A DNA stretch of 62,051 nt from a virus. Lineage: Duplodnaviria; Caudoviricetes. Every line of letters starts with the position of its first letter. Within the stretch, counting starts at the first letter, position 1. The notes beneath the pieces are model-generated. The model saw nothing but the letters and a program-made list of their open reading frames with translations, searched no databases and was not told the DNA's origin. The position numbers and the translations under genes were made by a program. The stretch lies in IMG/VR virus record IMGVR_UViG_3300049259_000057, positions 1 to 62,051 of that record; one strand, 5' to 3'. Below are positions 1-62,051 of the stretch, piece after piece.

Positions 1-12
1 GCAAGATAAAGC
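1..12. repeat. 12-bp terminal direct repeat, left copy (GCAAGATAAAGC)
   Basis: Identical to 62040-62051. Confidence 0.95.
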
Positions 13-373
13 GGGACTGTAGCTCCCCGGTGGCGGAACTCCAGACCGTGATGCTATGTTGCTTACGGTTGCCGTTGGGTGCGAAAATGGTTCCTGGGAA
101 AAGTCCGTCCGGGGCGCGCGTGGGTTTCGGTGTCATGAAAAAGGTCCCCAGCGGCAACCATCCGACGACGTGACCGGGCAACGATAGGTGAGCGCAAGCC
201 CCGATGAGACGCCCCTGTCAACTGTGCGAAGGTGGCCGGTCCAACCCGAACTGCACAATCTGTGGCGGCAACGGTGAGTGGAACGATGGCGACGCAGGGA
301 AGGGCAATAAGAGAAATCCGATGCCACCGGGTCAGCCTGGACCACGTAACCCGAACAGGGGAAAGACCAACCC

Positions 374-871
374 GTGAACAACCCGGAGCCCGGTGCGTCC
401 ATCGGCGAGACACTGGACAACCTGATCACGCATCACCGTCACCTGGTGCGCACAGTGAACGAGGATGGCGCGTCCCGGATGACGAACTGGTTCCTGGCCA
501 GCCAGCACCCGGACATGGTGGCCCGGTTGCTGACACGGGCTGTCAGCCGGCTGGCCCTGGTGTGGCCCGAGCGGAAGCCGCCGCCCCCGGTGGTGCTGAC
601 CCCGTTCGAACTTCAGTTGGGCGGAATTGACCGCGTGGACGGTCCGTCACCGTACCGGCAGATAGCGGCACAACTGAGTGAGGCGATGGACGACAGGCGC
701 CTGAAACCGGGTGACCGGCTGCCATCGGAGAGTGCCCTGATTCAGCATTACGGCGTGTCGCGGATGACGGTGCGTCGCGCGTTCGAACGATTGGCGGCTG
801 CCGGCTACATCCAATCGGCGCAGGGTAGTGGCGTGTTCGTGTTGGACCGCAACAGGAGAAGAGCGACGTGA
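374..871 (+). CDS. GntR-family winged-helix regulator with N-terminal extension
   Basis: C-terminal PYRQIAAQL...LKPGDRLPSESALIQHYGVSRMTVRRAFERLAAAGYI..QGSGVFV is a typical GntR HTH. Confidence 0.9.
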   Translation: MNNPEPGASIGETLDNLITHHRHLVRTVNEDGASRMTNWFLASQHPDMVARLLTRAVSRLALVWPERKPPPPVVLTPFELQLGGIDRVDGPSPYRQIAAQLSEAMDDRRLKPGDRLPSESALIQHYGVSRMTVRRAFERLAAAGYIQSAQGSGVFVLDRNRRRAT

Positions 872-1401
872 CACTCAGGGATAGACGGATTCGATCGGTG
901 TTCAGCCTCACCCGGCTACAACGCGCGATTCGGATGATTCAAACCATTGACCTCGTGGTGAACTATCTACTTCCGCCGGGTGCGCCCGTCCCGTCTCGCA
1001 AGGAGCGCAACGCGATCAAACTAGTATTGTTGCTCATCATCAGGAGGGGAGATCTCGCCACGGTCGAGTCGTCACTGACCGATCTCAGGGACCTGATGGT
1101 AAAGAATAATTGGATATTCATGGTCACATCGATCATGTATTTTGCCACAGGTACGGTGCCGCCGGATCAACAGCGACCGTACAGAGACGGTTGTGACGAT
1201 ATCTGTCGACGGTTGTTCAATGTGGATTTCGAGGTGAACGGGAGTGTCGGCTGCCTGCTGATCGGGGGTCGTCTCAACGGTAGTTTGAGCAGCCAGAACT
1301 ATTCGTTTCTGTCGACCGCCCTCTATAGTGACGAGTTGCCCAAGGTGAGCCAGCGCAGAGCAGATGCATGGTTGCGTGACATCAAACCAATTGTCAAGTG
1401 A
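868..1401 (+). CDS. Hypothetical protein
   Basis: 177-aa ORF with GTGA overlap to the upstream gene. Confidence 0.6.
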   Translation: MTLRDRRIRSVFSLTRLQRAIRMIQTIDLVVNYLLPPGAPVPSRKERNAIKLVLLLIIRRGDLATVESSLTDLRDLMVKNNWIFMVTSIMYFATGTVPPDQQRPYRDGCDDICRRLFNVDFEVNGSVGCLLIGGRLNGSLSSQNYSFLSTALYSDELPKVSQRRADAWLRDIKPIVK

Positions 1402-1447
1402 TGCTGAACGGCAGACTCGTGGACCGGACCTTGAGGGATGATCCGGT

Positions 1448-1768
1448 ATGACGAATCGAATCCGCGTGACGCTACACGTCATCCTGGTCGTGACAGAGTT
1501 CCTGATCAACCCCGATGCCGAACTCTACGGCCGCGAAATCAGCAGACGAACGGGACTGCTACCGGGCACGCTGTACCCGATCCTGGCGCGACTGGTGACC
1601 GCCGAATGGCTGGCCGTCAGGGACGAGGAAGGCGACCCGGCGGAACTGAACCGTCCTTTGCGACGGTATTACCGGCTGACAGACGACGGCGTCCCGGCAG
1701 CGCGGGCAACGCTCGCACGGTCCCGGATGCAGGTGTCTGTCGCCGCCCCCCGGGATCAATCGTCATGA
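1448..1768 (+). CDS. PadR-family winged-helix regulator
   Basis: YGREISRRTGLLPGTLYPILARL..EW...RPLRRYYRLTDDG motif. Confidence 0.88.
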   Translation: MTNRIRVTLHVILVVTEFLINPDAELYGREISRRTGLLPGTLYPILARLVTAEWLAVRDEEGDPAELNRPLRRYYRLTDDGVPAARATLARSRMQVSVAAPRDQSS

Positions 1769-1968
1769 CGCGGCCAGTGTGCCCCATGTGCGGGTTGCGT
1801 ACGGGACGTCGCTACCTGATTCGCGAATCGTGCCAGTGTGTACCTTTGCCCTCCCATAGTGTGACGACGTGGTGGAATACGCTATACATGGGGCGAACGC
1901 CTAAATCAGCCGCCGTGGTTATTGCGGTGTGCGTCGTGGCATTCGTCCTGGCCTACCTCATCCACTAG
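1765..1968 (+). CDS. Small Cys-rich membrane protein
   Basis: ATGA overlap; CPMC...CQC and a C-terminal hydrophobic helix. Confidence 0.55.
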   Translation: MTRPVCPMCGLRTGRRYLIRESCQCVPLPSHSVTTWWNTLYMGRTPKSAAVVIAVCVVAFVLAYLIH

Positions 1969-2025
1969 CGCAGGATCAGGTAATCGAACGGAGGCACACC
2001 GAATGACAGAGCCACAGGGGCACGT

Positions 2026-2310
2026 GTGATTGACAGTGATGAACTGTACCGGGCGATAGGCGACGAGTTGCAACTCGCGCGGAAACAGGCAGAGTTGTTG
2101 CAACAAGATTTGGCCGACCGGTTAAGCATTCCGCGCAATACTCTGGCCACCTATGAACAAGGGATTCGCGGGTGCTCCATTCCGCGCATGGTGGAACTTT
2201 GTCAGGAAATGGGGATCAGCGCACCAAAATTGTTGGATCGGGCACTGCGGAGGGTTACCGCGCCACGGTGCCCAACATGTCAGCACGAACTGTCGGAGGG
2301 CGTCCTATGA
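2026..2310 (+). CDS. XRE-family HTH protein
   Basis: IGDELQLARKQAELLQQDLADRLSIPRNTLATYEQG. Confidence 0.88.
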   Translation: MIDSDELYRAIGDELQLARKQAELLQQDLADRLSIPRNTLATYEQGIRGCSIPRMVELCQEMGISAPKLLDRALRRVTAPRCPTCQHELSEGVL

Positions 2311-2459
2311 CCGGTATTGCGATGCGCGTTAAGAAATGGTGGTTCCTGTCATCGATTCGTCGGCTACTCTTGACGGACGCGCGCAAGATCGATGAGTACA
2401 ACCGGGCGGTTGACGCTTACAACGAGGCTGTTGACCGGGAGAACAGGAACATAGCATGA
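2307..2459 (+). CDS. Small hypothetical protein
   Basis: GGAGG SD and ATGA overlap. Confidence 0.5.
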   Translation: MTGIAMRVKKWWFLSSIRRLLLTDARKIDEYNRAVDAYNEAVDRENRNIA

Positions 2460-2472
2460 CAGGCATAATGAT

Positions 2473-2968
2473 GTGACACTGAAGAACAGGCTGGCAGACT
2501 GGACAGATTGGGACATTGCCGGGTTTGCACTAGGTCGCGAATTGGGGATTTTCGAATCAGATGACGACTGGTATCCGAACAAGAGCATCCTTTGGTCGGC
2601 CAATCCGCTCGGGGGATGCACTTCACGTCGCACTGATGGCCTTGGTGTCCGGTGGAGTGCTGGAACGCCGAGACGAGCCCGAGACGACTCAGTTCCGCTG
2701 GTCTCGCCAAGCGGAGGATGCGACACAGTTCACCTGCCCCGTCTGCGGTGCCGCTAGTGCGCATCCCGAAGACCAGCGGCATGGCTACTGCGGCAGGTGC
2801 CACGCTTTCACTGGTCACGGGACATCGGGGGGCGTGGTGCTCACCGACGAGGTGATCGAGCGTGCGGCTCGGGACGCGGAGCAGGGCTACGACGTCAACC
2901 GGTTGCGCCCGCGTACGCATCGTGGTGAACCGCTCGACGCAAAGGAAACAAGACATGGTGACGTTTGA
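2473..2968 (+). pseudogene. Frameshifted hypothetical gene (break at G5 run, 2611-2615)
   Basis: ...ILWSANPLG in one frame continues as DALHVALMALVSGGVLERRDEP...QFRW in another if one G is removed. Confidence 0.6.
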
Positions 2969-3158
2969 TCTCAAGGCCGGCACTGTGGCCCTCATCTTTG
3001 CGCTCATCTTCGCGGTCGCAGGAGGGGGTATCCGAATGATCTTCAGTGCCTTGTATATGGATGCTGATGAACCGGCTTGGGTCCGTATCTTCTGGGTGCT
3101 CGTTCCCGCTGGCCTGGTTGGCGGCTGGGTACTTGGCTGGTGGCTCGCCACACCTTAA
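2955..3158 (+). CDS. Small two-TM membrane protein
   Basis: AAGGA SD; two hydrophobic segments. Confidence 0.7.
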   Translation: MVTFDLKAGTVALIFALIFAVAGGGIRMIFSALYMDADEPAWVRIFWVLVPAGLVGGWVLGWWLATP

Positions 3159-3243
3159 CGGCATCGCACGTTGCGTGATGGCTAGTCGCCGAGCGTAGTT
3201 CGCCAGGCCAGGACAGTTGTCGGGTGTCACGATCGTGTAACGA

Positions 3244-3297
3244 ACTGTACGGATGCCTGCTAGTTCGTCTTGCCGGAGTACCAAGCATCCGTACAGT
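3244..3297 (+). promoter_or_regulatory. Sigma70-like promoter overlapped by a 13-bp inverted repeat
   Basis: TTGCCG(3270-75)-N16-TACAGT(3292-97); ACTGTACGGATGC 3244-56 / GCATCCGTACAGT 3285-97. Confidence 0.6.
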
Positions 3298-3341
3298 GGG
3301 ACCTAGACAGCACGACACCGCCTCACCAGGGGGAACCCCAC

Positions 3342-3605
3342 ATGAGCACCACCACCGCCACCACGATCACCCCCAACACCCGGTACGCCAATGACCTGGG
3401 CATGTGGGCGGAACTTCGTTTCGATGCGCAGGGTGGCTACGTTCCTGGCCTAGGCGCACAGGGCGTGTGGTACGCGGTCACCTGGGCCCCGTACTTCCCC
3501 AGCGACAAGCCGATGACCATGGCGGACAGCCGCGACCGGGCCCGTGTCGAGAGCGCCATTCGTCGCTGGATTGCCACTCGGGAATTTCCCCCCGCAATCG
3601 TCTGA
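3342..3605 (+). CDS. Hypothetical protein
   Basis: AGGGGGAA SD before ATG 3342. Confidence 0.7.
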   Translation: MSTTTATTITPNTRYANDLGMWAELRFDAQGGYVPGLGAQGVWYAVTWAPYFPSDKPMTMADSRDRARVESAIRRWIATREFPPAIV

Positions 3606-3611
3606 TCGGTC

Positions 3612-3653
3612 GCCCGTCCCGGATCGGTGGGGTTCGACTCCCCACACGGGCAC
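3612..3653 (+). ncRNA. tRNA-minihelix-like element (acceptor-like stem plus T-arm)
   Basis: GCCCGT/ACGGGC stem stacked on GTGGGG-TTCGACT-CCCCAC; no D or anticodon arm. Confidence 0.55.
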
Positions 3654-3688
3654 TCACGCACACCAACTCACCAGAGGGAACCCCCGAT

Positions 3689-4948
3689 ATGAGCACCACC
3701 CGAAACCTGAAACTCTCTCAGACCATGGTCGCCGGTCTCGTCCACTACGCCTATGAGGCCATGGGCCGCGACGACTGGCGCGTGCCCTACCCGGCCACCA
3801 GCACCCGCGTGGCACTGGTGACACGAGAGCTGATCACCCCCGGCATGACGCACGAGATCAACGACGCGGGCCGCGCGGCACTCCTGGCAGCGCTGGACAA
3901 TGACGCGCTCGACACGCCGAACGTTCCGGAACTGCGCGAGTACCTGGCGACCCCGGTCACTGTCCCCCCCCTGCCTGTAAACACCACTGGCCCCCGTAGC
4001 CCGATCCGTGTTAGCCCGCCACGCCAGCCCGGCAACGGCACTACGCGCAACTGGACGCGCACCCTGTCCGGCAAGCTCTACGCCTTTTTCCTGGTAACCA
4101 TGCCTGATGGTGAAATCCGCTACGAAATCCGCCGGTACGACGGGTCGCCAGAGGGAGCAAAGTTTGATTGTGACTGGACGCGGTTGCATTTCATCACGAT
4201 TCCGGCGCCCACGGCCCCGGTCGCTAGCACGTCTGCGGACCCGGTGCGCACGTCCCTGGTGTCGCGTGGCCTGGTCCCGCCGACGCTGGTTGCCTCACTG
4301 GACGATTTCGGCCCTGCCCCGGTCACTGTCGCCAAGGTTGCCACGCCGGTCGCCCAGCGGCCCGTCACCGAGCCGAAGGTGTCGACGCTTGACCTACTCG
4401 AACGCATTGACCGGGTGGCCCGGAACCTGATCGAAAATGCGCGGGCACAAACGGTCGACGGTACCCCGATGGACATCCGCAACCTGGCCCACCGCATCGA
4501 TGGACTGTGGCAGACCGCCACGGCATTGGTTCAGCGTCTAGGACGCGTAGTGCTGCCGTTCCCAGAGCTGATCGCGTCCATTCATCCGGGCAAAAAGGCA
4601 GTGAAACGACGTGACCCGGTGGACGCGGCGGCCCTCATGGCACAGCTCACGGTGATCCGGACCGTGGGTGACGTGGTGTCTGATTGGTTGACTCCGGAAC
4701 AGGGTTACAGCCCGGACCCCACGGCGCCGTTGATGGACTGCCCGGAATGCGGGCGCCCCGGCATCGTGCACCGCGACGGTTGCGCGAACGGTCAGGACGC
4801 ACTCAGGGCGCGCATCGCGAAGGCGCTCGGTGACCGCGAGTGCGAGGCGAACGCGCGCAAGGGCACCGGTACCGGCTCGTGTGACCGGCCGCTGGACGCG
4901 CACGGCAACTGTGACCGCGCGTCCGCTCACATCACGGATGGTGCCTGA
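3689..4948 (+). CDS. Hypothetical multi-module protein with C-terminal Cys/His motifs
   Basis: AGAGGGAA SD before ATG 3689; CPECG..HRDGC and C..CDRP..HGNC. Confidence 0.75.
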   Translation: MSTTRNLKLSQTMVAGLVHYAYEAMGRDDWRVPYPATSTRVALVTRELITPGMTHEINDAGRAALLAALDNDALDTPNVPELREYLATPVTVPPLPVNTTGPRSPIRVSPPRQPGNGTTRNWTRTLSGKLYAFFLVTMPDGEIRYEIRRYDGSPEGAKFDCDWTRLHFITIPAPTAPVASTSADPVRTSLVSRGLVPPTLVASLDDFGPAPVTVAKVATPVAQRPVTEPKVSTLDLLERIDRVARNLIENARAQTVDGTPMDIRNLAHRIDGLWQTATALVQRLGRVVLPFPELIASIHPGKKAVKRRDPVDAAALMAQLTVIRTVGDVVSDWLTPEQGYSPDPTAPLMDCPECGRPGIVHRDGCANGQDALRARIAKALGDRECEANARKGTGTGSCDRPLDAHGNCDRASAHITDGA

Positions 4949-5706
4949 TGGATGCCGCCACCGACGCGGCCCGCCGAATGACCAACCTAGCCAGCCGCAC
5001 CCCGGTGGAGATTGACACCACCCTGGCCGCCCTAGACACCGAGTATCACGGGCTGACTAGGCGCCTGAGGATGATCCTGGGCACCGTGCACGTGGCGGCC
5101 GGTGACAAGCAACGTCGGATCGGTCGACGCGAACAGTGGTCGATGACCGACGCGGACGCGGTGGCCGCGCTACGGGACAAGATCGAAACCGGTACCGTGA
5201 ATCTGTCGTATGCCGACATGGCGCCTACCACCATGGCCAACTATGACGAAACCGATCGACAGGCCAACGCCAACCGGTACCAGTTCGAGCGGCTCAACGC
5301 CGAACACGGCCGGCGCCGTTGGACGCGATTCGTCATCGTCGAACACGTGCATTCTGGTGACAACTGTGTCGGCGGAACGTTGGACCGTGGCCTGTACCGT
5401 TCGGAACGGCACTGGTTGCCGGAATACTCCGGTCGCAGTGAAGCGGAAGCAATCGCCGAACTCGCGGACCTGGCACACACACTGTGTACGCATTGTTTCC
5501 CAGGCGCACCCGTCGTCAAGGCCGCCGTGGACCCGACTTCGTGCGCTGGTCAGACCTACGACAGGACCAGGCTGGTTCGACGCGGTCGCGCGAGCGGCAA
5601 TGGCGCGTTCTGCACCGAGTGCGGCGGCTGGGCCACGTTCACCAGCGCAGGCAATCTACGCAAGCACAAGCGCCCTACCACGTCGCACATTGACGGGGGT
5701 GCCTGA
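4948..5706 (+). CDS. Hypothetical protein, probably Zn-binding
   Basis: TGATG coupling; HVHS..C, LCTHCFP and CTECG..RKH. Confidence 0.8.
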   Translation: MDAATDAARRMTNLASRTPVEIDTTLAALDTEYHGLTRRLRMILGTVHVAAGDKQRRIGRREQWSMTDADAVAALRDKIETGTVNLSYADMAPTTMANYDETDRQANANRYQFERLNAEHGRRRWTRFVIVEHVHSGDNCVGGTLDRGLYRSERHWLPEYSGRSEAEAIAELADLAHTLCTHCFPGAPVVKAAVDPTSCAGQTYDRTRLVRRGRASGNGAFCTECGGWATFTSAGNLRKHKRPTTSHIDGGA

Positions 5707-5918
5707 TGAGCGCAATATGTCAGGTGCGGACCAAGTATCGAGGCGTTGACAGCATGTGCGGCAAAAAGGCCACGCATTTTGTGACCTATTTTACAGATGG
5801 TAGCGGTGGCATGAATTGCTGCGCTCCGCACATTGCCCGTGCCCTGAACCTGGTACTGAACACCTTGCCGGCCACCGGTGACCACGGGAAAATCCAACGG
5901 CTCGACGGGGGTGCTTGA
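5706..5918 (+). CDS. Small Cys-rich hypothetical protein
   Basis: TGATG coupling; C...CGKKATH...CCAPH. Confidence 0.65.
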   Translation: MSAICQVRTKYRGVDSMCGKKATHFVTYFTDGSGGMNCCAPHIARALNLVLNTLPATGDHGKIQRLDGGA

Positions 5919-6160
5919 TGCCGGCGAACCGTGATCGGTGCAGCGCGCCCATGACTCACTATCCCGATATGCAGTGCACCTATATCGCAACATTCTACGT
6001 TCACCCGATGCAGCACCCATCCAAGGGCAAATTCGGGTGCACTCAACACCTGGCCAAAGTGTGCCGAACCATGGCCGCCGGTACCGCCGAGGATCTGACC
6101 GCCATGACGGACACGGTCACAGTGATTGTCCTTCGCAACAACGAAGGGGAATCGCGATGA
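5918..6160 (+). CDS. Small Cys-rich hypothetical protein
   Basis: TGATG coupling; C...CTYIAT...CTQH, a pattern similar to the preceding ORF. Confidence 0.6.
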   Translation: MPANRDRCSAPMTHYPDMQCTYIATFYVHPMQHPSKGKFGCTQHLAKVCRTMAAGTAEDLTAMTDTVTVIVLRNNEGESR

Positions 6161-7734
6161 CCGCCACCAGCAGCCGGAACCGAGCCGCACTCACGGCGGT
6201 CAACACGCCCATCGTCGCGGACGCCTACATCCGGTTGTCCGACCTGCGCGACACGGACCTGACGGAAGAGGGCATCGGCAAGACGTTCGCCGATCGGGAG
6301 AAGGCACTCCGCGAGTTCGCCGCGCGGCTGGGTTGGACGATTGATCGCGTGGTGATTGAAAACGACCTGGCAAAGTCGAAAACGGGGAAGCAACGCGGGG
6401 CGTCCGCGTTCAAGCGACGCAGGGTGTACCAGGCCGATGGCACGTACACTCTGCGCGTGTGGCGACCAGGTTTTCAGTCCATTCTGGACGACATGAAATC
6501 CGGTCGGATCAATGCCCTAGTGGCTGAAGACCTGGACCGTGCGATGCGTGACCCCCGTGACCTAGAAGATTTGATCGATATTGCCGAGGCACACAAGATC
6601 AACGCTCGTTCCCTGGCCGGTTCGTTGACGTTCACCGATGGCGGAACGGACGCCGAGATCACGATGGCCCGGGTCATGGTGACGATGGGCAACAAGTCGA
6701 GTCGGGACACGGTGCGCCGCGTGGCAGCGTCACGGGAACGCAAGGCGTACGCGGGTGAATACGGCGGCGGGACACGCCCCTACGGTTTCGAAAAGGACGG
6801 CGTCACGAAGATCTGGCACGAGTGCGCGGTGATCGCGACCGCGTCCCGCCGTGTCCTTCAGGGTATATCGCTGAAGGAACAGGTACGCGACTTGAAAGCC
6901 GCCGGGGTGCCGACGACCACGGGCACGGGCCAGTGGGACACGCGGACACTGAAAGCTATTTTGATCAGGGAACGCAACGCGGGCATTCAGATCTACCAGG
7001 GCGAGGAAATCGGGTCAGCGCCCTGGGCCCCCATCATTCCCGTGGACATGTACCGGGAAGTGGTGCGCATACTGCGAGACCGGGCCGTCAACAACAACCC
7101 CAGTAACGCGCCCGTGTGGTTCGGTTCCTGCATCTACGAATGCGGCAAGCCAGAATGCGACGGTGGTCGGATCGTGGTCAACAAATCCGGCAAGCGGACC
7201 CCTACCTATGTGTGCACGAACGGGCACCTGGGCCGACGTGTGGAACCCGTCGACGTGCTGGTCGTCGGTACCATCATCGAAATGCTGTCCCAGCCGGAAG
7301 CGGCCGGTTTGCTGGTCCGGAAGGGCAAGGCGCCGATTGACTCGGAAAAGCTACGCGCGGAATGTGCCACGATTCGCCGGAACCTGGTCGAGTTGGCCGA
7401 AGACCGCGCGGAAGGACTGATCGACCGGGCCCAGATGCTCGCCGGTACCCGCAAGGGGCAGACTCGACTAGCCGAAATTGACGAGTTGCTGGCGTCGGCC
7501 GTGGTGGAGTCGCCGCTGGCGCCGATGATCGCTGCCGCTGATGTGCGCACGTCATGGGATCAACAGCCGTTGTCGGTGCGCCGTGCCGCGTTGGGGCTGC
7601 TGCTGGATGTGACAATCCTGCCGGCACCGGAGGGTCAGAGCCGTATTTTCGATCCGAGACTGATCCGGATCACCCCGAAGGAGGGCTACACGATCCCCTC
7701 GTCCATCGGCCGGTCAGTCACGATGGCCGCGTAA
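6157..7734 (+). CDS. Large serine recombinase (integrase)
   Basis: AYIRLS catalytic motif, RPGF, DLDRAMRD, GGTRPYGF recombinase domain, CGKPEC...YVC Zn ribbon, coiled coil; GAAGGGGA SD before ATG 6157. Confidence 0.95.
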   Translation: MTATSSRNRAALTAVNTPIVADAYIRLSDLRDTDLTEEGIGKTFADREKALREFAARLGWTIDRVVIENDLAKSKTGKQRGASAFKRRRVYQADGTYTLRVWRPGFQSILDDMKSGRINALVAEDLDRAMRDPRDLEDLIDIAEAHKINARSLAGSLTFTDGGTDAEITMARVMVTMGNKSSRDTVRRVAASRERKAYAGEYGGGTRPYGFEKDGVTKIWHECAVIATASRRVLQGISLKEQVRDLKAAGVPTTTGTGQWDTRTLKAILIRERNAGIQIYQGEEIGSAPWAPIIPVDMYREVVRILRDRAVNNNPSNAPVWFGSCIYECGKPECDGGRIVVNKSGKRTPTYVCTNGHLGRRVEPVDVLVVGTIIEMLSQPEAAGLLVRKGKAPIDSEKLRAECATIRRNLVELAEDRAEGLIDRAQMLAGTRKGQTRLAEIDELLASAVVESPLAPMIAAADVRTSWDQQPLSVRRAALGLLLDVTILPAPEGQSRIFDPRLIRITPKEGYTIPSSIGRSVTMAA

Positions 7735-7752
7735 CCGCAGAACCACCCGCGC

Positions 7753-7791
7753 ACGGGGCCCAGATAGCCGACACCGGTTGCTGGGCCCCGT
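7753..7791. terminator. Stem-loop after the integrase gene
   Basis: ACGGGGCCCAG / CTGGGCCCCGT, 11-bp inverted repeat. Confidence 0.5.
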
Positions 7792-7885
7792 CGCTGTCTC
7801 TACAGTCGAGAGACTGGCTCACCGGGCGCCACGGGGGACGACAGACCTCCCCAGGGTAGGCACCCGCGTACGTGTGGAGTCCCCC

Positions 7886-8071
7886 ATGGCGGACATCCCC
7901 GATTGTCAGCCCCAGCGGCCACGGCCGGTCTACTCGGCGGACATGCCGACACCGGAACCTGATCCCGTGCTCGCGGCCTATATCCGCGACATGGTGAGCC
8001 ACTGGCCGCCGCTATCCGCCGAGCAAATCGGAACGCTGCGGGCCCTATTTGATCCGGTCACGCTGCCGTGA
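7886..8071 (+). CDS. Small protein beside the integrase (candidate recombination directionality factor)
   Basis: GGAG SD; WPPLSAEQIGTLRALF; function inferred from position only. Confidence 0.5.
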   Translation: MADIPDCQPQRPRPVYSADMPTPEPDPVLAAYIRDMVSHWPPLSAEQIGTLRALFDPVTLP

Positions 8072-8301
8072 ATAACCGAACAGATTTCACTTACCAGTGG
8101 TCAACCCCATCATCGTCCCTAGGTCCCTGACCAGCGACGTTGCCGCAACCCCCCCGGGCCCCGTCACCCGATCGGGGCGTTTTCCTGATATCGCGCGACT
8201 TGCGTTGCGGGTGACACGCGCCACGTGTTAAATGCCGAGTAACACGCGCTACGAGTCACCTGGCGCACGACTTTACATACCGTGACAGATGGGCAGGCGC
8301 C

Positions 8302-8646
8302 ATGGCGCAGCAAGTGAACGTCCGACTGATTGACGATCTGGACGAGGAGGAAACCGCCGCCGAAACGGTGCGGTTCAGTGTGGGCGATCGTGCGTATGTG
8401 ATCGATTTGTCCGAACAGCATGTGAAAGAGCTTCACGAGGCACTGGCGCCGTATATTCGTCACGCGCGGCCGGCAGGAACGCGGCCGAAGGTCACGAAGT
8501 CTCGCGCGTCACGGCGCACCAGTGATCCGGCCGAAAATCGACGCATCCGGGAGTGGGCCAATAAGGTCGGCATCCTCCTGTCCAACCGGGGCCGCATCCC
8601 GGATAACGTCCTGGCCCAGTACCGGCAGCGCGACCAGGTGGCCTAG
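8302..8646 (+). CDS. lsr2: Lsr2-family nucleoid-associated protein
   Basis: MAQQVNVRLIDDLD..TVRF..YVIDLS dimerisation domain; IREWA..SNRGRIP AT-hook-like domain. Confidence 0.93.
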   Translation: MAQQVNVRLIDDLDEEETAAETVRFSVGDRAYVIDLSEQHVKELHEALAPYIRHARPAGTRPKVTKSRASRRTSDPAENRRIREWANKVGILLSNRGRIPDNVLAQYRQRDQVA

Positions 8647-8700
8647 CGCATCTCCTCATTCCCCTGTAACCCGCGAACGTAACGGGAGGAGTACGGCCCT

Positions 8701-9279
8701 ATGAAGGTATTGCAAGTGCTTGACGACGTCGACACTACCCCCGATGCCAGCACCGTGGAATTTTCCTATCGGGGCAAGTCGTACGCCATCGATCTGGCAG
8801 CCGCGAATGCGGCCCAACTGGACGCCGAAATAGGTTTCTGGATTGACCACGCCCGACCAGCGGGTAAAGCGTCGAAACCCAGCAATCATCAAACGGTAGC
8901 CGCCATCAGGGCAAGCCACGAGGTCCAGGGCGCCGAAGACTGGTGGTCGACGCCCCCCAACGCCAGCCCAGCGGAGAAAGAAGAGTTCGCCGAGATCCGG
9001 CGCCGGATACGCCTGTGGGGCGCGTCGCACGGCTATCCGTCACTGGGCGAACGAGGCCGCATCCCCCGGTCACTGGCGGCAGCGTGGCAGGCAAAGCACC
9101 GATCGGACAGTCCCGTGACTCCACGCCGTGACGACGACGATGACGACGACCCTACGACCGACACCGAACAGGCGGACCCCGAATTGGAGTTCGAGCCGGA
9201 ACCGGTGACGAAACCCCGGAAGGCATCGACGACGCGGCGCAGCACGGCGAGTAGCGCGCGAGGTAGGGCGGCATCGTGA
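8701..9279 (+). CDS. Second, divergent Lsr2-like protein
   Basis: LDDVD..TVEFSYRGKSYAIDL and IRLWGASHG..GERGRIP; longer linker and acidic/basic tail. Confidence 0.88.
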   Translation: MKVLQVLDDVDTTPDASTVEFSYRGKSYAIDLAAANAAQLDAEIGFWIDHARPAGKASKPSNHQTVAAIRASHEVQGAEDWWSTPPNASPAEKEEFAEIRRRIRLWGASHGYPSLGERGRIPRSLAAAWQAKHRSDSPVTPRRDDDDDDDPTTDTEQADPELEFEPEPVTKPRKASTTRRSTASSARGRAAS

Positions 9280-9716
9280 CAATCGAAACACTGGACGAGC
9301 AACACGCGACAGAAGTAGCCACGTTTCTGAAAACCTATGCCTATGTGAACTGTCGCGGCCTGTGTCATCCCTACACGACGCCGCTCAATGAGTGGGTGGC
9401 AGACGGTTCCGGACTGTCACTGGTGTGGCAGAAAACCCGACTCTGTCCTGAATGCGGCCTAGAACGCATCGACCGAATGAACGCACGGTTCAAACCACTC
9501 AAGCCCCTCTATAAGTATCCGGATGGCTACAAATCGGAACCGGGGCTCGCGATCAGCCGTACCGATGTACGCATTTTCGAGATTCAACAGGCACAGGCCA
9601 GGCACAAGTCAGCGTCGACGCGGGCCGCTCGTCCAGCGAAGGCCGCGAAGAAACCGGCGGCACCCGCGCGCCGTGCCACGGCCACCAAGAAAACCCGATC
9701 CCGGGCCGCCTCGTGA
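9276..9716 (+). CDS. Hypothetical Zn-ribbon protein with histone-like basic tail
   Basis: CRGLCH...CPECG; C-terminal PAKAAKKPAAPARR. Confidence 0.75.
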   Translation: MTIETLDEQHATEVATFLKTYAYVNCRGLCHPYTTPLNEWVADGSGLSLVWQKTRLCPECGLERIDRMNARFKPLKPLYKYPDGYKSEPGLAISRTDVRIFEIQQAQARHKSASTRAARPAKAAKKPAAPARRATATKKTRSRAAS

Positions 9717-9940
9717 TGCGTTGGTGGCGTCGGTGTCGACTACGTACCGTGCCGCGCGCCGACGTACGCGTCACCCGACCGGATGGCCGCGCGCTGCCGG
9801 TGCGTTACGAACGGGGTGCCTCCTCGTCCGGGCACGTGTGGACAGCGGTAGTACAGATACCCCGGTCGCGGCAAGACGTCGCGGTGTCGGTCGATGTGCG
9901 GTCGCCGCGTACAGCGGTGCGACTAGAGACGGAATGGTGA
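9713..9940 (+). CDS. Hypothetical protein
   Basis: Overlaps both neighbours. Confidence 0.45.
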   Translation: MMRWWRRCRLRTVPRADVRVTRPDGRALPVRYERGASSSGHVWTAVVQIPRSRQDVAVSVDVRSPRTAVRLETEW

Positions 9941-10314
9941 TGACGGACGACCGGGCCACCGAAGTGGCGCCTTCGCCGCCGGGTGACACGTTGCGCGAGA
10001 CACTGGCCGCGCTGGACATGAGCCAAGCCGAGCTAGCGCGACGAACAGGCATCTCAACGAAACATATCAACCAGATCACCCAAGGTCTGATCGGTATCAG
10101 CCATCAGGTCGCGTTGCAATTGGAGTCGGCGCTGGGCATTCCGGCACGGTTCTGGTGTGCGCTGGAAACCGAGTATCAATTGCATGTCCTACGCCACCGT
10201 GGCAAACAGCCGGTAGCGAAGTCGCCTCACGATGTGGTGGCACATTTGACAACGGCCGGATTGGTGGCGAGCGCTCGTCTACTGGACGGCATGATTCCGC
10301 AGGGGCGCCCGTGA
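9940..10314 (+). CDS. HigA-family antitoxin-like XRE HTH protein
   Basis: PPGDTLRETL..MSQAELARRTGISTKHINQI..G..IS..VALQLESALG.PARFW..LE..YQL. Confidence 0.85.
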   Translation: MTDDRATEVAPSPPGDTLRETLAALDMSQAELARRTGISTKHINQITQGLIGISHQVALQLESALGIPARFWCALETEYQLHVLRHRGKQPVAKSPHDVVAHLTTAGLVASARLLDGMIPQGRP

Positions 10315-10586
10315 CGACGCTACGACATGAAATCGCGGTCGCCGCGCGGCAACACGCCTGTGTGCTGACACTGCTGGTGGTGCGCCGCGTCCTGCGGGTG
10401 GCGATCAGGACAAGCCAATGGTCACTCGCGGCGGGTGCGGTGTTGTCTCGGTGGGCCGGTGACGAGCCCGCGCTACCTTCTCCTGACCCCCAGGCGGCCC
10501 CGGTGAGGCTGGCAGCCGGCGGGCGACACAGTCTCCGCAAACCTGCCCCGTGTGGCTCGATACGGTCCCTACGGCGACGGGGGTGA
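10311..10586 (+). CDS. Hypothetical protein
   Basis: GTGA overlap; fills the gap between genes. Confidence 0.4.
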   Translation: MTTLRHEIAVAARQHACVLTLLVVRRVLRVAIRTSQWSLAAGAVLSRWAGDEPALPSPDPQAAPVRLAAGGRHSLRKPAPCGSIRSLRRRG

Positions 10587-10589
10587 CAC

Positions 10590-10847
10590 GTGAGCACACC
10601 ACGGCCCCGTCATAACGTGAACTGGGCGAAGCTGGCCGCTGATCTGGACACGGCCTGTCGTACCCGGTTGCTGTCGCGACGCAATGCAGCACGCGAGATC
10701 GGCATGGCGTCCAGCGGTCTCAGCAAGCTAGATCACGGCCACCGCTTGTCGGCTGACACACTGGCCGCCCTCGTGGCGTGGCTCTATCCGGATGCCGTCC
10801 CGGATTGGATCACCGACCACTGGCCACCGGGGACGCCACATGAATGA
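10590..10847 (+). CDS. HTH protein
   Basis: LSRRNAAREIGMASSGLSKLDHG. Confidence 0.75.
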   Translation: MSTPRPRHNVNWAKLAADLDTACRTRLLSRRNAAREIGMASSGLSKLDHGHRLSADTLAALVAWLYPDAVPDWITDHWPPGTPHE

Positions 10848-11631
10848 CGAGGAGTCGGCAAGGCAACTGGTGGACGCTGCCGCTCTGATCGCCGAGTTTC
10901 ACGAACGGTGGTCGGTCAACGGATTCCGTTCGTGGTCAGGCAAACAGCTAGAGCGACTCGCGGACAGCGCGCACGGTCAGCCAGACACCCAGGGGCGAAA
11001 CCCTTACTGGGATATCATCCGTCAGTTCCCACTGGACGACGTGAGCAGCCCGTGGGGCTACCATGCCGTTGCGGTCTCACCGACACCGGGACTGAGTAAG
11101 GGCTATCCCCAGCTTGTGACCCGCCATGATCTGGTGTGGACGTACGCTTGGGCTATTCCGACACCGGCTGACATTCGGTGGCTCACCCAGCGTCTAGCCG
11201 GCCGGTCCGTGGTGGAGATCGGCGCGGGCACCGGCTATTGGGCGTGGCAACTGTCGCAAGCGGACGTCGATGTCCTGGCGTTTGATATCCGTACGGGCAG
11301 CGATGACAACCCGTGGTGTCAGCCGATTCAGTATCACCCGGTGCACCAGGGCGGCCCGGACAAGGCCAGCGAATATCCGACGCGGGCGCTACTGTTGTGT
11401 TGGCCGCCCTACAGCAGTCCCATGGCTGCGGATGCCTTGCGCGTCTACAACGGTGACGTCGTGGTGTACGTGGGCGAATCAAGCGGCGGGTGTTGCGCGG
11501 ATGACGAGTTTTTCATGTTGCTGGATAAGGATTGGGACGAGATCGGCGTGAGCCCGCAGCACGTCACTTATTCAGCGATTCATTGTTCTCTGACGGTCTA
11601 CCGGCGCAAGGGTGCGGAGGTGCGACGATGA
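10840..11631 (+). CDS. Class I SAM-dependent methyltransferase-like protein
   Basis: VVEIGAGTGYWA motif I, VLAFD, LLLCWPPY, VVYVGE. Confidence 0.8.
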   Translation: MNDEESARQLVDAAALIAEFHERWSVNGFRSWSGKQLERLADSAHGQPDTQGRNPYWDIIRQFPLDDVSSPWGYHAVAVSPTPGLSKGYPQLVTRHDLVWTYAWAIPTPADIRWLTQRLAGRSVVEIGAGTGYWAWQLSQADVDVLAFDIRTGSDDNPWCQPIQYHPVHQGGPDKASEYPTRALLLCWPPYSSPMAADALRVYNGDVVVYVGESSGGCCADDEFFMLLDKDWDEIGVSPQHVTYSAIHCSLTVYRRKGAEVRR

Positions 11632-12080
11632 GGCCGCTCACCTCCTACCACGAACTGATCAGCGTTCTGGAAAACCTGCCGATGCTGGTCCTGGAAACCC
11701 GCCGTCGCCAGGGGCTCACATTGCGGGAGGCAGCCGAGAAAACCGGTGTGTCCACTAACAGTCTGAACAGGTTCGAGCGCGGCAAAAGCGGCATCCATTC
11801 GGATGGGTTGCTGTTGCTGCTGAAGTTCGTCAGCGACCAGGCCACGACGCCACCCGATCCCGATCCGGAACGCGACGCGGTCAACCGATTGGCCCGTGTC
11901 GGTGAGCTGCACACCCACGGAATCAACGCTGACGGTGTCCTGATGGGCATATGCATGGAGTGCGGCCGCGCCTGGCCGTGTGCCACGTATCAATGGGTCA
12001 CCGACGCCGACCGTGACCCGCTGGACTGGTGGACCGCAGGCGACGGTAGCGACGATAACGAGGAGGTGACGCCAACATGA
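11628..12080 (+). CDS. XRE HTH fused to a Cys/His Zn-binding module
   Basis: RRRQGLTLREAAEKTGVSTNSLNRFERG plus H...CMECGRAWPCAT. Confidence 0.82.
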   Translation: MRPLTSYHELISVLENLPMLVLETRRRQGLTLREAAEKTGVSTNSLNRFERGKSGIHSDGLLLLLKFVSDQATTPPDPDPERDAVNRLARVGELHTHGINADGVLMGICMECGRAWPCATYQWVTDADRDPLDWWTAGDGSDDNEEVTPT

Positions 12081-12361
12081 TGGGTCTGCCATCCCGCATG
12101 GCCCCCGGAAGCGCTGCCGCGCGCATGGTCGGGTGTCGCTGTCCGGCGGCACCTAATGCAGATGGACTCGGTTATCAGGGTGGCCGACGCGACGCCTGCG
12201 GAGAAATCCTGTACGTCATCGATATTCGGTGCCAGATTCACGCCCCCGGTGCGGAGATGGCGCGTCGCGTCGGTTGTACGTGTCCAGCGGCGAGTGATAG
12301 CGCGTGGTCCACTCAGGTGGAACCGGGGTGTCCGGTGCACAGTCCCGGGGGGCGCTCGTGA
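12077..12361 (+). CDS. Small Cys-rich protein with internal repeat
   Basis: APGSAAARMVGCRCP..CQIH / APGAEMARRVGCTCP..CPVH. Confidence 0.7.
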   Translation: MMGLPSRMAPGSAAARMVGCRCPAAPNADGLGYQGGRRDACGEILYVIDIRCQIHAPGAEMARRVGCTCPAASDSAWSTQVEPGCPVHSPGGRS

Positions 12362-12699
12362 ATGGCCTGTATTTCGGCCAGCCCTGGGCGCCCGGGCTGC
12401 ACCAGGGGGCGACGCGCATCGGAACCCCGGTCGGTGACGTATGTCTACAGTGCACAGAACCGGTGGTGGCTGCGGACCGGGGTTCGATCACCTCGGGTGT
12501 CCTGCTGAAACCAGGCGCCGGGTTGCAATTCACACTCGCCCCGGTGCACATGGAATGTCAGTTGCGTGTCGCGGTCGGCACCCTGGCGCACCTGGTCGGC
12601 GGTCACGCGCCGTGGCGTGGTTCGTTTCGCATGGAGTCACGGGCGGTGCTGGCCGAGGTGAACCGGGTCCGGCAATGCCACGGAATAGGGCCGCTGTGA
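12358..12699 (+). CDS. Hypothetical protein
   Basis: GTGA overlap; CLQC...HMEC. Confidence 0.65.
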   Translation: MNGLYFGQPWAPGLHQGATRIGTPVGDVCLQCTEPVVAADRGSITSGVLLKPGAGLQFTLAPVHMECQLRVAVGTLAHLVGGHAPWRGSFRMESRAVLAEVNRVRQCHGIGPL

Positions 12700-12923
12700 G
12701 CCGGCCGTGGTGGGAGATTGACCCGAAGGACGCTACCAGCATCGTGTTACCGGCAGAGGGGATCGTGGGGCCGTTGACGATGGAAGGTGAACCGTGTCCG
12801 TGGCCATGGGAACCGCAACAACTGAGAGGCGTTCCGTTGGGCCAGTACCACTGTGGGTATTGCGGTGAAATGGTCATGGCCGGCATGTTTCATCTTGACT
12901 ACCGCGACGAGGTGATCTCATGA
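12696..12923 (+). CDS. Small hypothetical Zn-binding protein
   Basis: CPWP...HCGYCG...H. Confidence 0.65.
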   Translation: MSRPWWEIDPKDATSIVLPAEGIVGPLTMEGEPCPWPWEPQQLRGVPLGQYHCGYCGEMVMAGMFHLDYRDEVIS

Positions 12924-13132
12924 CGGAACAGCCGGAACCACCAGGCGGTCTACGGGTGTCCTATCCAGATGGACATGTTGAGCCGATGGACTGTACCTAC
13001 ATGGGCCGTGACAAGTTCGGCCTACACCAGTGGATTTGTTATCTACCGTCGGCAGCGAACGGTCTCCTGGTGGATGTTCTGATGGATACGTTGCCGCCGT
13101 ACACCGAGTTGACAATTCGGGGGCCACGGTGA
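12920..13132 (+). CDS. Hypothetical protein
   Basis: GAGGTG SD and ATGA overlap. Confidence 0.6.
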   Translation: MTEQPEPPGGLRVSYPDGHVEPMDCTYMGRDKFGLHQWICYLPSAANGLLVDVLMDTLPPYTELTIRGPR

Positions 13133-13449
13133 CAGCGCCAGACGAACCCCGAATTCATGAGACCGGCACGGCCTATAACCGGAAATGTCGTTGTGAGACG
13201 TGCGTGCTGTCACACCGGGCGCGCGTGATCAACGCACGGGACAGACGCGCAGCTCGGCGGGAGTTGATCGATGGACGATGGGTCGCGCCGTTACCGGCAG
13301 AATCGCACGGTAAAGCAACAACGTATGTCAACCATCGGTGCCGCTGTGAACCGTGCGTGACAGCCAATGCCAAGAAAAGCGCCAAACGGCGGGAACGGTA
13401 CCGGCGGTTACCGCGTGACAGCTTACCCAGCGAGAAGGGGCGCCCGTGA
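13129..13449 (+). CDS. Basic protein with two H...Y...CRC..C Zn motifs
   Basis: HETGTAYNRKCRCETC and HGKATTYVNHRCRCEPC. Confidence 0.75.
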   Translation: MTAPDEPRIHETGTAYNRKCRCETCVLSHRARVINARDRRAARRELIDGRWVAPLPAESHGKATTYVNHRCRCEPCVTANAKKSAKRRERYRRLPRDSLPSEKGRP

Positions 13450-13584
13450 TCGCACAACAGCTTGATTGGCAAGGCCAACACGAGCAACGCCAGCGGGAAG
13501 ATCCGAGCCATGATCGTTCGCCCTGTGCGTGTTGCTGCATCGACTGTTCCGATCTTTTCGAATCACTAGAAGGAAGTGCGACGA

Positions 13585-13854
13585 ATGACTCTCGCGACAC
13601 TCCAGCCGAAACCGAGCACTGACCCGTCTCCTGCGCACACCATGGAGGTGTGCACGCCTAAGCGTCAAGACACGGTGACCTGGTCACTGGACAACCCGCG
13701 TTCAGTCGATACGGCCCGCGAGGTGTTCGAACTACGCGTGAAACAGGGGTACCTTGCGTACACAGTGGGAGCGACGGGCGAAGGTGACGCCATCCGCGAA
13801 TTCACGCCCGACGCCACTCGCATCGTGTTGCACCACCCCGTCTCAGGCGGCTAG
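13585..13854 (+). CDS. Small protein with C-terminal di-glycine (…HHPVSGG)
   Basis: AGAAGGAAG SD; stop directly after GG. Confidence 0.8.
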   Translation: MTLATLQPKPSTDPSPAHTMEVCTPKRQDTVTWSLDNPRSVDTAREVFELRVKQGYLAYTVGATGEGDAIREFTPDATRIVLHHPVSGG

Positions 13855-13856
13855 CG

Positions 13857-14210
13857 GTGGATTGGTACAGCATAGATCACGCGTGGCCACTGCACGCCTA
13901 TGTGCGGCGGCAAGAGCGTGATCCGGCCGCAACAGACCAGGCGGAACGTCTCTTACTGTCCCTCCTGACACCAGCCGAACGGAAGCGATACCGGTCATGT
14001 CGCGAGATCATGGTGACGGGGTCCATCGGTGGCCTGTGGTTAATCCAATACGGCTATGTCGGCAATGTGTATCACCTACCGGACATGACCCCGTGGTGCG
14101 CACACCCGCCGATGAAAGGCGCCCCCGTTGAAACGGCCATGATCGCGCAATGGCTCACGCTGACACATGACGAGCCCGAGTTTATCGCTGTCGCGAACTG
14201 TAATCCGTAA
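13857..14210 (+). CDS. Hypothetical protein with WCAHP motif, coupled to the GG protein
   Basis: 2-nt gap; AERLLLSLLTP...GNV...WCAHP...MIAQ.L.L..DE..F...AN. Confidence 0.75.
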   Translation: MDWYSIDHAWPLHAYVRRQERDPAATDQAERLLLSLLTPAERKRYRSCREIMVTGSIGGLWLIQYGYVGNVYHLPDMTPWCAHPPMKGAPVETAMIAQWLTLTHDEPEFIAVANCNP

Positions 14211-14252
14211 CTGATGCCGCCCTTTGACAATTTGACAGGGCAACACAAACGT

Positions 14253-14382
14253 GCCGCCGGGTGAGTCGCGCAACCTGGCGGCTGAACGGTTCCCATTCCC
14301 TTTCGCGTGGGGTGGGGGGTATGGGGCCGTTCAACGAGGGAACGGGGGTCGGCTGGGCCCTCCCTGGGCTGGCCCCCGTTCC
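14253..14382 (+). ncRNA. Three tandem hairpins, last loop CCCTCCC
   Basis: Stems 14253-62/14273-82, 14283-96/14321-33, 14339-54/14367-82; tandem TTTGACA upstream at 14223-14237. Confidence 0.55.
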
Positions 14383-14414
14383 GCTATCCGCATCCAACCA
14401 GAGGGGGGCTGCTG

Positions 14415-14612
14415 ATGTATGTGACAGATCCGCCCTGCCCGTTCTGCGGCCACCATGGCGTGCACGTGTACCGGTTGCCGCTCGGCGATGGACCCCCGTT
14501 GCTGTCCTGGGTGTGTTTCGAGTGCGACGCTTACGGCCGCGCGCGTGCCCCGGTGGGGTTCCAATGGCCGGACAACGATCCGGACGAGGATGATCTAGAC
14601 GATGAGCAGTGA
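14415..14612 (+). CDS. Small Zn-ribbon protein
   Basis: GAGGGGG SD; CPFCG...CFEC; acidic tail. Confidence 0.7.
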   Translation: MYVTDPPCPFCGHHGVHVYRLPLGDGPPLLSWVCFECDAYGRARAPVGFQWPDNDPDEDDLDDEQ

Positions 14613-14625
14613 CGAGGACACGCCA

Positions 14626-14664
14626 CGGCCCCCGTGCCAACCGGTGGGCTGACGACGGGGGCCG
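14626..14664. terminator. Stem-loop between convergent genes
   Basis: CGGCCCCCGT / ACGGGGGCCG. Confidence 0.55.
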
Positions 14665-14677
14665 CGAGGAGGAGACG

Positions 14678-14863
14678 TTACATGAGTTGACCCTCACGGA
14701 TGGCGGCTTGGCACAGTGACCATGCCACTACACTAAAAAGCAGTTCGCCATCGTTGGGAGCCTTGCTATCTCGAACGCCCGTTTCCGCGTCCATTACAGC
14801 AACCTCTACACATTCGTTGCCACCGCCACTGTAACTACTCGTGCGCCATACCCTTTTCGGCAT
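14678..14863 (-). CDS. DUF397-domain protein
   Basis: WRTSSYSGGGNECVEVA...VRDSKAP...L.F...AW signature. Confidence 0.93.
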   Translation of the reverse strand: MPKRVWRTSSYSGGGNECVEVAVMDAETGVRDSKAPNDGELLFSVVAWSLCQAAIREGQLM

Positions 14864-15728
14864 AATTCCGTCCCTTTAGTTCAGCAATCCGAGCCCGTAT
14901 CAGCGCCTCCGACTCCGCAGTGGATAGCGCCTGGGCTGTTGTGTCATTGAACATGGCACTGAACTTATCAATAGTCTCCTTGTCGTCGATCCATTCTCCA
15001 CCGCCTTGATATTCCAGATAAATAGAATCAGGCGGAGTATCGAACCCCAGAATAATCATCGGGCCGGACATGGTGCCATAGGCGCCGGCGTCCTCGTGGA
15101 CTACCTGAATCGTGACGTTATCTTCCTGTCCGGCCACCAGGAGATGCTCCAACTGGTTGACCATGACAGAAGGACTGCCTACCACTCGACGAATGACGCC
15201 CTCGTCTATTAGCGCGTGCAAGACCAGGGGCTCTGGTCCGGACAACAATTGCTGGCGTGCCAATCGAGCGGCAGTCGCCTTGGCCGCGTCAACTGTAGGA
15301 TCTACGATTCTTCGCGATGCGTGATGAACAGCAGCCGCATAGTCTCCAGTCTGCAATAGTCCAGGCATCGCCGTTGGCTGCAATGTCCGCTCAATGGATG
15401 CATCGGCTTCCGATCGCAAGAAGGCGCGGAACTTAGGGGGAACAGCAGACGAGCCCTGAATCTTCCGACTGTCTTGCTTCGCGTCTTGCCAGTAGCTCCC
15501 GATCTCGCGTCGTTGTTCGTCGGTTGCACCGAAATAAACCAACATCGCAGTAAGTTCAGCGAACGCGCACAGGTTGTGGCCATTCTCGTACTTTGACACC
15601 TGTGCCGCTGTCTTCTGAAGTAGGTCGGCCACGTCCTGCACCGTGATCACGGGGTCATGGTGAGCCTTCCGAAGAGCGGCGAGCGCCTGTCCGACTCGTC
15701 GCTTGCGTCTGGTGGGCGTACTCGGCAT
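14835..15728 (-). CDS. XRE HTH plus DUF5753 regulator (WhiJ/Scr1-like)
   Basis: N-terminal HTH; MPGLLQTGDYA, LIDEGVIRRVVG, QLEHLL, VTIQV, YLE; overlaps the DUF397 gene. Confidence 0.92.
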   Translation of the reverse strand: MPSTPTRRKRRVGQALAALRKAHHDPVITVQDVADLLQKTAAQVSKYENGHNLCAFAELTAMLVYFGATDEQRREIGSYWQDAKQDSRKIQGSSAVPPKFRAFLRSEADASIERTLQPTAMPGLLQTGDYAAAVHHASRRIVDPTVDAAKATAARLARQQLLSGPEPLVLHALIDEGVIRRVVGSPSVMVNQLEHLLVAGQEDNVTIQVVHEDAGAYGTMSGPMIILGFDTPPDSIYLEYQGGGEWIDDKETIDKFSAMFNDTTAQALSTAESEALIRARIAELKGRNYAEKGMAHE

Positions 15729-15756
15729 GAGACACACACTAGCCGTAGTCGGGCCA

Positions 15757-15816
15757 GGGAGAACAGTCACCCGATCTATGTAGTGCGGGAGAACAATCTC
15801 CCCTGTACTGTCTCCC
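15757..15816. promoter_or_regulatory. Operator-like repeats in the divergent promoter region
   Basis: GGGAGAACAGTCACCC (15757-72) and GGGAGAACAATCTCCC (15787-802), 30 bp apart; TACTGT -10-like hexamer at about 15806. Confidence 0.6.
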
Positions 15817-15818
15817 TT

Positions 15819-16288
15819 GCTGACGGGGTCACGGCGTACCGGTCGCGGGCAAGGCTCCGTCCCGACCTGCGGATCGGTGTCCGCCGCCGTTGACCCCGTC
15901 AGCCCTAGACGCGGCCTGGCAGCCGCTACCCGGTCCCTACGTCCGGAGGTGAGCACGACATGTGTGCACACGCGGTGTTCGCGTGGCTACGTGCCGACGC
16001 CCCTCACGCTGCCAGGCCGCTGACACGACGGCGGGGGCGGTCCCTCCTCCCCGATAGCCCCCGTCGTCGTGTCACCAGCACCACGCCCCCGTGGGGACGC
16101 CAGACCAGGCCCCGGGGGACTCAGGGCAGGAACCACCAGGCGCGAGCGTCCGCAGGGAATGCCCTCCCTCCCCGGGCGCCCCTGGTGGGCTTCCTGCCGG
16201 GCGATGGGCTGCCAGTCCAGCCGTCCGCCCCGGGACGCGGCCGGGGGCCACATCGGTCGTCCGCACCGATGGCCCCTGGCCGTGTCCC
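15819..16288 (+). ncRNA. Array of about six long back-to-back hairpins with C/U-rich loops
   Basis: Inverted repeats 15819-31/15891-903, 15911-23/16008-20, 16021-38/16057-74, 16125-40/16181-98, 16199-230, 16232-57/16265-88. Confidence 0.65.
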
Positions 16289-16385
16289 TCTCTTACGGCA
16301 ACGCGCCGTGGCTATTCCTGTAATCGCCCGTGGCGCATCCCGTTACCCGGATTCATGGTGACCGCCTACACGAGGTGAAAGTAAA

Positions 16386-16733
16386 ATGTTGTCCGGACAT
16401 GCGCATGGCCTAGAGCTGGCCATTGAGTGGCTCGGTACCGCTGTGGTGATCGGCTGGATTGTGTGGCTACTCATTACCGGCCGCGACAAGCGGGCGCAGA
16501 TGGAGGCCGAAGCCGAATGGCACCAGGTACACGCCATGGTGCTGGCTGACGATTGGGCCGACACGCGGTACGGGATACCGAGCTACCTGGACAGTCCCGA
16601 GCTACGCGCCAAGGTGATGATGCGTCGTACCCAGGAAGCGGCACGGGTTGCCGACCGTGAACGCCGGCCGGTCGTCCACCACGCCCAGTGTCAGCACGCG
16701 GCGGCCCACCAGGGGCAGGGACAGGCGTCGTGA
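16386..16733 (+). CDS. Membrane-anchored hypothetical protein
   Basis: GAGGTG SD; N-terminal TM. Confidence 0.65.
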   Translation: MLSGHAHGLELAIEWLGTAVVIGWIVWLLITGRDKRAQMEAEAEWHQVHAMVLADDWADTRYGIPSYLDSPELRAKVMMRRTQEAARVADRERRPVVHHAQCQHAAAHQGQGQAS

Positions 16734-17236
16734 GGTCACCCGTGACGGCCGTCGTGACCCTGGCGGTCGTGGCCGTGGTGCTCGGCGCCGGGTGCTTGGT
16801 GACGTGGATGCGTCGTCGTCGTATTCGGCCGGTGTTGCTGCCGCCACCGATACCCATGCCCTACGTCGACCGCACACCCGAAGATGACCTAGAGATCATT
16901 CGAGAATATTTCGGCACGTGGAATTGTCGTTTCTACGGCCGCCATTACCACCCGATGGCCACGGCGGTGTATCGCCGCTGCGCTGGTGGCGGGTGGGATG
17001 TGTTTGCTGTCTGGCGAGATGGCCGAGTGGTGGCCTACCGCACGTCACCGGATGCATTCGAGCCGACCGATCCGCGTTTCGTGGTGTGGATGTGGGCGGA
17101 TGGGCATATTCACGAGACGGCGCAACAGTTGAAGGCGCTACCGCCCTATTTCCATGCGCCACTTGTGCCACTGCCCGAGAAGTTTCACATGCCAGATATT
17201 CGACCTATCACCTTTCGTCCCGGTAAGGATGCCTGA
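16730..17236 (+). CDS. Membrane-anchored hypothetical protein
   Basis: GTGA overlap; N-terminal TM followed by RRRR. Confidence 0.65.
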   Translation: MRSPVTAVVTLAVVAVVLGAGCLVTWMRRRRIRPVLLPPPIPMPYVDRTPEDDLEIIREYFGTWNCRFYGRHYHPMATAVYRRCAGGGWDVFAVWRDGRVVAYRTSPDAFEPTDPRFVVWMWADGHIHETAQQLKALPPYFHAPLVPLPEKFHMPDIRPITFRPGKDA

Positions 17237-17524
17237 ATGCCCGTCACGAAACGTCAAGCTGTGGTCGCCGCGCTCATGGATTCGGATTACAACGAGCGCA
17301 CCATGTCCGAGCTGCGCACCGTTACCGGATACACGCCCATGTCACTGTATCCCGTGCTGTCGTGGCTGGAGACTCAGCAGATCATTACGCACCGCTGGTC
17401 GGAGACCGATGGACATCCGACGTACAGCATCACCGATTTCCCCAGGGCGGCCGTCATTCTCTACGACACACGGTCATGGTGGGCCCGGTTCATTTCTTGG
17501 TTGACCCCAGGGTGGAAACCATGA
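17237..17524 (+). CDS. Winged-helix (PadR-like) protein
   Basis: MSELRTVTGYTPMSLYPVLSWLETQQII..W. Confidence 0.65.
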   Translation: MPVTKRQAVVAALMDSDYNERTMSELRTVTGYTPMSLYPVLSWLETQQIITHRWSETDGHPTYSITDFPRAAVILYDTRSWWARFISWLTPGWKP

Positions 17525-18036
17525 CGCTCACCGCGCGAGACATCGTCATGTTGGGCGTCGGCGCATTCGTCGCCCTGGTGGGTGTGTTTGTGTTGCAACC
17601 GTTGATTCTGTGGCTGTCCGGCCGGTCGACTCGCGGTGAGCACGCTACGGGAGACTATGGCGCGGTCGATGTGCGCGCCCAGCTTGACAAGAAATTGCCG
17701 GAAGATATCGAACGGCACCAGGCGCTCATGGATCGGACGAGAACCGTTCAGCGTCGATACCGGCAGGCACGTCTCACGCACCCGAGCCACGCTCGGCGTA
17801 CCCCTGCGCACGCGGATACCTCGTCCGGGCCGGACACCATGCTGTTGTCGGGCGAGGATGCCGCGCAACTGTTATGCGGCGTGGTCACCGAAGAAATCCC
17901 CGTGAACACCGATCCGATATTTGTACTGCCACTGCCACCACAACAGGAGGTGATGCCCCGTGACCCGGTCAGAGTCCGAAATGGCGCGCATTCACGAACT
18001 AGAGTTGGAACAGGCGCGCATTCGAGATTTGAATGA
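17521..18036 (+). CDS. Membrane-anchored hypothetical protein
   Basis: ATGA overlap; N-terminal TM. Confidence 0.6.
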   Translation: MTLTARDIVMLGVGAFVALVGVFVLQPLILWLSGRSTRGEHATGDYGAVDVRAQLDKKLPEDIERHQALMDRTRTVQRRYRQARLTHPSHARRTPAHADTSSGPDTMLLSGEDAAQLLCGVVTEEIPVNTDPIFVLPLPPQQEVMPRDPVRVRNGAHSRTRVGTGAHSRFE

Positions 18037-18442
18037 ATACCTGTGGGATCACCTGGGCGAGACGCACACTTCAACGTGGCTGGCGTCCCGGTTCGGTCTG
18101 TCCCGTGTATATGTCGCCGAACGGCTGGCGGTGGTGAAACGACTCGGCGCGGAAGCATTCGCGGTAGCCGTCATGGTGCCCCCTGGCCAGCGTGTGGGGC
18201 ACTGGGTGCCACCGACGAGGGAATCGGACCCGCCGCCACTCAGTGACGAGGAACGTGCGGCACGCCTGCGGGAATACCTCGCGACCACGCCCCGTAGGGC
18301 GCGGGTAACCGTGGCCCAGATGGCACGGGACCTGAAAATCTCACAGGAGTTCGCTCGGCGAGTCATCGCGGAAGTGGAGCCACTAGGAAGGCGGAACCAT
18401 GATTGTCCGCGAACCAACCGCGACCGGGGTCACCGACGATGA
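17960..18442 (+). CDS. Protein with two HTH-like segments
   Basis: STWLASRFGLSRVYVAERL and TVAQMARDLKISQEFARRVI. Confidence 0.6.
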   Translation: MTRSESEMARIHELELEQARIRDLNEYLWDHLGETHTSTWLASRFGLSRVYVAERLAVVKRLGAEAFAVAVMVPPGQRVGHWVPPTRESDPPPLSDEERAARLREYLATTPRRARVTVAQMARDLKISQEFARRVIAEVEPLGRRNHDCPRTNRDRGHRR

Positions 18443-18581
18443 GCGTTACGCCGAGTTACTCGCCTATCTGAGATCCACTCCCCAGGGGCAACGGTCGACT
18501 GATTTCCGCCTGGCCCGCATCTTCGGATTCACCCAGGTCCATATCCGGGATGCCGTCCAAAGAGAGAAAAAGGGAAGGTAA
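18399..18581 (+). CDS. Small HTH-like protein
   Basis: TDFRLARIFGFTQVHIRDAV; DDERYAELLAYL resembles DEERAARLREYL in the upstream gene. Confidence 0.55.
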   Translation: MIVREPTATGVTDDERYAELLAYLRSTPQGQRSTDFRLARIFGFTQVHIRDAVQREKKGR

Positions 18582-18587
18582 ATAGTA

Positions 18588-19193
18588 GTGCGGTTTCGAT
18601 TCTCGAACACGGAGGTGTACCCGGCCACCGGCCGTCTGCTGCGGGAAATCCGGCGCACACTCAACGTGACCGTGAATAGTGTCGCTACTACGTTGGGTTC
18701 CGCAGAGTCGATGATATCGCGCATTGAGACGGGCCGGTGCGAACCGCCCTTGATGCATTATTTCATGGTCTGTTTTGCGCTGGACATTGATCTCAGTGTG
18801 CTTGTCAAAGTAGTCCAGGATCACACTAAGGACATTGTCTCCGGATTTAATTTTCCGTATCCCCTGCGGAAAACAACTCTGGCCATCGTCGATGTGTTTC
18901 GCGATAGTCCGACGCGTTTTATTCATGAGGCGGAAATCGCGACGGAGGCTCGGCTCGACCGAAATAGGACTGACGATGGAATCCGCCAGCTATGCGCCCT
19001 CGGGTGGATACAGAGAGACACTGCCGAGGGTTCTCAACGTCAATGCTATTGGCGACTGTCGGATCAAGGTGTGCAGGAACTCCCCCAGATGTGCGCCTAC
19101 CTGGATCGTCTCCACGAACTAGCAATGATCGTCATCAACAGCAGTCGCAGCACTGTAGCTACACCCCACGAGAACACAGCTACGAGGAAGTGA
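18588..19193 (+). CDS. XRE HTH plus winged-helix two-domain regulator
   Basis: LREIRRTLNVTVNSVATTLGSAESMISRIETG plus EIATEARLDR..L..LGWI..YWRLSDQG. Confidence 0.75.
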   Translation: MRFRFSNTEVYPATGRLLREIRRTLNVTVNSVATTLGSAESMISRIETGRCEPPLMHYFMVCFALDIDLSVLVKVVQDHTKDIVSGFNFPYPLRKTTLAIVDVFRDSPTRFIHEAEIATEARLDRNRTDDGIRQLCALGWIQRDTAEGSQRQCYWRLSDQGVQELPQMCAYLDRLHELAMIVINSSRSTVATPHENTATRK

Positions 19194-19201
19194 GATAACA
19201 G

Positions 19202-19891
19202 TTGTCGGTCACAGATGTGCCATTCAGCCAGGTTGGATCACGGGGCACTCACGACTCCATCTATCGTATGGTGGGCGCGCTGATCCATGATATCCGCCTG
19301 ACCCGCAACGTGAGTATGCCTAAGATGTGCGCTGAACTGGTGGCCGGTGTCCCATTGCTGAGCCGCATAGAAAGCGCGGAACGCATTTTCCCCCTGCATT
19401 GGTATGTCCGGTGTTCCGTGGTACTCGCGGTTCGGTTTTCGACCGTGCTCCGTGCGGCCGAGGATGACCAGACGGGCGCCATGACACTGTATCGGTGGCG
19501 CCAGACGATTAAGCCGCTCACTCTCAATGACACGCTGACCAGGATGACCCCGGTGCTGGCAAGGAGTGTTGAACAGCCGATCTTTGCGACCGGTATTGCG
19601 GAGGAGGCGCAAGTATCTTGGGATAATGTGCGGCCCCTGTTGGTTAAACTGCGACGTATCGGATGGCTCGTGGACGTCACCGACGATGACGGAACCCATG
19701 ACCGAAGGAACTACTACCAGTTGACCCCGCATGGCCTCACCGCGTCACGGGAAATCGCGACCGCCACGAAGCACATCCATGAAATCGCTACCGCAATCAT
19801 TGAGCACGACGCACCCGAACAGATCGACCCGGCAGCGCAAGCCATTCTCGATGCGGAAGCCGAAGATCTGCGCGCACAACAGGAGGAGTGA
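19202..19891 (+). CDS. XRE HTH plus winged-helix regulator, paralog of 18588
   Basis: IHDIRLTRNVSM..LLSRIESAE plus IAEEAQVSW..LRRIGWL..NYYQLTPHG. Confidence 0.72.
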   Translation: MSVTDVPFSQVGSRGTHDSIYRMVGALIHDIRLTRNVSMPKMCAELVAGVPLLSRIESAERIFPLHWYVRCSVVLAVRFSTVLRAAEDDQTGAMTLYRWRQTIKPLTLNDTLTRMTPVLARSVEQPIFATGIAEEAQVSWDNVRPLLVKLRRIGWLVDVTDDDGTHDRRNYYQLTPHGLTASREIATATKHIHEIATAIIEHDAPEQIDPAAQAILDAEAEDLRAQQEE

Positions 19892-20033
19892 CAACGATGG
19901 TCAGGGATACACCACAACGTGACGCACGAGTGGAGCGCCGCGAGGCAATCAACCGGGTTCACGAGAAAGCACAGGGCGAGATCGAGAGGGTGGACGGCAA
20001 CACGATCGATAACCAATCATCGAACAAACCGAA

Positions 20034-20270
20034 ATGACGAGGTTCACCATGAAAACCACGGCACGTCACATCGCGCAACGATACAAGATCCGGCTGGTCG
20101 GGGAACCGGAAACCGAACCGGGACCGTTCGACCCGGTACAGTTCACTCTCGTCAAATTCGGCAGCGATGATGACGCCCGACGATTCAAGGAGGGTTGTGA
20201 CGACGAACATGTGCCCGCCTGTCTGTATCTGCGCGTCGATGAGCCCGACGTCGTGGTGATCCTGCACTGA
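20034..20270 (+). CDS. Hypothetical protein
   Basis: Last plus-strand ORF before the bidirectional terminator. Confidence 0.55.
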   Translation: MTRFTMKTTARHIAQRYKIRLVGEPETEPGPFDPVQFTLVKFGSDDDARRFKEGCDDEHVPACLYLRVDEPDVVVILH

Positions 20271-20275
20271 GTAGC

Positions 20276-20340
20276 CGCACGCAACAAAGCCCCCCGCCGA
20301 CCGGTCGCGAGACCAGGCAGACGGGGGGCTGTTGTGTGCG
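20276..20340. terminator. Bidirectional terminator between accessory and structural arms
   Basis: CGCACGCAACA-AAGCCCCCC / GGGGGGCT-GTTGTGTGCG stem between convergent genes. Confidence 0.7.
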
Positions 20341-20348
20341 TACGGGGG

Positions 20349-21440
20349 CTACTGGTGCGGGCCGGTGTTCTTGGCCCACCACGAGAAGGGATAGGAGGCT
20401 GACGAGTACAGGACGCCGCTGCCTTGTGCCCGCACGACGATCGCGACGCGGAGCACGCCACCGTCCAGGTCACCGGAGGTCACGGACAAGCCGAGCGGGC
20501 CGGACTGCGAAGTGAACCCGGTCGAGATGTACCAGGCTGGGTCACCTTCGGCAGTCGGGTTGATCGTTCCGGTGGACAGGTACCGCACGATGGACGAACC
20601 GACCAGGATCGCCGTGTCCAGGAACGCGGTCGCCGTGGTGGAGTGCATCCCATGGAGACCGATCTCCACCCAGTCCCCCGCCACGGCCGGGATGTCCAGC
20701 TCGAACCCGGACAGCGGCACCCAGGCGCCCCCGGTGTTGGGCAGGGTGGTGTCCCCGGTGAGGACCCGTTGCTGACGAACGACCAGGGGCGCGGCACTGC
20801 CACCGGCCACGGGTGTGGTCCATCGGAGTCCGGTGGGTTGGCCCGGGTCGACGGTGAGCACCTGGCCCGTGGTGCCGACACCGAGCCGGGTCACCGTGCC
20901 CGAGCCGAGTGCGGCCAGGAGGTCACCTGCGGCCGTGACGGTAGCGGTCGGCACCAGTGCCGCCAGGGCGGCGGCCAGGCCGGTGACGGCGGCCTGAGAC
21001 ACGGTGCCCACCCGTAGCGTCACGGCACTGGCGTTGCCGCCGACCACGATGGAGCTGTCCGCCGCCGTCAGCGACTGGATAGCCGTCCCGTACGTGCCCA
21101 CCAGGGCCACCGGCACCACATCGGCGAAAGCCACACTCGGCGTAGCCGCGAACACTTGCGCCTGAAACGTGGTCGACCAACCGGCAGTGTTGACCGTGAC
21201 CGTGTACGCCCAGCCGGACGGGGTGAGCGTGGGCGCGTCGACAGCGGGCACCGTGACGCTGAATGAGCCATCGGGGGCCAGTTCGGCGCTGATCGTGTCC
21301 GGGCCGATGACCGCGTTGCCCGTGTGGTCCCGTAGCGGCGTGGGGATGGACCATGACACGGTGCCGCTGTCGGGCCGCCCGTCTGCCCGTTCCAGGGCAC
21401 CGTGCACGGTCACCACGGCCACGTCTGTCGGGTAGGGCAC
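20349..21440 (-). CDS. Minor tail / tail fibre-like protein
   Basis: Gly/Thr-rich; AAGDLL..G.GTVTRLGVGTTGQVLT fibre-like motif; last gene of the late operon. Confidence 0.65.
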   Translation of the reverse strand: MPYPTDVAVVTVHGALERADGRPDSGTVSWSIPTPLRDHTGNAVIGPDTISAELAPDGSFSVTVPAVDAPTLTPSGWAYTVTVNTAGWSTTFQAQVFAATPSVAFADVVPVALVGTYGTAIQSLTAADSSIVVGGNASAVTLRVGTVSQAAVTGLAAALAALVPTATVTAAGDLLAALGSGTVTRLGVGTTGQVLTVDPGQPTGLRWTTPVAGGSAAPLVVRQQRVLTGDTTLPNTGGAWVPLSGFELDIPAVAGDWVEIGLHGMHSTTATAFLDTAILVGSSIVRYLSTGTINPTAEGDPAWYISTGFTSQSGPLGLSVTSGDLDGGVLRVAIVVRAQGSGVLYSSASYPFSWWAKNTGPHQ

Positions 21441-21443
21441 GGG

Positions 21444-21794
21444 TTACGGGGTGGTCGGTGCCGGGGTCGGTTCCGGTGCCGGGGTCGGTTCCGGGGTGGG
21501 TTCCGGTGCCGGTGCCGAACTGGCCGGGACGAGTGCGGTGGTGGCGTCCACGGTCGCGGACAGGTTGTCCACAGCGGACTTGAGTGCGGTCACGTCGACG
21601 CCCTGCGCCGCAATGTTCGCGATCGCGGCCTGAATGGCGCTGTCGTCGGCGGTCAGTTCAGTAGCCAGGGTACCGAGCTTCTCGGTAATGGCGTCAATGT
21701 CAGCCTGGGTGGTCATGAGACGTGCCTCTATTCGGTCGAATCGTTGATTGATAACGGTGGTGAGGTGCGCGAGTGCGCGCTGTGGAATCCACAT
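21444..21794 (-). CDS. Coiled-coil protein with Pro-Glu-Pro-Thr tail
   Basis: Heptad-rich; PEPTPEPTPAPEPTPAP encoded by 18-bp repeats. Confidence 0.7.
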   Translation of the reverse strand: MWIPQRALAHLTTVINQRFDRIEARLMTTQADIDAITEKLGTLATELTADDSAIQAAIANIAAQGVDVTALKSAVDNLSATVDATTALVPASSAPAPEPTPEPTPAPEPTPAPTTP

Positions 21795-21797
21795 CGA

Positions 21798-22691
21798 TCA
21801 GGTGCCTGTCACGTTCACAGTGCCGGTGATCTGGAGATGATGAGAAACCGCGTCATTCACGATGGCAGTCAGTTCGTCTTTCGTGATGTCGGATTTCGCG
21901 GCGAGCGCGGACACTGCGGCAGCGAGGGCCACAAGCGAGGCATTCGCAGCGGCGAGGTGTCGGAAATTCTCGTATTCCGAATCCCACAGGTTGCGAGGCG
22001 CGCCGTCCGGGCCGGCCACGCGGAAACTGATGAATGCCTGTAGAGCTGCCTGGCTGATGTTGTTCAGGTCCGTCTGATCAACTGCCATGGTGGCCCCTTC
22101 CGTGATATCGGTCAGGATGTTGTCCAGGTCCACCGCACCTGTGATGCCGGGAATGTGGCCGGTACTCGTGTATTGGTGGGCGTCGACGTGCCCGGTGTAC
22201 GCGTTGATGGGGTGTTCGGTGCCGTCATTGGGGCCGTATTGCGCGACCCATGACACCAGTCCCGAAATCCCCCACGTGTCAGGTTTCAATGCGGTGAACC
22301 ACGAGGCCGACGAATACAACGCGACCTTGGACATGTTCAATGTCGATTGCAACCGCAGCAGAAACCGGCGGCCGTAGTCGACTCGGACAGCGGGAGGGAT
22401 GCTCGACTCTTCAAGGTCCAGCGCTGGCGCGATATCCAGGGCCCGCAAACGGTGCAGCTCGGCGGCAAACACGTCGGCCTGACGTTCGGGGGACGGTGCC
22501 GCTTGCATGTAGTGGTAGCCGCCGACAGCGCAGCCGGCCGCACGGGCGCCCGCTGTGTAGGCATCACCATGGGTGGATGCCAGGCCGCCGCCGTCGGTGA
22601 GTTTCACATACACGTGGCGTACACCGGCCGCGCGCACCAAATGCCAATCCGTGACGAGGTTGTATTGTTGGAAAAGGTCGACACCGAGCAT
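21798..22691 (-). CDS. Endolysin, GH25 muramidase
   Basis: LGVD..Y, DW..V, YVKLTDG, GGYHY, ALDLE, WVAQY, HQYTSTG.IPGI.G.VDLD. Confidence 0.92.
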   Translation of the reverse strand: MLGVDLFQQYNLVTDWHLVRAAGVRHVYVKLTDGGGLASTHGDAYTAGARAAGCAVGGYHYMQAAPSPERQADVFAAELHRLRALDIAPALDLEESSIPPAVRVDYGRRFLLRLQSTLNMSKVALYSSASWFTALKPDTWGISGLVSWVAQYGPNDGTEHPINAYTGHVDAHQYTSTGHIPGITGAVDLDNILTDITEGATMAVDQTDLNNISQAALQAFISFRVAGPDGAPRNLWDSEYENFRHLAAANASLVALAAAVSALAAKSDITKDELTAIVNDAVSHHLQITGTVNVTGT

Positions 22692-22710
22692 GACGCCGTG
22701 CCCCCTTGTG

Positions 22711-22878
22711 TTAGCTGGGCGCGAAAAAGCCCTCGTGGTCGTCGTCGGCAAGGTCGGCCATGGTGACGCTGTCCCGGTCCGGATCGGTAGCCGCCGGGGT
22801 GACGTGATCGTGGGATCGGATGATGGTCGCCGCGATGCCGAGAGCGGCACCCACAGCAATCCAGAACAGGCGGGACAC
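22711..22878 (-). CDS. Small single-TM protein upstream of the endolysin
   Basis: LFWIAVGAALGIAATII. Confidence 0.5.
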   Translation of the reverse strand: MSRLFWIAVGAALGIAATIIRSHDHVTPAATDPDRDSVTMADLADDDHEGFFAPS

Positions 22879-22894
22879 AGGGCGTTCTCTTTCG

Positions 22895-23797
22895 CTAGGG
22901 TCGGAGCCAGGCCAGGGAAATGGACGTTCGGGCGGCATTGCTCGCGGTGGCCCGGTCAATCGCGCCGGTCGCGGAGGACACCGCGTTAACGGAGAGCGCT
23001 GTGGACACGGCGAACCGCATGACGCACGTCAGGACGATGTCCACGGTGGGTGTGCCGGACGCCACCGGTACCGACGCGGCCTTATATATCGTGGCAAAAG
23101 TCGAGTCGGTGAGCTGAAGGAATCTGCCTATGGCAGCCGTTGAATCAGCGATGCGGCCCGCAATGTCGATGATCCACAGTCCGGCGCGTTGCAGCGTGAA
23201 CACCGAGTTGCCGGTACCGCTGACGCTGACATCATTAGATGAATAGTCGGCGGACGCGAACTGAACCGCGTTGTTGCCGGCTGCTAGTGCCTGATTCGCG
23301 GTGGTGGCCGCGCGGTAACGCGCCTCATGCACCTGTGTCGCGGACGGCGTGACTTGATTATCCGGGCCGAGCGCGCACACCGCGACCCAGGAACCGGCGG
23401 TGTATCGATAGAGCAGTCCATCGGTGGTGTTGTAGACAATCTGCCCCGTGTAGGGCGCGGTAATCGCTGACGTGGCCGACACCGCTACGGGAACATTGCC
23501 CCATCCGGTCCCGGTGTACGTCAACTGGTGCCCGGCGGCCGGGGCGGTCACGGTCACGTCCTGTTGAGCGGCTAGCGCGCTGGTGTGGACGTGGTCGGTG
23601 TGCGCGCTGCTGGTGCCGGTACCGGTGACGGGCGCGGGACCGATGGCGCTGGGCGGCAGGTTCGACAACGGCGCCCCGCCGCCCGCTGTGGTGGCCCCTG
23701 CCGCCGCTTGCTGCATCACCCGTAGCCGGGTCTCGATTTTGGCGATCCGGTCCACGAGGGACACGTCAGGGCGCGGCACGAATCCGGGTGCTGTCAT
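22895..23797 (-). CDS. Minor tail protein
   Basis: Position; DHVH and PYTGQIVYNTTDG..YRY..SW motifs. Confidence 0.75.
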   Translation of the reverse strand: MTAPGFVPRPDVSLVDRIAKIETRLRVMQQAAAGATTAGGGAPLSNLPPSAIGPAPVTGTGTSSAHTDHVHTSALAAQQDVTVTAPAAGHQLTYTGTGWGNVPVAVSATSAITAPYTGQIVYNTTDGLLYRYTAGSWVAVCALGPDNQVTPSATQVHEARYRAATTANQALAAGNNAVQFASADYSSNDVSVSGTGNSVFTLQRAGLWIIDIAGRIADSTAAIGRFLQLTDSTFATIYKAASVPVASGTPTVDIVLTCVMRFAVSTALSVNAVSSATGAIDRATASNAARTSISLAWLRP

Positions 23798-24948
23798 CAG
23801 CTCACCGCCACTACGGGCTGTAGGCCGAGTACAGCCGTGTCGTAGGTGCTGCCGTTCCCGATGGAAATGATGCGATAGGTGTAGGTGCCGTCTGGAATGC
23901 GGCGGTGACCGACCACGGTAAAATTCGCGACGTCGCCGACCGAGATTTGATCGAGCGTCGGACTACCGGTCACCCGGCCGGACAGGTCGAGCCCATCAAC
24001 ACGCACCGTCGCCGAGGGAATGTTGACCGCCGTCGAATACGTGTTGACCCACTGCTGGGCGTAGCTGGCGAGCGTCGCGGGATCGGTCACCGAAGTGTGA
24101 TCACCGTTGACATCCTCCAACAGTGGATACCCGTTGGCCATGAGTGCCAGGTTCTGGGCGTTGCCCACCAACAGGTTGTATTGGCTGCCACTGCCGCGTA
24201 CATAGTCAGACAGCGTCATCTGTGACCCGTCACGGGAGAAATCCAGTTGCTGTACCGCCCCCCGGGGCCCGTAGTCCCAGCACCACGGCGAACCGAGCTG
24301 GCCGAGCCGGGGCGAGCCGATGCGCATCAACCATTGCAGGTAACCGGTGGTGTTCCACTGTGGCCGGAATTCGATTTCCGGTCCGTTCACCAACCCGGTG
24401 AGGTTGACGAGCATATCCGCGACAATATTCATGTCGAACCCGTAGTACGTGATGGTGTTCGTGCCGGCCGGGTCGTCCGGGGGCAAAGCAATCGGCAACG
24501 TGCCTCGCGCGATCGTGGTGGCGACGATGTTCTTTGCCATCTGGAGATACGTCACGTTCGTGTATGTGGTGTCGACGGTGTTCACCGCCGGGTTGCCGCC
24601 CGTGAAAGCGGCAGGAAACAGCAGCCTTTTGGACAGCACTTTCCACAGGCCAGCGAACGTGACAGTCGTGTTGTTCTGGGTGTCCGTCATTTGCTCGCCG
24701 ACAACCGGGCCGCCCTGGCACACGAAATTCCGGTAACACACCGCCCAGGACCACCGCCACGGTTGACTCAGCTCCTCTATGTCCGCAGTGGACATGCCAT
24801 TGCCACCGAGGGGCACCGTGACGGACCCGGACCCGGGATCGTTGACCTTGTAGCCCCATTGGTTGACGTTGACGAACGGGATTTCGGCGGCCACTCGTCC
24901 GGTGGTGGTTTCGACCGCGTACACCGTCCAGTCCTGTTTAGCCATCAC
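23797..24948 (-). CDS. Minor tail protein (baseplate hub/Tal-like)
   Basis: Position; NDPGSGSV, GGPV, GPEIEFRP, GYPLLE, VGD. Confidence 0.8.
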   Translation of the reverse strand: MMAKQDWTVYAVETTTGRVAAEIPFVNVNQWGYKVNDPGSGSVTVPLGGNGMSTADIEELSQPWRWSWAVCYRNFVCQGGPVVGEQMTDTQNNTTVTFAGLWKVLSKRLLFPAAFTGGNPAVNTVDTTYTNVTYLQMAKNIVATTIARGTLPIALPPDDPAGTNTITYYGFDMNIVADMLVNLTGLVNGPEIEFRPQWNTTGYLQWLMRIGSPRLGQLGSPWCWDYGPRGAVQQLDFSRDGSQMTLSDYVRGSGSQYNLLVGNAQNLALMANGYPLLEDVNGDHTSVTDPATLASYAQQWVNTYSTAVNIPSATVRVDGLDLSGRVTGSPTLDQISVGDVANFTVVGHRRIPDGTYTYRIISIGNGSTYDTAVLGLQPVVAVS

Positions 24949-24961
24949 GCCCCCAGCGGGA

Positions 24962-26095
24962 TCAGGACGGAATCACTTCAACGTCAAGGAATGTGCCGGT
25001 CAGCCATCCCGCGTAGGGTGCGACACAACTGGCCATGCCGCCCGCGAAAGCGTTGAGATACACGGTGTGCGCCCCGGTGTAGGGCCCGGTGGTGTGGCTC
25101 GGGAACCCGGTCCACGAGTCCAGTGACGAATTCGTCCAGGCCGCGAAACCGTTCGCCGAACCGATGCCGGTGCCACCAACGCTGTCCAGGGTCAACCGCA
25201 ACGCGACATAGGGCGGTGAACCTGCCGTGAAGGTGGGATACCCGTTCCAGTCGATTTGTGCGGACACGCGGAGCAGATACGGATAGCCGGGGTCGGCCAC
25301 GGTGCAGGTAGCCAGGTTCACCGACGTGGTGGGTATGGTGATATTGCTGGTGCCGTTGGCCCATGCCGGGGTCTTGACGGATGGCTTCACGCCGCGCCAC
25401 ACCGAGCCGTCCCAGTACCGCAGACCGCTTTTGAGCGCGGTCACCGCGTCATGGGTGTATTCACCGACGAACGAACCAGCATCGCCGGTCAGATCACCGG
25501 GCAGCAACGCGCGGATACCGCCCATGGCCGACGACTTCCGGACATCCGTGATGTTGGCCGTGGTAATGGGGTTGACGTTGGTGGCGCGGAGCATTTGCGC
25601 CAGAGCCAACGCGCCGGTAGGTATCGCCGGTACCGCTGGACTCGCGCCCGGGGTTCCGTTGACGATGAACAGTTGCCCGCCTTGAGTTCCCGAGTCGCCG
25701 ATCGCCGCGTCAATGACCTGCACCGCCAGCACGTCGATACGCGGATTGGTGGACGATGCCGGGTCACCGACCACAGTGGACGTGGATGTGAACGTGACGA
25801 GGTACGGGCCACCAGCCGCGCCTGCCCGGGGGATGACGCACGTGCCGGGTGCCACCAGTACCGACGCGCTGGCCGTACCGGTCTGCGACACCGACAGGTC
25901 TGTGTTGCCGGTGCTGGTGCCGGCCGAGGACAGCACGCCAGCGCGCCACACGATCGGACCGCCCGGTGCGGGGGCGGCTGCGGCGCCAATCAATCCCATG
26001 CGGTAGTTCGCCGCCGTGTTGACCGGACTGGTACCGGCGGCATTCATCAAGGGAATGGCCGACGCGCTCTGTACTGGTGTACCCGCCCACGCCAT
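24962..26095 (-). CDS. Minor tail protein
   Basis: NPRIDV...GTP..SP..PAIP.GAL.LA motif typical of actinophage minor tail proteins. Confidence 0.8.
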   Translation of the reverse strand: MAWAGTPVQSASAIPLMNAAGTSPVNTAANYRMGLIGAAAAPAPGGPIVWRAGVLSSAGTSTGNTDLSVSQTGTASASVLVAPGTCVIPRAGAAGGPYLVTFTSTSTVVGDPASSTNPRIDVLAVQVIDAAIGDSGTQGGQLFIVNGTPGASPAVPAIPTGALALAQMLRATNVNPITTANITDVRKSSAMGGIRALLPGDLTGDAGSFVGEYTHDAVTALKSGLRYWDGSVWRGVKPSVKTPAWANGTSNITIPTTSVNLATCTVADPGYPYLLRVSAQIDWNGYPTFTAGSPPYVALRLTLDSVGGTGIGSANGFAAWTNSSLDSWTGFPSHTTGPYTGAHTVYLNAFAGGMASCVAPYAGWLTGTFLDVEVIPS

Positions 26096-26106
26096 AGCTG
26101 TGACTC

Positions 26107-26979
26107 CTAATAGGACGCGTCGCCATAGGTGACGGTGAGAACCCCGGTGTCCGCCGGATTGGTGCTGCGAAACAGAACCGTGACCGAGCTGTACGCGGGC
26201 ACAGAGAACCAGTTCAACGCGGTCACGAGTGCGCGTCGATTGATTCCGTTGAGTAGCACGCTGCCGGTGGCAAAATCGATCGTCAGCGCGTCGGTACTGG
26301 CCAACGTCCCGTTGTAAGTCACCGTGTCGCCCGTGTCGGCCCGGGTTAGGCTCGGCGTGGTGAGCGGCCCCACGAGGGAGCAGTACGGGTCAGCGTCGGC
26401 ACTGCCGGCATTGCTGATGGGCACGGCCCCGGGGGCGCCTGGCGTGCCGTAGGACACGGGATAGGTGACGGGATAGGTGACACCACTGGACCCGCCGGAC
26501 GCGAGCGGCACGGCCACCGTGGTCAACGTCGTGGCGAATTTACGTGGATCTGGTGCCACGAGTTGAATCGAGAAGGTCACCGCGTAGGGGCCGATCGGCG
26601 TCGTCAGGATTTCGCCGTCCAGCACCACATTCGCGTACGACTGATAGCCGGACTCCTCGGTGACCGTGAGTGGATACTGCTGGTGCGGGTCGGGACAAAT
26701 CCCCAGCAGTGTGCGCACAGCCGACCGCAACGCACCAACACTGTTCGTCGCGGACAGCACGCCTTGCAGGACGATGACGCGCCCACCACGAAACTCGTTA
26801 CCACGAAACACGCCGCGCGCGGCTGGCTTGTCGACCCGAGCCGTTTTGATGGCTGGGCTGGCAAACCAGCCACTTTCGCTGGTGAGAAGCCAATCGCACC
26901 CGTTGACGTCGGTACTGCCGTTGATGACGATGCCGCCGAGCGCGAATTGGCAACCGTAATAGATCGGGTCATAGAGCAC
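26107..26979 (-). CDS. Distal tail (Dit-like) protein
   Basis: Directly after TMP; FSIQLVAPDPRKF, NAG. Confidence 0.82.
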   Translation of the reverse strand: MLYDPIYYGCQFALGGIVINGSTDVNGCDWLLTSESGWFASPAIKTARVDKPAARGVFRGNEFRGGRVIVLQGVLSATNSVGALRSAVRTLLGICPDPHQQYPLTVTEESGYQSYANVVLDGEILTTPIGPYAVTFSIQLVAPDPRKFATTLTTVAVPLASGGSSGVTYPVTYPVSYGTPGAPGAVPISNAGSADADPYCSLVGPLTTPSLTRADTGDTVTYNGTLASTDALTIDFATGSVLLNGINRRALVTALNWFSVPAYSSVTVLFRSTNPADTGVLTVTYGDASY

Positions 26980-26991
26980 GACGCCCCCCGG

Positions 26992-29900
26992 TCACAGTCG
27001 GGCGCGCATGTGCGCGGTTTCTCGCCGCTCAATTTCGTGCGCGACCGACGAAGGATCGTGACTGGTGATGAAATATTGGTGCGTGCCACTGGTTTTCGGC
27101 TGGGACAGGTTGGCGCGCATGACATCCCACTGGCTGCCGGTGAACACGGGTTCGGGTCGACGGGTCCAGTTGGCAATGACGCTCACACCGGGGGGGATAT
27201 AGCCACCACCGTCGTAGCCCTTCGGGGGCAAATTCGCGTTGGCTTGCTGCACGTGGCTAATTCCGTGGTACCGGGATTGAATATAGTTGATGACGGCCGC
27301 GACGTTGGCCACGGGATTGGTCATCGAATCCGGGAATGCCTTGTTGCGGTACGCCTCGAACGTGCCAATGATCGTTTGGCCGAGACCGGTCGACGGGTGC
27401 CCAGCCTGGGCGTTCGAATCGGTGAGATTGACCGCGTTAGGATTCCATCCCGATTCCCGGGTGATGAGGGTGTTGAGCCCTGCCTCCCATTGCGCCCAGT
27501 CGGATTGCGGGATGCCGTCAGCGGCTAGCGCGTTCGTGATGATGTTGAGCCGCGCGCCCGTGGGGATCGTGCCACCGATCGCCGCACCCGATGCGTTCGC
27601 TGCCGCGTCCTTAGCGCCGAGGAACGAAAGAATGTCACTTTCGATCTTGTTGGCCAGACCGGCGAGCATTTTGACCGGTTCACTGCTCTGACCACCGGGA
27701 ATGCTGCTGATCAGCGGCTTGATCACCGAGTCGAAAAACGTCGACGCTGCCGCGCGGAGCCCACCCAGGGCGACATTCTTCACCGCGCTCCACGCGGAAC
27801 TGGCCGCACTGCCGATGCCGCCGAGAAGGTCACCAACAAACCCGCCAAGCCCAAACCCGGGCAGGCCGCTACGGGTTGCTGTGGGCCCGTTCCCGCCGCC
27901 ACCGAACAGGCTGTTAAGCGCGTGAATGGCAGGCGCACCACCGAGACCGCGCACGGTAGCCGGGGTGAGAATTCCCTCGCCCGGCGTGACGAGCGCGTGC
28001 ACCGAGTCGACCGGCCCGGACCCGGGCACGATGCCGCCTCGTTCGAATGTCGGTAGATGCGGGTCCGGAATCAGCGGTATACTCAGGCCAACGGCACCTA
28101 GAATCCAGTTGATTCCTTTAATGATGCCGTCGTTCAAGATCGTTTTGATGACGAACTCGATCGGTGTGCCGAATGCCTTTTTCAAGCCCTCCCAAATGGA
28201 CCCGATCAAGCCGACGCCCTTTTTGAAAGCTTCCTGGAGATCGGCTAGCGCTAGCTTGAATCTCGCCCAGATCGGTTCAATCACACCGTGGTAGATGTCA
28301 CGGATCAGGTTACCTAGCCCGGTCCAGATAGGACGTACCACGTTGTTATACAGGAAACTGAGCGCGGCCTGAAGAATCCTCCAGTCATTTTGCAGTCGCT
28401 GCCAGATAGGCAACAGGATATTGTCGTATACCCATTTCGCGGCGGCAGCGATAACGGACCAGAGGTCATGCCATTTCGCAGCCAGAATGCCCAGCGCGGC
28501 CTGAACAATGCGCCAGTCATTCTGCAACCGCGCCCAGATCACAGCCAGCACCGCGTCATATACTCGGCGAATGGCGTCACCAATGGCGTTCCAGATTTTC
28601 GCGAACCAGGTCGCCAGCACGTCAAGCGCGGCCATCACCAGGCGGTAGCCGAACACGATTCCGGCGACAATGGGCGCAATGGCGGCCTGATACACGGCCC
28701 GCGCGATATTGCCCATGATGTTCCAGGCCGCGACGACCTTTGGTGCCAGCCATTCAAACACCGCGCCCAGCGATCGCACGGCAATAACAATGGGTGCGAT
28801 CACCAGCGCGAGAATAACTTTCGCGGTGATCAGGAAAATGTCAGCGAGCACCGACAGGATTGGCTTGAGAATTGTCCGCCAGAGCCACATGAAAGCCTCG
28901 GCCACGGCACGCGCCCCGATGACGATCGCGCTCACCATGGGTTGAATGCTGTGCTGGTACAACCAGACGAACGCCGCGCCGATCTCATGGATGTGCGAAA
29001 TGATCAGGACGAAGAGGCCAATGCAAATCGTGATCGGCGCAAAGATGACGGCGAGCGCAATCGCAAAGATTTTCCAATGTTCGGCCAGCCAATGTACCGC
29101 GTCCATCACGGCGTGAAGCACCACGAGGAACACAGCTCGGAAGAACCGGCCGATATCGTCAACGATCCGGCGAAACGCGGTGAAGTGAAAATACGCGTAC
29201 ACCACGCCAGCGACGAGCGCCGCAATAGCCAACGTCAGCGCGACAACCGGATTCGCGGCGATCGCAGCATTCAGCAGCCAGATAGCCACTCGAATGTTGA
29301 GAATGACAGCCCGCACCGCATTCCACGCCATGATGGCGAGGCGTACGGCCACAATGGGGCCGACGAGCGTACCGATCACCGTCGCGACCAGGCCAATCCA
29401 CACGCGATTCTGGACGAGCCAGGCAACCGCACCCTGAAGTCCGATAATCATGGATGTCAGCACGGGTATCAGCTTTTGGCCGATCGAGATCACCCAGGAA
29501 CCGATGCCGGCGCGCACTTCGGCCAGTCGCTGATTCAAGGTGTTCTGAATCTCTGCCCAGCCGTGAACGTTGCCCCCGGCTTCCGTGGATGCGGCGGAGA
29601 TATCCCGGATGTTCTGTTGGGTTTTCGCGGCATTCTCGCCGGTCAGCATGAGTGCGACGTTCAGCGCGGTACTGCCGCCGGTTGCTTTCGCGAGTGCCTG
29701 GGTAAACGTCTGGCTCGCGTTGCCGCCGTTTTTCAATGCGTCGTTGAACCCGGTCGCGCGTTTCTCCGACGTGAGCCACTGTTTCAACAGATTGGCCTGC
29801 ACCGGGTCAATCGTTTTCAGACCCTGCGTCCATTCGTGCATCGACAGTTTGCCGTCGAGCATTTGACTGGCGATCGCGTGCAACTTCGGCGGCAGCGCCG

Positions 29901-31245
29901 CGAACATCGTGTTAGCGTCCGACGCGGCCTGTTTGGACTGGTTGAACGCATTAAATAGCGTGGTGCCGGCCGGGCCCATGTGGTGCAAGATCGCGTCGAC
30001 AACCTGTTGCATCGACCCGGCAATGCCAGCCTTGCCCAGATTCTTGGACAGGTCGGCCGAATTGATGCCGAGCGCGGCTAGCTCTTTCGTGGCCGCCAAG
30101 CTCGGGTTTGCCAGGCTACGGATAGCGTTCGCCAGGTTCTGCGCACTCTGGTCAGCCGATTCGCCGTGCAGCGTCATCGAGGACAAGTCGCCGAGGACTT
30201 CGGACATGTTGACGTGCGTAGCCGATGCGATCGGCAGGACAGCGGACATGGCGCCCGTCAAATCCTGAAATGTGGTCTTGCCATCGGACACAGCGGCAAC
30301 CAACCGGGACGTGACCAGCGCGGCATCCGATGCCGGCAAATGGTAGTCACGCAACGCGGAGGTCAGCGCATTCGACACCGTCGACAGATCGGCGTTCTCT
30401 TCTTTGGCGCCCTGCGCTGCCGCTCGCATCACTTTCAAGCCATCGGCACCGTGATAGCCGGCAGACTCGATGGTATACATGCCTTTGGACAGATCCTGGG
30501 CGGAAATACCGACCTGGCCGGCCATCGACAGGACACCGGAGCTAACCATGGCAAGGTTGCTCTGGAGTTCACCCGCCGTGGTAACCAAGCGTTCCTGTGA
30601 CTGTTGGAACGCGCCAGCCGCCTGCACACCTTTGACACCGAGGTCAATGGCCAGTGCGACGCCGACGAGCGCGCCGAGTTTGCCGTATTGCGCGGTGAGA
30701 CCGCCTACGGTGCCGCTGGTTTCCGCCGCCAGAGCCCTGACACGGCCCAGGGACGCCGATTCGGCATCGGTGGCAGTGGCGGACGCGGTCGCGGCGGCGG
30801 CGGCATTCTTGCGCGACACAGACAGCTCGGACGTGGCCAGCGTGGACCTGTCCGCAGTAAGGGCAACGTTCCGCTCGGCGGCGGCTAGTCGCTCTTCGGC
30901 GGCCACCACTTGTGACGAGTCCGCCGCGTACTTGCTCCGCGCTTCCGCCAACCGTTGCTCGGCGATGCGCACCCGTCCGGCGGCATCCTCTTCCCGGGCG
31001 TGTGCCGCGACCACTTTGGCCGCTGCCTGTTCGATCGCGAGTTGCGCTGTACGGGCACTGTTACCGATGGCGCTACCGGCGCCCATGCCAGCCCTGGCAG
31101 CCTGTTCAGAAAAAGCGTCCGAAAAGGACCGGCCCGTCTTGGCGCCCACTTCGGTGGCGGCCGGAACGACTTGTTTCTGAAGGATGGGGCCAAAGTCTTT
31201 GGCGGTGGGAAAGACGCTGACAGCAAGACTCGCGGCGGTGCCCAC
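26992..31245 (-). CDS. Tape measure protein with C-terminal lytic transglycosylase domain
   Basis: 1417 aa, Ala-rich with periodic Trp/Phe; RESGWNPNAVN..DSNA..GHPS.GL.Q SLT motif. Confidence 0.95.
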   Translation of the reverse strand: MGTAASLAVSVFPTAKDFGPILQKQVVPAATEVGAKTGRSFSDAFSEQAARAGMGAGSAIGNSARTAQLAIEQAAAKVVAAHAREEDAAGRVRIAEQRLAEARSKYAADSSQVVAAEERLAAAERNVALTADRSTLATSELSVSRKNAAAAATASATATDAESASLGRVRALAAETSGTVGGLTAQYGKLGALVGVALAIDLGVKGVQAAGAFQQSQERLVTTAGELQSNLAMVSSGVLSMAGQVGISAQDLSKGMYTIESAGYHGADGLKVMRAAAQGAKEENADLSTVSNALTSALRDYHLPASDAALVTSRLVAAVSDGKTTFQDLTGAMSAVLPIASATHVNMSEVLGDLSSMTLHGESADQSAQNLANAIRSLANPSLAATKELAALGINSADLSKNLGKAGIAGSMQQVVDAILHHMGPAGTTLFNAFNQSKQAASDANTMFAALPPKLHAIASQMLDGKLSMHEWTQGLKTIDPVQANLLKQWLTSEKRATGFNDALKNGGNASQTFTQALAKATGGSTALNVALMLTGENAAKTQQNIRDISAASTEAGGNVHGWAEIQNTLNQRLAEVRAGIGSWVISIGQKLIPVLTSMIIGLQGAVAWLVQNRVWIGLVATVIGTLVGPIVAVRLAIMAWNAVRAVILNIRVAIWLLNAAIAANPVVALTLAIAALVAGVVYAYFHFTAFRRIVDDIGRFFRAVFLVVLHAVMDAVHWLAEHWKIFAIALAVIFAPITICIGLFVLIISHIHEIGAAFVWLYQHSIQPMVSAIVIGARAVAEAFMWLWRTILKPILSVLADIFLITAKVILALVIAPIVIAVRSLGAVFEWLAPKVVAAWNIMGNIARAVYQAAIAPIVAGIVFGYRLVMAALDVLATWFAKIWNAIGDAIRRVYDAVLAVIWARLQNDWRIVQAALGILAAKWHDLWSVIAAAAKWVYDNILLPIWQRLQNDWRILQAALSFLYNNVVRPIWTGLGNLIRDIYHGVIEPIWARFKLALADLQEAFKKGVGLIGSIWEGLKKAFGTPIEFVIKTILNDGIIKGINWILGAVGLSIPLIPDPHLPTFERGGIVPGSGPVDSVHALVTPGEGILTPATVRGLGGAPAIHALNSLFGGGGNGPTATRSGLPGFGLGGFVGDLLGGIGSAASSAWSAVKNVALGGLRAAASTFFDSVIKPLISSIPGGQSSEPVKMLAGLANKIESDILSFLGAKDAAANASGAAIGGTIPTGARLNIITNALAADGIPQSDWAQWEAGLNTLITRESGWNPNAVNLTDSNAQAGHPSTGLGQTIIGTFEAYRNKAFPDSMTNPVANVAAVINYIQSRYHGISHVQQANANLPPKGYDGGGYIPPGVSVIANWTRRPEPVFTGSQWDVMRANLSQPKTSGTHQYFITSHDPSSVAHEIERRETAHMRARL

Positions 31246-31262
31246 GTGGCCCCCTCGCGCGT

Positions 31263-31709
31263 CTACACGATGTCGGTGGCAGGGGCGTACACACGGCCGT
31301 CAGAGGGCACGGTGGCCGTGTCCAGTTGACCGCGCATCATGTCGGCCAGGGCGTCATGCACCTGGCGCGTCTCGTCCCGTTCCTGTTGCGCGTCCACGGT
31401 GTCCGGCCGGGGGACGGTCGACGGGCGCACACTGCCGCCGTGGGCGTTGGCGTAGTCGGCCCTGGCGAACGTGACCGTGTCCGCGACGTAGGCCACGAGG
31501 TACATCAGATCGGACCAGGGTGTACCGCGTTGTGCTTTCACGGTGGCCGAGTCGTCCGGCAGGTGCTGTATCAACACCAACAGGGCCCGCGCGGACATCT
31601 CACCGCGCCAGAACTGGCCGATGTCACGCCCCGGGTAGAACCGGGCTATGTCCGCCTCGATCTCCTCCGGATAGTGCGAGAGCAGCGACATTACCTCGGG
31701 AGTTTTGGG
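31263..31709 (-). CDS. Tail assembly chaperone, frameshifted (GT) portion
   Basis: -1 frame continuation PKTPEVMSLL..EADIARFY..HLPDDSA. Confidence 0.8.
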   Translation of the reverse strand, partial: PKTPEVMSLLSHYPEEIEADIARFYPGRDIGQFWRGEMSARALLVLIQHLPDDSATVKAQRGTPWSDLMYLVAYVADTVTFARADYANAHGGSVRPSTVPRPDTVDAQQERDETRQVHDALADMMRGQLDTATVPSDGRVYAPATDIV

Positions 31710-32008
31710 CGTTGCTGTGCCTCTTCGGCCATGATTTGCCATGCGAGCATGACGTCAGCGGACCGGCCGCCGCCCGCGAGGAGACGCGCGTGTTCCGCCT
31801 CGCCGAGGATCGCTTTCGCTGACGCAATGGTGCCGGTGGCGGACTCGATGAGTTCCTGTGCCTCTTCGGACACGAACATCGGATTCGGGATGTTCAGGGT
31901 CTCGCCGTTGTCGAGTTCCAACTCAATACCGGGTTCCATGCCGAGTGACTCAACGGCCTGTGACCGCATTTCGGCGAGCTTGAGACGCTTGTGGTTCGGT
32001 GACGGCAT
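31691..32008 (-). CDS. Tail assembly chaperone (G)
   Basis: Between major tail and TMP; AAGGA SD. Confidence 0.82.
   Translation of the reverse strand: MPSPNHKRLKLAEMRSQAVESLGMEPGIELELDNGETLNIPNPMFVSEEAQELIESATGTIASAKAILGEAEHARLLAGGGRSADVMLAWQIMAEEAQQRPKLPR
31703..31709 (-). other. -1 programmed frameshift slippery site C-CCA-AAA
   Basis: X XXY YYZ heptamer correctly phased near the end of G; the -1 frame is open to 31263. Confidence 0.8.
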
Positions 32009-32095
32009 GGAATTCCTTGGTAGCAGAGGGGGCGGACGCACGGGGCGGAAGGGGGGATCAACAGGCGCCCCGTGCGTCCATTACAGAAGGGGAGG

Positions 32096-33037
32096 TCAGC
32101 TCGTGGTCGCGGTGAGGGTCGCGGCGGCCGAGCTGCCATTGGCGTTGTTGCTGACGACACTGACCACGTACTGGGTGGCGGTGACCAGGCCACCCACGGT
32201 GCATGCCAACGTCGTGTTCGGGTTGGGCGGGGTGAAGGTGGCACCACCGACAGCGGTCCCGTTGCTGGCCAACACAATGGACACGGTGTAGGACACGGGA
32301 ACCGGGCCGGTGGCCGGTGCGGTCCACGTGATCGGCAGCGTGGTCGCGGTCTTGGCGCCCAGGGTGAGCCCGGTCGGCGGGTTCGGCAGGGCCAGCGCAC
32401 GCCACCCAGGCCCGTCGCGGAATCGCTTGATGGTGTAGCCAGCAACGGAATCCGGGAATGCCTGAAACGTGAGCGGTGTCTGTACTTCGGTTTTCGCTAC
32501 CCAGTCCTGTTTGTCGGGCTTGATCATGAGGGCGCGCGGATACAGCGTCGCCATGAATGAATAGGAACCACTGGCACCGTCGACGCCCAGGAACAGCAGT
32601 GAACGGTAGATGATGCTCGGCACCTTCGGCTTGACGACGGAATAGCCGGAACCGCCGAGCGTGCCAGCGCTGGCCAGCGAGAGACCGTTGTAGAGGCAAT
32701 CCGAAACCGGGCTTGATTGCAGAACGGTGATTTTCGCCTGTTCCGTGTCGGCCGTGACATCGGTGCGCAACGGCTGACGAGTCTGCCACGATGTCGTGTC
32801 AGCGGTCGTGTAGTTGGGGGTAAATTCGACGCCGTTTTCGTCCAGGTAGCCTAGATCGGTCCACCCGTCCGTAGTGAGCAGGGTCGAGCTGAGTAGCCCG
32901 GTGGTGGAGTCGAACGGCGAATACGACGCGAATGCATTACTCGCGCTGTAGTCCTGCACCAGCACAGAGCCGTACAGCGCTTTTCGAACAAGAGCGGAGG
33001 TACCCGGAAAAATGCTATCCCAGGTGACACCGGCCAT
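32096..33037 (-). CDS. Major tail protein with C-terminal FN3 domain
   Basis: GWTDLGYLDENGVEF..WQ..PLR tail-tube motif; PNPPTGL..ITWTAP..Y..GL...TQY.V.V..N.NG.S. Confidence 0.9.
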   Translation of the reverse strand: MAGVTWDSIFPGTSALVRKALYGSVLVQDYSASNAFASYSPFDSTTGLLSSTLLTTDGWTDLGYLDENGVEFTPNYTTADTTSWQTRQPLRTDVTADTEQAKITVLQSSPVSDCLYNGLSLASAGTLGGSGYSVVKPKVPSIIYRSLLFLGVDGASGSYSFMATLYPRALMIKPDKQDWVAKTEVQTPLTFQAFPDSVAGYTIKRFRDGPGWRALALPNPPTGLTLGAKTATTLPITWTAPATGPVPVSYTVSIVLASNGTAVGGATFTPPNPNTTLACTVGGLVTATQYVVSVVSNNANGSSAAATLTATTS

Positions 33038-33061
33038 GGCGATATCTCCTCGTCAGTGCGA

Positions 33062-33445
33062 TTAGGGCGCGGCGCCAACGCGGGATTCCACAATGTAGGT
33101 CGACACGTAGCGCTGAAGGTTTTCGTCGTCGTAGTTAATCCACTGTGGACCGGTGACGGTTTCGACCGAATCCACTAACACGCCATTCACGGCGGTATGT
33201 TTCAGGCGCATCATGGCCCCGTGGACCGTGCGCGCGATCATGCTCGCCGTGGCCCGTGTCGCAGCGAAACAGTCGATATCGACCAACGCCGAGTCCGTCA
33301 CGTAGTTGTCACCACCACCGACCCGGTTGACCTGGACAAAAGGCAGCACGGTCAACACGTTCTGTGGCAAATCCACTGACACGCCCTGGATTCCGGATAG
33401 TGGTGTCAGGTAGGCCACCAACAATGCCTCTACGTCCGCGTACAC
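33062..33445 (-). CDS. Tail terminator
   Basis: DVEALLVAYL..LPFVQVNRVGG..VDIDCFA. Confidence 0.8.
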   Translation of the reverse strand: MYADVEALLVAYLTPLSGIQGVSVDLPQNVLTVLPFVQVNRVGGGDNYVTDSALVDIDCFAATRATASMIARTVHGAMMRLKHTAVNGVLVDSVETVTGPQWINYDDENLQRYVSTYIVESRVGAAP

Positions 33446-33467
33446 CGGGGGCACCTCCCAAGAGGTG

Positions 33468-33899
33468 TTAGGCGCGTGTTCGGCGCCGAGCGGCCCGTTT
33501 CCGTTGTGTGCCAGCGTTCGTGGCGTCGTACTCGGCGGACCCGGCATAGCTGGACGCGGCTTGTGCGTGGCCGGTGGCGAGGTAATCGAGCGTGCGGCGC
33601 AACACGGACCGGCGAGGCACCTTTTTTGATCCGTATTCTTGCCACCACGCGGTGTAATCGTCGCTGAAAATGCGCAAAGTCATCCGGTTCTTTCCCGATT
33701 TGACCTCGTACTGGAGTGAGTCACGGTATTGACCGGGCCGGGTGTTTTTGGTGGTACGGGTGCCAACCGGCGCAATGGATCGGGCGTAGTCGACACCTTT
33801 CCGGCCCAAATCTTCTAGATACCTGCGCAACTCGGGATTGGTCCGCAGAAACACGCCGACCTCGGCGTAATTCATGGTGAACGTGACCTCACCGGCCAT
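33468..33899 (-). CDS. HK97 gp10-like neck protein
   Basis: ARSIAPV...GQYRDSL...AWWQEYGS..P...LRR. Confidence 0.8.
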   Translation of the reverse strand: MAGEVTFTMNYAEVGVFLRTNPELRRYLEDLGRKGVDYARSIAPVGTRTTKNTRPGQYRDSLQYEVKSGKNRMTLRIFSDDYTAWWQEYGSKKVPRRSVLRRTLDYLATGHAQAASSYAGSAEYDATNAGTQRKRAARRRTRA

Positions 33900-33917
33900 C
33901 GCGAGACCTCCCGGATA

Positions 33918-34247
33918 TCAACCCGTGGCGCGTCGCAACAGGCATTCCAGGTGATGTGGCTGTCCGCGCATGTCTATCCACACCTGCGGGTCACCGTCGA
34001 CTTCGTACAGCAGGCCACGCGAGATCACCGCGTCTGTCACGGTGAGCCCGGTTCCGGCCGGGGCGTACAGTTTCCACCGGGTGATGACCTGGTCCACGTC
34101 GGACAGTTCCTCACTGGTGGTGAGCGGCTGCACCGAGCAGCCCGTGACGTGCTCCTGCGTCTCGATTTTCGAGGGCACACCCAACACGTCCGGCGGCCCC
34201 GTTGCACGGTGCACGATGATCACCGTTTCGTGACCTGGCCGTGTCAC
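33918..34247 (-). CDS. Head-tail stopper/closure protein
   Basis: GCSVQP...YEVDGDP..W...L...G. Confidence 0.78.
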   Translation of the reverse strand: MTRPGHETVIIVHRATGPPDVLGVPSKIETQEHVTGCSVQPLTTSEELSDVDQVITRWKLYAPAGTGLTVTDAVISRGLLYEVDGDPQVWIDMRGQPHHLECLLRRATG

Positions 34248-34873
34248 CGTAGTTCCACTGTGGTCGCGGCCCGCCGGAACGGTGCGAGCATCCGCATTTC
34301 GGCGTCGGTCAACCCGAGGACACCGTCTTGCGCTGCGGCACTCAGCCGGTAGGACAGGCCGCCTACGGTGGAGCTGGGCGCGCTGGTCGGCCCGGGGGTG
34401 TCCAGGACGCGGCACACCATGGAGCACACCACGGTCACCACGGGGTCAGGCATCGTGGTGTAGCCGTAGACGTAGATCACGCGCATGAGCGGTGTCTGGT
34501 ATTGCAACAGATAGGTGATCTCGTCCGGCAAGTTGATCACCGTCTGAATGGCGCCGATCCAGATTTCCTGGCCGCCGTCCCACATCCACGCACCCATGGG
34601 CAATACCAACAAGCTGTTCGTCTGCAACGTGTCCACGATGCCGACAGCGGTCACTGCCGTCACGGGCGCCTGGCGTAGCCGTAGCCGGTCACCGATCGGC
34701 CGGATTGTCTCGGTAATGGTGGTCGGTGCAGCCGAGAAGGTCTGCCGCGTGTAGGTGCGGACCACGGTGGACGCGTCGACCAGGAGACTGGCCACCCGAG
34801 TGGCGACACTGTCACTCCACGGCCCCGGATAGCGCGACTGGACGTCGGCCACGGTCGCGAGGGGATCGGCCAC
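34244..34873 (-). CDS. Head-to-tail adaptor
   Basis: LATVADV..LLVDAS..VR..GY..P..V..VVCSMV.R..LTDAE..L..FR. Confidence 0.85.
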   Translation of the reverse strand: MADPLATVADVQSRYPGPWSDSVATRVASLLVDASTVVRTYTRQTFSAAPTTITETIRPIGDRLRLRQAPVTAVTAVGIVDTLQTNSLLVLPMGAWMWDGGQEIWIGAIQTVINLPDEITYLLQYQTPLMRVIYVYGYTTMPDPVVTVVCSMVCRVLDTPGPTSAPSSTVGGLSYRLSAAAQDGVLGLTDAEMRMLAPFRRAATTVELR

Positions 34874-35867
34874 CGGTCACCCCCTCTACAGCCGCCACCC
34901 AGCGGTCTAGGTCGGCATCGGTGGGCAACGCTGCGGCACGAGCGGCGGCCAGGGCGGACGCGGCGGACCAGCCGGCCGGGGTGAGCAGCCGGGTCAGGTG
35001 CAGGGCCCACGCGTCGACGTCGCCCCGGTCGGCGTACAGGCCAGCGTCGCCGAGTGATTCACGGAGTCCCGGTGTGGGATGCGCGATCGTGGGGATACCG
35101 CTACAGGCCGCCTCGGTGCCGACACGCCCGTAGGACTCGTACACACTCGGCATGAGGAGGATTCGCGTCCGGCGGTAGACCTCGTCCCGCATCCGGTCAC
35201 CGGCTAGGTGGCTCTGCCATCGGACGTTGGGCCGGTCGCGGCGATCCTGTTCCCCGTAGGCGCCTTCTACGGCCAGAAAGGTGACTTTCGGGAACCGGTC
35301 GGCCAGCGCGTAGAAGATGTCCGAACCTTTGTCACGGGTGGGGTTGACCAGGGTGACCCAGCGGCCGGGCGTGGTGCGGTACTCGTCCGGGACCACGGGT
35401 GGCCGCACCACGATCATCGGCGACATCGACTGTCCGGTGTGCTCGGCGGCCCACCATTGCCGGATATCCGCCGCCATCCATTCGGTGTTCGCCACGGCCA
35501 GGTCTGGCCGCCGTGTCAGCGCCCGTTTCGTGGTGTCATAGGTGTTGTGCAACAGGTGCACCACGGGCACCCGGTAGGTGTCGCCGAGTATCGACGCGCG
35601 CTCGGTGCTTTCCAGGTGCGTCACGATGACATCGGGTCGTCGGCCCGGGTCGACCAGCCACCGAATCGGGTCGCTCTTGTCGTGACGGGGATGGACGCGG
35701 ACACCGTCCCACGTGTACGGCTCGGTGATGGCCGTGTGGACGCGTGACAGGATGACGTCGACGGTGTGTCCGCGTGTCACCAGTGCGCGCAACAGGCCGT
35801 GTGCGGCCATTTCAGCGCCTGCGCAATGGTGCGGGGCGTACAGGTGGAGCATGGCCAGGACCCGCAC
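34812..35867 (-). CDS. Glycosyltransferase, GT-B / family 4-like
   Basis: GAE..L..RGHTV, DKG, LLMPS.YESYGRVGTEAACSGIPTIA..PGL.E (E-x7-E). Confidence 0.9.
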   Translation of the reverse strand: MRVLAMLHLYAPHHCAGAEMAAHGLLRALVTRGHTVDVILSRVHTAITEPYTWDGVRVHPRHDKSDPIRWLVDPGRRPDVIVTHLESTERASILGDTYRVPVVHLLHNTYDTTKRALTRRPDLAVANTEWMAADIRQWWAAEHTGQSMSPMIVVRPPVVPDEYRTTPGRWVTLVNPTRDKGSDIFYALADRFPKVTFLAVEGAYGEQDRRDRPNVRWQSHLAGDRMRDEVYRRTRILLMPSVYESYGRVGTEAACSGIPTIAHPTPGLRESLGDAGLYADRGDVDAWALHLTRLLTPAGWSAASALAAARAAALPTDADLDRWVAAVEGVTGGRSPRDRGRRPVALSGAVE

Positions 35868-35884
35868 GCCCTACACTTCCCCTC

Positions 35885-36088
35885 ATGCCGACACCACAGG
35901 AGACGCCCTGCCCGAACCCCGCATGTGGCCAGATGGGGCTAATCGTCGGACGAATACTGAGGGCGCGGCCGATCGGCTCGTTTTCGCTGTCCGGGCAACA
36001 GATGAAAGTGTCCGCACGGGAATCCCTGCGATGGCGTTGCCCATCCTGCGGTGCGAGCGGTCCGGCGGCACCGTCCGATGAGGAATGA
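35885..36088 (+). CDS. Small antisense Zn-finger protein, probably leaderless
   Basis: CPNPAC...CPSC; TACACT -10 at 35872-77, 7 nt before ATG. Confidence 0.6.
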   Translation: MPTPQETPCPNPACGQMGLIVGRILRARPIGSFSLSGQQMKVSARESLRWRCPSCGASGPAAPSDEE

Positions 36089-36206
36089 CGAGGTGCCGGC
36101 CACGGGGTCTACGGTGACACCTCGCCCTGCCGGCCCTCACGCGACAACCCATGTCCATCCCGGTACCAGGGCTTGGCGGCTGTTACCGCGTGAGCACATT
36201 CTCTCG

Positions 36207-37163
36207 TTAGCTGTTCGGCCCTGCCGAGACGAGCGCCGCGAACGGGAACCGAGTCGCGCTGGTGGTGTTGAGCCGAGTCACCGGGTTCGCCGTGGCGAAC
36301 GCCAACCGCATCGTTACCCGCATGGCCACGCTGTCTTGCTGCATAAGGTTCAACACGATAGCGCCAGCGTCATTCGAAATGACACCTTCAGTGAAGAGCT
36401 TGAACGAAATGTCAGCCCTCATGCCGACGAGCGCGTCATCCCAGTCACCGGCGATGAGCTGTGCCGAGGATTCCACCCACGAACCGTTATCCACTTCGGA
36501 CAGCGGGTAGCCGTACAAATTGCCGCCCGGGGTGCCCTGGAGATTCGGCTGGTAGATCGGCAGGTTGGTGCTGGCCGAGCGCATACCGACCAGACGCCAA
36601 TTCAGGCCAGGCCGAGCCGCGAAACCGTCGATAGAATAGCCGTCCTGGGTGAGCAGTTCGCCGATCTTGGTGACGTCCTGCGCCAGGTCGACCCCGGTAC
36701 CCATGGTGACCGTGTTGCCCGCCGCGACAGCACCGTCATATAGGCTGGTGCTCCATGTGGATGGCTTGCTGACCCCGAAAAAACAGGCACCGTCGATGAG
36801 CGCGCCGATGGCTTCCGTCATTCGGGGCATGACCTCGTCCCAGATGGGGACATCCGCATCCGCTAGATACGATTCAGGGATGGGGACGATGGTCGCGATT
36901 TCCTCGGCGACGAGATTGACGTTCTTCCATTTCTGGGTGCTGGTCTGCTTCATTCCGGTGTCACCACCGACGAAATAGGCGAGCGGCAGAACGTCCAGTA
37001 CCGGCAGACGCTGGGTTTTCGCGCTCATCGGCACTTTGCGGGCGCGCTGAAGAATCGCGCACTGCTTCGGCAGTTCCTGAATGATCTGGTTGCTGACCGG
37101 CTCGGGTACGAGCGGATCGGACCCGCTGGACGCGCGAGTAATCGACTCGCCATAGTCAGGCAT
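36207..37163 (-). CDS. Major capsid protein (HK97 fold)
   Basis: LVPEPVSNQII..LP..AYFV..K..IAGDW..LMQQD.VAMR..MRLAFA; GGAG SD. Confidence 0.93.
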   Translation of the reverse strand: MPDYGESITRASSGSDPLVPEPVSNQIIQELPKQCAILQRARKVPMSAKTQRLPVLDVLPLAYFVGGDTGMKQTSTQKWKNVNLVAEEIATIVPIPESYLADADVPIWDEVMPRMTEAIGALIDGACFFGVSKPSTWSTSLYDGAVAAGNTVTMGTGVDLAQDVTKIGELLTQDGYSIDGFAARPGLNWRLVGMRSASTNLPIYQPNLQGTPGGNLYGYPLSEVDNGSWVESSAQLIAGDWDDALVGMRADISFKLFTEGVISNDAGAIVLNLMQQDSVAMRVTMRLAFATANPVTRLNTTSATRFPFAALVSAGPNS

Positions 37164-37222
37164 CGGGGTTACTCCTCCGAAATGTTGCGAGCGCCCCACT
37201 CACGCGGCTATGGCGACTCGTC

Positions 37223-37786
37223 TTACGGTGTGGTGTCGTAGCCGGCTTTACGTCGCAGCCACGCATTCATGTCTTCTGACGGCTTAGCCGTGGTCCGGGC
37301 GCCCTGTTTCAGGTCCGGTTTTGCGGGCTGCACCTTTTTCGCCAACACCTTGGCTTGCGCCAGCGCGGCATCCGGTTCGGTCGCGGTCAGAAAATCCGCC
37401 ATGTCGGCGTCAAGACCAGCCTCCCGAGCCGCTTTCATTCGAATGTCTCGAATGCGGTGCTCGCCGAGTTCTTTCTCAGCGGCGGCCAGGCGGTCGGACA
37501 GCTTCTGTGTCTCGGTTTTCTGCGCATCCTCGATATCGGCAAGCTTTTTCGCTGCGTCGGCGTTGGCCTTGGCTGCTGTCTCGTGCTTCCGGGACAGGGT
37601 CCGCCACTTCTCGGCTTGTGCCTGCCAATCGGTGTCCGTGCCGGTCGCCGTGCCGGTGTCACTGGTCGCCGTGTCGGCGGTTCCGGTGGCGGTCGTCCCG
37701 GTGTCAGTGCTCCCGGTGGTGGTTGCGGTGGTCCCGGTGTCGGTGGTCGTGCCTGTACTGGTGCCTGTGGTTGCCGTGTCGGCCAT
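37223..37786 (-). CDS. Capsid scaffolding protein
   Basis: Thr-rich N-terminus; DWQAQAEKW..LSRKHE..AK.N...KTE.QK; DMNAWLR. Confidence 0.85.
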   Translation of the reverse strand: MADTATTGTSTGTTTDTGTTATTTGSTDTGTTATGTADTATSDTGTATGTDTDWQAQAEKWRTLSRKHETAAKANADAAKKLADIEDAQKTETQKLSDRLAAAEKELGEHRIRDIRMKAAREAGLDADMADFLTATEPDAALAQAKVLAKKVQPAKPDLKQGARTTAKPSEDMNAWLRRKAGYDTTP

Positions 37787-37841
37787 ATCGGGTGTCCCTG
37801 TCGGGGTATCGGCGCCGTGTCGGTGCCGTGGGTGGTGCGGG

Positions 37842-39314
37842 CTAGCTGGCGGCTTGCGGAATGGGTGCCTTCGGGATGGGTGGAACGGCACCAGTGCCGG
37901 CGGCCGGGGCCGAGCCGTTCGAGCTGGCCGCCGGAACCGGGTCGGCTGGCGCTGCCGCCGCCGCCGCGAGGGCGATCACCTTGGCGTCCGATTTCCGTTC
38001 GGCGTCCATCCGCTCGATTTCTTGGGGCGACTTGTCCAGCATTTCCATGCGGGTGCGCCAAGGCACGTCGGATGCCTTGAGTTGCACGCTGGCCGACGCC
38101 ATTTCGGTCAACGTCCGGAATTGCGGGTCTTTCCAGATGACTTCGGCATCGTCCGGGACCGTTTTCCCAAGAACTTTGCCGGCCAATCGGTAGACGGCTT
38201 CCCAGGATTCACCGAATTCCTGCTCCCGTTCCGCCACTTTGCAGGTCAACCCGACCTCGGCTTGCGCCAAGGCGTCGCCGCTGGCGTTCACGATTTGGCC
38301 GACCAGATAATGGGGCGGACACCGGGTGATGGCGGCCAACGTCTGCACCGACGAATCAATGGCGGCAATCAGCGGCCGAAGGTCGGTCGAACCAAACTCG
38401 CCGAATTCGGCTTTTTCTTCCGGGGTGACCCACAGGAGATCAGCCCCCGGATCGAAAAGGGTCTGCGGATTGCCCTTGTCGTCTTCCGGATCGACACCTT
38501 TCACCCATCGCTGTTTATACGCCTGCATCGCAGAAATGACAGACAGGTCAAGCGTCAAGGTGTTGATGCGGTCTTGAACGTCGCAGACATCCTCGAATTC
38601 CCCGAGCCCGTTACCCGCCAAATCCGGCCGACACACGAAGGGCACCACCGGCACCTCGCCGAGCGGATTCTCCGCGACCCCGTCCGGGGCGAAACCGTTG
38701 GCAACGTCAATATCCCAGGTGGCCGGTTTCCATGCGGTTCGCACTTTATTCAGCGGTGTCCGGGACCGGTAATAGTGCACGGTGTCCGGTAGATAGAGCA
38801 CTGCGAACGCCAGATTTTCGACGTCGTCGGCCCACAGTTTCAGGGCGGCCCGAATGAGATACCGGTCAGCCGGGGCGGATTCGTGGATCACTTGCCGGGG
38901 GTCTTCCCCCGTGACGAGGGGCGTTCCGTTCTGGTCGCCCACGATCACGTACGACCGGGACATGACCACGGCGGCCCGATGCACCAGGCCGCTATTCGCG
39001 TCCATCCGGTTGGCTTGCCACCAACCCCACGCGGCGGTGTCCGTGGTGTCGCTGCCGGTGCCGCCGACCCGAAACCCCGTCACTTTCATGCGCTCTAGCA
39101 GCGTTTCCGCGACCAAGCCGACGTAATTGGACCTCGATTGTTTCTGTAGCCGCTTATATGCTTCCCGCATTTTCCGGTTGCCGAACGGAAGCGGATGCCG
39201 TCCCTTGTGATATGCCTCTAGCCGGTCGAATCGAGGCCGATCGGTGGTGAGTCGCTGGCCGAGCCTGAGAAGCCACCAGCCGGGGGCACCGGGGGTTGTG
39301 GTGTCGTCCAGCAC
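37842..39314 (-). CDS. Portal protein (SPP1 gp6-like)
   Basis: NYVGLV..ER..GF, WQAN, NPLGEVPVVPF, QDRIN, SGDAL, W.DP. Confidence 0.93.
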   Translation of the reverse strand: MLDDTTTPGAPGWWLLRLGQRLTTDRPRFDRLEAYHKGRHPLPFGNRKMREAYKRLQKQSRSNYVGLVAETLLERMKVTGFRVGGTGSDTTDTAAWGWWQANRMDANSGLVHRAAVVMSRSYVIVGDQNGTPLVTGEDPRQVIHESAPADRYLIRAALKLWADDVENLAFAVLYLPDTVHYYRSRTPLNKVRTAWKPATWDIDVANGFAPDGVAENPLGEVPVVPFVCRPDLAGNGLGEFEDVCDVQDRINTLTLDLSVISAMQAYKQRWVKGVDPEDDKGNPQTLFDPGADLLWVTPEEKAEFGEFGSTDLRPLIAAIDSSVQTLAAITRCPPHYLVGQIVNASGDALAQAEVGLTCKVAEREQEFGESWEAVYRLAGKVLGKTVPDDAEVIWKDPQFRTLTEMASASVQLKASDVPWRTRMEMLDKSPQEIERMDAERKSDAKVIALAAAAAAPADPVPAASSNGSAPAAGTGAVPPIPKAPIPQAAS

Positions 39315-39344
39315 GGCGCCCCCCTGCTAGTTGACTGGTGAGCG

Positions 39345-39590
39345 CTACAGGGTCGGTGGCACAACCGGCGGTGCGACAGTCGCCAAGCTGGGCGGTAGTG
39401 GGCGCGGCGTGTGTTTCGCCAGCCACGCGGCCACGAACGTCACGGCGCCTGTCACCAGGGCACCCACCATGGCGGTCACCATGGCCGGCACGGCGCCGTG
39501 AAACACGCTGACACCCAGCCACATCACGAGGAACCCGGTCACAGCAGACGCCACGGTGGCGACGGTGACCTTCGTTTCCACACCAGCCAT
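39345..39590 (-). CDS. Two-TM holin-like protein
   Basis: VETKV..ATVA..two TMs..TFVAAWLAKHTPR. Confidence 0.55.
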   Translation of the reverse strand: MAGVETKVTVATVASAVTGFLVMWLGVSVFHGAVPAMVTAMVGALVTGAVTFVAAWLAKHTPRPLPPSLATVAPPVVPPTL

Positions 39591-39604
39591 GCGCACCGCC
39601 TTGA

Positions 39605-40924
39605 TCATCGAGCGTCCAATCTGGACAGAACCAAAGGAATGTAGGCCGCTTCCCGTTCGATGCCGACGCACCGGAAACCCTCGTCCCGTGCGGCCTGGGC
39701 CGTGGTGCCCGAACCGAGAAACGGGTCTAGCACAACTCCACCGGGCGGTGTCACCAGCCGCACCAACCATTGCATGAGGGCGAGTGGTTTCACCGTGGCG
39801 TGCGAGACGCCGTCCACTTTCGGCCGTTCCGACGTGGGCGCTTTAGCCTGATAGCGGAACGCGGGAAAGAATCGAGACGCGCCACCAGAGTCATTGTGAC
39901 CACGAACAGTATTCGGCCCTGACAGCCCTTTTCCATTGCCATAGACCATGTTCTGTCCGGCGCCGTCCCGCGTGCCACGATAAGAAGCAACCGCAACACT
40001 GACCCCGCTCTGGGCGTCCAGTTCCGCGACCGGGCAACCCGGCGCACAGTCCGTGTCACAGTCGGGCGCGTGGGATAGCACCACATTCGCGGGCCAGCGA
40101 CCAACGTGCGAAGGCGACCAACCCCCTAGCGGGCTAGATGCGCCCATGATTCCGCCACTACGGCGCGTACCACTTGCCGATGCAATAGGGCCGCCGTTCA
40201 CGCGGCACCCGTCGATGTTCAACGCCCCGGTGCCGTGCGCCAGCACTGTGGCGGCCACCGTGCCAGACAACGGTTTCCGGGCCACCACAATGGGCTCGTG
40301 GGCTGGTTTCAGGGCTGTCCCCCAGCCTTGCCACTGGCGCGCGGCATCGGTAGCGGGCGCCGAGAGATACTTGCCTTTAGCGTCCTGCGTTCCATAGGTA
40401 ACACCGTTTCCCCATTCAACGGTACGCCCCGAACTATGATGCACACTTGGTCCAATGATCTCACGCTCGGCGCCAGCCGCCTTATCAATCGCCTTGCCCA
40501 CGTCCAGCGATTTCGGGAACCCCGATCCGTATAGCCAGTCAATCGAGTCGCGTATCTCGAATCCGGCATCCTCGATAGCGCACACCAGCCGGTGCCAGGT
40601 GCGGGTACCGCCGAACGCCACGAGATGCCCGCCGGGGGTGAGCACGCGCCAGCATTCCCGCCACACGTCCGGCCGAAATGCTATGCCGGTGGCGTCCCAT
40701 GTCTGGCCCATGAATCCCCCGGACGCCTCACCTATCCGCGTCCGCCCGTGCGGGGTAGCGGGGTCATTGGTACGTGGTGAACCGTTGCGGCTAGTAGTCG
40801 TCAAATCGTATGGCGGGTCAGTAACAATGGCGTGCACCGATGCATCCGGCATAAGTGGCAACACGTCCAGACAGTCACCCAGGTACACTGTGACATCCGG
40901 GTCAGCATAAGCGGGCGCCAGCAT
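39605..40924 (-). CDS. DNA methyltransferase (N6-A/N4-C, beta class)
   Basis: IVTDPPY motif IV; HATVKP..L..LV..PGG.VLDPFLGSGTT motif I. Confidence 0.93.
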   Translation of the reverse strand: MLAPAYADPDVTVYLGDCLDVLPLMPDASVHAIVTDPPYDLTTTSRNGSPRTNDPATPHGRTRIGEASGGFMGQTWDATGIAFRPDVWRECWRVLTPGGHLVAFGGTRTWHRLVCAIEDAGFEIRDSIDWLYGSGFPKSLDVGKAIDKAAGAEREIIGPSVHHSSGRTVEWGNGVTYGTQDAKGKYLSAPATDAARQWQGWGTALKPAHEPIVVARKPLSGTVAATVLAHGTGALNIDGCRVNGGPIASASGTRRSGGIMGASSPLGGWSPSHVGRWPANVVLSHAPDCDTDCAPGCPVAELDAQSGVSVAVASYRGTRDGAGQNMVYGNGKGLSGPNTVRGHNDSGGASRFFPAFRYQAKAPTSERPKVDGVSHATVKPLALMQWLVRLVTPPGGVVLDPFLGSGTTAQAARDEGFRCVGIEREAAYIPLVLSRLDAR

Positions 40925-40933
40925 TCACGCCCC

Positions 40934-42574
40934 CTAGAACCGGTACAGTTTCCGGGTTTTCCGCTTCTCGGTGCGCACACCGGACGCCACGGCATCGGCT
41001 CTGGCTTCATACGCCAGCACGGCGGCCACCGCCGCGTCGATCTTGCGGTCGGATTGTGGGTGTTCCTTGGCGATCGTGATCCCGGACCGGCCCAGCCGTC
41101 GCCGAGCGTTCAACACGTGCCGTGTCAGCACCGAATCACCGTCATGGGTGAGCCGTTTCTCAACCACGGCATCATGGAACCTGGCCAACACGTCGACCAT
41201 CACTTTGGGACGGTTCGTCCACCATTCGAGCGGCCGGGTAGCCGATGCCTTGACGCACAAGCGTTCCCCGTATTCACGGCTCCACCGGTCGACGTAGTCC
41301 TGCCAATGCGGCGGGTCACAGTAGAAGCCCACCACGTCGTACCGGTCGAACGCGCCCGCCACGGTGGCGTCTACCGCTTCCCGGTCCACTTCCCAGGATT
41401 CCCGTTGTGTGACGGGTTTTTCCCAGCAGCCGAGTAGCGAGACGTAACCGTCCGACACGCGGCAAGCCACCAACGCTGTGCTGTCGGATCGAATCGCACC
41501 ATCGAATCCGAGAGTGATCGTGTCGCCATCATGCAACATGTCCGGCGCGGTGCACGCCGACCACTCTTCAGCGGCAATCCACGCGTCGGATGCCGAGGTG
41601 CGGGCGTTGAGAAAGTAGCGGCGGGAGTCAATGACGTCGGCACGCGGGTCGTAGAACTCGTCCACAATGGCCGCCAGGTCGATCCAGGCCAGCGCATCGC
41701 CGTATGCGTCCTGAATGGCGGCCCGCAATGCGGACTCGTTGGTCAGGTCGCCGCACTCGCCCCAACGGTGATCGAACAGTGCCCGTGAACGGCGCGCCCG
41801 TCCCTCGCGAATCGCTTCCGCCAGCTCATAGGTCGACTCGGCGATGGAGTTTTGACCCGGCATAAACATCGTGGTGGTTTCCAGATACCACGGTTCAGCG
41901 ATTCTGCGCCGCTTCACCAGGTTCCGGGTCACCACTTTATGCATCTGCCGCAGTTCAGCGGTGTTATACAGGTGACTTTCGTCGAAAATGGCAAACGTCT
42001 CTTTACCGCCGTCCTTACTGGACGAGGCCGCTGTCGACGGGGTGATTTCACCGCCGTCCGGCAACAGGATGCGGGTCAAACCGGCGTCCACACCGGGCAC
42101 CGTCGACAGCGGCCCATCGGTCAGGTTATAGACCACCGAGTCATAGACGTTGCCGGTCTGCTGCTCTTCCGTGGCCATGCACCGGACGTAGGGAACCGCG
42201 ACCGGCCGCCCCATCGGCTCGCCCCGGGTGTAGCGGTACCGGAAACCCTGCCAGGCGTACACCTCGCCGCCCTCGGCCCACCCGGCGAACCGGCACGGGC
42301 CGAGGGCTTCAACGAGCGCCAGGCGGGCCGCTAGGCCGCTCTTGTCGGCACCTTTGGGGCGGGACAGGAACGCCGAGTCATACAGCCGGCGGCCATCCTC
42401 GCCCAGCGCGTACACGTCGGCCAGGAACCCGGAGATCTCGTCCCCGTGGACCACCGGGTCACCCTGTATGTCACCGGGCCCGTGGACGGTGAATCGCTCT
42501 AGCCACGCCAACACCAACCAACCGAGCGACCGTGACCGGTCGTGCCCCGGGGCCCGTACCAGCGACCGGGGCAC
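40934..42574 (-). CDS. Terminase large subunit
   Basis: RPKGADKS Walker A, IFDESH Walker B, LGFDG..DSTA and KIDAAVA nuclease motifs. Confidence 0.95.
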   Translation of the reverse strand: MPRSLVRAPGHDRSRSLGWLVLAWLERFTVHGPGDIQGDPVVHGDEISGFLADVYALGEDGRRLYDSAFLSRPKGADKSGLAARLALVEALGPCRFAGWAEGGEVYAWQGFRYRYTRGEPMGRPVAVPYVRCMATEEQQTGNVYDSVVYNLTDGPLSTVPGVDAGLTRILLPDGGEITPSTAASSSKDGGKETFAIFDESHLYNTAELRQMHKVVTRNLVKRRRIAEPWYLETTTMFMPGQNSIAESTYELAEAIREGRARRSRALFDHRWGECGDLTNESALRAAIQDAYGDALAWIDLAAIVDEFYDPRADVIDSRRYFLNARTSASDAWIAAEEWSACTAPDMLHDGDTITLGFDGAIRSDSTALVACRVSDGYVSLLGCWEKPVTQRESWEVDREAVDATVAGAFDRYDVVGFYCDPPHWQDYVDRWSREYGERLCVKASATRPLEWWTNRPKVMVDVLARFHDAVVEKRLTHDGDSVLTRHVLNARRRLGRSGITIAKEHPQSDRKIDAAVAAVLAYEARADAVASGVRTEKRKTRKLYRF

Positions 42575-42580
42575 TGTGCA

Positions 42581-43030
42581 TCACCCGGACAGGCGGGAAC
42601 GGCGAGACGCGATATCGGTGACGTCCGGCGAGTCGATGCCGTCATCGTCGGTGTCACCGGGCTGAATGAGGTTCATTCGCAACGTAACCCGGTCGCTCAC
42701 CGTTGCACCGAACCGACTCACGCGCTGCCGCAGTTCCGACGCGGCACCGGTACGCCCGTGCGCCCACATCTCGTGATGGAGAATGGCGGTGGCCAATAGT
42801 TCCTGCCAATCGGTGTCGACCATTTTCATGGCCTGGGCCGATACTCGCCAGGTTTCCCACCACTGCACCGTCATCGGGTGCCAGTCCTCACCGTCGAGTA
42901 GAACACCCACGGGGAGCGGGAAACCGCGTTTGACGCCGTCCCATTCCAGAGCCTCGAACGTCGCCAAGAGGCGCCGCTGGTCACGGGGGCGCGAGCGTTG
43001 CAATGTGGTCAGTGTTCCGCGTGCCGGCAT
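42581..43030 (-). CDS. Terminase small subunit
   Basis: WHP.T..WW..W..S..TDW..L..A..H..ELRQR..FGAT..DR; directly upstream of TerL. Confidence 0.85.
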   Translation of the reverse strand: MPARGTLTTLQRSRPRDQRRLLATFEALEWDGVKRGFPLPVGVLLDGEDWHPMTVQWWETWRVSAQAMKMVDTDWQELLATAILHHEMWAHGRTGAASELRQRVSRFGATVSDRVTLRMNLIQPGDTDDDGIDSPDVTDIASRRSRLSG

Positions 43031-43047
43031 GGTTGTTCACCTCCTGG

Positions 43048-43263
43048 TCAGTCGAGCCATTCGACACGGGTGAGTCCGTTGTGGCCGTGTATCGCCATGG
43101 CGTGATCGAGGTTGCGCCAGTGGGCCAGGGACGAATGTTCGCCATGCCACCGGAGTGTGACGCTCTCGTCCGTCCACTGGACGCCCTCGGCGACGCGGCC
43201 GGTACCGGAGAGACCCGTCACGTCCTGGTCTCGGACAAGGTCGAACCGACGTGGCGTGTGCAT
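43048..43263 (-). CDS. Phage hypothetical protein
   Basis: RRF.L.R..DVTG.SGTG.VAEGV; GAGGA SD. Confidence 0.75.
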   Translation of the reverse strand: MHTPRRFDLVRDQDVTGLSGTGRVAEGVQWTDESVTLRWHGEHSSLAHWRNLDHAMAIHGHNGLTRVEWLD

Positions 43264-43500
43264 TCAGTCCTCTTCAAAAATCAGCGTGTAATTCTGGCCT
43301 ATCTCGAACAGGTCGGCGGCACGGCCGTTGAGTGTCATGTTCAGATTCAGGTGCGGGGTGGCCATTGCCCACTCCCGATTCACTTGCTGGCCATCGGAAT
43401 CAAGGTAATTCGGCCCGAACACGACGAGCGCATTGCGGTTATCGCCCTCGCCGCCTTCACTCTTGCTATTACAGCGGATCTTGGCGGTAATCTGCGGCAT
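43264..43500 (-). CDS. Phage hypothetical protein
   Basis: N.EWA.ATP...M.....A..FE.G..Y.L.F; AAGG SD. Confidence 0.75.
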   Translation of the reverse strand: MPQITAKIRCNSKSEGGEGDNRNALVVFGPNYLDSDGQQVNREWAMATPHLNLNMTLNGRAADLFEIGQNYTLIFEED

Positions 43501-43735
43501 TGCCGACCTTTCAAGAATCATTCAACCGCTCATAGTCAGGACGCAATAGACTCGATTAGCTGAAATGCGACAATTGGAGGTGCGAATTGCGACCCTCCGA
43601 AACTCCCGGTTCCGCTGATCTTGGAAAAGGGGATCGCACCCCCCCCATTCGGACACATGCGACGCGTGTGGCGGTTACAGCGCGCCAAGTACGGTCTGGA
43701 GGAACTGGAGAATGCACTGGAGTAGCGACATGATT

Positions 43736-44044
43736 TCACCTCCTGTTGCTCAACCCGGGGTGTTGTTCGGGTAGTCGTTTCTCGCGAACGGCCCAGCGCG
43801 CCCGGTTGCCTTCTGCGCTGCTCTTGTATCGGTGGCAGTGCGGTGGAGCGTGGTCGTGCACGGCGGCTAGGTTGCTGTCGCTGTGGTCATCGCCTGGCTG
43901 TATGTGGTCCACGGTGTCGGCGCCGTATTGGCCGCACAGGTAACAGATGCCGTGGTCTCGCGCGAGGATGCGGGGCACGATGACGGTGGACCAGTGGGGC
44001 GGTAGGCGTGTGCGCCTGGTGCTGCCGTGCCATGAACCTGGCAT
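43736..44044 (-). CDS. HNH endonuclease (packaging-associated)
   Basis: ILARD..CYLC..ADTVDHI.PGDDHS..NL...CH..KS. Confidence 0.92.
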   Translation of the reverse strand: MPGSWHGSTRRTRLPPHWSTVIVPRILARDHGICYLCGQYGADTVDHIQPGDDHSDSNLAAVHDHAPPHCHRYKSSAEGNRARWAVREKRLPEQHPGLSNRR

Positions 44045-44046
44045 GG

Positions 44047-44223
44047 CTACCGCTGTGTGGCCCAGGGCATGTATGTGTCGTAGTGCCCGATGGTGCCAGC
44101 GTTGGTGTCCCGCGTGCTGGTGCCGGTGTCTGCGGTGACACGAGTGCCACTGGTGTCCCGGTCGCCCTGGTTGTCAGACAGTCGCCCGTCTGCTGGGGTG
44201 CCTGGATTGGGCTTGCCGCCCAT
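44047..44223 (-). CDS. Small hypothetical protein
   Basis: GGAAGGTG SD; MGGKPNPGTPADGRL. Confidence 0.6.
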   Translation of the reverse strand: MGGKPNPGTPADGRLSDNQGDRDTSGTRVTADTGTSTRDTNAGTIGHYDTYMPWATQR

Positions 44224-44245
44224 GGTGATCACCTTCCTGTGTCCA

Positions 44246-44659
44246 CTAGTGACAGTTGAGCGCCTTGTTGCCGTCACGCAATGTGGCGTAAGCATTGTCG
44301 TACCACACTGGACCACGGGGGTTCAGTACAGGATTGTCACGCACCTGCACCGAATACGAGTTGATGAACAACTGGTACAGCGGACACAGCACTTTCTGTC
44401 GGACAACGAGTCCGTTTGCCTGGGTGTCTTGCACCACGCGTGTGGTGTCGCTGAGTTGCGCGAGTCCGACATACACGAACACAGTCAGCATGATGTCCAG
44501 GAGGAAGCTGACGGCCAATGCCGCCAATACCGCCTCGGATCGCCGCGTGCGCCGCGTGATGCGCGCTGCCGTAATGTTCAGCGCGTCAACGGCGGTAATG
44601 AGCGTGTCCGCTTCACTCGCCAATTTGTCAAGGCGTTGCTGTGTTTCCACGCTGTCCAT
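44246..44659 (-). CDS. Single-TM membrane protein
   Basis: Coiled coil, TM, C-terminal Cys pair. Confidence 0.7.
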   Translation of the reverse strand: MDSVETQQRLDKLASEADTLITAVDALNITAARITRRTRRSEAVLAALAVSFLLDIMLTVFVYVGLAQLSDTTRVVQDTQANGLVVRQKVLCPLYQLFINSYSVQVRDNPVLNPRGPVWYDNAYATLRDGNKALNCH

Positions 44660-44802
44660 TGTCGCCTACCCGATCGGCAAGTTTCTTCAGACGTTTGATT
44701 TCAGCATTCAGGGACCGCGTGTACGCCGACAGGTTTTCCGTGGTGGCCAACAAGTCACGGCGCATGTTACGGGTTTCGGCGAGTAGCTGACGGTCGTCGA
44801 GG

Positions 44803-45054
44803 TCATTTGACGCGTCCGTGTTGTCGGACAAACGCCAACGCTTCCGCAATCGCTTTAGTCGCATCATGAAGTACCACCGAATACCCGGTATTGATGGTTT
44901 TGTTGAGTTCGCGGAGTTCGCTTTCGAGGCGGTCAGCGCGGTCACGTTCCCGTTTCTGGTCACGTTCCATCCGTCCGAATAGGACGCGGACCGCCACGAG
45001 GGCCAGCGCAGCGATGACACCGACAGCGCCGTATTGGGCAAAGGTGGTATCCAT
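44803..45054 (-). CDS. Single-TM plus coiled-coil protein (holin-like)
   Basis: AQYGAVGVIAALALVAVRVLF..ERDRADRLE.EL..LN. Confidence 0.7.
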   Translation of the reverse strand: MDTTFAQYGAVGVIAALALVAVRVLFGRMERDQKRERDRADRLESELRELNKTINTGYSVVLHDATKAIAEALAFVRQHGRVK

Positions 45055-45191
45055 CAGGAATTATCTGTGGCCGGATCACACCCGACGGCACCGTGTCCCA
45101 TATTCCGCACGGCGATCACCTGACCCGGGTGTCCTGTGTGCACAGTGATCCGCCACGAACCGTGACACACGATCTGGACTCCTGTCAAATG

Positions 45192-45368
45192 TTAAACGCC
45201 ATTTACGGTTCGACGAGATATGTAGTCCGCAATGGACGCCAGGTCATAGCCCCGGTTCGCACGGCGGATGTGCCCCCGACACACCCACTGACGCAACGTG
45301 TCAGGCGTACACGGGTAGCCGCTGCGGACGACGAACATGGCCGCTAGCTCGGCCGGGACAGGTTTCAT
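45192..45368 (-). CDS. Small wHTH DNA-binding protein
   Basis: TPDTLRQWVCRGHI..GYDL; AGGAGG SD. Confidence 0.7.
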   Translation of the reverse strand: MKPVPAELAAMFVVRSGYPCTPDTLRQWVCRGHIRRANRGYDLASIADYISRRTVNGV

Positions 45369-46033
45369 GTGGTCGACTCCTCCTCCTGTGCCTGGTGAAG
45401 CCTCACCAGTTTGTATCCGTCGTACTGGGCACCACACATCGGACACCGGATGCTCGTCCCGCCTTCCGGCAGCCGCAACGGAGCACCACAACGCCGCTCG
45501 TCCACGGTCGCTGTGCAATGGCCCACCACCGGGGGCGCACGCTCATCAGTGACCGCGCGGAGCTGGGCGCGCACGTCGGTCAGTTCCTGGGCGAACTGGG
45601 CCAGTGTCTCAGATGGGAATTCGCGCACAATCCAGTCCAAATGGAACAGCAGTGTCACCACTTCGGTATCCACGGTCGCTGACGTGGTGGGTGCGATGAG
45701 TCGCCACGAGCGGACACCGGAAGCCCACGCATAGGTCACTTCTAGTGGCGAGCGTAGATCACCGGGCGCGGTTGCCGTGGTGCGTACATCGCGTAGGGCC
45801 ATCACATGCAGATTGCCCGGTGGTGTCGATGCGAACCCGGGTGTTCGCCGTTCCGCTAGACCAGTGCCAGCCGGCAACAATGCGCTGTCGGGCACGATGC
45901 GGCGCCATCGCTCAACGATTTCATGCAAGGTGTCCCGCAACCGCGTCACGCATCGGTCACAGCATCGGTATCCGTCCGGCGCTGGATACGGGTGTCCGTC
46001 GCGAGTGATGCACCCGAGCGCACACGCGGTCAT
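45365..46033 (-). CDS. Zn-ribbon protein (possible late regulator with the downstream HTH)
   Basis: CCDRC; GHC..CGAPL..IRCPMCG; precedes the late genes. Confidence 0.7.
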   Translation of the reverse strand: MTACALGCITRDGHPYPAPDGYRCCDRCVTRLRDTLHEIVERWRRIVPDSALLPAGTGLAERRTPGFASTPPGNLHVMALRDVRTTATAPGDLRSPLEVTYAWASGVRSWRLIAPTTSATVDTEVVTLLFHLDWIVREFPSETLAQFAQELTDVRAQLRAVTDERAPPVVGHCTATVDERRCGAPLRLPEGGTSIRCPMCGAQYDGYKLVRLHQAQEEESTT

Positions 46034-46800
46034 GAGTCCACTCCGGACCCGTAGCCGGCGTGCGCCAGGATCGGTGCCAGGTCGGCCACGGTCAGCCGTA
46101 CCGGCACCATGTAGAGATCTTCCGGGTATATGTCGATGCTGGACGTCAAGGCGTCGTGTATCAGGTCGGCTAGTGGCAGGTGCGCCCACCATTGACCGGG
46201 GTCGGCGTGCCCGCGTCGCTTCACCACCAGGATACCTAGGTCTGCCCCGGACGCGACACGTTGCCGCTCGGTGTCGGCTAGCCATGTAGGCAACAGGTAA
46301 TGATCCCGTTCGGCAACATCCTTTACCTGCCAGGTGATGCCGAGTGTGCCATCGATGTCCCCGTGGTCGCTGCACCCACGAGTTCGTGTCCGGTAGCCGG
46401 TGCGCACGGTCCGTTCAGCGCCAGGCCACCCGTGGGCGCGCAACCAGACGACAAGATCCCGCTCGGCGCGCTTCCCGCGTTCCCCGTTGGCGCGGCCACG
46501 TCGCGATGCCTCGTTTCGGGCCCCAGGATCGCCGCTGACGGCCTGAACCGGGTTCGCTGGTCCTGTGTGTCCAACCGGGACGCTCGGCGTCTCCTGGTGC
46601 GCCACGGACGCGGCGCGCGGCTGGCCATCAGGCGGTGACTCGTGGTACCAGAGATCGAAACCGGCACAGACACAGATTTCTGTCGGAAAGTTGAGACTAT
46701 CCGGATTCTGAACGATCACGTTCCCCAGGCATCCGGTTTCGCCATGTTCTACACGCGGATGGCCACAGGCACACACGTCATAGTGCAGGGTGTCGTTCAC
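46030..46800 (-). CDS. Holliday junction resolvase-like PD-(D/E)XK nuclease
   Basis: GKRAERDLV.WLR..GW..AER...D.GDI.G...QVK; N-terminal Zn motif. Confidence 0.8.
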   Translation of the reverse strand: MNDTLHYDVCACGHPRVEHGETGCLGNVIVQNPDSLNFPTEICVCAGFDLWYHESPPDGQPRAASVAHQETPSVPVGHTGPANPVQAVSGDPGARNEASRRGRANGERGKRAERDLVVWLRAHGWPGAERTVRTGYRTRTRGCSDHGDIDGTLGITWQVKDVAERDHYLLPTWLADTERQRVASGADLGILVVKRRGHADPGQWWAHLPLADLIHDALTSSIDIYPEDLYMVPVRLTVADLAPILAHAGYGSGVDS

Positions 46801-47068
46801 TGTGGCCCACCTTTCGACGTTTCCGGTATTCTGCGCTGCTGGCCGAATTTGCTGCGGTGCATGAATCGCATTGGCAACCCCAATTCGTGTAGGTGGACAC
46901 CGTGCCGTGTGCCAGGCCAGGCGCTACCGCGAGCCGGCGGCCATTGACTATCACGGCACTGGCGATTCGTCGCTCTCGTTCTGTGGCTGTTGTGCGGCGG
47001 TGGGCGTCGGTGCAGTGCACACACCGGCAGGGCCGCCGACCCCGGTAGCGGCCGACATTGTGTGTCAT
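46778..47068 (-). CDS. Basic protein with two H..Y..CxC..C motifs (paralog of 13129)
   Basis: CRCVHC and HGTVSTYTNWGCQCDSC. Confidence 0.72.
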   Translation of the reverse strand: MTHNVGRYRGRRPCRCVHCTDAHRRTTATERERRIASAVIVNGRRLAVAPGLAHGTVSTYTNWGCQCDSCTAANSASSAEYRKRRKVGHSERHPAL

Positions 47069-47086
47069 GGGAGACTTGTTTTCTAA

Positions 47087-47530
47087 TTAATAGGGCGGGA
47101 TGTCGGCACCAATGACGCGGGCGCCTAGCTTGCGGGTGATGAGTTCGAGCGTGCCGAGTTCGGCGTCGGTCCATCGTGGCGTGTCCGGTTTCGGTTCCGG
47201 TGTGGCAAGGAATCGTTGGACAGCGGCGACGTGGTTCGGGTCGACGTCGGCGGCCGTGGCCGGGTGCGCACACGAGTGGGTGGCGAAGACGATGGATCTC
47301 TTGCCGTATTTGGTGTCGCCTCGAATGTTTTCCGGTATCCGCCAGGCGCAGCGTCCGGCGATGAGGCTGGCGCAGGGTCGGTCGGCGACGAGTGCGAACA
47401 ATTCGGCACGCGCGGTCAGCGGGACCGGGTCCAGCTTAAACGGGAGTCCTTCGGCGACTCCGGTGAGGATCGTGCGCTGACACCGGGGGCAGGGTCCAAC
47501 ACGGGGCGTGGTGCTCACGAAGTGGATCAT
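47087..47530 (-). CDS. Hypothetical Zn-binding protein
   Basis: CPRC...LDP.P...HSC; GAGGA SD. Confidence 0.65.
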   Translation of the reverse strand: MIHFVSTTPRVGPCPRCQRTILTGVAEGLPFKLDPVPLTARAELFALVADRPCASLIAGRCAWRIPENIRGDTKYGKRSIVFATHSCAHPATAADVDPNHVAAVQRFLATPEPKPDTPRWTDAELGTLELITRKLGARVIGADIPPY

Positions 47531-47606
47531 GATGGGCCAGTTTCCTCTAGTTGATCTTGACGCCACGCGACCATGATCAAAAACAGCGGCGTCGGGTCGG
47601 GTGTCA

Positions 47607-47838
47607 GGTGCCGGGAGTGCCGGATCGCCTACTTTCCCCACCTTCTTGATCTTTGACGTTCCCGATAGGTAGAGGAATCCGTCACCTTGCGACACCCGAT
47701 GACGGATGGTGCCGGATTCTGGAGTTCGGCTCTTCGCGTGCGCGCGAAGCGATGATCTTGAAAAATCCGGCACCATCCGGTCCGCACGGGGCAGCCGGGA
47801 CAGCGAACCGACACCGAAAATCGGCCGATCCGGCACCG
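47607..47838. repeat. Inverted iteron-like repeats, putative replication origin
   Basis: 16-bp perfect IR 47703-18/47764-79 and 11-bp IR GTGCCGGATCG 47617-27/47826-36, directly downstream of the primase. Confidence 0.65.
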
Positions 47839-47843
47839 GGCGG

Positions 47844-50279
47844 TCAATCCTGGCCGCCAGGTCGGGTGTCGGGTGTCAGATCGGCGCTGTCGACCAGCCA
47901 CACGCCGACGTACATCCGGACACCGTGTGAGCGATAGGAACCGACCCCGAACGCGCGTCGTAGGGTCTGGGTGAACGCCTTGGCGCTGACCGCCGGAACC
48001 CCCTCACCGTGACACCACCGCTCGTACGCGGAACGCACGACGTCCACCCGTGTCCGCACGGTGTCACCGCCGCCGAGCCGGCAGCAGTCCTCGATAAACC
48101 GACTCACGCTGTCCTGGTCGTGTGCGTATTCATCGGTCGCGGCGTGCACACTGTCCGGCTCGTGCAAACCGTCTGCCAGATAGCGCATTGCACCGGTCAC
48201 AATCCAGTTCATGACCGCGTCGCCGTGGTGGCGCGCCAGGTGTTCGCCGAGCGCTTGCACTTGCCGGTCCGGTGGCACGGTGTTGTCGAATGGTAGGATT
48301 CTGAGCCGTCGCCAGAATGCGGGTCCGCCAGCGTTCACGGCGGGTTGATGATTGGCGGCCAGCCACAAATGGTGTGTCGGCGTGAAAGTAAAGTGGTCTT
48401 GCCGCATGAATCGGGCCGTCAGCGCGTCACCACCGGTCAATAGTTTGACCCTGGCCTCGTCGAATTGGTCGCGTTCGTTGACTTCGGAACACACCACGAA
48501 ACGGGCGCCGGACAGTCGAGCGATTTCTGTTTCGTGGGCAGGGTAGTTGCGCGTCATCAGGAACCCGGCGGGCGCGGTGATGGCGTACCCTCCCAGCACC
48601 AGGCGGATTGTTTCCAGGAATGCGCTTTTGCCGTTGGCGCCGTCGCCGAAACAGAACGGCAACACATGTTCTCGGACGAGTCCCGTGGCGGAGTATCCGA
48701 CGAGCCGCTGAAGGTAGTCGGGCACTTCGGGGTGTCCGGCGAATGTCTCGGCCAGGAAGGTGAGCCACGGCAACGGGTCCGCGTTCGGGTCGGGTGTCGC
48801 GACGGTGACCCGCGTGTGAAGGTGACAGGGGTCGTGCGGCATCAATTGCCCGGTGCGCAAATCAACTTCGCCGCCGGGGGTGTTCAGCTCGAACGGTCGG
48901 GCGTCCAGGTCGGTCGCGCGCACCACGATCCGGGGGTCACTGCTGGCCTGGCTAAGGATGTTGGTGGTGCCGGGCGCGGACAGTACGTGCACCTTGTGCC
49001 GCACGTCGGGGGCGTCGTGATCAGGCATGGTCCGACCTATCTGTTTGACGTGTTCGCGGACGGGGCCACCATCGGACGGGCACTGTTCCCAGCGGGGGGC
49101 GTGCCAGCGCATCCATCGACCGGGGGGGCTGGCGAACCGCACCACGGTCCCGAAGGTGTCCACCAGGGCCAGCGCCATGGCGTCGTCGGTGCGCGCGTGG
49201 GTGGTGGCGGGTGCGAGCTGCACCACGGGCGCCAGGGCCCCGTTCGAGCCGCCACCGATGCCGGGGAGCACGGTCAGGACGGGCCGCTGCGGTTCGGGTG
49301 CCCGCTGGCCGTAGCCGTTCGCCGAGAGCGCCTTGGCTGCCGCGTGAAAGTCGCCGTCGTGGTGCAACAGGGTGTACGCGCGCCACTTGGACAGCCCGGT
49401 CTCGGCCGGCAGCGTGGTCGAGGTGCTCCACACGTACAGGTAGTCGCCGCTGGTGCCCCCGGTGACCGCTGACACGCCGAGGTGTTTCCCGGGCCGCCGC
49501 CAGTGGGTTCGGGTGGCGTTGCGGTGCACGGGTGTCCAGCCGGCCGGCACCAGCACGTCATCCCAGGTGGCCCGTTCGTTATAGTCGGCCCCGGGTGGTG
49601 TGCCCTGGCGTCGGTCCAACGGAATGGGATCGGGGAGCGGTGTGGGCGGCGGCAGTTCATCGAATGTGCGCGCCACGGTGTAGAGCGCGTCTCGTTCGTC
49701 GGCGGTGATCGTGGTGATGGTGTCGGGCGATCCGGTCCAGACGCGCCAGGGTGCACCTGTGGGGTGTACGGGCCCGTGGCTGGGCGCGACAACCACGAAG
49801 CCGCCTTCCCCCCGGGTTTCGATCAGCGGCGTTACACCCGTGCCGGTGTCGCGTTGCGCGAGTTTCGTGTTACCGCGTGCCGTGCCACCGGATACCCGGT
49901 AGAACAAGTGAATGCCGGACGTGGGTGAGGTTTCCGAGTAACCGGTGATGATGCGATCACGTATCGGCTCTAACCCGTGTTCGAGTAGCGCGCTCAAGAA
50001 TTGCCCAGCGGTACCGTCGGCCACGGCGCGGCCTTCTAGTTCCAACATTTCCAGGTGACCGGACACCGCGCCGCAGACGACACCGACACCGGGGTGTCCG
50101 CCCACGAACCACGCATCAACGGCCCGTGTCCCGGCGGGTTCGGCCTGGGCGTGTTTCCACTGTCCCAGTGGTGCTTTGCTGCCATCGGTGGCGACGCGCA
50201 CCACGGAGCAGCCGGCCGCGCACCACGCCAGGGCGGCACTGTGTACGTCCATCGGTTCGGGGCTGTGACGGTCGTCCAC
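47844..50279 (-). CDS. Prim-Pol plus P4/D5-like SF3 helicase (primase-helicase)
   Basis: K.P...W, TPTSGIHLFY, ETRGEGGFVVVAPS; GDGANGKS Walker A; LTGGD...ARFMRQD.F.F; WRR. Confidence 0.93.
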   Translation of the reverse strand: MDDRHSPEPMDVHSAALAWCAAGCSVVRVATDGSKAPLGQWKHAQAEPAGTRAVDAWFVGGHPGVGVVCGAVSGHLEMLELEGRAVADGTAGQFLSALLEHGLEPIRDRIITGYSETSPTSGIHLFYRVSGGTARGNTKLAQRDTGTGVTPLIETRGEGGFVVVAPSHGPVHPTGAPWRVWTGSPDTITTITADERDALYTVARTFDELPPPTPLPDPIPLDRRQGTPPGADYNERATWDDVLVPAGWTPVHRNATRTHWRRPGKHLGVSAVTGGTSGDYLYVWSTSTTLPAETGLSKWRAYTLLHHDGDFHAAAKALSANGYGQRAPEPQRPVLTVLPGIGGGSNGALAPVVQLAPATTHARTDDAMALALVDTFGTVVRFASPPGRWMRWHAPRWEQCPSDGGPVREHVKQIGRTMPDHDAPDVRHKVHVLSAPGTTNILSQASSDPRIVVRATDLDARPFELNTPGGEVDLRTGQLMPHDPCHLHTRVTVATPDPNADPLPWLTFLAETFAGHPEVPDYLQRLVGYSATGLVREHVLPFCFGDGANGKSAFLETIRLVLGGYAITAPAGFLMTRNYPAHETEIARLSGARFVVCSEVNERDQFDEARVKLLTGGDALTARFMRQDHFTFTPTHHLWLAANHQPAVNAGGPAFWRRLRILPFDNTVPPDRQVQALGEHLARHHGDAVMNWIVTGAMRYLADGLHEPDSVHAATDEYAHDQDSVSRFIEDCCRLGGGDTVRTRVDVVRSAYERWCHGEGVPAVSAKAFTQTLRRAFGVGSYRSHGVRMYVGVWLVDSADLTPDTRPGGQD

Positions 50280-50402
50280 GGGGTAGTGCCTCTCGGGGTG
50301 CTCTGGCGTGGCGCGCGGCGGGGTGTGGTGGCGGCACAGGGCATTCCGCCCGTTCTTCGTGGGCCGCGTGCTCTTACCTACGGGTCGGCCACCACCGGCC
50401 AG

Positions 50403-50723
50403 CTAGGGCGTCATGGTGACAGCCAACGTGTTCGCGTTGCGGTACTGCCACTGGCCCGGTTCGCCACCGTGGTTGCGGGACGTGGCCCAGTAGGACGAGT
50501 CACCGTCCAGGAACACCTGAAGGTTGGCCGTGCTCTGTCCGCCGAAGGTGGCGACAACAATCGCCGCGTAGTCCTGTCCGAACCGGACCGCGTTGCGTCG
50601 GGTGCGGGCCGGGTCGATCGAGTTGATGCGTTCCACGTCGGCCCGGGACAGCCGGTACAGCACCTGGTCGCCCACGGCCACGGGCGGCGGAACGGTGGGG
50701 TAGGTGTAGGTCATGGCGGTCAT
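50403..50723 (-). CDS. Phage hypothetical protein
   Basis: VG..V.Y.LS..D...IN...RN..G..AAIVV..NLQVFLDG..W.TS. Confidence 0.75.
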   Translation of the reverse strand: MTAMTYTYPTVPPPVAVGDQVLYRLSRADVERINSIDPARTRRNAVRFGQDYAAIVVATFGGQSTANLQVFLDGDSSYWATSRNHGGEPGQWQYRNANTLAVTMTP

Positions 50724-50752
50724 GTCGTGTCGGTTTCCTTTCGGTGGCTGGG

Positions 50753-51454
50753 TTACACGCCGCTTTGTTGTTGGGCGGCTAGTTGCGCCAGGAGTGCCTG
50801 AACGGCGGGATCGTTGACGTTGATACCGGCGGGTGCGGGTGGCACGGCAGGCGCGGCCGGGGGCACGTGTGGCGCGGTCACGGGTGTCGCGGGTAGCGGC
50901 GGTGCGACCGGTGGCGCTGGCGGGGCGGAAGGCGCGGCCCACGGCGGCGGCTGGCTGGGCGCCCCGGGAATGGGTGCCATGCCGCCATTGTTGGGTGCGG
51001 CGGGCGCAGCCGACCCGGTGACAGTGCGGTGTACCCGTTCCCGTTCGAACCGTTCCGGGTTGGCAGCGGCCCACGCCTGCGCCGTGGCGAGTTCCGCACC
51101 GGTCAGCGGTTCCACATTCAGGTACGCGTTGGTGCCAGTCTTCGGCGTGTCGTAGAACAGTTTCACCGGTACCATTTGTGACACGTACCCTTTGAGGCTG
51201 TCCACAATGGCACCGTTGAACCACAACACGTTAATGTAAACGGTGTTGCTGGTCAGGTCGGCAATGTCCAACACCACTGCCTCGCCGCCTTCGGGCTTGT
51301 ACTTGGCGGTGTCGGCGGGGTTCGAGTTGAATTGAGTCTTGATGCCGAACCGGTGTTCGCGCACGAGCACCACGAGCGGCCGGCCGGCCATTTCCTTGGC
51401 GGGCACCCGGTCGCCGTCTTCACGGACAGGCGGGGTGAATGTGTTCAATTGCAC
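50753..51454 (-). CDS. Putative ssDNA-binding/recombination accessory protein
   Basis: Beta-rich core with Pro/Ala tail, between exonuclease and primase; function inferred from position. Confidence 0.55.
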   Translation of the reverse strand: MQLNTFTPPVREDGDRVPAKEMAGRPLVVLVREHRFGIKTQFNSNPADTAKYKPEGGEAVVLDIADLTSNTVYINVLWFNGAIVDSLKGYVSQMVPVKLFYDTPKTGTNAYLNVEPLTGAELATAQAWAAANPERFERERVHRTVTGSAAPAAPNNGGMAPIPGAPSQPPPWAAPSAPPAPPVAPPLPATPVTAPHVPPAAPAVPPAPAGINVNDPAVQALLAQLAAQQQSGV

Positions 51455-51593
51455 GGATCATCATTCCCTTGTGTCGGGTCGAAACAAGTCCCACGCGGTT
51501 GTGCCGCTTGTGCCGAAATGCATATGTGGTCCGCAATGCTCAACCGGACGGTCACAGTGGACACCGGATACCGGGTGACGTTCGGGGCAGGTG

Positions 51594-51833
51594 TCAGTCA
51601 TCGCTGGTGACCGGGACTGGTGTTCGACGCGGATGGCTGCGATACCAGACCATGGCGCGGACCATGGCTTGCGCGTGTTCGTGGTGGTCGATGTTGTACG
51701 TGGCGCGAATGTCGCGGCGATAGTTCGAGGGCAGCCGTATCCAGCAGTCGCGGCACGCGAAAATGTGATGTGGCACGGGTTTGCGGCAGCCACCGGGGCA
51801 GTCGTGGGTGGCGGGCAGGGGGCGCGCGGTCAC
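51594..51833 (-). CDS. Small Cys-rich protein
   Basis: CPGGC...ACRDCW..LP. Confidence 0.65.
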   Translation of the reverse strand: MTARPLPATHDCPGGCRKPVPHHIFACRDCWIRLPSNYRRDIRATYNIDHHEHAQAMVRAMVWYRSHPRRTPVPVTSDD

Positions 51834-52198
51834 GGCTCGTCCACCATCCGTGCGTCGTCAGCCGTAAAACTGTCGTCCCAGACGTCGCACGGGTCCCGGT
51901 CGGTGGTGGCCCACGTGTAGGTGGGACAGGGCCATCCTTCGGCGCATTCCAGACAGTTACCGGAGGTGAGGCCAGCGGGTCCGACGTGTTTCCGGTGCGC
52001 TTCGGCGATGCGCGCCAGGCGACTGAGTGCGGTATCGCGATGCGCGGGTGACGCCCAGATGTAGGCGTTGAGCGCGGCAGCGGTGAGCCGGCCCATTTCG
52101 GGCGTGAACATGACGCCAATGTGTTCGTCGGTGTCGTGACTGGTGCCGCTGCGGTAGATGTTGCGGGCGTTGTGGTTCCCGAATCGATAAGGCAGCAT
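51830..52198 (-). CDS. Hypothetical protein with H..CxxC..WPCPT module
   Basis: Module shared with 11628..12080. Confidence 0.7.
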   Translation of the reverse strand: MLPYRFGNHNARNIYRSGTSHDTDEHIGVMFTPEMGRLTAAALNAYIWASPAHRDTALSRLARIAEAHRKHVGPAGLTSGNCLECAEGWPCPTYTWATTDRDPCDVWDDSFTADDARMVDEP

Positions 52199-52201
52199 GG
52201 T

Positions 52202-52519
52202 TCAGGACTCCATAGTGGACAGATCGGGCCCGGTCGGCGGTTCATAGGTCGCCAGAAAAATGACGTCCCGGCACGGGTAAAATTCGCCTGCGATACCGCG
52301 AATGATCCAGTCGCCTACGCTGGCGTGCACCGGTCCCTCTAGCGTGTCCAAGAGGATTCGTTCATGCTCGGCGCCGGATTCCCCTGGGAACCACGAGGCA
52401 ATGCCACCGTTGGCTCGTACCCAGTCGATAATGGGCGTGGCGGTGTCCGCGCCACCGGGCCAATGCGCCGCTTCGATCACAATCGGCTTCTTTTGAAACC
52501 GTGTAGCGATCATGGTCAT
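52202..52519 (-). CDS. Phage hypothetical protein
   Basis: KKP.VIEA..W...TLEG...A..GDWIIRG..GEFYPC...F..TYE. Confidence 0.85.
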   Translation of the reverse strand: MTMIATRFQKKPIVIEAAHWPGGADTATPIIDWVRANGGIASWFPGESGAEHERILLDTLEGPVHASVGDWIIRGIAGEFYPCRDVIFLATYEPPTGPDLSTMES

Positions 52520-53283
52520 CCCTCCAAATGTCCGGGGCACCCGTCGCCGGTGTCGGGACGCCCGGGTTTCCAATAGGGGCAATAGGTGCAGGCGTGGCCC
52601 ACGGTGCGGGGAATGGCGCGGTAATGTTCGGGGTGCTGGTCGACGCCGAGTGTGACCGCGATTTCGAGGATGGTGTCGTGTCGCGCGAGTGCCTGCAACG
52701 CAACGGTTTCGTCATACGGTTGCGTCCATATCCACAGTCCGGACAGGAGGCCGCCGCGCGGGTACAACGCGAGTGCCACGTCACGCACGGGGAGCCCGAG
52801 CTGGGCCAGCGCGTAGCCGTACAAATGGATCTGCGAAATGTAGCCGAGCGACGGGCCGCGTTTTTTCTGTTCGGCCATGGATGTGGTGCCGGGCACTTTG
52901 TGGTCGATGACCATGCCCAGGTCGGCGTCGTACAGGTCGAGTGTGCCGGTGAGTCCTGGCCGCACGGTGACGGGTTGTTCGACCAGGTAACGGATGCGGC
53001 CGAGCCGTTCGTTGGCGGCGGTGAACGCGTCGGCTAGCCAGGCGTGCACAGCGGTGCCCACAATGGAGGGCCACGGGTCGGATTCGGCGTTGGATTCGGT
53101 GTGCCGCATGAGTTTGTAGGCGAGTTTGCGGGCGCAGGCTTCGCCGATTTCCGACGGGCCGAGTGCTTGCTGTTGGCTGCGGGGGGCTCGGCGCGCGGCG
53201 TCTTTCACCACGGACCGGATTTCCTCGGCGAGCGGGTGGCCGCTGGCGGTGGATGTGCGCGGCGCGAGCGTGGTCAGGTTCAT
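52516..53283 (-). CDS. Cas4/RecB-like PD-(D/E)XK exonuclease
   Basis: GPSEIG..CARK, GTAVH, GTLD..VIDHK, Q..LY, C.YCP..CPG. Confidence 0.85.
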   Translation of the reverse strand: MNLTTLAPRTSTASGHPLAEEIRSVVKDAARRAPRSQQQALGPSEIGEACARKLAYKLMRHTESNAESDPWPSIVGTAVHAWLADAFTAANERLGRIRYLVEQPVTVRPGLTGTLDLYDADLGMVIDHKVPGTTSMAEQKKRGPSLGYISQIHLYGYALAQLGLPVRDVALALYPRGGLLSGLWIWTQPYDETVALQALARHDTILEIAVTLGVDQHPEHYRAIPRTVGHACTYCPYWKPGRPDTGDGCPGHLEG

Positions 53284-53465
53284 CGGACACCGAACCCGCG
53301 TCGCCGCAACTCTATCCACAGTCGACGTTGACCCACGGTGATATAGAAACCGTTGACCGTGCGCCATGATGAGTTCTTGCGCAGCACTGGCCCCCCATCA
53401 CTATCGGCGTGCATCCATCCGATTCGGCGGTAACTGATTCGGGGAGTCGTGACGGTGACTTTCAC
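53280..53465 (-). CDS. Small hypothetical protein
   Basis: Coupled overlaps on both sides. Confidence 0.45.
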   Translation of the reverse strand: MKVTVTTPRISYRRIGWMHADSDGGPVLRKNSSWRTVNGFYITVGQRRLWIELRRRGFGVR

Positions 53466-53659
53466 GATTCGGCCCCCCGCGTGGATAGCCAATAGTTGTC
53501 CAGCCGCTCGGTTTCCTCGGCGGTGAACCACGCAACGTGATACGCGCGGCACACCGGGCAGTCCATCTCGGCGCCAAGCCGATCACGAAGTTGCACCGTC
53601 AGCACCCCGCCGCAATCGCAGAACGCCACGGCAGGCCACGGAATACCGGTTGTGGTCAT
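53462..53659 (-). CDS. Small Zn-ribbon protein
   Basis: CDCGG...CPVC. Confidence 0.6.
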   Translation of the reverse strand: MTTTGIPWPAVAFCDCGGVLTVQLRDRLGAEMDCPVCRAYHVAWFTAEETERLDNYWLSTRGAES

Positions 53660-53901
53660 GATTCGGCCACGTGTCCGGTGTGGACGAGAATGACGGGCCC
53701 GTCCAGCATGAGGAGTCGCCAGAACGGCAGCGGGTGGCGTTTCCCGTCGTGCGGCTGCCAGATGGAGTACCAACCACTGTCGGGTGCCCCGTCCGGCCGT
53801 TTCCCGTCGTAGTAGCCCAGGGGTAGGTGTTGCCAGGCCACGCCGTCACAGTCGAGCACCACGGACCCAATCGGCGGTTCAACGATATCCGGGGTGGTCA
53901 C
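53656..53901 (-). CDS. Hypothetical protein (tandem paralog B)
   Basis: EPPIGSVVLD.DG..W..DSGWY..GPV.LVHTG. Confidence 0.7.
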   Translation of the reverse strand: MTTPDIVEPPIGSVVLDCDGVAWQHLPLGYYDGKRPDGAPDSGWYSIWQPHDGKRHPLPFWRLLMLDGPVILVHTGHVAES

Positions 53902-54152
53902 GACATTTCCCCCGATCCGGTGTGGACGAGGTCAACGGGGCCGCACAACATCACGAGTCGCCCGAACGACAATGGCGGGGTGAACGCGGGTGGCCCGGTG
54001 TACTCGGAGACGGGATACCAGCCACTATCACTGGCCCATTCCGGATGCGCTCGGGTGCCGTAGTCGATGATGCGCCGTTCCCACCGGTCGCCGTCACGGT
54101 CGACCACAATGGACCCGGTGGGCGGTTCGCCGTAGATACCGAAGGCGCTCAC
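53898..54152 (-). CDS. Hypothetical protein (tandem paralog A)
   Basis: EPPTGSIVVD.DG..W..DSGWY..GPV.LVHTG. Confidence 0.7.
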   Translation of the reverse strand: MSAFGIYGEPPTGSIVVDRDGDRWERRIIDYGTRAHPEWASDSGWYPVSEYTGPPAFTPPLSFGRLVMLCGPVDLVHTGSGEMS

Positions 54153-54394
54153 GAGTCGTCGTCCCCGATCAACTGGCCGCCTTCGTCCCGCCACTGGGCA
54201 CGCAGGTAACGACGCTGGTCACCGGTCAGTGCGAAGGGCAGTTCACCGCCACCGGCACACCATTCCCGTATCACGTAGTCCGTGACGATGGGGTGCGTGC
54301 CGGTGACAGCCTTGTGTCGCGGTAGGACACCGCTACGGGACAGGATGATGACTCGCCCGCACCACGGGCATGGTGTTCCTGAGTGCAGCATCAC
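54149..54394 (-). CDS. Small Zn-binding protein
   Basis: CPWCGR...LPRH...C.GG. Confidence 0.6.
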   Translation of the reverse strand: MMLHSGTPCPWCGRVIILSRSGVLPRHKAVTGTHPIVTDYVIREWCAGGGELPFALTGDQRRYLRAQWRDEGGQLIGDDDS

Positions 54395-54726
54395 GCGTCA
54401 CCACTGACCGGGGGGATGTAGGGCGCGGTGAACCGGTGGGATACGACGGTGGTGGAGTACCGCGCGGCCAGGTCGGGGTGTTCGGCCCGCAACCGGGCCC
54501 CGTCGACGCGGCGTGATTCCACCCGGGTCCAGCGCACAGCGGTCCGCCCGCGCACGGTGCCCACGGCGACCCCGGCTGTGTCGAGTGCGGCGGTGAGGTG
54601 TTGTTGCGCGGTGTCGGCGGCGGCTTGCCAGTGCCGCACTTTTTCGCGTGCCCGGTGCCATGCGGCGAGCCAGCCGGCCAGCTCGGTGGATAGTTCGGTG
54701 GCGGTAGGGGTGTCGTCGTCGGTCAT
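54391..54726 (-). CDS. Hypothetical protein resembling the C-terminal part of YqaJ-type recombinases
   Basis: Coiled coil, then VRW..VESRRVD...LRAEHPDL..RY.....RF. Confidence 0.6.
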   Translation of the reverse strand: MTDDDTPTATELSTELAGWLAAWHRAREKVRHWQAAADTAQQHLTAALDTAGVAVGTVRGRTAVRWTRVESRRVDGARLRAEHPDLAARYSTTVVSHRFTAPYIPPVSGDA

Positions 54727-55121
54727 GATCGGATCAGGCATGTCGGTGTGTCCTGTTTCTTGTGGACGGTGATGACGGGGAGCGAGGTTGCGGACACCCA
54801 CCAGCGGCCGGGCAGTGCCCCGTCACCGTCGATGAGTTCCCGCGTGTAGCGGGGCACGTCGTGCGCAGCGGCCCAGGCGACCCAGGGCGTCACCCCGGGT
54901 GCGGGAAGCACGTCCACCCGGACTGTGGTGCGGTCACACCAGATCCAGTGCGCGGTGAGGCCAAGTTCGTGGGTGTCGGCGGTGGCCAGGTCGGTGAGCC
55001 ACACCAGGGCAGGCCGCCTCGGCATGAGGGGGTGTCGGTGGGCGGTGACGTGCCGGACTCGGGCGATGTCCGCACCACTGTGCCAACACGTCCAGTGGTA
55101 GAGCACGGGTTGCGAGGTCAT
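54723..55121 (-). CDS. Hypothetical protein, possible ADP-ribosyltransferase-like fold
   Basis: LYHWT...I..V..LVWLT pattern. Confidence 0.55.
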   Translation of the reverse strand: MTSQPVLYHWTCWHSGADIARVRHVTAHRHPLMPRRPALVWLTDLATADTHELGLTAHWIWCDRTTVRVDVLPAPGVTPWVAWAAAHDVPRYTRELIDGDGALPGRWWVSATSLPVITVHKKQDTPTCLIRS

Positions 55122-55414
55122 GGCGCCCGCCGTGCTCGGCGTCGGTGGCATTCCACGGCCGCGTGTGGCCACATCCGTACCCAGGCGCGCGGGTACATGA
55201 CACCGGTCTGGTGTTCGTAGCGCAGGTCACCGACGTGGTACCAATCGCGGGTGCCGTCGGTGTCCCGCAACGCGACAACGGGTGTACCGCAACGCTCGCA
55301 GGGTTCCACTGTGGACAGCACATCGTCCGGGCTGTAGGCGTAGCGGCGCACGGTGAACCCTGGGTGTACGTGTTCGATGTGTTGAATGAGCTGATCGAGT
55401 CGGGTGGTGGTCAT
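55118..55414 (-). CDS. Hypothetical protein
   Basis: CERCG...H...C; ATGA overlaps. Confidence 0.6.
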   Translation of the reverse strand: MTTTRLDQLIQHIEHVHPGFTVRRYAYSPDDVLSTVEPCERCGTPVVALRDTDGTRDWYHVGDLRYEHQTGVMYPRAWVRMWPHAAVECHRRRARRAP

Positions 55415-55566
55415 GATGCGGTTCCCTGGCCGGCGGCCAACATCAGCCCGATGATCTTGATCGACTCGGACTCGGTGAAACCCTCCATGATCAACGCGAG
55501 GTAGATGTGACGCATCGCTTTCGCCATGGCGCGCATGTCGGCGGACGGTTCGATGGGCCCATTCAT
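55411..55566 (-). CDS. Small hypothetical protein
   Basis: EPSAD.R..A..MR..Y.AL..EGFTE.E. Confidence 0.65.
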   Translation of the reverse strand: MNGPIEPSADMRAMAKAMRHIYLALIMEGFTESESIKIIGLMLAAGQGTAS

Positions 55567-55841
55567 GACGCGGTCCGGTGCAGTGAGCGGTACAGCGTCC
55601 AGCATTCGTCACAGCCACAGGTGGTCACGGGGAGCAGGCCGAACCCCTGATAGGGCTCACCAGGTATCGCGACTCGGGTGGTCACGGTTCCGTAGCTGTG
55701 GTATGTGGCGAGATATTCGGAGGGCCCCGGGTCCAATTTGTGACGACCCGCGCGGCAGTGGCCCCACGAGCATTCACCGTTGGCCAGGTGGGTGTAGTCA
55801 GGGTGGGTGCAGGCACGGCACCGATGAATGATCAGTGGCAT
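55563..55841 (-). CDS. Cys/His-rich hypothetical protein
   Basis: CRAC.H...H...C...C; CGCDEC. Confidence 0.6.
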   Translation of the reverse strand: MPLIIHRCRACTHPDYTHLANGECSWGHCRAGRHKLDPGPSEYLATYHSYGTVTTRVAIPGEPYQGFGLLPVTTCGCDECWTLYRSLHRTAS

Positions 55842-55844
55842 GGT

Positions 55845-56084
55845 TCAGCGGCCGATCAGTCCGGACAGGACGGCCAACACCACGACAGCGGTCACGGTCG
55901 TGAGGTAGGGGGCGCCGGGGCGCCGGGCCACGGTGGCAGCGACGGGCGCCAGCAGCGTGACCACGAGTGCCAGGGGCGCGCACAGCCGCCAGGCCGCCCA
56001 CAGTGGCCACTCGGACACGGGTGTAGTGGTGCGCCGAGCATGTCGGGCGCTGGTCTCGATCATGTGTGCATCGCTTTCGGGCAT
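55845..56084 (-). CDS. Small membrane protein
   Basis: Two hydrophobic segments. Confidence 0.5.
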   Translation of the reverse strand: MPESDAHMIETSARHARRTTTPVSEWPLWAAWRLCAPLALVVTLLAPVAATVARRPGAPYLTTVTAVVVLAVLSGLIGR

Positions 56085-56136
56085 GGCGGTACGCCACGTG
56101 AGTGGGCACGCGGGAACCGGGCGAATGGGTGTTCTG

Positions 56137-56397
56137 TTAGGCGGCAGGTGTGCTGTAGGCGCGCACGAGGTCGGGCGATTCGGTGACCACGAAATACGTG
56201 CCGGTCGACACGCCGAGGGCGCGCTCAATGGCCGCCGCCGTGGTGACGGTAATGGTGTGTGCGCGCCCAGAAAGAATCTGGGATATGCGAGCGGGGCTCG
56301 TTTTCGCCTCGCGGGCGAGGGTCGCTTGGCTGACATGGGTGGTGGCCACCCGTTCACGCAAGGCGGTCACGTCTCGTGCGCGGACATACACGGCCAT
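56137..56397 (-). CDS. Cro-like XRE HTH protein
   Basis: VSQATLAREAKTSPARISQILSG...AAAIERALGV; first gene of the leftward operon (start may be as far up as 56457). Confidence 0.85.
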   Translation of the reverse strand: MAVYVRARDVTALRERVATTHVSQATLAREAKTSPARISQILSGRAHTITVTTAAAIERALGVSTGTYFVVTESPDLVRAYSTPAA

Positions 56398-56479
56398 GTG
56401 GGGCGTCCCATGGTCACGCGCTGTGATCGTTGGGAGGTTCGATCGTCCCTGGATCACCAGCGCGGGTCACGTGATGCTG

Positions 56480-56508
56480 ACGCTAGGTCGGGCATCGTCG
56501 CACGTCAA
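56480..56508 (-). promoter_or_regulatory. Leftward sigma70-type early promoter
   Basis: TTGACG-N17-TAGCGT on the minus strand; palindrome TACTCATG-C-CATGAGTA nearby at about 56565-81. Confidence 0.7.
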
Positions 56509-56625
56509 GTGCCGTTTAACACACGGTGTGGTGATGTGTCATGCGGTAATCACACGTAGTGGCATACTCATGCCATGAGTACCCGCGTCGTGAGTGGTCA
56601 GTGAGTGCCGAGGGAGTAACCAGGG

Positions 56626-56925
56626 ATGACTGTCACCGACACCGCCACCCGAATTCCGTCACCTACCTTTGCCGACCTGTTCGGCCGATCCGGAATAGGT
56701 CAAAGGGAACTCTGCCGCCGGGCAGCGATGCGCGGATTCCAGTTGTATCAACAAACGGTTGAGCGATTGGTAGCCGCACCGATGCGGGAATATCCGAAAC
56801 CCGAGACGATCGAGGCCCTTGCGGCAGGGTTGGATGTGCCCTATGACGAGGTGCTCGGCGCTATCACTGCATCTTTGGGCCGTCCGGCGAGATGGTCACG
56901 CCTATCACCTGACAACGGTACGTGA
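56626..56925 (+). CDS. Immunity repressor-like HTH protein
   Basis: Divergent from Cro-like gene; QRELCRRA...YPKPETIEALAAGLDVP. Confidence 0.7.
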   Translation: MTVTDTATRIPSPTFADLFGRSGIGQRELCRRAAMRGFQLYQQTVERLVAAPMREYPKPETIEALAAGLDVPYDEVLGAITASLGRPARWSRLSPDNGT

Positions 56926-57014
56926 GCAGTAGCAGACGATACCCACGATCGGGGGAAGATCCACGGCACGATTAATCCGCTGCGCTACTGTGCGTACCGT
57001 GCGGCTGGCAACAG

Positions 57015-57503
57015 GTGGACACGAGCCCGGCATCCGGGTGTCATGAGGCCATCTCGCCCAGGTCGGCACGGCATTGTCACGGCGAGCGTGGGGGGTTGGC
57101 GGTGGACCAGGCAGGAAGTGAGTGGCAGCGATTCGTGTACGGCGCACCGGGCGGCATGTGGCTTGTCGTGATCGGCTCGGCGTCCTACGACCCGCCACCG
57201 TCCATTGACGACGCGCGCCTCCTCGGTGACCCCGCGAGTCTGGTCCGGATCGCCTATGACTATTACCGCAGACAGACCCCAGCGGCACAGCAAGCACTTG
57301 CCGACACGATCGGCGTCAGCCAGCAGCAAGCAAGCCGATACCTGTCCGGGCATACCACCTTTGACCCGTCCACGGTGTCGGCGGGGTGTTGGCAGCGGTT
57401 AGTTGATGTGGTGTTGATGGCGCAGGCTGATCAGGGTGACGTGACATCCCCGCCGGACGGTGCCGCCGCTGCCGAGTCGGACGCGCGACGCGACGCCCCC
57501 TAA
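57015..57503 (+). CDS. Hypothetical protein with C-terminal HTH
   Basis: QQALADTIGVSQQQASRYLSG. Confidence 0.6.
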   Translation: MDTSPASGCHEAISPRSARHCHGERGGLAVDQAGSEWQRFVYGAPGGMWLVVIGSASYDPPPSIDDARLLGDPASLVRIAYDYYRRQTPAAQQALADTIGVSQQQASRYLSGHTTFDPSTVSAGCWQRLVDVVLMAQADQGDVTSPPDGAAAAESDARRDAP

Positions 57504-57695
57504 TGCCCGTTCACGGGTGGCCGTCCTGCCACTGATGTCCGCGACTGTCGCCCGGTCGGACTCGTGTCGCGGGACCGGGCATCCGGCATTCTTGGGTGTG
57601 AGCCCGGTCACATCTGGGCGTAATTCGCTGAACTGTTCATCAAGCTAGGGGGGCGGGCCGACGCGGCCCAGAGCCAGACGAACAGGAAAACGATC

Positions 57696-58211
57696 ATGAG
57701 TGGTTACACGGCCGCGACACTGCGCGCCATGTGGATCGGCACCGGTCCCCATCAGGAAATGCGGGTGACCTTCACGCACCACGACACCCGGCGTGCCGGC
57801 ACGGTGCAGGAAATCGACGACACGATGGACGTCTGGGTGGACGGTGAACTCACCGAGGGTGTGAGATCGGACCGGGTGATCCACGCGGAGGTACGGGCAT
57901 CGTGGCGCGCGGCGGACCCACCGGTCACGGTCACCCAGCCCACCACGATCAATGGCCTGATGGTCATTGAAGCGATCCTATTGCCGGACCGGAAGGACAT
58001 GGTTCCGAACCGGTTCATGGTGCTGTGCGACCAGGGACCGGCAACGTCCCCGCGTTACGTGATCTGGATGGCCGCCAGTTACCTCGGGGCCGACTGGTTC
58101 ACCAGTGCCACCTACCTGACGGACCTGACCGACGCCGAGCGGCAGCTACGCGAGCGGGCCCGTAGCCACGGTGCCAGCCTTGAACCGGTGCCGCCCGACC
58201 CGGCGCAGTAG
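57696..58211 (+). CDS. Hypothetical protein
   Basis: AGGA SD; 171 aa. Confidence 0.7.
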   Translation: MSGYTAATLRAMWIGTGPHQEMRVTFTHHDTRRAGTVQEIDDTMDVWVDGELTEGVRSDRVIHAEVRASWRAADPPVTVTQPTTINGLMVIEAILLPDRKDMVPNRFMVLCDQGPATSPRYVIWMAASYLGADWFTSATYLTDLTDAERQLRERARSHGASLEPVPPDPAQ

Positions 58212-58253
58212 CATCCGGCCCCATGTGCCTACACAGGACCAGGGGGCCGAACG

Positions 58254-58520
58254 ATGGTCGACGGTGAGCCGGACCAGCACCCGAACACGATGACGACATG
58301 GGACGTGGCGGTGCTGGTGGGTTACACAAGCGACGACAGACGCATGATCTTGCGGCAGGCTGCCGGCTGGCTGCACCGAGCGGGTATCGGTGCGGTCGGC
58401 CGGCAGCCTGGTCGCACGGGGATGAACCTGTATCCGACCGATGCGGTCCGCGCCGCGCTGGACGCGATGCCGGGCCGGGGAGCACCGGGCCAGCCGCGCG
58501 CGAAACGGCACCAGGGTTAG
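58254..58520 (+). CDS. Small putative DNA-binding protein
   Basis: MTTWDVAVLVGY...WL.R.GI...NLY...V...PG.G. Confidence 0.6.
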   Translation: MVDGEPDQHPNTMTTWDVAVLVGYTSDDRRMILRQAAGWLHRAGIGAVGRQPGRTGMNLYPTDAVRAALDAMPGRGAPGQPRAKRHQG

Positions 58521-58529
58521 GAGACGACA

Positions 58530-58886
58530 ATGTCAGAGGGAACGACGTCAGCGGGCACGTGGACCGTGTGGGGCGATCAACGACAACCGCTCTTCGTCAA
58601 CCTGGATAGGGCGACAATGAAAGGGTGTATCGATAACGACTGGACGAGCGCGCTGTGGGCAGAGAACACGGATACCGGTGAGCGGTACACGGGGGTAGAA
58701 AAGTACATGGTACTTTTCCCGAATTGCCTGCCGAACCCTACCGGCAAATACCACGTCGTCACGTACACGGATTGGTTTTCACGCAAGGATACCCAAGAAC
58801 CGGTACCGTTCCTATCCGACCATGACACCTACCTAGAGGCGGACACGGCTCGTGAGGCAGCCAACAGCACGATCTCACCCGACTAG
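58530..58886 (+). CDS. Hypothetical protein
   Basis: AGGAG SD. Confidence 0.65.
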   Translation: MSEGTTSAGTWTVWGDQRQPLFVNLDRATMKGCIDNDWTSALWAENTDTGERYTGVEKYMVLFPNCLPNPTGKYHVVTYTDWFSRKDTQEPVPFLSDHDTYLEADTAREAANSTISPD

Positions 58887-58895
58887 GAAGAAATC

Positions 58896-59237
58896 ATGAC
58901 AGAAACAACGATCCTGGCGTGCGGTTGTCCGGAATCGACTGTGCGCGACGCGGGCCACGGGGAGGGATGCCGATTCGAGGGGATGCGTGCAGACGCGTAC
59001 CCGTGGATTCTTCGGTGGGCGGACGTGTGCGATCACGCGACGCTGGCACAGGTCCGGGACATCATGACGCGTGCGCGAGCCACGAACGCCCCCCTGGATA
59101 CTTTTTGGGAGGGCGCAGACACGGAAACACCCGCCAGCGACGATGACGGTTGGCTGACGGTAGACCAGATTCTCAGCCGTGAAACTCGGCGAGCGATTGG
59201 CCTTGACGAAACTCCAGAAACGGAGAACATCCCATGA
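58896..59237 (+). CDS. Hypothetical protein
   Basis: AGGAAG SD; CGC..H..GC. Confidence 0.65.
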   Translation: MTETTILACGCPESTVRDAGHGEGCRFEGMRADAYPWILRWADVCDHATLAQVRDIMTRARATNAPLDTFWEGADTETPASDDDGWLTVDQILSRETRRAIGLDETPETENIP

Positions 59238-59920
59238 CTCACGCACTATCCACGATGGACGATGTGCGCGTGCACCGATTCGAGGTCGAGGACAGGGCCG
59301 ATACCTGGCAGGTGACACAGGACTGGCAGGCGACCCATCACCAGCGGGATTGGTTGAGTGACGGTGATGTGGTCGTGACAAATCACGTGGTAGCGATCAT
59401 GGTGCTCACTCATCCGTGCGCGGTAACGACGCCGACGTGCGGCCTGGGCGTGGTGACGAGCCCATGGGAAACGATGGGCCGGTATGCCCGTGCGTACACG
59501 GTGGCCGCCCAGCTCGCGGAGGAGGCGCGCCTACCACTGGCCCCGATCGCCGCGCCGGACCAGTCGGCACCAGTCCGTCAGCGACGTACACAGGTGGCCG
59601 CAGCCGCCACGGTGGCCGCCACTGCCACGGTGCCCGAGCTGTCAGCAGCCCAGCGCAAAACGTTGACCACGCTGGTGGCGAAGGGTGGCGAGGTGAACGG
59701 ATACATCAAACAGCCGGGTATCGATGTGCGCAGCCTGGCGGCCCTGGTCACCAAGGGGCTGCTGGACTACATCGGCACGTGTGAGTGTTGGGAGACGGAC
59801 GGCGTGAACCCCTGCACTGTGGACCATGGCAAGGTGGACACGGACTGGTGTTATGAACGGGTGCGCATCAACGCTGCCGGCCGGGCTGCCCATGCCGCGT
59901 ACACCGGGGGCTCGTCATGA
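59234..59920 (+). CDS. Hypothetical two-module protein
   Basis: GGAG SD and ATGA overlap. Confidence 0.7.
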   Translation: MTHALSTMDDVRVHRFEVEDRADTWQVTQDWQATHHQRDWLSDGDVVVTNHVVAIMVLTHPCAVTTPTCGLGVVTSPWETMGRYARAYTVAAQLAEEARLPLAPIAAPDQSAPVRQRRTQVAAAATVAATATVPELSAAQRKTLTTLVAKGGEVNGYIKQPGIDVRSLAALVTKGLLDYIGTCECWETDGVNPCTVDHGKVDTDWCYERVRINAAGRAAHAAYTGGSS

Positions 59921-60005
59921 CTCGTATCGTGCCCGTGGCCAATGCTATCGTGCCGGACACCCCACGCCCCGATAAAGAGAACTGATCGATTCCGGAAATG
60001 GAGCG

Positions 60006-60572
60006 TTGCGGATGCCGGTCTCCCTGCCCGCCGAGGGCGCGCGTAGTCGATTCATCCTGTGGGTGGCACATCAAGCGGTATGGATCTACGCCAGTGCGGC
60101 GGTAGCTTCTATTCTGTCGGACGTATTTCCGGTTATCGTTCTACGGATCATCGCATTCGTAACGCTGACTGGCGTATTCCTACTACTCTGGACCAGGCGC
60201 TATCACGGTCTCACGCTGTGCCCGCTGTGCGCCATTGCCACCCCCTTGAATGGTCCAGAAAAGGCCAGGGATAGGGCAGCGATACTACAGTGGGCACATC
60301 GCATGTATAGCAGGCGTTACAGTTTGATATACGCGTTGATCATTGTGACATACTTGGGGCTTTTCTATTTCCTATTGAAGGTAGGGCGACTGGGCCCGCT
60401 GTCGAACCTGCCATTGGATCTGTTCTTTGTTACTGGATTCGTAGAAGCGTATGTCATGTCGGTGCATCGACCTCTACAGCCGTGGTGTCCGCAATGCCAC
60501 TGGGATGACGGCGGGGACCAGGAACCGTCACCGGACCCGGTGCCCCCTTCCGGTGCGGTGGTGGCCCAGTGA
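60006..60572 (+). CDS. Four-TM membrane protein with CxxC/His motifs
   Basis: Hydrophobic segments; H..LCPLC and HRPLQPWCPQC. Confidence 0.7.
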   Translation: MRMPVSLPAEGARSRFILWVAHQAVWIYASAAVASILSDVFPVIVLRIIAFVTLTGVFLLLWTRRYHGLTLCPLCAIATPLNGPEKARDRAAILQWAHRMYSRRYSLIYALIIVTYLGLFYFLLKVGRLGPLSNLPLDLFFVTGFVEAYVMSVHRPLQPWCPQCHWDDGGDQEPSPDPVPPSGAVVAQ

Positions 60573-60919
60573 CACAAGCTCTGATCATTGAGCCCGATGG
60601 AACCATCGACGTGCGGAGTGTCATCAGCGATGCATGGACCCGGGCCACTGTGATACATGACCTGGTGGGTGGCTATTTCACGATCGTGACGGGCCCCGGG
60701 TGGCACATCTATTTCAATGAGGATGGCCATCAGATGGGGTTGCCGAACAACGCGGTAGCGACTCGTCTCGCGGCACAGTTCCACCGGTTCATTCCGGATG
60801 ACGAACTCGTGGGGACCGTGGTTGTGTTCGGCAACGCGCGGAATGATGGTGACGCGGACGTGCCGCCGCAGGTGGTGGCATTGGCCAGGCGACTGGCGGC
60901 TGACGTCCACACGCGATAG
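60569..60919 (+). CDS. DUF3846-like protein
   Basis: ALII.PDG...LVGGY...NEDG...LP.N..AT...LVGTVV..G...G...DVP. Confidence 0.78.
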   Translation: MTQALIIEPDGTIDVRSVISDAWTRATVIHDLVGGYFTIVTGPGWHIYFNEDGHQMGLPNNAVATRLAAQFHRFIPDDELVGTVVVFGNARNDGDADVPPQVVALARRLAADVHTR

Positions 60920-61081
60920 GCGCATTTCCCGTTACAGGGACAGGAAACCACCCTATCGGGGGTAGGGGTTCTTCAGTGCAGCACCGGACGCGCTATGCAA
61001 TGCTGGCGTCGCGTGGCCCTCATGTACCCCCATGCGTGGGGGCCACGCGCCATCCCCCGGTGAACGAAACGAGTCAGTTCG

Positions 61082-61336
61082 GTGCAAAGGCTATCGGCGA
61101 ACAGTAGCGAAGCTCTCGCGTTGGCTTATCGGCTGACGCGGGCCCGTGAACGAGCGGGCATGTCCCAAGGGGCCGCCGCCACCGAGACCGGTATTCACCG
61201 TACCGGTATCTCAGATATCGAACGAGGCCGCCGTGTCGTCGGTGCGATCGAATTGGTATACCTGGCACGCGCCTACGGCGTATCAGTGAATCGGTTGCTC
61301 GGCATATGGCCAGGGGTACGTGATGAGGAGGATTAG
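61082..61336 (+). CDS. XRE-family HTH protein
   Basis: LTRARERAGMSQ..AA..TGIHRT.ISDIERGRR...EL..LA..YGVSV..LLG. Confidence 0.88.
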   Translation: MQRLSANSSEALALAYRLTRARERAGMSQGAAATETGIHRTGISDIERGRRVVGAIELVYLARAYGVSVNRLLGIWPGVRDEED

Positions 61337-61550
61337 CCCGCGTCCCTACGGATGGCGCCTGGTCGCGTTCCGAGTGCTGGGTTTCCTGGTGTCCTGTTAC
61401 GGCATCTACTCGTGTTCGGGTCACGTGGTGTGTGCGCTCGCGTCAAGGCACCCGGTACCGGCCGAGCTGTGGGGCGCGCTAGGGATGGCCGACCTGGTGT
61501 CAGCACTTCTCTACCTGCCTAGTGGTGGCGTCTATACGAGGAACAAGTGA
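61320..61550 (+). CDS. Small membrane protein
   Basis: Two hydrophobic segments. Confidence 0.45.
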   Translation: MMRRISPRPYGWRLVAFRVLGFLVSCYGIYSCSGHVVCALASRHPVPAELWGALGMADLVSALLYLPSGGVYTRNK

Positions 61551-61819
61551 TCATGTCAGCTATCGATCCTGACGATATCCCTGTCAAGATTGTGGATCGG
61601 CTAGGGCGCCTGAATCACACACGTGAATGCGGTTCCTTTGACGGGGGAACCGCGAACCGCAGGGTTCCGCCACCGTGGCCGTATGCCGGTGCGCATCGGG
61701 ACGTGGATATGCGGGTGGCCGCCGTCCGGTTGGCGCAGATGTTGACGGATCTTCACGTGCCGCTGGACGAGTTCGTACTCGTGGTGGACTACCGGAAGTG
61801 GGACGAGAAAGCGCCGTGA
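61547..61819 (+). CDS. Hypothetical protein
   Basis: GAGGA SD. Confidence 0.55.
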   Translation: MIMSAIDPDDIPVKIVDRLGRLNHTRECGSFDGGTANRRVPPPWPYAGAHRDVDMRVAAVRLAQMLTDLHVPLDEFVLVVDYRKWDEKAP

Positions 61820-61922
61820 CAACCGCCTGGGCATCACAACGGCCCCCTGGCGACGTCATGTCGCGGTGCTGTAGCGTCCTGGTTCGAGTAGGCCGTTGAG
61901 CTTGCTTCTCCCTGATAGGTAC

Positions 61923-61983
61923 GGCGCACGACAACGGCCCCTCTTCGGTCTCACAAGGACACGGGGGGCCGTTGTCGTGCGCC
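61923..61983. terminator. Long stem-loop (19-bp perfect IR)
   Basis: GGCGCACGACAACGGCCCC / GGGGCCGTTGTCGTGCGCC. Confidence 0.7.
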
Positions 61984-62039
61984 TAGGTGTCGTCATCCTG
62001 GTCGACGCGGTACCTGGCCGCCATAATCTTCCAATGGAC

Positions 62040-62051
62040 GCAAGATAAAGC
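62040..62051. repeat. 12-bp terminal direct repeat, right copy
   Basis: Identical to 1-12. Confidence 0.95.

Follow-up and report, generated by a model that had tools for sequence, protein, structure and literature searches.

A run of hairpins of about 470 nt in the genome of a complete 62-kb temperate actinophage from soil is probably an undescribed structured leader RNA, whose function and transcription we infer from the sequence. With moderate confidence we take it to be the 5' part, long and paired over nearly its whole length, of an early rightward transcript controlled by a repressor. Positions are those of the window, i.e. the whole stretch of 62,051 nucleotides that was analysed.

Genomic setting of the hairpin stretch

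Most of the 657-bp gap between a probably leaderless Xre-DUF5753/DUF397 gene pair and a plus-strand operon is filled by the hairpin stretch (15819-16288). It is surrounded by the following features, in which L003, L030 and L010 denote related loci:

14678-14863, minus strand: gene of a DUF397 small protein, downstream partner of the Xre gene (Pfam PF04149, E 2.2e-15)
14835-15728, minus strand: gene of an Xre-family regulator (HTH_31 + DUF5753) of 297 aa, probably leaderless (Pfam PF19054, E 4.7e-47; PF13560; phrog_9908)
15736-15741, minus strand: TAGTGT, a -10-like hexamer 7 nt upstream of the Xre ATG, putative leaderless promoter
15757-15772, no strand assigned: O1, operator-like half-palindromic 16-mer GGGAGAACAGTCACCC, direct repeat family D2
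15787-15802, no strand assigned: O2, operator-like perfect palindrome GGGAGAACAATCTCCC, ending 3 nt before the plus-strand -10
15806-15811, plus strand: -10-like hexamer TACTGT, putative early rightward promoter, aligning with TACATT in L003 and TAGATT in L030
16289-16385, plus strand: linker of weaker structure, containing a 16-nt direct repeat (16306-16343) and the Shine-Dalgarno (SD) sequence GAGGUGA of the first gene (16372-16378), without a TAnnnT hexamer
16386-16733, plus strand: first gene of the operon, 115 aa, GC by codon position 0.75/0.46/0.76
16730-17236, plus strand: second gene of the operon (BLASTP 36% identity, E 1e-19 to L003; 27%, E 2e-4 to L010)

Homologs of the Xre regulator (45-64% identity) were found mostly in Pseudonocardiaceae. 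The first gene was assigned to no Pfam or PHROG family and had no tBLASTN match in phages. Homologs of the second gene follow directly on the hairpin stretch in L003 and on hairpin H1 (see below) in L010, as the first gene in each case. No relatives were found when viral contigs were scanned with single proteins, namely those of the first gene, the Xre gene and an HTH gene (18588-19193). The nearest named phage, Streptomyces phage Samy, has the Xre/DUF397 pair, with a divergent gap of only ~260 bp. In a search of sequencing runs the stretch was found in one DNA run from a soil metagenome, from which the window itself may come, and there was no RNA run among the listed holders.

Predicted fold of the stretch

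The first-pass annotation had described an array of about 470 nt of back-to-back hairpins with stems of differing sequence. Such an array is present at 15819-16288, where the predicted plus-strand fold consists of seven adjoining domains, six of them overlapped by an open frame:

15819-15903, plus strand: H1, 5'-terminal hairpin, 18-bp outer stem around two small inner hairpins; homologous hairpins in 10 loci
15911-16020, plus strand: H2 domain, 13-bp perfect outer stem; the inner hairpin sequesters the SD-like CCGGAGGUG (15942-15950) and the ATG at 15960
16021-16074, plus strand: H3, 21 pairs, with the exposed C-rich loop CCCUCCUCCC (16043-16052)
16086-16118, plus strand: H4, short hairpin of the RNA fold
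16125-16198, plus strand: H5, outer stem of 17 pairs enclosing stems of 7 and 5 pairs
16199-16230, plus strand: H6, two stacked 5-pair stems
16232-16288, plus strand: H7, 25 pairs, then UCUCUUAC, without a U-run
15960-16361, plus strand: open frame of 133 codons spanning H2-H7, not regarded as the gene of a conserved protein

The fold has a predicted energy of -299.7 kcal/mol (z = -8.68), and in the comparison with shuffled controls proposed by the annotation none of 100 dinucleotide shuffles was as stable; for the opposite strand z was -5.14. About 75% of 15960-16288 is paired. The GC content of the stretch is 0.74 compared to ~0.63 for the genome. Of the 26 inverted repeats that a 9-nt seed detects in all 62 kb of the window, three fall within these 470 nt. 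Direct repeats are only short and two-copy, in agreement with the described difference between the stems. A covariance-model search of Rfam 15, another of the proposed checks, matched no family: its four hits in the window region were below threshold and at chance level, and in L003 it gave only two hits, to miRNA models, both outside the hairpin stretch.

Selection acts on base pairing

The expanded stretch is known from three DNA sequences and one protein-level relative. L003 and L030 are viral contigs, distantly related to the phage, which carry an equally hairpin-dense stretch at the same place with almost no sequence similarity to that of the window. Their z values are -7.24 and -6.93 for the rightward strand, and -3.51 and -3.98 for the other strand. 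The flanking genes are conserved (Xre 48%, downstream gene 36%), whereas the intervening stretch cannot be aligned with those of the relatives except for H1 and the SD-like motif. The window, L003 and L030 have CCGGAGGTG in unaltered form, and in each of their folds it is paired. In a set of 25 loci with Xre relatives, such stability was reached by the window (-0.60 kcal/mol/nt) and L003 (-0.61 kcal/mol/nt) only; the other 23 ranged from -0.39 to -0.51.

The protein-level relative, P0113, is encoded on a 42-kb contig and is 70% identical to the product of the open frame. Nucleotide changes were inferred from the protein, with synonymous changes remaining invisible, and were placed on the fold of the window. 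They comprised five compensatory pairs and seven one-sided changes that keep the pairing; three pairs were broken, and 16 changes fell on unpaired sites. The permutation means for these four classes were 0.87, 11.5, 11.9 and 11.3, respectively. Five or more compensatory pairs had a probability of 0.00045, and three or fewer broken pairs did not occur in 20000 permutations. Three of the inferred compensatory changes are in H5 (16126/16197, 16131/16192 and 16158/16165) and one in H6 (16210/16219); H3 has one compensatory change from G-C to A-U and two changes from G-C to G.U.

Comparison of L003 with L030 gave 146 consensus pairs, 30 of them compensatory, with a consensus structure derived from the same two sequences that were used for counting. 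When the partner was slid by 1-3 columns, 0-4 compensatory pairs were left, and none of 500 shuffles reached 30. In the fairer fold-transfer test 36-54 pairs were broken, partly because of poor alignment in the middle of the stretch. The 120 stem cells of H1 in 10 loci consist of 96 Watson-Crick pairs, 23 G.U and one A.C, with covariation at six positions; the four loci found without a hairpin criterion contributed 41 Watson-Crick pairs, seven G.U and no A.C.

Compensatory changes, for which the annotation had suggested looking in homologs, were thus seen in P0113 (5 pairs, P 0.00045), between L003 and L030 (30 against 0-4) and in H1 of 10 loci, as expected of a structured cis-regulatory leader. 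On these sequence comparisons it is base pairing, rather than the sequence or any reading frame, that is under selection. The number of hairpins varies across relatives from one up to seven to ten, and the existence of relatives with H1 alone before the first gene identifies H2-H7 as a lineage-specific expansion of a simpler leader.

The pattern composed of the 3' arm of H1 and CCGGAGGTG matched 16 loci in viral contigs, two of which were again L003 and L030; the other 14, in which the 5' arm of H1 is absent, were discarded as chance matches. Locus L031, obtained in a 16-mer scan, was rejected as an AT-rich chance match.

The folding strand and possible roles of the DNA

The plus-strand G-U pairs pointed out by the annotation are borne out by the 23 G.U against 1 A.C in H1, and they show that the plus strand is the one that folds. 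When folds were transferred between sequences, pairing was retained on the rightward strand by 37 of 91 variable pairs in one transfer and 44 of 80 in the other, compared to 23 of 84 and 27 of 92 on the opposite strand. From single-stranded DNA of the plus strand the same G.T signature would be expected.

It appears very improbable that the stretch acts as DNA, be it as an origin of replication, a site of single-strand initiation, a cruciform, a site of recombination or a foldback mobile element of the MITE or REP kind. The stems are inverted repeats in the DNA as well, both strands fold better than shuffles, the stretch is located where transcription diverges, and its elevated GC content could mean foreign origin. 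However, the strand asymmetry of G.U and A.C argues against a double-stranded or cruciform function, and protein-binding sites do not show compensatory change combined with free drift of the sequence. There are no iterons, AT-rich tract or terminal inverted repeats. The stretch is present in a single copy in the phage, its ends are not inverted repeats of each other as those of a foldback mobile element would be, and BLASTN with 15700-16420 found no match in 50,697 phage or 72,556 plasmid records. A search of 401 sampled genomes of the A. fastidiosa family detected no copy, only marginal matches of 28-46 nt (E 1e-4 to 1e-3) in 16 genomes. One of these 16 is G369, an unpublished genome.

The open frame across H2-H7

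The annotation had named a conserved protein of 133 aa encoded at 15960-16361 as the finding that would speak against its reading; the changes in the frame are instead non-conservative and show no codon-phase bias. An ordinary coding gene for an Arg/Pro-rich basic protein, with an mRNA structured by chance, is extremely improbable, even though GGAGG stands 10 nt upstream of the ATG and a homolog exists that is 70% identical over 98% of the length with all gaps in-frame. This homolog (P0113) is the only relative in ~5.8 billion proteins. Only four of 39 substitutions are conservative (positives 73% vs identities 70%), and the end of the ORF is not conserved. An exhaustive HMMER search of 1.84 billion representative proteins returned the ORF itself only, no Pfam or PHROG family matched, no similarity was detected to either of the two frames open at the same place in L003, and between L003 and L030 the frame changes. 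Substitutions are evenly distributed over the codon phases (0.41/0.36/0.38, compared to 0.33/0.35/0.50 in the neighbouring gene), and GC by codon position is flat (0.76/0.71/0.71). Judged by these substitution and composition patterns, the hairpin stretch is not a protein gene.

The frame could still be translated into an unconstrained product. It would then serve as a leader-ORF attenuator on a large scale, in which ribosomes loaded at the conserved GGAGG unwind the hairpins and downstream expression reports the translation capacity of the host. We regard this as quite unlikely. In all three sequences the SD-like CCGGAGGUG is followed by ATG or GTG 7-10 nt later, and the frame is open to within ~25 nt of the next gene start in the window, P0113, L003 (TGATG overlap) and L030. 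In relatives with H1 only, the SD sequence and start codon of the first gene stand at the same distance from H1 (24-65 nt). However, the probability that a single frame is open by chance is 0.13, 0.25 and 0.22 for the three sequences, which by our own arithmetic gives a joint probability of ~0.06 if 2-3 candidate start frames are allowed for each. Openness of the frame is therefore not significant and was dropped as evidence of translation. In addition, all three folds place the SD-like motif in a paired region, and the frame in L003 was not called by the gene callers behind the protein collection.

C-rich loops

Cuckoo RNAs are made up of repeated stem-loops, each exposing a loop of the CCUCCUCCC type that is conserved among homologs. 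By analogy with them the annotation had proposed an anti-SD small RNA with three C-rich loops. One of the three is a clean loop: CCCUCCUCCC at 16043-16052 is unpaired with P 0.99, whereas the second tract (~16162-16172) is largely paired (P unpaired 0.2-0.6). CCUCCUCCC is carried by one loop only. The loop CCCUCCUCCC lacks one CUC unit in the close relative P0113, in which the second C-rich tract is also altered, and the repeated, conserved loops of cuckoo RNAs were not found in the window and its relatives. The analogy found no support in Rfam either, where CcsR1 (RF02791) scored 13.2 bits (E 4.7) against a gathering score of 65.3 in the window and gave no hit in L003 and L030. No DUF1127 gene was present among 22 ORFs scanned.

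A free-standing, trans-acting phage sRNA of ~470-480 nt, with exposed C-rich loops pairing with host or phage SD sequences, is accordingly an unlikely reading. What speaks for it is that each sequence has at least one loop with exposed CCUCC(C) (P unpaired 0.99 in H3 of the window, 0.99 in L003 and 0.98 in L030), that CCUCC also occurs in the H1 loops of L013 and L009, and that the 25-pair stem of H7 is followed by a U/C-rich tail. The low CcsR1 score and the paired, changeable second tract count against it. The window has a weak excess of anti-SD-like 5-mers (13 vs 5.8 expected, P 0.04), L003 (P 0.26) and L030 (P 0.52) show no enrichment, and C exceeds G on the plus strand (0.38 vs 0.33), so that the loops are C-rich by composition.

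Putative promoter, operator-like sites and the leader reading

The TACTGT hexamer at 15806-15811, which the annotation had placed just before the stems, does precede H1 by seven bases. TAnnnT hexamers precede H1 in 10 related loci, and H1 starts 7-9 nt after this conserved hexamer. The 16-mer around the minus-strand TAGTGT recurs unchanged in L003 and L030. The window has no zero-mismatch operator copies other than O1 and O2; inside its hairpin stretch there is no exact copy, and 3-mismatch matches are at chance level. L003 and L030 have different palindromes in the place of O2, and the promoter/operator layout is kept in all three sequences. The double-operator pattern had no match in viral contigs. 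Regarding the proposal of an sRNA or processed leader controlled by the adjacent XRE regulator, control by that regulator fits, because the element starts right after a -10-like hexamer abutting a palindromic operator beside the divergent Xre gene; the free sRNA is the less likely part.

Between the last hairpin and the first gene no promoter-like TAnnnT hexamer was found in any of the three sequences. The linkers scanned are 62-97 nt long and by our estimate ~0.3 hexamers per sequence are expected from composition, so this absence is weak evidence. There are no terminator-like sites in 15400-16800. Since the downstream gene lacks a promoter-like hexamer of its own and no canonical terminator intervenes, a leader is likelier than a free-standing sRNA and read-through into the gene at 16386 is probable. 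The tails after the last hairpins are UCUCUUAC, GUUCCAUC and GUCUCAAG in the three sequences. The hairpins have no U-tails, and canonical attenuation is therefore not supported: a GC-rich stem-loop with a U-run, as in an attenuator based on an intrinsic terminator, was not found upstream of the first gene.

We propose that transcription starts ~7 nt after TACTGT, a hexamer next to the palindromic operator that would be bound by the divergently encoded Xre-DUF5753 regulator. The RNA would open with the conserved H1, continue through the six domains H2-H7 to 16288 and probably run on into the first gene at 16386. H1 may protect the 5' end of the transcript and H2 may hide the conserved SD-like CCGGAGGUG, while the 17-25-bp stems could gate the amount of full-length early mRNA that is produced or escapes decay. 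This might happen through pausing or non-canonical termination, through RNase III-type processing, or through shielding of the long untranslated stretch.

A bolder variant, also unlikely, is that the first transcript made upon derepression is a large protein-free RNA machine, either a ribosome-read sensor or an immediate-early decoy or scaffold RNA. If it were a sensor, the always-open, unconstrained frame would let the translation capacity of the host decide early gene expression; if a decoy or scaffold, it would engage a host enzyme acting on double-stranded RNA, or a defence that senses RNA, ahead of the first phage protein. Either version would represent a new class of large structured phage RNA, grown by stepwise addition of hairpins to one 5' hairpin that relatives still have.

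Significance and comparison with known systems

The element is located at the switch between lysis and lysogeny in a family of temperate phages of soil actinomycetes. Its position is defined: operator and -10 hexamer come first, then H1 and the rest of the hairpin stretch, and finally the first early gene. Because relatives form a natural series from one to seven to ten hairpins, the role of the extra RNA is directly testable. If the leader RNA gates the early genes by its hairpins, it would add an RNA layer to the repressor switch in a phage group whose regulation is almost unstudied. If it is only a stabilising leader, it would extend the list of cis-regulatory RNAs modestly. Few large structured RNAs are known from actinophages; such RNAs are rare in general, and most of them lack an explanation.

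Stabiliser hairpins at the 5' terminus and SD-like 'STAB-SD' leader elements occur in bacterial and phage mRNAs as single elements of tens of nucleotides. The leader proposed here resembles them in that H1 is predicted within 1-2 nt of the putative 5' end and a conserved SD-like sequence lies in an untranslated leader. In contrast to them it has the additional ~385 nt of H2-H7, for which we know of no counterpart among such elements. RNase III processing hairpins are known from phage early transcripts, as in the early region of T7 and the N leader of lambda, where they are located between genes or singly in the leader. The near-perfect stems of 17-25 bp predicted here in an immediate-early phage transcript are similar, but they form a series.

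With the cuckoo RNAs and CcsR1 (PMC4615179, PMC8034643) the stretch shares one hairpin loop carrying CCUCCUCCC; it has one such loop instead of a series, and the motif is not conserved in its relatives. It also comes from an actinophage and not from Alphaproteobacteria.

Long structured leaders are also known from operons of mobile elements that are under repressor control; the pLS20 conjugation operon, for example, has a 456-nt leader with a 'zipper-type' attenuator (PMC13401043). That attenuator ends in an intrinsic terminator blocked by extension of the long stem, whereas no terminator-like site was found here; it consists of three segments, compared to 7-10 hairpins, and belongs to a plasmid in another host phylum rather than to a phage. 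In other features the two are alike: several hundred untranslated nucleotides separate the main regulated promoter from the first gene, long imperfect stem-loops dominate, and among relatives the structure is kept while the sequence varies.

Folding of the hairpin stretch

The first-pass annotation had described an array of hairpins at 15819-16288 whose stems differ in sequence. Folding of this stretch gave z = -8.68 on the plus strand and -5.14 on the minus strand, and 0 of 100 shuffles were equally stable on either strand, which shows that the array is real and well outside what chance would give. The fold consists of seven adjoining domains, H1 (15819-15903, the 5'-most) to H7 (16232-16288), whose outer stems have 13-25 pairs; base pairing takes up about 75% of the nucleotides, and the stem sequences are indeed unrelated to one another. 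A similar hairpin-dense stretch occurs in two viral contigs, L003, found by a profile of Xre homologs (Xre 48% identity), and L030, found by a conserved 16-mer. Rightward z was stronger than that of the opposite strand in the window (-8.7 vs -5.1), L003 (-7.2 vs -3.5) and L030 (-6.9 vs -4.0).

More long inverted repeats are present in the phage (58356-58410, 61923-61983, 47703-47779, 3244-3297, 50209-50325 and 20932-21088), with arms of 16-28 nt, some of them perfect. The genome's most stable 150-nt window after GC correction is at 58301-58500 (z about -4.4).

Test for a protein gene

The main rival was a protein gene, because a 133-codon frame (15960-16361) is preceded by GGAGG, 10 nt upstream. 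The product of this frame, P0112, has one relative among about 5.8 billion proteins (P0113, 70% identity, encoded on another contig), and an exhaustive HMMER search against 1.84 billion representatives retrieved nothing beyond the query's own cluster. Conservative substitutions account for 4 of the 39 in the P0112/P0113 alignment, and the P0113 frame continues through the start codon of the next gene. Two frames open at the same place in L003 have no similarity to the 133-codon frame and are not in the protein collection; between L003 and L030 the reading frame shifts. Substitutions between these contigs were even by codon phase (0.41/0.36/0.38; neighbouring gene 0.33/0.35/0.50), and GC by codon position was flat in the 133-codon frame (0.76/0.71/0.71; next gene 0.75/0.46/0.76). 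The lone relative, the non-conservative changes and the flat codon-phase and GC profiles argue against a conserved protein gene, the explanation that the first-pass annotation had itself raised against its proposal, and we conclude from these comparisons that the frame does not encode a conserved protein.

A translated yet unconstrained leader frame is a possibility, as the frame after the conserved GGAGG stays open to about 25 nt from the next gene start in the window, P0113, L003 and L030. A single frame would be open by chance with probability 0.13-0.25 in a given sequence; each sequence has 2-3 candidate start frames, and with these counted the joint probability is, by our own arithmetic, about 0.06.

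Between H7 and the first gene, at 16306-16343, there is a 16-nt direct repeat (CCGTGGCTATTCCTGT / CCGTGGCGCATCCCGT, spacing 22 nt). Judged from nucleotides inferred from the P0113 protein, the second copy is apparently unchanged; the first is only partly preserved, with heavy change in its five final bases and the six that follow.

Selection on base pairing

Minimal nucleotide changes were inferred from the P0112/P0113 residue differences, a procedure to which synonymous changes are invisible, and were placed on the window fold. Within 15960-16288 there were 37 changed sites, 16 of them unpaired. Five pairs had changed on both sides and still paired (16036/16059, 16126/16197, 16131/16192, 16158/16165 and 16210/16219), seven had changed on one side and still paired (six Watson-Crick to G.U, one G.U to A-U), and three were broken. 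When the same changes were relocated at random to positions with the same original base (n=20,000), the means were 0.87 compensatory and 11.9 broken pairs, versus the observed 5 and 3; P for at least 5 compensatory pairs was 0.00045, and 0/20,000 permutations had three or fewer broken pairs.

The L003/L030 consensus structure, built from the very two sequences scored, has 146 pairs, 30 of which changed on both sides yet remained paired (column identity 79% where alignable). Sliding the partner by 1-3 columns left 0-4 compensatory pairs, and 0/500 shuffles reached the observed value. Transfer of each contig's own fold to the other, added to this analysis, kept 37/91 and 44/80 of the variable pairs rightward versus 23/84 and 27/92 on the opposite strand.

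The stretch is best read as a real RNA-level element of conserved structure with no description in Rfam; the family so far comprises three members known as DNA and one known at the protein level. A DNA-level element would be a rival reading, but iterons, an AT-rich tract and terminal inverted repeats are all absent, no second copy was found in the phage, phage and plasmid collections gave no match, and 16 of 401 sampled A. fastidiosa-family genomes gave marginal matches of 28-46 nt only; one of the 16 is an unpublished genome, and none of the conclusions depends on it.

The switch region and the H1 hairpin family

The 62,051-bp record (completeness rating 100%) is a temperate tailed phage, since it carries a serine integrase together with portal, major capsid protein, large terminase and primase-helicase genes. 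Among named phages the closest is Streptomyces phage Samy, with a match confined to the terminase gene (68%); Samy has the same Xre/DUF397 gene order, beside its integrase. Homologs of the Xre regulator (45-64% identity) are mostly from Pseudonocardiaceae (Actinokineospora, Allokutzneria, Saccharopolyspora, Saccharothrix), and several sit on contigs of about 60 kb. The sequence was present in one soil-metagenome DNA run and in no RNA run.

Features of the switch region and related hairpins
5938-7734: serine integrase
14835-15728, minus strand: Xre-DUF5753 gene, then DUF397 gene
7 nt before the Xre ATG, minus strand: TAGTGT, read from the sequence
15757-15772 and 15787-15802: operator-like 16-mers O1 and O2, 30 bp apart centre to centre
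15806-15811, plus strand: -10-like TACTGT, 3 nt past O2 and 7 nt before H1
15819-15903; L003:3822-3911 (minus); L030:1844-1931 (minus): H1-family hairpins
Upstream of the Xre genes of L008, L010, L011, L013, L020, L024 and L028: further H1-family hairpins
16386, plus strand: first gene start of a tightly packed operon, SD GAGGUGA in front

The hairpin stretch is housed in the 657-bp gap between the Xre-DUF5753 gene and the plus-strand operon. The DUF397 gene start and the Xre gene end overlap by 29 nt (14835-14863). With TAGTGT only 7 nt from its ATG, the Xre mRNA is suggested to be leaderless. O1 and O2 have no other exact copies in the genome, and each divergent promoter has its upstream region overlapped by one of them. 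The order of the switch parts is the same in L003 and L030, which carry related Xre genes: TACTGT is aligned to TACATT or TAGATT, a different palindrome is just upstream and H1 comes next. Their second-position palindromes differ from the window's, as expected for different immunity specificities. The L003 leader has a third palindrome, GGGGGATAGTCCCCCC, at about 3790-3806 (minus strand), very similar in sequence to the operator GGGGGAGTATCCCCCC next to the L003 promoter. This third palindrome, some 130 nt past the -10, also folds as a small RNA hairpin and may serve as a downstream operator; no equivalent is present in the window.

A scan of 26 loci reported a hairpin in 14 of them, and in 10 loci hairpins related in sequence to H1 follow a TAnnnT hexamer at a distance of 5-12 nt. 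They are 57-90 nt long, lie in phage or prophage loci divergent from the Xre-DUF5753 gene and have many G.U pairs and covarying positions; the semi-conserved outer stem reads G(C/U)(U/C)G(A/G)CGGGG... paired with ...CCCCG(U)C(A/G)GC. The first 12 stem positions (120 cells) held 96 Watson-Crick pairs, 23 G.U, 1 A.C and no other mismatch, in a scan that accepted G.U pairs and is thus biased to the plus strand; the four loci found from synteny or alignment alone held 41, 7 and 0. At six stem positions at least two Watson-Crick pair types occur. Taken by itself, the H1 family has the look of an undescribed 5' leader motif.

The plus strand is taken as the folded molecule because of the stronger rightward z and the excess of G.U over A.C in H1, which is the clearest evidence. 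Single-stranded DNA of that strand is possible on sequence alone; RNA is the natural reading, since the hairpins start just downstream of a promoter-like site.

Lineage-specific expansion

Energy per nucleotide was compared over the same 470-nt span in 25 loci that have Xre relatives. Values of -0.60 and -0.61 kcal/mol/nt (GC 0.74-0.75) were reached by the window and L003 alone; the remaining 23 ranged from -0.39 to -0.51, with coding ORFs within 100-200 nt. In H1-only relatives, an SD and start codon follow 24-65 nt past H1.

First gene after H1 in related loci
L008, L028, L020: small Cys-rich protein
L013: HTH protein
L010: homolog of the window gene 16730-17236

The Cys-rich protein (90-105 aa, motifs RFRW.P..GRRHA and CWP.C..CD.AW) is 50-87% identical across loci and unrelated to the hairpin-stretch frames. 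In L003, too, a homolog of 16730-17236 (36% identity) is the first gene, directly past the hairpin stretch. As this gene follows in both L010 and L003, the window's H2-H7, like the 8-10 hairpins of L003 and L030, separate a conserved 5' hairpin from a conserved gene, and by this comparison H2-H7 are a lineage-specific expansion. Between the window and L003 nothing is alignable except H1 and one short module, consisting of CCCTAG, then CCGGAGGTG, then a small palindrome with ATG or GTG. The SD-like 9-mer CCGGAGGTG is invariant and base-paired in all three folds (window, L003, L030).

L003 and L030 lack a counterpart of the window's 115-aa first gene (16386-16733) and start instead with the second-gene homolog; in the window the two genes overlap by GTGA (16730-16733). 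CGAG(G/A)TGA, 7-9 nt before ATG, is common to the regions preceding each first gene.

Leader or free RNA

In the window, L003 and L030 alike, the interval from the last hairpin to the first gene is free of TAnnnT hexamers, and a scan found no terminator-like site, which favours a leader of about 570 nt; as GC-rich DNA has few such hexamers anyway, the support is weak. The promoter scan gave a single site, overlapping the start codon.

The proposal that the loops act as cuckoo-type anti-Shine-Dalgarno sequences was not supported. The Rfam CcsR1 (cuckoo sRNA) model scored 13.2 bits against a cut-off of 65.3, anti-SD-like 5-mers were enriched in the window (P 0.04) and not in L003 (P 0.26) or L030 (P 0.52), and in the P0113 relative the CCUCCUCCC loop is shortened and the second C-rich tract rewritten. 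As C exceeds G on the plus strand of the stretch and G is nearly always paired, C-rich loops are expected from composition.

Comparison with known systems

Most likely the stretch is the 5' leader, in expanded form, of an early operon under repressor control. It may resemble 5' stabiliser hairpins, STAB-SD elements, the HK022 put RNAs and the RNase III sites of phage early RNAs. In Streptomyces, XRE-DUF397 pairs have been described as regulators (PMC6262351, PMC10364602). The pLS20 conjugation operon has a 456-nt structured leader with a 'zipper-type' attenuator (PMC13401043). The pLS20 leader would be the nearest documented functional analogue of the phage element; an attenuator of the zipper type is defined by a terminator, which the phage element lacks.
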